Below are positions 1-42,234 of a stretch of DNA of 42,234 bases, one piece after another (within the stretch, counting starts at the first letter, position 1; each line of letters opens with the position of its first letter). The position numbers and the translations under genes were made by a program. The stretch comes from Campylobacteraceae bacterium (GTDB taxonomy: Bacteria > Campylobacterota > Campylobacteria > Campylobacterales > Arcobacteraceae): the NCBI GenBank assembly GCA_013215915.1, contig JABSON010000003.1, positions 1 through 42,234 on the forward strand, written 5' to 3'. Below the pieces are notes generated by a model. That model did not search any database and was not told where the DNA came from. It worked only from the letters and a program-made list of their open reading frames with translations.

Positions 1-352
1 CTTTTAGTTTAGTATCATTAGCATCAGTTAATAATGCAGCCTCTAATTCTGCTAAAGTAACGCCATCTTTGGGTGTGTCTTTGTCAGCTTCGGAAAATAT
101 TTTTTTTGCAGCTACTTTATCTCCTTTTACTACCAAGAGGTCAACTGCCATATTGTATTCATTTTCTGTGATTTTTCCGCTTTTATCAACATCGAGTGCA
201 GTGAAACATCTTGCAATTTGTTTTTTTACATTAGCTTCGACATATTCATGTGACTGCATAGAAGCAGTAGGTTTAAGGTTTCTAGTCTGTGTTGTGAAGG
301 AAACACATGAAAGGGATAAAACTACTAAGATTATTAGGCTTCTTGTATTCAT
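1..352 (-). CDS. Secreted EF-hand calcium-binding protein (partial; C-terminal end lies beyond the window start)
   Basis: Minus-strand ORF absent from the track because it runs off the edge. ATG at 352-350, then MNTRSLIILVVLSLSCVSF (signal-peptide-like). ALDVDKSGKITENE is a canonical 12-residue EF-hand loop (DxDxSGxIxxxE). A second acidic loop follows: ADKDTPKDGVTLAELE. Confidence 0.6.
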   Translation of the reverse strand, partial: MNTRSLIILVVLSLSCVSFTTQTRNLKPTASMQSHEYVEANVKKQIARCFTALDVDKSGKITENEYNMAVDLLVVKGDKVAAKKIFSEADKDTPKDGVTLAELEAALLTDANDTKLK

Positions 353-485
353 CTTTGATTATTATTTTTAATACATTGAAGCTAAATAGTAAATATTATT
401 TATTAACTTTAAACATGAAGAAAATAAATATATATGGAAATGGCACTATATATCAGGAATTATTTTAAGCCCATTAATATTATTT

Positions 486-1646
486 TTGTTAATTACAGGA
501 GCTATATATTTATTTAAAAATATATATGAAGATTATACATATGCAGATATTAAAAAAGTTGAGATTCAAGGCTCTAAATTTTCATATGAAGAACAATTTG
601 ATTTCGTAAAAGATTATGCTTTAAAAACACCTTCTAGTATTATTATTTCAAATAACATAAACGAAGTTACAGTATTTGAAATAGGTAAGTGGAGTAAAAA
701 AAGAAGTATTTTAGTAAATCCTTATACAGGAGATATAAAAGCTGATATAAGTAAAAAAGATACTTTAATGCATAAAGTTAAAAAACTTCATGGTGAACTA
801 TTATTATCTTCTTATGGAACAAAAATAATTGAACTTACTGCTTCTTGGATGGTAGTACTAATTCTTTCAGGAATGTATTTATGTTTGCCTAAAAAAGGTG
901 GAGGATTAAAAGATATATTTATAATAAGACTTAATGCTGGAAAATTAGCTTTTTATAGAGATCTTCATTCTGTTCTAGCATTATTAATGTCAATTTTATT
1001 ATTACTTACACTTGCAGGTGGTTTACCTTGGACTGATGTATGGGGTGGCTTATATAAAGAAGTTCAGAAATCTACTAATTCAGGATACCCAAAAGACTAT
1101 TCAGGGAAAAAACTAATATCAATTAATGAAAATAATGTAAAAAAAATCTCAATAGATGAAATGGTAGATCTTGCAAAAGATTTAAGATTAAAGGGAACAG
1201 TTACTTTGATTTTACCAAAAAATGAGAATTCAGTACTTACAGTTAAAAATAGAGCTCAAGATTTATATGATCAAAAAGTTTATCACTATGACCAGTACAC
1301 AAAAAAATTAATTAAATCATATGATTGGACTGATGTAGGTTCAATGATGCAAAGTAGACAGTGGCTAATGAGATTTCATCAAGGATTATTTGGAACTTGG
1401 AATTTTGTTCTAATGTTATTTGTTTGTTTATTAACTTTTATTTCAATTCTTGCAGGTATATATGCCTACATACTAAGAAAAGATAAAAAAGATTTAAAAA
1501 TACCATCTGCAAAACCTAAGTTTGGATATGGATTTATCTCTTTGATAATTTTATTAGGAGCATTATTTCCTTTATTTGGTTTAAGTATATTTATTATCTT
1601 AATATATGAATTATGTACAAAAATATGTATACAAAAAGAGAAATAA
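486..1646 (+). CDS. PepSY-associated TM-helix domain membrane protein (PiuB-like); 5' end ambiguous or disrupted
   Basis: 386-aa ORF with an N-terminal TM, a large soluble region, TM helices near residues 115-135 and 165-185, and C-terminal TMs (LMRFHQGLFGTW...). This is the typical PepSY_TM architecture. The family-typical N-terminal WKWHYISG motif is encoded upstream of the TTG at 486, in frame but without a start codon (see finding). Confidence 0.7.
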   Translation: MLITGAIYLFKNIYEDYTYADIKKVEIQGSKFSYEEQFDFVKDYALKTPSSIIISNNINEVTVFEIGKWSKKRSILVNPYTGDIKADISKKDTLMHKVKKLHGELLLSSYGTKIIELTASWMVVLILSGMYLCLPKKGGGLKDIFIIRLNAGKLAFYRDLHSVLALLMSILLLLTLAGGLPWTDVWGGLYKEVQKSTNSGYPKDYSGKKLISINENNVKKISIDEMVDLAKDLRLKGTVTLILPKNENSVLTVKNRAQDLYDQKVYHYDQYTKKLIKSYDWTDVGSMMQSRQWLMRFHQGLFGTWNFVLMLFVCLLTFISILAGIYAYILRKDKKDLKIPSAKPKFGYGFISLIILLGALFPLFGLSIFIILIYELCTKICIQKEK

Positions 1647-1730
1647 TACAATATTACTCAAGATTAGGTATAAGATTAATATTTATTTAGTTATAGTTTC
1701 GATAATCAAAATCAATAACTAAGGAAAAGT

Positions 1731-3071
1731 ATGAAAAAATACTTAAGTATGGCTGTATTATGTATGTCATTATTAACTGCTTGTGGAAATAATGATAAGA
1801 ATGAAGAAGTTAATTCTAAAAAAATAGTTAAGAGTAATCAACAAGAAGTAAGTCTTGACTTAGTTCTTCCCGTAAGTTTTAAAACTGTAAAAAAAAGATC
1901 TAAATCATTTGATCAATTACATTTTTATTTTTCAAAAGAAATAATTTATACATTAAAAATTATGAATGAAAAAGATGAAATTGTACTTGATCATGAAACA
2001 ACAAAATATGCAAATGAAAATCAATATAATTTAGGATTAAAAGAGAAAATTGATTATGGTGTATATAATTATGTTTTAGAAGTAAGTACAAAAGATGATA
2101 TTAAAAAAACTTATGAAGGTAGTTTTGAAAAAAAATTAGAATTACTTTATGAAGGAACTAAGAAGATAACTGATATCTCATTATCAGATAATGAAGAATT
2201 AATTTATGTTGCAGAACAGGCAGATTCTTATGGTGAGTCTGCTAAGTTATATTCTATTTCTTTAGAAGATAAAACAAAAAATGATATAGTATTTACAGAT
2301 TCTCCACTGTCTATTTATGATATTGAAGAATATAAAGGTAAACTTTTTATTGCAGGAATGGGTACAAACTTATTAATGAGTAAAAACCTTGTAACTAATG
2401 AAGAAGAAAATATATTTAAAGATATTCAATGTAGCGGATATGGTTGTTATAGTGTTTTTTCTATAAAAAAATATAAAGATTCATTATATATAGGAACTGA
2501 TAAGGGTTTATATAAATTAAGTGATGATAATACTATAGTTAAAATTACAGATCATTTATTAGATGCTGATGAAATTATTAAAAGTTTATATGTTGATTCT
2601 AAGGGGTATTTATGGATTACATCTATGGATAATGCAGGAGTATCATATTTTGATGGTACAAAATGGACTTCATTAGCAGATAAACTTTCATCAGGTGGTT
2701 ATATAGATATAGTTGAAGGCGATAATGGTGATTATTGGTTAGCTGGAAATACAAGTGGATTAACAAAATACAATATAAATGATAAAAGTATAAAAACATA
2801 TACACCTTACAATAGTGATATTTTAGATCATAATATTATATCTGTTGCTTATAATGGTAAAGTAATTGTAGGATCTCATGATTATGGTTTTAGTACATTT
2901 GATAAGTCTTCTTGGCTGAAATATGATAAAAGCAATACTTTAATTACTGGAATGACAAGTGATATGTGTTATTCAAATTGTGCACCTATTCAAGTTGCAG
3001 AAAGAATGATTCAAGGTAAAGATAAAAATGTATTTGTAGTCGTTAGTAAATCTTTATTTAAAATTCATTAA
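1731..3071 (+). CDS. Lipoprotein with beta-propeller (two-component-regulator-propeller-like) repeats
   Basis: Signal peptide ending in lipobox LLTAC. The C-terminal half has repeated motifs typical of Reg_prop blades: DSLYIGTDKGLYKL, GYLWITSMDNAGVSYFDGTKW, GDYWLAGNTSGLTKYN, GKVIVGSHDYGFSTFDKSSW. Confidence 0.55.
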   Translation: MKKYLSMAVLCMSLLTACGNNDKNEEVNSKKIVKSNQQEVSLDLVLPVSFKTVKKRSKSFDQLHFYFSKEIIYTLKIMNEKDEIVLDHETTKYANENQYNLGLKEKIDYGVYNYVLEVSTKDDIKKTYEGSFEKKLELLYEGTKKITDISLSDNEELIYVAEQADSYGESAKLYSISLEDKTKNDIVFTDSPLSIYDIEEYKGKLFIAGMGTNLLMSKNLVTNEEENIFKDIQCSGYGCYSVFSIKKYKDSLYIGTDKGLYKLSDDNTIVKITDHLLDADEIIKSLYVDSKGYLWITSMDNAGVSYFDGTKWTSLADKLSSGGYIDIVEGDNGDYWLAGNTSGLTKYNINDKSIKTYTPYNSDILDHNIISVAYNGKVIVGSHDYGFSTFDKSSWLKYDKSNTLITGMTSDMCYSNCAPIQVAERMIQGKDKNVFVVVSKSLFKIH

Positions 3072-3086
3072 TTATAATAATTTTTC

Positions 3087-3115
3087 TTGACATATATTTT
3101 TTCATATGATAAACT
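3087..3115 (+). promoter_or_regulatory. Sigma70-type promoter of the cop operon (TTGACA-N17-TAAACT)
   Basis: TTGACA at 3087-3092, a 17-nt spacer, TAAACT at 3110-3115. It lies about 30 nt upstream of the copZ-like start. Confidence 0.6.
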
Positions 3116-3130
3116 CTTCATATGAAAAAA
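3097..3130. promoter_or_regulatory. Perfect 13-bp inverted repeat; putative ArsR/SmtB operator overlapping the -10 box
   Basis: TTTTTTCATATGA (3097-3109), then 8 nt, then TCATATGAAAAAA (3118-3130). The 8-nt spacer contains the -10 hexamer. A partial third copy, TCATAT, is at 3134-3139. Confidence 0.6.
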
Positions 3131-3149
3131 ATATCATATAAGGATGATT

Positions 3150-3356
3150 ATGAAAAAAACATTTAAAGCTGAGAATATTTCTTGTGGTAAGTGTGCTAAT
3201 TTAATTAAAGTTTCACTAGAAGATGATTTTGGTGATATTGAAGTTAATCTAAATTCAAACCCTAAAGAAGTAAGTCTAGAAATTCCAAATCAAGCTAAAG
3301 AAGAACTATTTAAAGTAGAAATGGCTGATATTGGTTTTTCAATTATAGAATCTTAG
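3150..3356 (+). CDS. copZ: Heavy-metal-associated (HMA) domain metallochaperone, CopZ-like
   Basis: About 68 aa with the metal-binding motif SCGKC (CxxC) near the N-terminus, as in HMA ferredoxin-fold proteins. The SD AAGGA at 3140-3144 favours the ATG at 3150 over the ATG at 3144. Confidence 0.75.
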   Translation: MKKTFKAENISCGKCANLIKVSLEDDFGDIEVNLNSNPKEVSLEIPNQAKEELFKVEMADIGFSIIES

Positions 3357-3357
3357 T

Positions 3358-3714
3358 ATGAACGAATCAAAGACTTTGATTCGTTCTTGCTGTGAAGATA
3401 TCTCACACTTAGAACAAATCAATAAAAAACTACCCTCATGTGATGAAATACTATTTTTATCTACTATATTAAAAGCAATTGCTGATCCTACAAGACTTAA
3501 AATTCTTCTTGCACTTTTAGAATATGAAATATGCGTAGGTGAGATGGTTAATATATTGAAACTTCCCCAAACTAATGTATCTCATCAATTAAAGATTTTA
3601 AGAGAAAAAGGACTTGTTTCTTTTAAAAAAGATAAAAAGATGTCTTTTTATTATATTTGTAATGATGAAATAAAAGATTTATTAATAGATGTTTTAAAAA
3701 TAAATAAGGTTTAG
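3358..3714 (+). CDS. ArsR/SmtB-family metalloregulatory transcriptional repressor
   Basis: ALADPTRLKILLALLEYEICVGEMVNILKLPQTNVSHQLKILREKGLV is the winged-HTH signature of ArsR/SmtB. Cys residues sit in the N-terminal arm (SCCED, PSCDE) plus one alpha3 Cys (ICVG). No C-terminal His/Asp alpha5 site is present. Confidence 0.85.
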   Translation: MNESKTLIRSCCEDISHLEQINKKLPSCDEILFLSTILKAIADPTRLKILLALLEYEICVGEMVNILKLPQTNVSHQLKILREKGLVSFKKDKKMSFYYICNDEIKDLLIDVLKINKV

Positions 3715-3716
3715 AT

Positions 3717-5891
3717 ATGTCAAAAGAAAACATAAAATTAAATATATCTGGTATGACCTGTGTTAACTGTTCAAATGGAATTGAAAAAATAAGCAATAAA
3801 ATGAAAGGCCTTAGTTTTTCAAAGGTTTCATTTACTTCAAATTCAGGTGAGTTTATAATTGATACAGAGCACTTAAGCAAACATAAACTAATAAATAAAA
3901 TAAAAGCTTTAGGTTATGAAGTTGTAGAAGATTTAGAAGAACTTGAAAAAAATAAGATAAAAGCATATGTAAAATTAAAAAATACATTTTTTATCTCTTT
4001 AACACTTACATCTCTAATGTTTTATTTTATGTTTTTTCCAAAAGAGAATAATACATATATCTTATTTCTCCTAGCATCAATAGTTCAGTTCTATTGTGGA
4101 TTGAGATTTTATACCCTCTCATATAAGGCATTATCTCATAATAACTATGATATGAATGTATTAGTAGCACTTGGAACTTCTGCTGCTTATTTTTATTCTG
4201 CTTTTGTAGTAATAAGCCCAACTCTATTCCCAGAAAATTTAAGATTTGTATATTTTGATGGTGCTGCTGTTATTATTACTTTTATTTTATTAGGAAGATT
4301 ATTAGAAGAGAGATCACGTGCAAAAGCTAGTGATTTTTTAAAGAGTTTAATGAACTTAGCTCCTTTAAAAGCTAATATTATAAAAGATAATGGTGATATA
4401 AAGCAAATACCTGCAAAAGATTTAGAAATAGGCGACATAGTATTAATCAAACAAGGTGAACAAGTATCAGCTGATTGTTTAATTATAAAAGGTTATGCTG
4501 ATATTAATGCTTCTATGATTACAGGTGAATCTATGCCTGTATATAAAACTATAGGTGATGAAATAATTGCTGGAACTATTAATACTAATGGTGTAATTGA
4601 AGCAAAAGTTCTAAAAAAATCAAGTGATACAAAAATCTCAAAAATAATTGACTTATTATCACTTGCTCAAAGTAAACAAATGCCAATAGCTAGGTTTGCA
4701 GATAAAGTTGCAAATATATTTGTACCCTTAGTAATAGGAATATCTATATTAACTTTTTTAGTATGGTACTTTATAGTAGGTAATACCTTAATGGCTATAT
4801 TAGCTTCAATCTCAGTTTTAATTATATCTTGTCCTTGTGCGCTGGGTCTTGCTACTCCAATAGCAATTGTAAGTTCAGTTGCAGCTGGAGCAAAAGAAGG
4901 AATATTAATTAAAAATCCTGAAGTTCTAGAAATTATAAAAGATATTAGATATGCAGTATTTGATAAAACAGGTACTTTAACTAAGGGTGAGATTAAAGTT
5001 AAAGATATGGATATAGATGAAAAATATTTAAATCTTATTTATGCATTAGAGAAAGTAAATGAACATGCTATTTCAAAAGCAATCATTAACTATATAGATG
5101 ATAAGAATATTAAAGAAGAGAGTATAGAACTAGAAGAGTTTAAAAATATTCCAGGACGAGGATTAAGTGCTAAATATAATAATGAATTAGTATTAATTGG
5201 AAATATAGCCTTATTAGAAGAGAATAATATAAGTATTGCCCAGGTGAAAAAAGAGTTTTATCTTAATACTCTTAACAAAGGAAATGTATCTGTATTAGTA
5301 TCTTATAAAAATGAATGTAAGGGCTCAATTTCATTAGAAGATGAAATTAAAGAGGGTGCGATAGAGTTAATAAAAGCTTTAAATGCTAAAAATATTCAAA
5401 CTATTCTATTAACAGGTGATAATAAATTAACTGCTAAAAATATAGCAAATACATTAGGTATTAAAACCATATATTCAGAAGTATTACCAAATGAAAAATA
5501 TGATCTAATTAAAAGTTTACAAAATAATTCTAAGATTATGTTTGTAGGTGATGGAGTGAATGATTCACCTTCTATTAAACAAGCTGATATAGGAATAACA
5601 TTAAACTCAGGATCTGACATCACAAAAGATGCAGGTGATATTATATTAATGAATAATGATATAGCTTGCGTATTAAAAAGTATAAACTTATCTTTTAAAA
5701 CAATGAAAATAATTAAACAAAATCTATTTTGGGCATTCTTCTATAATGCTTTAGGAATACCATTAGCAGCTGGAATATTTTATTCGAGTTTTGGGATTAT
5801 GTTAAGTCCTATGTATGCAGGAATAGCTATGAGTTTTTCTTCTGTTATTGTTGTTTTGAATTCTTTGAGATTAAAGATGTATAGTTTGTAA
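3717..5891 (+). CDS. copA: Cu(I)-translocating P1B-type ATPase
   Basis: N-terminal HMA domain (GMTCVNC), TM6 CPCALGLATP, phosphorylation site DKTGTLT and hinge GDGVNDSP. The TM7/8 motif YN...P-x6-MSFSS-x5-N is characteristic of the Cu+/Ag+ P1B-1 subgroup. Confidence 0.9.
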   Translation: MSKENIKLNISGMTCVNCSNGIEKISNKMKGLSFSKVSFTSNSGEFIIDTEHLSKHKLINKIKALGYEVVEDLEELEKNKIKAYVKLKNTFFISLTLTSLMFYFMFFPKENNTYILFLLASIVQFYCGLRFYTLSYKALSHNNYDMNVLVALGTSAAYFYSAFVVISPTLFPENLRFVYFDGAAVIITFILLGRLLEERSRAKASDFLKSLMNLAPLKANIIKDNGDIKQIPAKDLEIGDIVLIKQGEQVSADCLIIKGYADINASMITGESMPVYKTIGDEIIAGTINTNGVIEAKVLKKSSDTKISKIIDLLSLAQSKQMPIARFADKVANIFVPLVIGISILTFLVWYFIVGNTLMAILASISVLIISCPCALGLATPIAIVSSVAAGAKEGILIKNPEVLEIIKDIRYAVFDKTGTLTKGEIKVKDMDIDEKYLNLIYALEKVNEHAISKAIINYIDDKNIKEESIELEEFKNIPGRGLSAKYNNELVLIGNIALLEENNISIAQVKKEFYLNTLNKGNVSVLVSYKNECKGSISLEDEIKEGAIELIKALNAKNIQTILLTGDNKLTAKNIANTLGIKTIYSEVLPNEKYDLIKSLQNNSKIMFVGDGVNDSPSIKQADIGITLNSGSDITKDAGDIILMNNDIACVLKSINLSFKTMKIIKQNLFWAFFYNALGIPLAAGIFYSSFGIMLSPMYAGIAMSFSSVIVVLNSLRLKMYSL

Positions 5892-5901
5892 AATAAATGA
5901 T

Positions 5902-5938
5902 AAAGAATAAGATGAATTTTGCATACTTCTTATTCTTT
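5902..5938. terminator. Bidirectional hairpin between convergent copA and tdk
   Basis: AAAGAATAAGA (5902-5912) pairs perfectly with TCTTATTCTTT (5928-5938), giving an 11-bp stem and a 15-nt loop. Flanks are A/T-rich. Confidence 0.5.
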
Positions 5939-5946
5939 TATAAATA

Positions 5947-6546
5947 TTATCCTAAGTTCCTAAATATATCACTCAACTGAGTATCATTAGTTTCATTAGT
6001 ATAATGTTTAAAACATACAGATGTATATTTATCTTCAGCTCCACAATCAATAATATCACCATAATAAATAGGGTTTGAATCTGAATCAGTTTTTAAAATC
6101 ATAGTAGCTTTTTCTCCACAATGACAATAAGATGAATTTTCAACTATTTCATCAGCAATAGCTAGTAAAAAAGCAGATGATTCAAATAGTTCCATTTTAA
6201 ATGTATTCTTTAATCCAAAACATTCAACTGTTGCACCTTTTAATGATATTTTTCTTAAATCAAATATTTGTTTTTTAGATAAGAACTGACATTCATCAAC
6301 TAAAATGTATTTATCTTTATAATCATCAAATGGAAGTATGTCACTTACGTTTTGTGTTTCATTTAATATTAAACAATCAGACTTAAATCCATTTCTAGAT
6401 TCTATTGTTTCCGTTCTTGTATCAAGTGATGGTTTAATTAAAGTAACACTTTTACCAATAGCCATAAGGTTATATGCTTCTGTTAATAGTTTTGCAGTTT
6501 TTCCTGCATTCATAGTTGCATATTGAAAGATTAATTTTCCGCTCAT
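5947..6546 (-). CDS. tdk: Thymidine kinase
   Basis: MSGKLIFQYATMNAGKTAKLL (P-loop), VDECQFL, and a C-terminal zinc-ribbon cysteine pattern (CHCGEKA ... CFKH). Start chosen at the ATG at 6546. The 26-aa extension in the track ORF has no family counterpart. Confidence 0.85.
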   Translation of the reverse strand: MSGKLIFQYATMNAGKTAKLLTEAYNLMAIGKSVTLIKPSLDTRTETIESRNGFKSDCLILNETQNVSDILPFDDYKDKYILVDECQFLSKKQIFDLRKISLKGATVECFGLKNTFKMELFESSAFLLAIADEIVENSSYCHCGEKATMILKTDSDSNPIYYGDIIDCGAEDKYTSVCFKHYTNETNDTQLSDIFRNLG

Positions 6547-6647
6547 TTGTTTTTTCCTATTTATATTATGATTCAAGTATAAAGATAATACTTTAAAATG
6601 TTTTTGGAATAATAACATAAGCACTTTAAATTTACTTTTATTTTTAT

Positions 6648-6672
6648 CTATGTTAATATTGAATTAACATAG
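6648..6672. promoter_or_regulatory. Perfect 10-bp inverted repeat in the divergent tdk / cpxP-like promoter region
   Basis: CTATGTTAAT (6648-6657), 5 nt, ATTAACATAG (6663-6672). It ends about 60 nt upstream of the 6735 start codon. Confidence 0.35.
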
Positions 6673-6734
6673 AGTTTATAAATGATTAAAAATAGAATGT
6701 CATAATTTTCATATATAAAAACAAAGGACATATT

Positions 6735-7211
6735 ATGAAAAACAGAATTATAGGATCGTTATTAATAGTATCAGTATTAAGTGTAGGTGCATTTGCTCAA
6801 AACCATTATGATAAGAATGATTCAAAGTCTTCATCAATTTGTAAAAGTGATAAAAAGAATAATCATTATAAAATGAAAAGATCACATAATAGAGGTGGAA
6901 TACTATTTTTAGTTAAAAAACTTAATTTAGATGATTCTCAAAAGACTAAGATTAAAAGTATAATGAATCAAAGAAATACAAATGAAAAAACTATAGCTTC
7001 TTCATTTACATCATCAAGTTTTGATAAAAACAAATATATAGATATTATTAAAGATAAAAAAGAAAATATGTTAAAGTTACGTGCAGATAAAATCGAAAAA
7101 GTATATAATATTCTAAATTCAAAACAAAAAACTCAGTTAAAAGTTTTGATAGATTTGAAAGCTGAAAAAAAAGGAAAACATTTTGATAAACGTTTTAATG
7201 GTAGAGGATGA
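6735..7211 (+). CDS. Periplasmic Spy/CpxP/ZraP-family (LTxxQ-motif) protein
   Basis: Signal peptide (LLIVSVLSVGAFA) and two LTxxQ-type motifs (LDDSQKTKI, LNSKQKTQL) in a highly charged helical protein. It sits directly upstream of, and overlaps, a two-component system. Confidence 0.6.
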   Translation: MKNRIIGSLLIVSVLSVGAFAQNHYDKNDSKSSSICKSDKKNNHYKMKRSHNRGGILFLVKKLNLDDSQKTKIKSIMNQRNTNEKTIASSFTSSSFDKNKYIDIIKDKKENMLKLRADKIEKVYNILNSKQKTQLKVLIDLKAEKKGKHFDKRFNGRG

Positions 7212-7857
7212 TAGTGAATTAGCAGAAGTATTATCACAGTATTTAAAGAAGTTTAATATACACGTTACAAATTATGAAGATCCTTTTTTAGCTTTAAGCG
7301 CTTTAAAACTATCTTCATATGATTTAGTTATCTTAGATTTAACGCTGCCTGGAATGGATGGTTTAGATGTATGTAAAAACATTCTAGAGCATCACGATAT
7401 ACCTATTATAATATCAAGTGCAAGAAGTGATATTACTGATAAAGTCATTGCTTTGCAATTAGGGGCTGATGACTACTTACCCAAACCTTATGATCCAAGA
7501 GAACTTGAAATTAGAATTAGAACAATATTGAGAAGATATAATAAAAGTTTAGAAGAAAAAGAAATTACAAAAACTTTTGTTTTAAATGAAAAAAAAAGAG
7601 AAATCAGAAAGAATGCTGAGGTTATTAAATTAACAGCAGCTGAGTACGAAGTTTTATCTTTATTTTTAAAAAGAGTTGATTTTATTATCTCAAGAGAAGA
7701 TATTTTTGAAAATTCTAATTTATTAAATAGCGATTATGATAATGTTGGTTCATTATCTGTTATAATAAATAGAATAAGGCATAAGATTGAAGATAATAGT
7801 AAAAGTCCTAAATATCTTCATACAATTCGAGGAATGGGGTATAAATTCACACAATGA
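7183..7857 (+). CDS. OmpR/PhoB-family response regulator
   Basis: REC domain (VLMVEDD, DLVILDLTLPGMDG, LPKP) plus a C-terminal winged-helix (LTAAEYEVLSLF..., IRGMGYKF). TTG start overlaps the upstream gene by 29 nt. Confidence 0.9.
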   Translation: MINVLMVEDDSELAEVLSQYLKKFNIHVTNYEDPFLALSALKLSSYDLVILDLTLPGMDGLDVCKNILEHHDIPIIISSARSDITDKVIALQLGADDYLPKPYDPRELEIRIRTILRRYNKSLEEKEITKTFVLNEKKREIRKNAEVIKLTAAEYEVLSLFLKRVDFIISREDIFENSNLLNSDYDNVGSLSVIINRIRHKIEDNSKSPKYLHTIRGMGYKFTQ

Positions 7858-9128
7858 AAAGACAATCAATATTTTTCACAATAACAATAACATTTGTAAT
7901 TTCTTTACTTTTAGTAATAAGTTCGTTTGTGGTTCTATTAATTAATGATTATAAGAATGAATCTTTAAACTTAAAAAAGAAATATTTTCCTATAGTTAAA
8001 ATGATTATTAAATCAAGTAATCATCATAATAGAAATAGAGCTAATAAAGATATTCTCTCTCAGAATTTAGAAGATGTAATTTCATCAATGAATTTAGAGA
8101 TTATTTCAGATGAAGGTTTGCAAAATGCAATTTCATATAATCCCTCATCAAAAGTTCTAATTCAAAGAAAATTCAAAAAATCTATTGCAAGAGTAATATC
8201 TTTAAATGATGTAGTTTATATTTATGTAAAACATAGAGGTGATACATTTTTATTAAAAGATAATGCATCTTCCATAGATAATACAAGAATGTATATTATT
8301 CTAGTATTTTTAGTAATCTTCCTTACGTTAATTATTTCATTTTTAACAACTATTAAAAAACTATATCCAATAGTTATTTTAAAAGATAAAGTAAAAATGT
8401 TAGGAGCTGAACATTTTGATTTTGAATGTTGTAATACAGACAAACAAGATGAAGTATCTCTTTTAGCTAAAGAGTTTAAAAACTCAGCAGATAAATTAAA
8501 ACAAATTAAAGAAGCTAGAAATATTTTCATTAGAAATATTATGCACGAACTTAAAACTCCAATTACTAAAGGTAAGTTTTTAGGTGAATTAGAACATACA
8601 GAAGAAAATGATGAAAAAATGAAATCTGTATTTTCTAGGCTTGAACTTTTAATTAATGAATTTTCAGCAATTGAAGAACTAATTTCTTCAACTGTTAATA
8701 TTGAAAAGAATGAATATTTTTTAAATGATATTATTGATAACTCATCTGATATGCTTTTATTAGAAGATAATAATATTATCAACTCATCTTATAATTTTAA
8801 ACTTTTAATAAACTACAAATTATTTTGTGTGGCAGTTAAGAATTTAATTGATAATGCAGTTAAGTATTCTCCTAATTCACAAGTTGAAATTAAATCTAAT
8901 TCAAATAATGAAATTATGTTTATAAATGAAGGTCCTAAGTTACTTCATCCACTTGAGAGTTATTTTGAACCATTTTTTGCAAACGAAGATAAAAGTAAAG
9001 ATGGATTTGGTTTAGGATTATATATTACTAATTCAATTCTAAAAGCTAATTCATCTTTTTTAGAATACAAATATGAAAATAATAAAAATATATTTACAAT
9101 AGTTTATACGAATACAAAGGATACGTGA
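7854..9128 (+). CDS. Sensor histidine kinase (two TM segments, periplasmic loop)
   Basis: H-box MHELKTPIT, N-box DNAVKYS, G-box GFGLGLYI, and TM helices near residues 10-30 and 147-167. ATGA overlap with the response regulator gene. Confidence 0.9.
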   Translation: MKRQSIFFTITITFVISLLLVISSFVVLLINDYKNESLNLKKKYFPIVKMIIKSSNHHNRNRANKDILSQNLEDVISSMNLEIISDEGLQNAISYNPSSKVLIQRKFKKSIARVISLNDVVYIYVKHRGDTFLLKDNASSIDNTRMYIILVFLVIFLTLIISFLTTIKKLYPIVILKDKVKMLGAEHFDFECCNTDKQDEVSLLAKEFKNSADKLKQIKEARNIFIRNIMHELKTPITKGKFLGELEHTEENDEKMKSVFSRLELLINEFSAIEELISSTVNIEKNEYFLNDIIDNSSDMLLLEDNNIINSSYNFKLLINYKLFCVAVKNLIDNAVKYSPNSQVEIKSNSNNEIMFINEGPKLLHPLESYFEPFFANEDKSKDGFGLGLYITNSILKANSSFLEYKYENNKNIFTIVYTNTKDT

Positions 9129-10270
9129 TTTACGATATAGTTATAATTGGAGCGGGAGCTAGTGGGCTTATGTTAGGCTCATTATTAAACAAGAATTTAA
9201 ACACTTGTTTAATAGATACGAATAAAAAAATAGGTGCAAAAATAAAAGTTTCTGGTGGAGCTAAGTGTAATATTACAAATGAAGTAGTTACATCTGATAA
9301 TTATCTAGGTGAAAGTACTTTTGTTCAAAACATTTTAAATCAATTTTCTTCATCTGATATGCTAAAGTTTTGTAAAAAGAATGGCCTTGAAACAGTTTTT
9401 AATGAAAAACTTGTAAAAGGAACTTATTTTTGTAAAAGCTCAAATGATGTAAATTCTATGTTTGCACATTTAAACTCACATAATAGAACTTTTTTAAATA
9501 CTGAAGTTTTAGATATAGAATATAAAAATCATTATATTATTAAAACATCTAATCAAACAATTGAAGCTAAAAAAATAGTAATTGCTTCTGGAGCTATTAG
9601 TTTTCGTACTCTTGGAGCTTCTTCTATTGCTTTTGATATAGCAGAAAAATTCTCACATAAAGTTTCACGATTAGATCCCGCACTTGTAGGATTTACTGTT
9701 CAAAAAGATCAGTTTTGGTTTAAAGAATTATCAGGTGTATCATTAGAAGTAAGAGCAAAAGTAGAACATAAAGAATTTTTAGGTGGAATGTTATTCGCAC
9801 ATAAAGGTCTTACTGGTCCTATTATTTTAAACTCTTCTTTATATTGGAAAAAAGGTTTGATGCATTTAGACTTTTTACCACATAATGATTTAAAACCATT
9901 TTTTAAATCTAATAAAAAAATATCTTCAGCACTTCCTTTAGTGAAAAGATTTATTGTAGCATTTTTAGAATCTGTTAATTTAGAAGATAAAGCTATTTCT
10001 TCTTTAAATGAAGAAGAAAAAGAAAAACTATATTTACTTAAACATTATGCTTTTGCACCTGCTGGTAATTTCGGATATACAAAAGCAGAAGTTACAAAAG
10101 GTGGAATTTTAACCGAACAAATCAATGATGAAACAATGATGAGTAAAATACAAAAAGATATGTATTTTATTGGAGAGTGTTTAGACGTTACTGGTGAACT
10201 AGGTGGATTTAACTTTCAGTTTGCATGGTCTAGTGCATTTGTTTGTGCGAAAAGTTTAAATAAAAACTAG
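9125..10270 (+). CDS. HI0933/BaiN-family NAD(P)/FAD-dependent oxidoreductase
   Basis: N-terminal dinucleotide-binding motif DIVIIGAGASGLM, followed by KVSGGAKCNITN and the C-terminal GECLDVTGELGGFNFQFAWSS motif typical of this family. GTG start overlaps the kinase stop. Confidence 0.8.
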   Translation: MIYDIVIIGAGASGLMLGSLLNKNLNTCLIDTNKKIGAKIKVSGGAKCNITNEVVTSDNYLGESTFVQNILNQFSSSDMLKFCKKNGLETVFNEKLVKGTYFCKSSNDVNSMFAHLNSHNRTFLNTEVLDIEYKNHYIIKTSNQTIEAKKIVIASGAISFRTLGASSIAFDIAEKFSHKVSRLDPALVGFTVQKDQFWFKELSGVSLEVRAKVEHKEFLGGMLFAHKGLTGPIILNSSLYWKKGLMHLDFLPHNDLKPFFKSNKKISSALPLVKRFIVAFLESVNLEDKAISSLNEEEKEKLYLLKHYAFAPAGNFGYTKAEVTKGGILTEQINDETMMSKIQKDMYFIGECLDVTGELGGFNFQFAWSSAFVCAKSLNKN

Positions 10271-10311
10271 AAATTAGATATAATTTCAGAAATACATATA
10301 TAGGATAAAGA

Positions 10312-11124
10312 TTGAGAATTGCATTTATAGGTGATATTGTTGGTAAACCTGGTAGAAAAATAATTGAACAAAATTTACAAAGATTAAGAGACGAACATAA
10401 AATTGATTTTGTTATAGCAAATGGTGAGAATGCTTCTCACGGTTTTGGTCTAACTGTTAAAAATGCAAATGAATTATTTAAAGTTGGTATTGATGTAATC
10501 ACTGGTGGTAATCATTCTTTTGATAAAAAACAAGATATGTTTGCACTATTAGAAGGTTCAAATGTTTTAAGACCTGATAATTATCCTCCTGGATTAGTAG
10601 GTGAGGGTATTAAAACTTTTGAAGTTAATGGTGAAAAACTTACTATTATAAATCTTATGGGTACTTACTGTATGCCTTTTTGTGAAAATCCTTTTAACTG
10701 GGCTACACGTTTAGTTGAAGACTTAGAAGAAAAAGGTATTAAAAATATTTTTATTGATTTTCATGCAGAAGCTACAAGTGAAAAAAGAGTTATGATGAAA
10801 ATGTTTGAAGGAAGAGTATCTGGAATTTGTGGAACTCATACTCATGTAGGAACTGATGATCTTCAAATAGCTAATGGTACTACATACTTAAGTGATATAG
10901 GTCTTACAGGATGTAGAGACAATGTTATTGGAATGGATAAAAAAGTTCCTATAATGAAAGCTACAACAGGATTAGGTGGACATTTTGATATTCCAAAAAC
11001 TTGTAAATCTATACTTCAAATTTTAGTTATGGATTATGAAGATGGAAAATCTGTAGATGCATTTAAAATTAAGTTTTTATCTCATTCTAATGAAACAATT
11101 ATTACGAAAGCTATGATTGAATAG
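10312..11124 (+). CDS. YmdB-family metallophosphoesterase (2',3'-cyclic-nucleotide phosphodiesterase-like)
   Basis: MRIAFIGDIVGKPGR..., ANGENASHGFG, GGNHSFD, DFHAEATSEK and GTHTHV match the TIGR00282/YmdB motif series. Confidence 0.85.
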   Translation: MRIAFIGDIVGKPGRKIIEQNLQRLRDEHKIDFVIANGENASHGFGLTVKNANELFKVGIDVITGGNHSFDKKQDMFALLEGSNVLRPDNYPPGLVGEGIKTFEVNGEKLTIINLMGTYCMPFCENPFNWATRLVEDLEEKGIKNIFIDFHAEATSEKRVMMKMFEGRVSGICGTHTHVGTDDLQIANGTTYLSDIGLTGCRDNVIGMDKKVPIMKATTGLGGHFDIPKTCKSILQILVMDYEDGKSVDAFKIKFLSHSNETIITKAMIE

Positions 11125-11752
11125 TATTTCAAATTCATATGATTTATTTATCTTTTTAAAAGATTTAAATCTTATTGAATCGCAGCCACTTAATTGGTGG
11201 CCTGCAAATAGCGAGCTTGAAATATTATTAGGCTCAATTCTAACTCAAAATACTAAATGGGAAAATGCCCAAAAATCTTTAAAAAACTTAGAAAAGTCAA
11301 ATCTTTTATCTTTAGAAGAACTCTCATGTGTAGATCTAGAAATACTAACTATTTTAATCACTCCAAGTGGATTTAAAAATCAAAAAGCAAAACGAATAAA
11401 ACTCTTAGCTAAAAACATAATTGAAGAGTTTGGTGACTTTGAAAACTTCTGCTTGAATGTATCAAGGAATTGGATATTAGAGCAAAAAGGAATAGGACCA
11501 GAAACTGCTGATGCAATTATGTGCTACTGTATTCATTCTGATGAAATGGTAGTAGATTCATATACAAATAGACTTCTTAAAAAGTTTGGATATGAATTTG
11601 AATCTTATGATGATTTAAAATCATGGTTAGAATATGGAATTAATGAAAATTTTGATAAAATAAAAAAAATTTACACAAATGAAATTAGCTTAAATACAAT
11701 TTATTGTAGGTTTCATGGAAAAATTGTTGAGTATATGAAAAACAATAAGTAA
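11117..11752 (+). CDS. HhH-GPD superfamily DNA glycosylase without an Fe-S cluster (MagIII-like 3-methyladenine glycosylase)
   Basis: LLGSILTQNTKWENA, PSGFKNQKAKRI, the helix-hairpin-helix GIGPETADAIMCY and C-terminal RFHGKIVEY. No Cys-x6-C-x2-C-x5-C cluster is present. The resemblance to H. pylori MagIII is from memory, not from a search. Confidence 0.7.
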   Translation: MNSISNSYDLFIFLKDLNLIESQPLNWWPANSELEILLGSILTQNTKWENAQKSLKNLEKSNLLSLEELSCVDLEILTILITPSGFKNQKAKRIKLLAKNIIEEFGDFENFCLNVSRNWILEQKGIGPETADAIMCYCIHSDEMVVDSYTNRLLKKFGYEFESYDDLKSWLEYGINENFDKIKKIYTNEISLNTIYCRFHGKIVEYMKNNK

Positions 11753-11782
11753 ATATGAATATTCAATTAAAAGGTTAGAATT

Positions 11783-12574
11783 TTGATAATTATTCCTCAA
11801 ACAAAAGGTGGCGTTGGTAAATCAACAGTTGCTATGCAAATAATTGCACCTTATTTATATAAAAAACATGGTAAAAAAATTACTTATATTGAAATTGATG
11901 ATGAAAATAATGATTCAAATTCATTTACAAGAACTGGTATTGTTAATAAAAGAATGTTAGGTACAAATAGAATTTCTGAACTTGATGAATTAATTCTAAT
12001 GGATGATAATCATGAAGTTATTGTTGATGTTGGTGGAAATAAAACATCATCTTTAGTTTTAGATGAAATTAAAAAAGTTGGATCTTTTGGGAATATTAAG
12101 TGGATTATTCCTTTAGGTGATGGTGAACTTGATGGTAAAAATGCAATTGCAACTATGAAAAAAATTAGAAAAATTGAAGATAATTCAGAAGATAATATAA
12201 TTTTTGCATTAAATAGAGCAATTTCAATGGAAGATGATTATATCAATGAACAATTTATTAACTTTTTTGGACATAAGTATTTAGAATCAAATTCTGTTAT
12301 TTGTGATTTTGTAAAAGATCCAAATTATTTTACAGTTAAAAATGATAAAGTAATTACTATGAGTAGATACTTAGGTTCTACAGTTTGGGAAATGGCTTAT
12401 AATAATACTGATTTTGCAAAAAAAGCAGTTGCAGCTAAAGAAATGGGTGATATTGAAATGGCTAGAAAGTATCTATTTTTTAGACGAATTCAAACAGAAT
12501 CAAAAGATTATGTTTTAAACGTATTAAATAAAATCTTTTGTGATTTAGATAGATGGATTGATATAAAAAAATGA
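11783..12574 (+). CDS. Orphan ParA/MinD-superfamily P-loop ATPase (deviant Walker A)
   Basis: Deviant Walker A TKGGVGKST at residues 7-15, an A'/switch-like YIEIDDENND, and a Walker-B-like VIVDVGGNKTS. The overall layout resembles plasmid TraL/ParA-like proteins. TTG start follows an AAAAGG SD. Confidence 0.7.
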   Translation: MIIIPQTKGGVGKSTVAMQIIAPYLYKKHGKKITYIEIDDENNDSNSFTRTGIVNKRMLGTNRISELDELILMDDNHEVIVDVGGNKTSSLVLDEIKKVGSFGNIKWIIPLGDGELDGKNAIATMKKIRKIEDNSEDNIIFALNRAISMEDDYINEQFINFFGHKYLESNSVICDFVKDPNYFTVKNDKVITMSRYLGSTVWEMAYNNTDFAKKAVAAKEMGDIEMARKYLFFRRIQTESKDYVLNVLNKIFCDLDRWIDIKK

Positions 12575-12819
12575 GTGAAATGAGTTTTAAACAAGCAAAG
12601 GAAATAGTTGAAAGACTAGAATTTACTGAGCTTACATTAAAAAAAACTTTAGCAAATATACATAAATCATCTAAAACTTTAGATAGATCTTTAGAAAAAC
12701 AAAATCAAATAATGGATAATTTTCCTCAATCTGATAAAAGAATTAACAACTTAAAACTTTTAGTAGTTTTAAACGTTGGATTTATTTTAGGTTTATTAGT
12801 ATCAAAATTATTCTTCTAA
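12571..12819 (+). CDS. Small tail-anchored coiled-coil protein (hypothetical), translationally coupled to the ParA-like gene
   Basis: 82 aa. The N-terminal 55 residues are charged and helical. There is a single C-terminal TM (LKLLVVLNVGFILGLLVSKLFF). ATGA start/stop overlap with the upstream gene. Confidence 0.55.
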   Translation: MSEMSFKQAKEIVERLEFTELTLKKTLANIHKSSKTLDRSLEKQNQIMDNFPQSDKRINNLKLLVVLNVGFILGLLVSKLFF

Positions 12820-12841
12820 AAAAATAGAAATAGGAAAGAAA

Positions 12842-13552
12842 ATGGGTAAACAAGAAAAAATTGTATCAATGTTTGACGAGATTGCAGGAACTTATGATAT
12901 TACAAATAGAGTTATAAGTATGGGTATTGATAAGTCTTGGAGAAACAAAGCTTGTAATTTAGCATATAGTTTTTATGAGAAAAAAACTATTCCTAAAATT
13001 GTAGATGTTGCTTGTGGAACAGGTGATATGATTACTTATTGGAAAAAAAATGCAAAAGAAAATGCAATTAATTTAGAAAACATTATTGGTATAGATCCTA
13101 GTGTTGGAATGATGGAAGTTGCTCGAAAAAAACTACCAGAAGTTGAGTTTATTGAATCTGGTGCTGCTTCTATGCCTTTAGAAGATGAGTCTGCTGACAT
13201 TATTTCTATTTCTTATGGAATTAGAAATGTAGTTCAAAGACAAGAAGCATTTAATGAATTTGCAAGAGTTCTTAAAAAAGATGGTTTAGTTGTTATTTTA
13301 GAATTCACTAAAAATGAAAAAAGAAATCCTTTAGATTATATAACTGATTTTTACATGACTAAAATTATGCCAAAACTTGGAGCTTTAATTTCAAAAAACA
13401 AAGAAGCTTATACTTATTTACCTAATTCAATTGATGAGTTTTTAACTCAAGATAATTTAAGTAAAGAATTAAAAGAAGCAGGATTAGAACCTATTTATGT
13501 AAAAGGTTTTTCAATGAATATTTCAACTTTATTCATTGCTCGTAAGATATAA
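12842..13552 (+). CDS. ubiE: Demethylmenaquinone / ubiquinone C-methyltransferase
   Basis: FDEIAGTYDITNRVISMGIDKSWR (UbiE/MenG N-terminal signature), SAM motif I VDVACGTGD, and ISISYGIRNV. Confidence 0.85.
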   Translation: MGKQEKIVSMFDEIAGTYDITNRVISMGIDKSWRNKACNLAYSFYEKKTIPKIVDVACGTGDMITYWKKNAKENAINLENIIGIDPSVGMMEVARKKLPEVEFIESGAASMPLEDESADIISISYGIRNVVQRQEAFNEFARVLKKDGLVVILEFTKNEKRNPLDYITDFYMTKIMPKLGALISKNKEAYTYLPNSIDEFLTQDNLSKELKEAGLEPIYVKGFSMNISTLFIARKI

Positions 13553-13575
13553 GTAGATATTTTACAAATATATTT

Positions 13576-13608
13576 AAAAGAATAGTTTTTTAACTATTCT
13601 TTTTTTTT
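13576..13608 (+). terminator. Rho-independent terminator after ubiE
   Basis: AAAAGAATAGTT (13576-13587), loop TTTT, AACTATTCTTTT (13592-13603), followed by a T-run to 13608. Confidence 0.7.
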
Positions 13609-13708
13609 AACTTCAAAATATATCTTCAATATCTTTCACTCGTATATCAAATAATTAAAAAATACTATAGAATATATTCAAAAAAATATTCATACTCTAA
13701 GGAAAAAA

Positions 13709-14893
13709 ATGAATGCTTTAAGCGTCTCAACTTTAAATAATCAAATCAAATCTTTACTTGAAACTACTTTTATGGGAGCTTATGTTGAAGGAGAGATATC
13801 GAACTTAACATACCATGCTTCTGGACATATATATTTTTCAATAAAAGATGAATCCTCATCAATCTCTTGTGTTATGTTTAAAGGAAATGCTAGATATTTA
13901 AAATTCAATCTTGAAATGGGAATGAAAGTTTTAATATCTGGAAGTATTTCAGTATATACTCCAAGAGGTTCTTATCAATTAATGTGTACAAAAGTTGAAC
14001 CTTCAGGTCAGGGTGCTTTAGCTCTAGCTTATGAACAATTAAAAAACAAACTACAATTAAAAGGATATTTTGAAACAAGTATTAAAAAAACTTTACCTAA
14101 GTATCCTAAAAAAGTGGCCCTTGTAACATCAGGAACAGGAGCTGCTATTGAAGATATGAAAAAAGTTGCTATTCACAGATGGCCTTTAGTTGAATTTATT
14201 TTAATACCTACTTTAGTTCAAGGAGAAGCAGCAGCTTCTGATATTGTACAAGGAATTAAAATAGCTGATAAATTAGCTTGTGATGTAATAGTTGTAGGAC
14301 GTGGTGGAGGAAGTAAAGAAGACTTATGGTCATTTAACGAAGAAATAGTATGTGATGCTATTTATGAAGCAAATACTCCTATAGTTTCAGCTGTGGGACA
14401 TGAAATTGATTATTTGTTATCTGATTTTGTATCTGATGTAAGAGCTGCTACTCCTTCAAATGCAATTGAAATTATATTACCTGATATTAATGAACATAGA
14501 ATGTATTTAGATTCACTAAGAAATGATTTATCTTCAACTTTTAGATATTCTTTAGAGAAAAAAGAAAATGAAATTATTAATTATAAAAAACTATATGAGC
14601 AAAATTCTATTTCTACTAAGTTTACTTTTGTAGAAAGTGAGATAAATATTTTAAAAAATAATTTTCATAAATTTTTTGAACAAATCATTTATAATAAAGA
14701 ATTAGTAAAAGAAAACCTAATGAAAAGTTTTGAAATATCTCATCCTGATAATAAAATTAAAAAGGGTTTTGCCCAAGTTATAAAAGATAAAAAAATAATT
14801 GAATTAGATGATCTTAAAACTTCAGATGAATTTTATTTAGAAAGTGCAAAAAGCCAAGCCTTATGTAAAATTATAAATATGACTAAGATTTAA
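13709..14893 (+). CDS. xseA: Exodeoxyribonuclease VII large subunit
   Basis: N-terminal OB-fold (VEGEISNLTYHASGHIYFSIKD), catalytic core (VVGRGGGSKEDLWSFNEE, VGHEIDYLLSDFVSD.RAATPS) and a C-terminal helical tail. Confidence 0.9.
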   Translation: MNALSVSTLNNQIKSLLETTFMGAYVEGEISNLTYHASGHIYFSIKDESSSISCVMFKGNARYLKFNLEMGMKVLISGSISVYTPRGSYQLMCTKVEPSGQGALALAYEQLKNKLQLKGYFETSIKKTLPKYPKKVALVTSGTGAAIEDMKKVAIHRWPLVEFILIPTLVQGEAAASDIVQGIKIADKLACDVIVVGRGGGSKEDLWSFNEEIVCDAIYEANTPIVSAVGHEIDYLLSDFVSDVRAATPSNAIEIILPDINEHRMYLDSLRNDLSSTFRYSLEKKENEIINYKKLYEQNSISTKFTFVESEINILKNNFHKFFEQIIYNKELVKENLMKSFEISHPDNKIKKGFAQVIKDKKIIELDDLKTSDEFYLESAKSQALCKIINMTKI

Positions 14894-14949
14894 GATAATA
14901 AAGGATAAAATAATTAAAATAAAATTATCTTAACTAAATAGGAATCAAT

Positions 14950-15426
14950 ATGGCAAACGAAGAAATTGTAAACTGGGAAAATACTAGCGAATATATGACA
15001 TTTGTGTTAGGTACAATGAAATACGCAATTGAGTTGCCAAAAATTAGAGAAATTCTTACTTATCCAGAAATTGTTACTATTTTACCAAATACAACTGATT
15101 GGGTAAAAGGTTTAATTAATTTAAGAGGTGAAGTTGTACCTATCTTAGATTTAAGAATTAAATTTGGAACAGGTGAAGTTGAATATAATGAAAATACAGC
15201 TGTAATTGCCGTTATTACTGAAGATAAAAGAATGATTGGTATTGTTGTTGATAAAGTTGACGATGTTCAACGAATTGATACAAGCGTATTAGCTGCTGTT
15301 TCAGAAATGGGTTCTGCTATTCCTTCTCGATATTTAAAAGGTTTTTTAAGACTTAATAATAATGAAATGTTAGTTATTATGGATATTGAAGCTGTTGTTC
15401 ATAAAGAAGAATTACAAAAATCATAA
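14950..15426 (+). CDS. cheW: Chemotaxis coupling protein CheW
   Basis: A 158-aa single CheW domain: YMTFVLGTMKYAIELPKIREI, GLINLRGEVVPILDLR, IGIVVDKVDDV. Confidence 0.85.
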   Translation: MANEEIVNWENTSEYMTFVLGTMKYAIELPKIREILTYPEIVTILPNTTDWVKGLINLRGEVVPILDLRIKFGTGEVEYNENTAVIAVITEDKRMIGIVVDKVDDVQRIDTSVLAAVSEMGSAIPSRYLKGFLRLNNNEMLVIMDIEAVVHKEELQKS

Positions 15427-15441
15427 AAATTAGGTGTAAAA

Positions 15442-16797
15442 ATGGCAATAGATATTTTAAAAAAAATCAACATCTTATATGTTGAAGATGATGATAATAT
15501 TAGAAAAGAGTTAGAAAACCTTTTATCTAAATTGTTTAAAAATGTTTATACTGCAAATAATGGTTTAAATGGTTTAAAAGAATTTAAAAAATATGAAAAT
15601 GAAATTGATATAATTGTTTCAGACATTAATATGCCTGAATTAAATGGTATCGAAATGGTAAAAGCTATTAGACTTAAAAACCCTGATATGCCAATAGTAT
15701 TAACAACTGCATATTCTGATAAAGATTTTTTAACAGATGCAATAAAGATAAAAGTTGATGCTTATATTATTAAACCAATTGATGTAAAAGTACTAATTGA
15801 ATCTTTACAAAAAATCGCACAACATGTATATAATAATACTTTATTAAAGCAGCAAAAACTTGAACTTTCAAACTATAAAGAAGCTTTAGATTCTAATAAT
15901 ATTATTATTAAAACTAATATAGACTTTGAGATATCTTTTGTAAATAAATTATTTGAAATAACAACTTCTTTTACAAATGAAGAATTAAAATCTAAAAGTT
16001 TTTTATCTTTAAAACATTCTGATATTACTTCAGAAGTTTTTGAATTGATTCAAAAGTCAATGAATCTTGATATTTCTTGGAATGGTATAATAAAATATAT
16101 TACAAAAGATGAAAATACTTTTTTTATAGCTGAAACTTATATTATGCCAACTCATGATGAATATGGAAAAACTAATGGTTATTTATGTATTTTAAGTGAT
16201 ATTACAGAAGAACAAAGTAAAAAACGTAATATTCAAATGGCTATGATGAAAGATAAAGGTGATATCTTTTCTAAGTCAAAATCTGATAATGCTGAAAGTT
16301 TTGTAAAAGTTAATGAATTAAGTTCAAAAGTTGAGACTTTTGAAAATGAAATAAGTGAATATAAAAAAAGACATGAAAAGTCAGCTAATCTTATTTTAGA
16401 TTTAAAAACTGAAAAAAAAGTATTATCTAAAGATTTATCTTATTACAAAAAAATAGTTGATTCATCTGAACATTCAACTTCAATGGCTGCAAAAGCGAAT
16501 AAAGATAATGCTGATTTAAAAAGTGTATTAAAAGAGACTGAAGTTGAATTAAAAGAACTTTATATAAGCTCAAGTGAAACTTTAGAAGATCAAAAGAATA
16601 AATATGAGAAAAAATTAAAAAGATTAACTACAGAAGTTAAAATATTTAGAGAAAATATTGGTAATGTTGATCTTAATAATGAAAAAATTATTTATTGGAA
16701 AGAAAAAGCAAAAAGTGAAGCTATGAGAGTTGCAGCAATTGAGAAAAAGATTATTGAAACAAAAGATGAATCTTTTCTAAAAAGAATCTTTAACTAA
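15442..16797 (+). CDS. Response-regulator receiver - PAS - long coiled-coil protein (no recognisable output domain)
   Basis: REC domain: ILYVEDDDNIR, DIIVSDINMPELNG, TTAYSD, IIKP. PAS-like core about residues 150-260: FVNKLFEITTSFTNEELKSKSF...WNGIIKYITKDENTFFIAETYIMPTHDEYGKTNGYLCILSDITEE. About 190 C-terminal residues are heptad-like and K/E-rich. Confidence 0.75.
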   Translation: MAIDILKKINILYVEDDDNIRKELENLLSKLFKNVYTANNGLNGLKEFKKYENEIDIIVSDINMPELNGIEMVKAIRLKNPDMPIVLTTAYSDKDFLTDAIKIKVDAYIIKPIDVKVLIESLQKIAQHVYNNTLLKQQKLELSNYKEALDSNNIIIKTNIDFEISFVNKLFEITTSFTNEELKSKSFLSLKHSDITSEVFELIQKSMNLDISWNGIIKYITKDENTFFIAETYIMPTHDEYGKTNGYLCILSDITEEQSKKRNIQMAMMKDKGDIFSKSKSDNAESFVKVNELSSKVETFENEISEYKKRHEKSANLILDLKTEKKVLSKDLSYYKKIVDSSEHSTSMAAKANKDNADLKSVLKETEVELKELYISSSETLEDQKNKYEKKLKRLTTEVKIFRENIGNVDLNNEKIIYWKEKAKSEAMRVAAIEKKIIETKDESFLKRIFN

Positions 16798-16801
16798 TAT
16801 T

Positions 16802-16834
16802 CTATTAAATAAAAGTTTAACTTTTATTTAATAG
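16802..16834. terminator. Bidirectional hairpin (perfect 15-bp inverted repeat) between convergent genes
   Basis: CTATTAAATAAAAGT (16802-16816), loop TTA, ACTTTTATTTAATAG (16820-16834). It overlaps the stop codon of the minus-strand PPIase gene. Confidence 0.6.
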
Positions 16835-17342
16835 TGATTTTTATAATTTTTTGATTAATTTCAGGTTTACCTTGTCTATTAGCTCTTACATTTTCTAACT
16901 TTTTAACAATCTTCATTCCTTTTGTAACATAACCAAAAATTGTATGTTTACCATTCAACCAGTATGTTGGAACTGTTGTTATAAAAAACTGTGAACCATT
17001 AGTATTTCTACCAGCATTAGCCATAGCTAAAATTCCAGGCTTATCAAATACTGCATTAGGTGAGAATTCATCTTTGAATTTTTTACCCCAAATTGACTCT
17101 CCTCCTCTACCAGTTCCAGTTGGATCTCCACCTTGAATCATAAAGTTCTTAAGAATACGGTGAAATATTAAACCATCATAATAACCAGCTTTTGAGTGAG
17201 TAACAAAGTTCTCAACAGCAAGAGGTGCTAAATCTGCTCTTAATTCAATTTCAATTGTACCTTGAGTTGTTTTCATTACAGCAATTGGATTAGCTGCAAA
17301 TAACATGATTGAAGTACTTATTAGTAATAAAAGTTTTTTCAT
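16824..17342 (-). CDS. Periplasmic cyclophilin-type peptidyl-prolyl cis-trans isomerase
   Basis: Signal peptide plus cyclophilin signatures: YYDGLIFHRILKNFMIQGGDP, GILAMANAGRNTNGSQFFIT, LNGKHTIFG. Confidence 0.9.
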   Translation of the reverse strand: MKKLLLLISTSIMLFAANPIAVMKTTQGTIEIELRADLAPLAVENFVTHSKAGYYDGLIFHRILKNFMIQGGDPTGTGRGGESIWGKKFKDEFSPNAVFDKPGILAMANAGRNTNGSQFFITTVPTYWLNGKHTIFGYVTKGMKIVKKLENVRANRQGKPEINQKIIKITIK

Positions 17343-37829: not shown

Positions 37830-39824
37830 ATGTTACAGTTTAACTTTTTTTTAAAGTTGTTAAAAGAATCTTTTAGAGATTTGATACCTATTGTTATAGT
37901 AATATTATTTTTCCAATTAGCTATTATACAATCAGTGCCATCAGATTGGATGACTACTACTATTGGATTAGTAATTGTTGGAATTGGTTTGGCTATTTTT
38001 TTACAAGGTCTAGAAATTGGAATATTTCCAGTAGGTGAAGGATTAGCACGTGATTTTGCAAAATCTGGATGGACTACTTGGATTCTAATTTTTGGTTTTT
38101 TAATTGGTTTTGGTACTACTATTGCTGAACCTGCTTTAGCAGTTATTGCTGATAAAGCTGCTTCTATTTCAGCAGGAAGAATTGATGCTACAGTCTTAAG
38201 ATTAGTAGTTGCGGCTTCTGTTGGATTTGCGATACTTGTTGGTGTTCATAGAATTATTAAAGGTTATGCAATTCACTATTATATTATCTCTGGATATGTA
38301 ATTGTTGTAAGTATTACTTTTTTTGCACCTTCTGAAATTATTGGACTTGCTTACGATTTAGGTGGAGTTACGACCTCTACTGTTACAGTTCCTCTAGTTG
38401 CTGCTTTGGGAATTGGACTTGCTACTTCAATTAAAGGAAGAAATCCTATTATTGATGGATTTGGTTTAATTGCTTTTGCTTCATTAACTCCAATGATTTT
38501 TGTACAAATTTATGGAATTGCAGTATATAATCTTGTTGATGCAAAAGAAGTTGCTCAAGTTCTTGTGCAAGCAAAAGTTTCATCTTCTTTAGATATAAGT
38601 CTAAATAGTTTAATAGCTGGACTTATTGATGTTGTTAAAGATGTTGTTCCTATTTTAGCAATTATTATGTTTTTCCAATATGCAGTACTTAAAAAAAGAA
38701 TTCAGAATCTTAAAACAGTTATTTTTGGTTTTGGACTTGTTATTTTAGGTTTATATGCATTTATTTTAGGTTTAGAGTTAGGTTTATTTAAACTTGGTGA
38801 AACTATGGCTTATGAATTAACTCAAAATTCATCTGTTTATATAATTTATGCTTTTGCATTTTGTATCGGTTTCTCAACTACAATGGCAGAACCTGCTTTA
38901 ATGGCAATTGCAAAAAAAGCAAAAGATATATCAGATGGCAAAATTAATGATTTTGCTTTAAGATTATTTGTAGCCTTTGGAGTTGCATTTGGTATTGCTT
39001 TAGGTGCATTCAGAATTGTTGATGGTGGACATATTCATTACTACATTATTGTAGGATATTTATGTGTTATTATTTTAACTTTTATTGCTCCTAAGTATAT
39101 TATTCCTATTGCTTATGATTCAGGTGGAGTTACAACTTCTACAATTACTGTTCCACTAGTCGCAGCACTTGGTATTGGATTAGCTTCTAATATTCCTGGA
39201 CGATCTCCCTTAATTGATGGATTTGGTTTAATTGCTTTTGCTTCATTATTCCCAATGATTACGGTTATGCTTTATGGTATACTCTCTGAGAAACTAGGTG
39301 TTAAATCTGATACAGAAATCGAAGCTGCTAATATTCTAAGAGATACTTTAGTTGATGCTGAAAATATGGATCTTGCAACTATTAATATTGATGGAAGCGA
39401 TAGAAGACATTCTCTTCCTATGGACTTTTCAGTTGTTGTAATAATAGTTCCAATGGATAAAAAAATTGATGCAATTGCAGCTGCTCATAAAGCTGGAGCT
39501 TCTGGTGTAACTATTCTTAAAGCTGATGGAATGGGACTTGGGAAAATGGATAACTTTTATAGAACTTCATTTGATGCAAATGATGCTTTATTAATGTTTA
39601 TTTTACCTCAAAGTTTAGTAAATCCAGTTATTAAATCAATTATACATTCACTTCATATTACAACTACAGGAAAAGGTATAGCATTTGCTTTTCCTCTAAG
39701 TCATATGAAAGGGATTTCTTTATCAAGACATGAGATTTTTGAAAATAGAAAAGATCATAAAAACCCAGTGAATAATCCTACTAAAGAAGAAGAAAAAGAT
39801 GATGAAAGAAATAAAAAATCTTGA
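37830..39824 (+). CDS. Fusion protein: tandem DUF1538 membrane domains plus a C-terminal PII (GlnB)-like domain
   Basis: Residues about 10-232 and 262-486 are clear paralogous repeats. Both contain TT[IM]AEPAL, HYYII.GY, AYD.GGVTTST.TVPLVAALGIGLA and IDGFGLIAFASL. Residues about 532-631 follow the PII beta-alpha-beta pattern: VVVIIVP...IDAIAAAHKAGASGVTILKADGMG...ALLMFILP...TTTGKGIAFAFPLSHMKG. Confidence 0.75.
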   Translation: MLQFNFFLKLLKESFRDLIPIVIVILFFQLAIIQSVPSDWMTTTIGLVIVGIGLAIFLQGLEIGIFPVGEGLARDFAKSGWTTWILIFGFLIGFGTTIAEPALAVIADKAASISAGRIDATVLRLVVAASVGFAILVGVHRIIKGYAIHYYIISGYVIVVSITFFAPSEIIGLAYDLGGVTTSTVTVPLVAALGIGLATSIKGRNPIIDGFGLIAFASLTPMIFVQIYGIAVYNLVDAKEVAQVLVQAKVSSSLDISLNSLIAGLIDVVKDVVPILAIIMFFQYAVLKKRIQNLKTVIFGFGLVILGLYAFILGLELGLFKLGETMAYELTQNSSVYIIYAFAFCIGFSTTMAEPALMAIAKKAKDISDGKINDFALRLFVAFGVAFGIALGAFRIVDGGHIHYYIIVGYLCVIILTFIAPKYIIPIAYDSGGVTTSTITVPLVAALGIGLASNIPGRSPLIDGFGLIAFASLFPMITVMLYGILSEKLGVKSDTEIEAANILRDTLVDAENMDLATINIDGSDRRHSLPMDFSVVVIIVPMDKKIDAIAAAHKAGASGVTILKADGMGLGKMDNFYRTSFDANDALLMFILPQSLVNPVIKSIIHSLHITTTGKGIAFAFPLSHMKGISLSRHEIFENRKDHKNPVNNPTKEEEKDDERNKKS

Positions 39825-40140
39825 TGAAGTAAATAATATAATTAATACAGGGAAACCTGTATTATTATATTTCTCAGGTGAAAACTGTTCACTATGCCAC
39901 GCTCTTAAACCTAAAATAGAAAAGTCTTTTAAAGACGATCTTCCAAAACTTGAAATATTAGAAATAAAAACTGATGTACATAAAGAACTTACAAGCCATT
40001 TTACGGTATTTTCTTTACCAACTATACTTGTTTATTTTGACTCAAAAGAGTTCAAAAGAATTGGCAGAAATATATCTGTTCCAATTTTTACACAAGAAAT
40101 TAAAAGAATTTATGATTTATATGAAGAAGCTAATCTTTAG
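39799..40140 (+). CDS. Thioredoxin-fold protein with CxxC (CSLC) motif
   Basis: 113 aa. PVLLYFSGENCSLCHALKP, then the cis-Pro-like VFSLPTILVY. It overlaps the upstream gene by 26 nt. Confidence 0.65.
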   Translation: MMKEIKNLDEVNNIINTGKPVLLYFSGENCSLCHALKPKIEKSFKDDLPKLEILEIKTDVHKELTSHFTVFSLPTILVYFDSKEFKRIGRNISVPIFTQEIKRIYDLYEEANL

Positions 40141-40164
40141 TTTTCTTCAAATATGTGAGGAAAT

Positions 40165-40584
40165 ATGAAAAGAACTTTATTAATATTTTTAATTGTTTTT
40201 ATTTTAATGCAATTTATACAATTAGATGAAACAAACCCCAATCAAAATAAAAGTGATGAAATACAGGCACCTATTGAAATTATGACAATGTTTAACAATT
40301 CTTGTTATGCTTGCCATTCAAATCAAACAATATGGCCTATTTATAGTTCAATTGCACCATTTTCATGGATAATTAATTCGCATGTTAAAAATGGCAGAAA
40401 AGCTTTGGATTTTACATCTTGGGAGAAGTATTCTGAAGAAGATAAAAAACTTAAATTAAAAGCAATTTATAGAACTGTATATGCAGCTATGCCTTTAGCT
40501 TCATATGTATCTTTACATGAAGAAGCAGCCTTGAGCAAAAAACAAAGAGAAAAAATTAGAGCTTGGACAGGAGTTAGAAGATAA
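40165..40584 (+). CDS. Haem-binding-domain protein (single CxxCH, N-terminal membrane anchor)
   Basis: N-terminal TM/signal LLIFLIVFILMQFI. CYACHSNQTIWPIYSSIAPFSWIINSHVKNGRKALDFTSWE matches the Haem_bd-type domain pattern as I recall it. Confidence 0.65.
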   Translation: MKRTLLIFLIVFILMQFIQLDETNPNQNKSDEIQAPIEIMTMFNNSCYACHSNQTIWPIYSSIAPFSWIINSHVKNGRKALDFTSWEKYSEEDKKLKLKAIYRTVYAAMPLASYVSLHEEAALSKKQREKIRAWTGVRR

Positions 40585-42234
40585 TGATAAATCTTGAAGT
40601 AAAAGAATTATTAGAAGATAGAACTAAGCTTTTAACTATAACTTATTTTAAATTACAAAAATTATTTGAAAAAAAGTATGGAAAAAATACTGTAGTTTTA
40701 ATGGAGATAGGAACGTTTTTTGAAGTATATGAAGTAAATAATGATTCCTTACAAATTGGTAAAGCTAAAGAAATTGCAGAACTTCTTAATATTCAATTAA
40801 CAAGAAAAAATAAATCTATTTTAGAAAACTCACAAGAAAATCCAATTATGGCAGGAGTTCCTGCAATTGCGTTTGATAAACATTTAGCCAGAATTATAGG
40901 TGAGCAAAAATATACTGTTGTCATTATTAGACAAAGAGGAACTCCCCCTAATGTAAATAGATACTTGGACACAGTTGTTTCTCCTGGAACAAATTTTGAT
41001 TTTATAATTGATCAAGATGAAAATAATATTACATCTTTATGTGTTGATATTAATAAAGGTATTTATTCTGTTGGATATTCTGCTATTGATGTTACAACTG
41101 GAAAGTGTTATTATAATGAAGTTCATGGAACTAGTGAAGATAAATATTATGCTTTAGATGAGTGTTTTAATTATATGAATATGCATAAAACAAATGAAGT
41201 AATATTGAGTTTTTGTGATAAAAGTATAAATCAAAAAGAAATTATTGAATACATAGAACTAAGCCTAAAAACTTTTCATATTTCATCTTTTAGACCTAAA
41301 ATTGTTTATCAAAATGAATTATTTAAAAATGTATTTAATATTGAATCTTTACTTACTTCAATAGAGCATCTTGATATGGAAAGAGTTCCTTTAAGTACTG
41401 AGTGTTTAGCTATATTAATTGATTTTGTGATATCTCATGATGATAAAATTATCCAAAAACTTTCAACACCTATTAAATTAGATGTCTCAAAATATATTTA
41501 CTTAGGTAATAACGCATTAGAGCAGTTAAATATAATTGAAAGTTCTCATAATCCTTCTTTAATTAAATTAATTAATAATACTTCAACTGCTATGGGAAAA
41601 AGACTATTAAAAGAGAGATTATCTCATCCTGTGAAAGATGAAAAAGAATTATTAAGAAGATATGCTTTATCTAAAGATTTATATGATTACCATGCACCAA
41701 TTGAGAGTGAATTAGCTAATATTTATGATATAGAAAGATTAACAAGAAGAATTAAATTAACAAGACTTCATCCTTTTGAATTAAATTATTTATATGATTC
41801 ACTTTTATCAATAAAAGAAGTTGTAAAGTTTATGGAAAATTATAAGTTTTTTAGCTCGCCTTGTACATCTGCTGAACTTGCTATTTTTATTGAATCAATT
41901 GAATCTACATTTGATTTAGAGATAAGTGGTAAGTTTATGCTTAAAGATATTGACCATAATATGGTTCATCATGGAATTAATTCACAAATTGATGAATTAA
42001 TGTCTGAGAATGAAAGATTAAAAGATAAACTTGAACTTATAAAAGATCATATTTTATCATTTATGAAAAGCAAAGATAAATCATTTGTAAGTATAAATAG
42101 ATTAGATAAAGAAGGATTTTTCTTAGGCCTTACAAAAAGTAGATTTAATTTAGTTAAAGATGAATTAATGAATTCACATCTAATTTTAGATGATGACTTA
42201 CTTTTATTTAAAGATTTTAAAATTAAAATCCAAA
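40584..42234 (+). CDS. mutS: MutS1-type DNA mismatch-repair protein (partial; continues past the window end)
   Basis: Not in the track because it has no stop inside the window. ATG at 40584 in an ATGA overlap with the upstream stop. Domain I-like EIGTFFEVYEVNND...LTRKNK...PIMAGVP. The later segment TSTAMGKRLLKERLSHPVKDEKELLRRY...IYDIERLTRRI matches the MutS core/clamp motifs. Confidence 0.8.
   Translation, partial: MINLEVKELLEDRTKLLTITYFKLQKLFEKKYGKNTVVLMEIGTFFEVYEVNNDSLQIGKAKEIAELLNIQLTRKNKSILENSQENPIMAGVPAIAFDKHLARIIGEQKYTVVIIRQRGTPPNVNRYLDTVVSPGTNFDFIIDQDENNITSLCVDINKGIYSVGYSAIDVTTGKCYYNEVHGTSEDKYYALDECFNYMNMHKTNEVILSFCDKSINQKEIIEYIELSLKTFHISSFRPKIVYQNELFKNVFNIESLLTSIEHLDMERVPLSTECLAILIDFVISHDDKIIQKLSTPIKLDVSKYIYLGNNALEQLNIIESSHNPSLIKLINNTSTAMGKRLLKERLSHPVKDEKELLRRYALSKDLYDYHAPIESELANIYDIERLTRRIKLTRLHPFELNYLYDSLLSIKEVVKFMENYKFFSSPCTSAELAIFIESIESTFDLEISGKFMLKDIDHNMVHHGINSQIDELMSENERLKDKLELIKDHILSFMKSKDKSFVSINRLDKEGFFLGLTKSRFNLVKDELMNSHLILDDDLLLFKDFKIKIQ

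Follow-up and report, generated by a model that had tools for sequence, protein, structure and literature searches.

A single-chain DUF1538 membrane protein with a tethered PII-like domain in Arcobacteraceae: a putative cation/proton antiporter and its regulator

Why should a PII-like domain be built into the same polypeptide as a membrane protein, and what might the combined protein do? Few signalling proteins are as widespread as PII proteins, and in the GlnK/AmtB and SbtB/SbtA pairs the PII-type protein plugs or gates its cognate transporter via the T-loop; to our knowledge, all known PII transporter targets concern nitrogen or inorganic carbon. In the window analysed here, a stretch of 42,234 nucleotides from a Campylobacteraceae bacterium (contig JABSON010000003.1), a single open reading frame joins two DUF1538 repeats to a C-terminal PII-like domain. 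The open reading frame list and Pfam both bear out this architecture, which the original prediction had read from the letters with domain boundaries that agree with ours to within a few codons (Table 1). The explanation that we favour, with moderate confidence, is a single-chain cation/proton antiporter of the DUF1538/UmpAB family with a tethered PII-like regulator.

Table 1. Features of the fusion locus and its immediate surroundings, in window coordinates
Feature	Position	Strand	Size or residues	Basis or remark
Hairpin followed by T-run, after leuA stop	37680..37702	+		Read from sequence
Triple fusion ORF: DUF1538 repeat A, DUF1538 repeat B, PII-like	37830..39824	+	664 aa	ORF list, Pfam, homologues, AlphaFold
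DUF1538 repeat 1, UmpA-like half	37848..38534	+	7-235	NCBIfam UmpA, 285 bits on half alone
Inter-repeat linker	38535..38600	+	236-257	pLDDT ~56, no regular structure, poorly conserved
DUF1538 repeat 2, UmpB-like half	38601..39299	+	258-490	NCBIfam UmpB, 250 bits on half alone
Membrane-to-PII linker, predicted helix 494-513	39300..39425	+		Model secondary structure; conserved within Arcobacteraceae
PII-like domain	39426..39719	+	533-630	Pfam P-II, profile search, Foldseek
PII elements			beta1 533-541, alpha1 542-554, beta2 561-564, T-loop ~565-584, beta3 585-593, alpha2 594-608, B-loop TTTGKG, beta4 617-622
T-loop of PII-like domain, GMGLGKMDNFYRTSFDAND	39522..39581	+	~565-584	Low-pLDDT loop between beta2 and beta3
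Charged C-terminal tail	39720..39821	+	631-664	Not conserved
Thioredoxin-like protein, CSLC, no signal peptide	39799..40140	+	113 aa	Pfam Thioredoxin, 38.8 bits vs 23.5
Haem_bd (PF14376), membrane-anchored, CYACH	40165..40584	+	139 aa	Pfam, 132.9 bits vs cut-off 27
mutS, 5' part, runs off window	40584..42234	+	550 codons, open frame	81% identity to Halarcobacter bivalviorum MutS

Pfam finds DUF1538 in two stretches of the fusion (E 6e-137; 454.2 bits, with the cut-off at 22.6), and the two repeats share 54% identity over 215 residues without gaps (E 3e-75). The AlphaFold model of the whole chain has a mean pLDDT of 85.9 and a pTM of 0.76. Both halves carry the family motifs A-E-P and D-x-G-G-V-T/A, as A-E100-P101 (at a helix break) and D176-x-GGVTTS in repeat 1 and as A-E354-P355 and D430-S-GGVTTS in repeat 2. 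Even among homologues with as little as about 25% identity, the residues E100, P101, D176, E354, P355 and D430 are strictly or almost strictly conserved (D430 strictly), and in the model they are located at helix breaks with pLDDT above 90, the breaks in repeat 1 falling at 99-100 and 181-185. The membrane part has no Pfam match beyond DUF1538 and no PDB sequence match, and Foldseek finds no similar solved structure (TM-scores ~0.15, probability at most 0.38), so that no template tells how transport would work, a point against the antiporter reading.

The original prediction had treated DUF1538 as uncharacterised, and had held that an existing, experimentally assigned function would speak against it. 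Such a function is on record in one heterologous study: work from 2017 identified UmpAB, a DUF1538 pair from Halomonas, as a Na+(Li+,K+)/H+ antiporter (PMC5484666), and the NCBIfam UmpA and UmpB models match the two halves of the fusion. [quoted passage not shown] It weighs against the assignment that it comes from this single study, and that the screen behind it has credited several unrelated families with antiport. A genome-based machine-learning study picked DUF1538 as a predictor of optimal growth pH (PMC13255231). On the NCBIfam models the N-terminal half alone scores 285.3 bits as UmpA (equivalog cut-off 490) and the C-terminal half 250.3 bits as UmpB (cut-off 500), and the shortfall of both halves counts against reading the fusion as a PII-linked antiporter; the 509.5 bits of the whole protein merely sum the two repeats and are not a true equivalog pass.

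The structure prediction and Foldseek comparison that had been proposed as a check make plain that the C-terminal module has a genuine PII fold. Pfam P-II (PF00543) matches residues 536-628 with 29.3 bits against a cut-off of 25, and the model has a beta-alpha-beta-beta-alpha-beta fold over residues 533-622, its core elements at pLDDT 83-94. Foldseek pairs the domain with SbtB, CPII, PII, GlnK and CutA at a probability of 1.00 and target-normalised TM-scores of 0.5-0.81, and a family profile built from 35 DUF1538-linked PII-like sequences matches 45 PDB PII sequences (E 1.2e-8 to 1e-3). In a HMMER alignment with E. coli GlnB, glycines G24, G27, G35, G37, G87 and G89 are kept, together with T29. 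The effector residues are lost: R38 is replaced by L and Q39 by G, K58 falls in a gap, and G-D-G-K90 becomes G-K-G-I; the uridylylation site Y51 is D. Judged by its sequence, this is a PII-like domain and not a canonical GlnB or GlnK. Because R38, Q39, K58 and K90 are not kept, nucleotide sensing is only putative, another point against a PII-gated antiporter.

The order of PII elements is as originally described, but the T-loop, then called short, is only about five residues shorter than that of E. coli GlnB. In an alignment of 77 PII-like sequences this loop bears a motif, DNFYR, that is conserved throughout the fused clade where split-PII relatives have KKTFFGL. Its Y-R pair aligns with Y46-R47 of GlnB. 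The helix-bearing linker in front of the domain is likewise a property of the fused form: it is conserved in the consensus of 53 Arcobacteraceae sequences and is missing from split forms, in which the protein containing both DUF1538 halves stops near this point and the PII gene begins with MKF. At the other end, the charged tail reported to follow the PII-like part is indeed present, but it is variable in the Arcobacteraceae consensus, and Sulfurimonas versions stop straight after the PII domain.

How general is the association between DUF1538 and PII? We sampled 82 loci from Campylobacterota, Gammaproteobacteria, Nitrospirales, Scalindua and Bacteroidota, and in 74 of them a PII-like gene or domain directly follows the DUF1538 part. 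The survey also bears out the expectation that the usual layout elsewhere is one of separate DUF1538 genes with a small PII-like gene after them. What had been overlooked is a fourth gene: a CBS-pair protein is encoded right after the PII gene in 42 loci and is the widely conserved, real partner of the split loci. No CBS-pair gene was found in the window or at any triple-fusion locus examined. In other lineages a P-loop kinase-like domain stands in place of PII, which fits a swappable regulator of nucleotide type. Recurrent neighbours of DUF1538 loci are USP, GGDEF/EAL, histidine kinase, MCP and K+ channel genes.

We infer from these features how the protein might work. The two homologous halves would form the transport unit, which most likely exchanges monovalent cations (Na+/K+/Li+) for H+, the activity measured for the split pair UmpAB of Halomonas, with each half supplying two broken helices that bear the invariant carboxylates of A-E-P and D-x-G-G-V-T-T. 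The PII-like domain would be a cytoplasmic regulatory module that most other bacteria make as a separate subunit, encoded just downstream together with the CBS-pair protein. In a single lineage of Campylobacterota, which comprises Arcobacteraceae and Sulfurimonadaceae, the PII gene was joined to that of the transporter and the CBS gene disappeared. If GlnK/AmtB and SbtB/SbtA are a guide, the PII domains would trimerise beneath the transporter, and their T-loops, carrying the conserved DNFYR, would open or plug its cytoplasmic side when a small ligand binds, probably not in the canonical ATP/2-oxoglutarate mode.

Could the true substrate instead be a solute of carbon or nitrogen metabolism, such as bicarbonate, a small anion or a metabolite, gated by PII as in SbtA/SbtB, the CPII-linked carbon transporters or AmtB/GlnK, with the antiport of UmpAB a side activity on over-expression? 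We regard this as unlikely, though it is the most serious of the alternatives. Established PII-transporter pairs carry carbon or nitrogen substrates and not alkali cations, which weighs against the antiporter; all the well-studied pairs serve carbon or nitrogen uptake in the portions of the literature available to us, and the structures most like that of the PII domain are those of SbtB and CPII, both linked to bicarbonate. The KNabc screen has yielded antiport from unrelated families too, and many hosts are chemolithoautotrophs (among them Sulfurimonas, Sulfurovum, Thioalkalivibrio, Halothiobacillus, Guyparkeria, Thiohalobacter, Scalindua and Nitrospirales). The family is, however, just as common among heterotrophs, for instance Halomonas, Marinobacter, Shewanella, Idiomarina and Arcobacter, and the recurrent neighbours of the surveyed loci, named above, include no genes for carboxysomes, RuBisCO, carbonic anhydrase or nitrogen assimilation. 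Cation/H+ antiport by UmpAB was, moreover, demonstrated directly in vesicle assays (PMC5484666), and four conserved membrane carboxylates suit cation/proton coupling better than anion transport.

A second alternative concerns the genes downstream. The original prediction placed the fusion in a redox module with a CxxC thioredoxin-fold protein and a CxxCH haem protein; on such a reading the transporter might, for example, be under thiol or haem redox control in the manner of the SbtB R-loop. The local arrangement is much as described, the ORF list and Pfam agreeing on both genes: the thioredoxin-like frame starts 26 nt before the end of the fusion, and about 24-25 nt separate its stop from the start of the Haem_bd gene, whose product has an N-terminal hydrophobic anchor. 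The Haem_bd gene does overlap mutS, whose syntenic counterpart contains Pfam MutS domains, but by 1 nt at 40584 in a TAATG junction and not by ATGA. The thioredoxin-like protein is no TrxA equivalog (TIGR01068, 41.9 bits against a cut-off of 96.8). The hairpin after leuA is likely to be a terminator, and the fusion would then probably open a new transcription unit, with AAGGAG 5 nt upstream of its ATG; a scan for consensus terminators omitted this hairpin, which has too few G-C pairs.

Such tight spacing and overlaps favour a shared function, and the same gene order recurs in Halarcobacter bivalviorum, Arcobacter nitrofigilis and another complete Arcobacter, while the genes beyond leuA and mutS differ. 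SbtB also shows that a PII-like protein can be under redox control (PMC9974498). Yet the block conserved in core Arcobacteraceae genera runs from leuA through the fusion, the thioredoxin-like gene and Haem_bd to mutS, and so includes two functionally unrelated genes. A thioredoxin-like gene follows the fusion at some loci (L001, L003, L005, L006, L025, L083, L084) and is absent at others (L004, L007-L021, L078); at L003 a gene on the opposite strand intervenes between it and Haem_bd, and the latter still lies immediately in front of mutS, at 2.6 kb from the thioredoxin-like gene. Both genes are missing from four other Arcobacteraceae MAG loci, from all Sulfurimonadaceae-type triple-fusion loci and from all 50-odd split loci. 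Among 141 close homologues of the Haem_bd protein, every one with a named source is from Arcobacteraceae or an unclassified Campylobacterota MAG. The fusion itself has only two cysteines (345 and 412), neither of them conserved and both outside the PII domain, which has no C-terminal CGPxGC-type redox loop; and the putative partners would lie on opposite sides of the membrane, the thioredoxin-like protein being predicted to be cytoplasmic and the anchored Haem_bd protein periplasmic. We conclude that these are local, lineage-specific neighbours outside the conserved module, probably co-transcribed with the fusion in some Arcobacteraceae only, and we consider redox control by them improbable.

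There remains the origin of the single chain. That a sequencing error or a strain-specific stop loss joined three genes, for which nothing speaks beyond the existence of split forms elsewhere, is ruled out by the distribution: the 120 homologues listed all have 643-709 aa (79-99% identity), the same single frame occurs at 23 independent loci that form one deep clade of Arcobacteraceae and Sulfurimonadaceae (55-88% identity), linker and T-loop motifs peculiar to this clade are conserved within it, and one MAG holds fused and split paralogues together (L017, L024). Triple fusions are nested inside forms with fused halves and a separate PII, which in turn adjoin the three-gene forms. The comparison of fused with split forms, which the original prediction had proposed as a check, identifies the fusion as old and conserved in one bacterial group.

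What would a tethered PII mean for an antiporter of this kind? Locked to a putative cation/proton antiporter, PII would have a new output, ion and pH homeostasis, and its signalling would extend beyond carbon and nitrogen uptake to Na+, K+ and H+ (pH and salt). Across phyla the locking comes in three forms, with PII encoded by an adjacent gene, encoded by a gene that is coupled with one for a CBS protein, or attached covalently as a domain. Tentatively, and with less confidence than we place in the antiporter itself, we suggest that DUF1538 may represent a third, undescribed class of PII-controlled transporter after Amt and SbtA, with two-sensor control by PII and CBS in most phyla, replaced in Arcobacteraceae and Sulfurimonadaceae by a tethered DNFYR-type PII whose ligand may be other than ATP/2-oxoglutarate. 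No description of PII or CBS linkage to DUF1538 was found in the searchable literature, where the family comes up in 6 papers and PII in none of these. The domain architecture is visible in public annotation and the function of the membrane family is published; with the redox module that lent the locus an exotic look gone, there is no radical surprise. The single-chain form is nonetheless convenient, offering fixed stoichiometry and one gene to express, and it suits both structural work on a membrane fold without a solved relative and a search for the ligand.

Of the systems known, UmpAB of Halomonas zhaodongensis (PF07556; NF041627, NF041628) is the closest in its membrane domains, which are homologous to those of the fusion, the N-terminal half being UmpA-like and the C-terminal half UmpB-like. 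The same acidic motifs are conserved across the family, and two homologous halves work as a pair, presumably so in the fusion and demonstrably so in UmpAB, whose subunits co-immunoprecipitate and are each indispensable (PMC5484666). The fusion differs in having both halves and a PII regulator in one polypeptide, and antiport has been measured for UmpAB only, in a paper with no mention of a PII or CBS partner (PMC5484666). On the UmpAB models, split three-gene loci score 333-385 bits, above the fusion's 285 and 250, which suggests that they are closer to UmpAB.

The likeness to AmtB/GlnK and SbtA/SbtB, already drawn in the original prediction, is reasonable. PII linkage is conserved across phyla: a PII-fold protein stands beside the transporter (here fused to it), with a T-loop of comparable length bearing a conserved motif. 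Natural AmtB-GlnK fusions, treated as known in one source (PMC4009401), are a precedent for tethering. In contrast, the membrane part is unrelated to Amt and SbtA by Pfam or structural match, the domain lacks the canonical ATP/2-oxoglutarate residues, a CGPxGC-type redox loop and any cysteine, the presumed substrate is an alkali cation or proton, and split relatives add a CBS-pair partner. The best profile matches, over the full domain, are NifI-type and archaeal GlnB/GlnK proteins (PDB 9p1x, 3o8w, 3ncp; E 1.2e-8 to 1e-4), which differ in being free-standing trimers that control nitrogenase or the uptake of ammonium and have ATP/ADP and 2-oxoglutarate as ligands. Finally, the loci with fused halves and separate PII and CBS genes (Halomonas, Marinobacter, Thioalkalivibrio, Sulfurovum and others) comprise modules orthologous or paralogous to those of the fusion, with 44-67% identity in the paired DUF1538 halves and 25-36% in PII; compared with them, the clade of the window has dispensed with the CBS-pair gene and has a new linker of ~40 residues, and its T-loop carries DNFYR rather than KKTFFGL.

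A single polypeptide chain in the window carries both halves of a UmpAB-type membrane transporter and a PII-fold domain. Pfam assigns it two DUF1538 repeats (454 bits), which share 54% identity over 215 ungapped residues, and a P-II domain at residues 536-628 (29.3 bits against a cut-off of 25). The ORF list and Pfam thus bear out, with minor corrections, the original prediction of a one-ORF DUF1538-DUF1538-PII fusion with CSLC and CYACH neighbours. According to the ORF list, the fusion and the thioredoxin-like ORF overlap by 26 nt and the Haem_bd gene follows after a gap of 24 nt; its junction with mutS, given in the prediction as an ATGA overlap, in fact reads TAATG, an overlap of 1 nt. The hairpin and T-run behind leuA, together with the AAGGAG ribosome-binding site of the fusion, imply that a new transcription unit probably begins at the fusion. 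This hairpin has too few G-C pairs to appear in the consensus terminator scan output, and a promoter scan of this AT-rich DNA was uninformative (23 matches, 21 expected).

Features of the fusion locus and of related DUF1538 loci (L numbers denote surveyed loci)
Feature	Location	Strand	Remarks
680-aa ORF and 197-aa protein	window 33239-35874		1-nt overlap
leuA	window 36128-37681
Hairpin and T-run directly 3' of leuA stop	window 37680-37702		probable intrinsic terminator between leuA and fusion operon
Triple-fusion ORF, 664 aa	window 37830-39824	+	single open frame (ORF list)
Y-R of DNFYR motif	window 39558-39569		residues 577-580 region
Thioredoxin-fold protein with CSLC, 113 aa	window 39799-40140		Pfam 38.8 bits
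Hairpin and T-rich stretch	window 39843-39864		within thioredoxin-like coding region
Haem_bd (PF14376) protein with CYACH and N-terminal anchor, 139 aa	window 40165-40584		Pfam 132.9 bits
mutS, 5' part	window 40584 to end		frame open throughout; 81% identity to Halarcobacter MutS
CBS-pair gene	L059:7872-8273; L056:7827-8219; L027:7849-8238		examples among L023-L082
DUF1538 + P-loop kinase-like proteins	L047:1143-3395; L049:6046-8298; L052:5881-8157		also protein P0141
910-aa DUF1538 protein	L053:3623-7472		Tepidimonas MAG
K+ channel (Ion_trans + TrkA_N + TrkA_C)	L009:3574-5235		also L006, L007, L010, L069
PycTM, Pycsar effector-like membrane protein	L065:8363-8881		Thiohalobacter

A second hairpin, with a perfect 9-bp stem (TAATACAGG/GAAA/CCTGTATTA) and a T-rich stretch after it, starts 19 nt past the fusion stop codon, and could be either a chance feature of AT-rich DNA or a partial attenuator. 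Elsewhere in the window, the 197-aa protein that follows the 680-aa ORF has a weak phosphatidylserine-decarboxylase-like match and is much shorter than a normal Psd; the counterpart of this pair in locus L083 is FtsH followed by a PS_Dcarbxylase-like gene.

The best 120 homologues listed are 643-709 aa in length and 79-99% identical to the fusion, the named sources being Arcobacter, Halarcobacter, Malaciobacter, Poseidonibacter and Marinarcus. Among 1.84 billion cluster representatives there are 3277 relatives, many of them ~500 aa long and comprising two joined halves (AB) without PII. For the locus survey, one genome per GTDB species was scanned with an alignment of 10 closer sequences; the ORFs of the resulting 80 loci were mapped with phmmer, and two separately fetched loci brought the total to 82. 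Three separate genes, for A, B and PII, are present in 9 of these (examples being Shewanella, Thiohalobacter, Parabeggiatoa, Nitrospirales, Scalindua and Cyclobacteriaceae). Joined AB with a separate PII-like gene of ~116 aa, stop and start often overlapping, accounts for 42, among them Halomonas, Marinobacter, Thioalkalivibrio, Ectothiorhodospira, Sulfurovum and some Sulfurimonadaceae, and the triple fusion for 23, from Arcobacteraceae, Sulfurimonas and one Sulfurospirillum-labelled MAG. The linkage of PII with this transporter is conserved across phyla. In a neighbour-joining tree of the AB region all triple fusions form one clade, nested among the Campylobacterota forms with AB and a separate PII, while the gammaproteobacterial forms of that type and the three-gene forms occupy the outer branches. 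This single clade of 23 loci, with its same-length homologues, shows that the fusion is ancient and lineage-wide, and such a distribution of the single ORF rules out an artefact or the strain-specific loss of a stop codon, for which the prediction had allowed.

Independently, distant lineages have triple fusions of their own, whose PII-like ends are divergent (proteins P0225, P0267 and P0244). In one Sulfurimonadaceae MAG, BB10, a triple fusion (L017) coexists with a paralogue made up of joined halves, a separate PII gene and a CBS gene (L024); the two forms are paralogous systems and not simple replacements. Two unusual domain arrangements were also seen. The Tepidimonas protein has a ~400-aa N-terminal extension ahead of its two DUF1538 halves, and its gene is followed by two PII-like genes, one on each side of a CBS gene; P0268 (661 aa) has an RsmD-like methyltransferase domain (Cons_hypoth95) N-terminal to two DUF1538 halves, a combination that could be genuine or an artefact of gene calling.

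For the membrane part, the description of DUF1538 as uncharacterised has to be revised. The two DUF1538 genes of Halomonas zhaodongensis, co-expressed with no other gene added, rescue E. coli KNabc in the presence of NaCl or LiCl and at pH 8; co-expressed UmpA and UmpB confer pH-dependent Na+(Li+,K+)/H+ antiport, and they co-immunoprecipitate (PMC5484666). The membrane pair of a relative therefore works without PII or CBS. The antiporter assignment comes from a single heterologous study, in a screen that also yielded antiport from unrelated families. NCBIfam equivalog models treat UmpA and UmpB as the two subunits of the antiporter. The whole fusion protein reaches 509.5 bits against the UmpA cut-off of 490 only because its two repeats are summed; the separate halves score 285 and 250 bits on the UmpA/UmpB models. 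Higher scores on these models, 333-385 bits, come from the three-gene forms in Shewanella and Thiohalobacter, which suggests that those forms are nearer to UmpAB than the window fusion is.

Residues E100-P101, D176, E354-P355 and D430 are invariant or nearly so in homologues down to ~25% identity, and the helix breaks at 99-100, 181-185, 353-354 and 435-439 in the AlphaFold model hold these conserved residues. Four membrane carboxylates on discontinuous helices, as modelled, would fit ion or proton coupling. Searches by sequence (phmmer, profile) and by fold (Foldseek) gave no credible solved relative of the membrane part, EAAT and MATE being rejected with TM-scores of ~0.15. Compared by eye under the positive-inside rule, the equivalent first loops of the two repeats differ strongly (QSVPSD and KKRIQNLK), but at three later loops both repeats carry positive charge, a pattern that fits neither parallel nor inverted topology decisively.

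The C-terminal domain has the predicted PII-like fold. A profile built from 35 DUF1538-linked PII-like sequences, both fused and free-standing, matches 45 distinct PDB PII sequences, the best a methanogen NifI-type PII (E 1.2e-8), with archaeal GlnB/GlnK at ~1e-4 and SbtB at ~6e-3. A shallow, Arcobacteraceae-only alignment gave an AlphaFold model of pLDDT 59.8, which was discarded; with 87 diverse sequences, pLDDT rose to 85.9 (pTM 0.76). This model has a ferredoxin-like PII fold, with β-strands at 533-541, 561-564, 585-593 and 617-622, α-helices at 542-554 and 594-608, and a low-confidence loop at 565-584. In the PDB, Foldseek matches the domain to SbtB, CPII, PII of plants and bacteria, GlnK and CutA, with a probability of 1.00 and target-normalised TM-scores of 0.5-0.81. 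Alignment with E. coli GlnB indicates that the domain is not a canonical GlnB/GlnK, since the glycine framework is kept whereas R38, Q39, K58, K90 and Y51 are not; no particular ligand can be assumed. The T-loop motif DNFYR is conserved in the fused clade, and free-standing relatives have KKTFFGL at that place; the charged C-terminal tail is not conserved. The Y-R of DNFYR aligns with Y46-R47 of GlnB, R47 being the residue that GlnK inserts into AmtB to plug it, and we regard this match as a lead, not a result.

Clustering of every ORF up to 3.5 kb from the DUF1538 unit gave one widely conserved neighbour, a ~130-aa protein identified by Pfam as a CBS pair. Its gene comes next after the PII-like gene, on the same strand, in 42 loci, which range across phyla from Campylobacterota to Nitrospirales, Scalindua and Bacteroidota; in each of the 9 three-gene loci, the gene for the second half has PII-like and CBS genes behind it. 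The conserved module is thus A-B-PII-CBS. Neither the window nor any triple-fusion locus contains a match to the CBS-pair profile; the joining of PII to the transporter and the disappearance of the CBS gene go together. The DUF1538 halves of Woeseiaceae and Halieaceae proteins end not in PII but in a fused cytidylate-kinase-like P-loop domain. These variants fit a family whose regulatory end is swappable, each version being of a nucleotide-binding type.

What, then, does the fused protein transport? We infer that it is a monovalent cation/proton antiporter gated by its PII domain. The tethered domain, probably trimeric, would act through its T-loop on the cytoplasmic face in response to a small-ligand signal, and would stand in for PII and the CBS pair in the Arcobacteraceae/Sulfurimonadaceae lineage. 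The architecture and a regulatory role are very probable and the mechanism as a whole is somewhat favoured, with the chances for a cation as substrate roughly even. The main rival is that the physiological substrate is a different one, an idea kept in play by the resemblance of the fold to SbtB and CPII and by the number of autotrophs among the hosts, but no carbon- or nitrogen-assimilation context is seen near the loci. At the autotroph loci L040, L073, L065 and L070, the neighbours include USP, HD-GYP, GGDEF and deacetylase genes, and none for carboxysomes, RuBisCO or carbonic anhydrase. At five loci a K+ channel gene lies just 5' of the DUF1538 gene, in L007 and L010 with leuA before it and the fusion after it; this hints weakly at a setting of cation homeostasis. 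The PycTM gene near the Thiohalobacter locus is probably unrelated.

A functional redox module formed with the thioredoxin-like and Haem_bd proteins, as originally envisaged, has low probability and is not supported, given its patchy distribution and the lack of a conserved cysteine in the fusion. Both genes follow the fusion in the window and in L001, L005, L006, L025, L083 and L084, whose hosts include Halarcobacter bivalviorum, Arcobacter nitrofigilis and another complete Arcobacter genome, always within a leuA-fusion-trx-haem-mutS block whose outer flanks differ. Locus L004 lacks the thioredoxin-like gene, and in L003 a 762-aa opposite-strand gene separates the two, Haem_bd still lying directly before mutS. 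Neither was found in four Arcobacteraceae MAG loci (L007-L010) or in any Sulfurimonadaceae-type fusion, where the next genes encode MCP, DUF520, an Fe-S protein, GGDEF/EAL proteins or histidine kinases. The 141 close Haem_bd homologues are, where a source is named, all from Arcobacteraceae or unclassified Campylobacterota MAGs. The two cysteines of the fusion (345 and 412) belong to its membrane region and lack conservation even among Arcobacteraceae; the PII domain is free of cysteine, in contrast to the redox-regulated R-loop of SbtB (PMC9974498). The three genes could plausibly be co-transcribed in the window; the exotic redox element of the locus falls away.

Finally, public annotation already shows the architecture of the proposed PII-gated antiporter, under the names 'DUF1538 domain-containing protein' and, at JGI, 'nitrogen regulatory protein PII'; the searchable literature yielded no published link of DUF1538 with PII or CBS. 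The fusion is no categorical surprise, and its value lies in providing a useful natural single-chain system for what may be a new class of PII target. Transporter-tethered PII has a precedent in AmtB-GlnK fusions (PMC4009401). By analogy, gating in the DUF1538 fusion would follow the principle of GlnK/AmtB and SbtB/SbtA.
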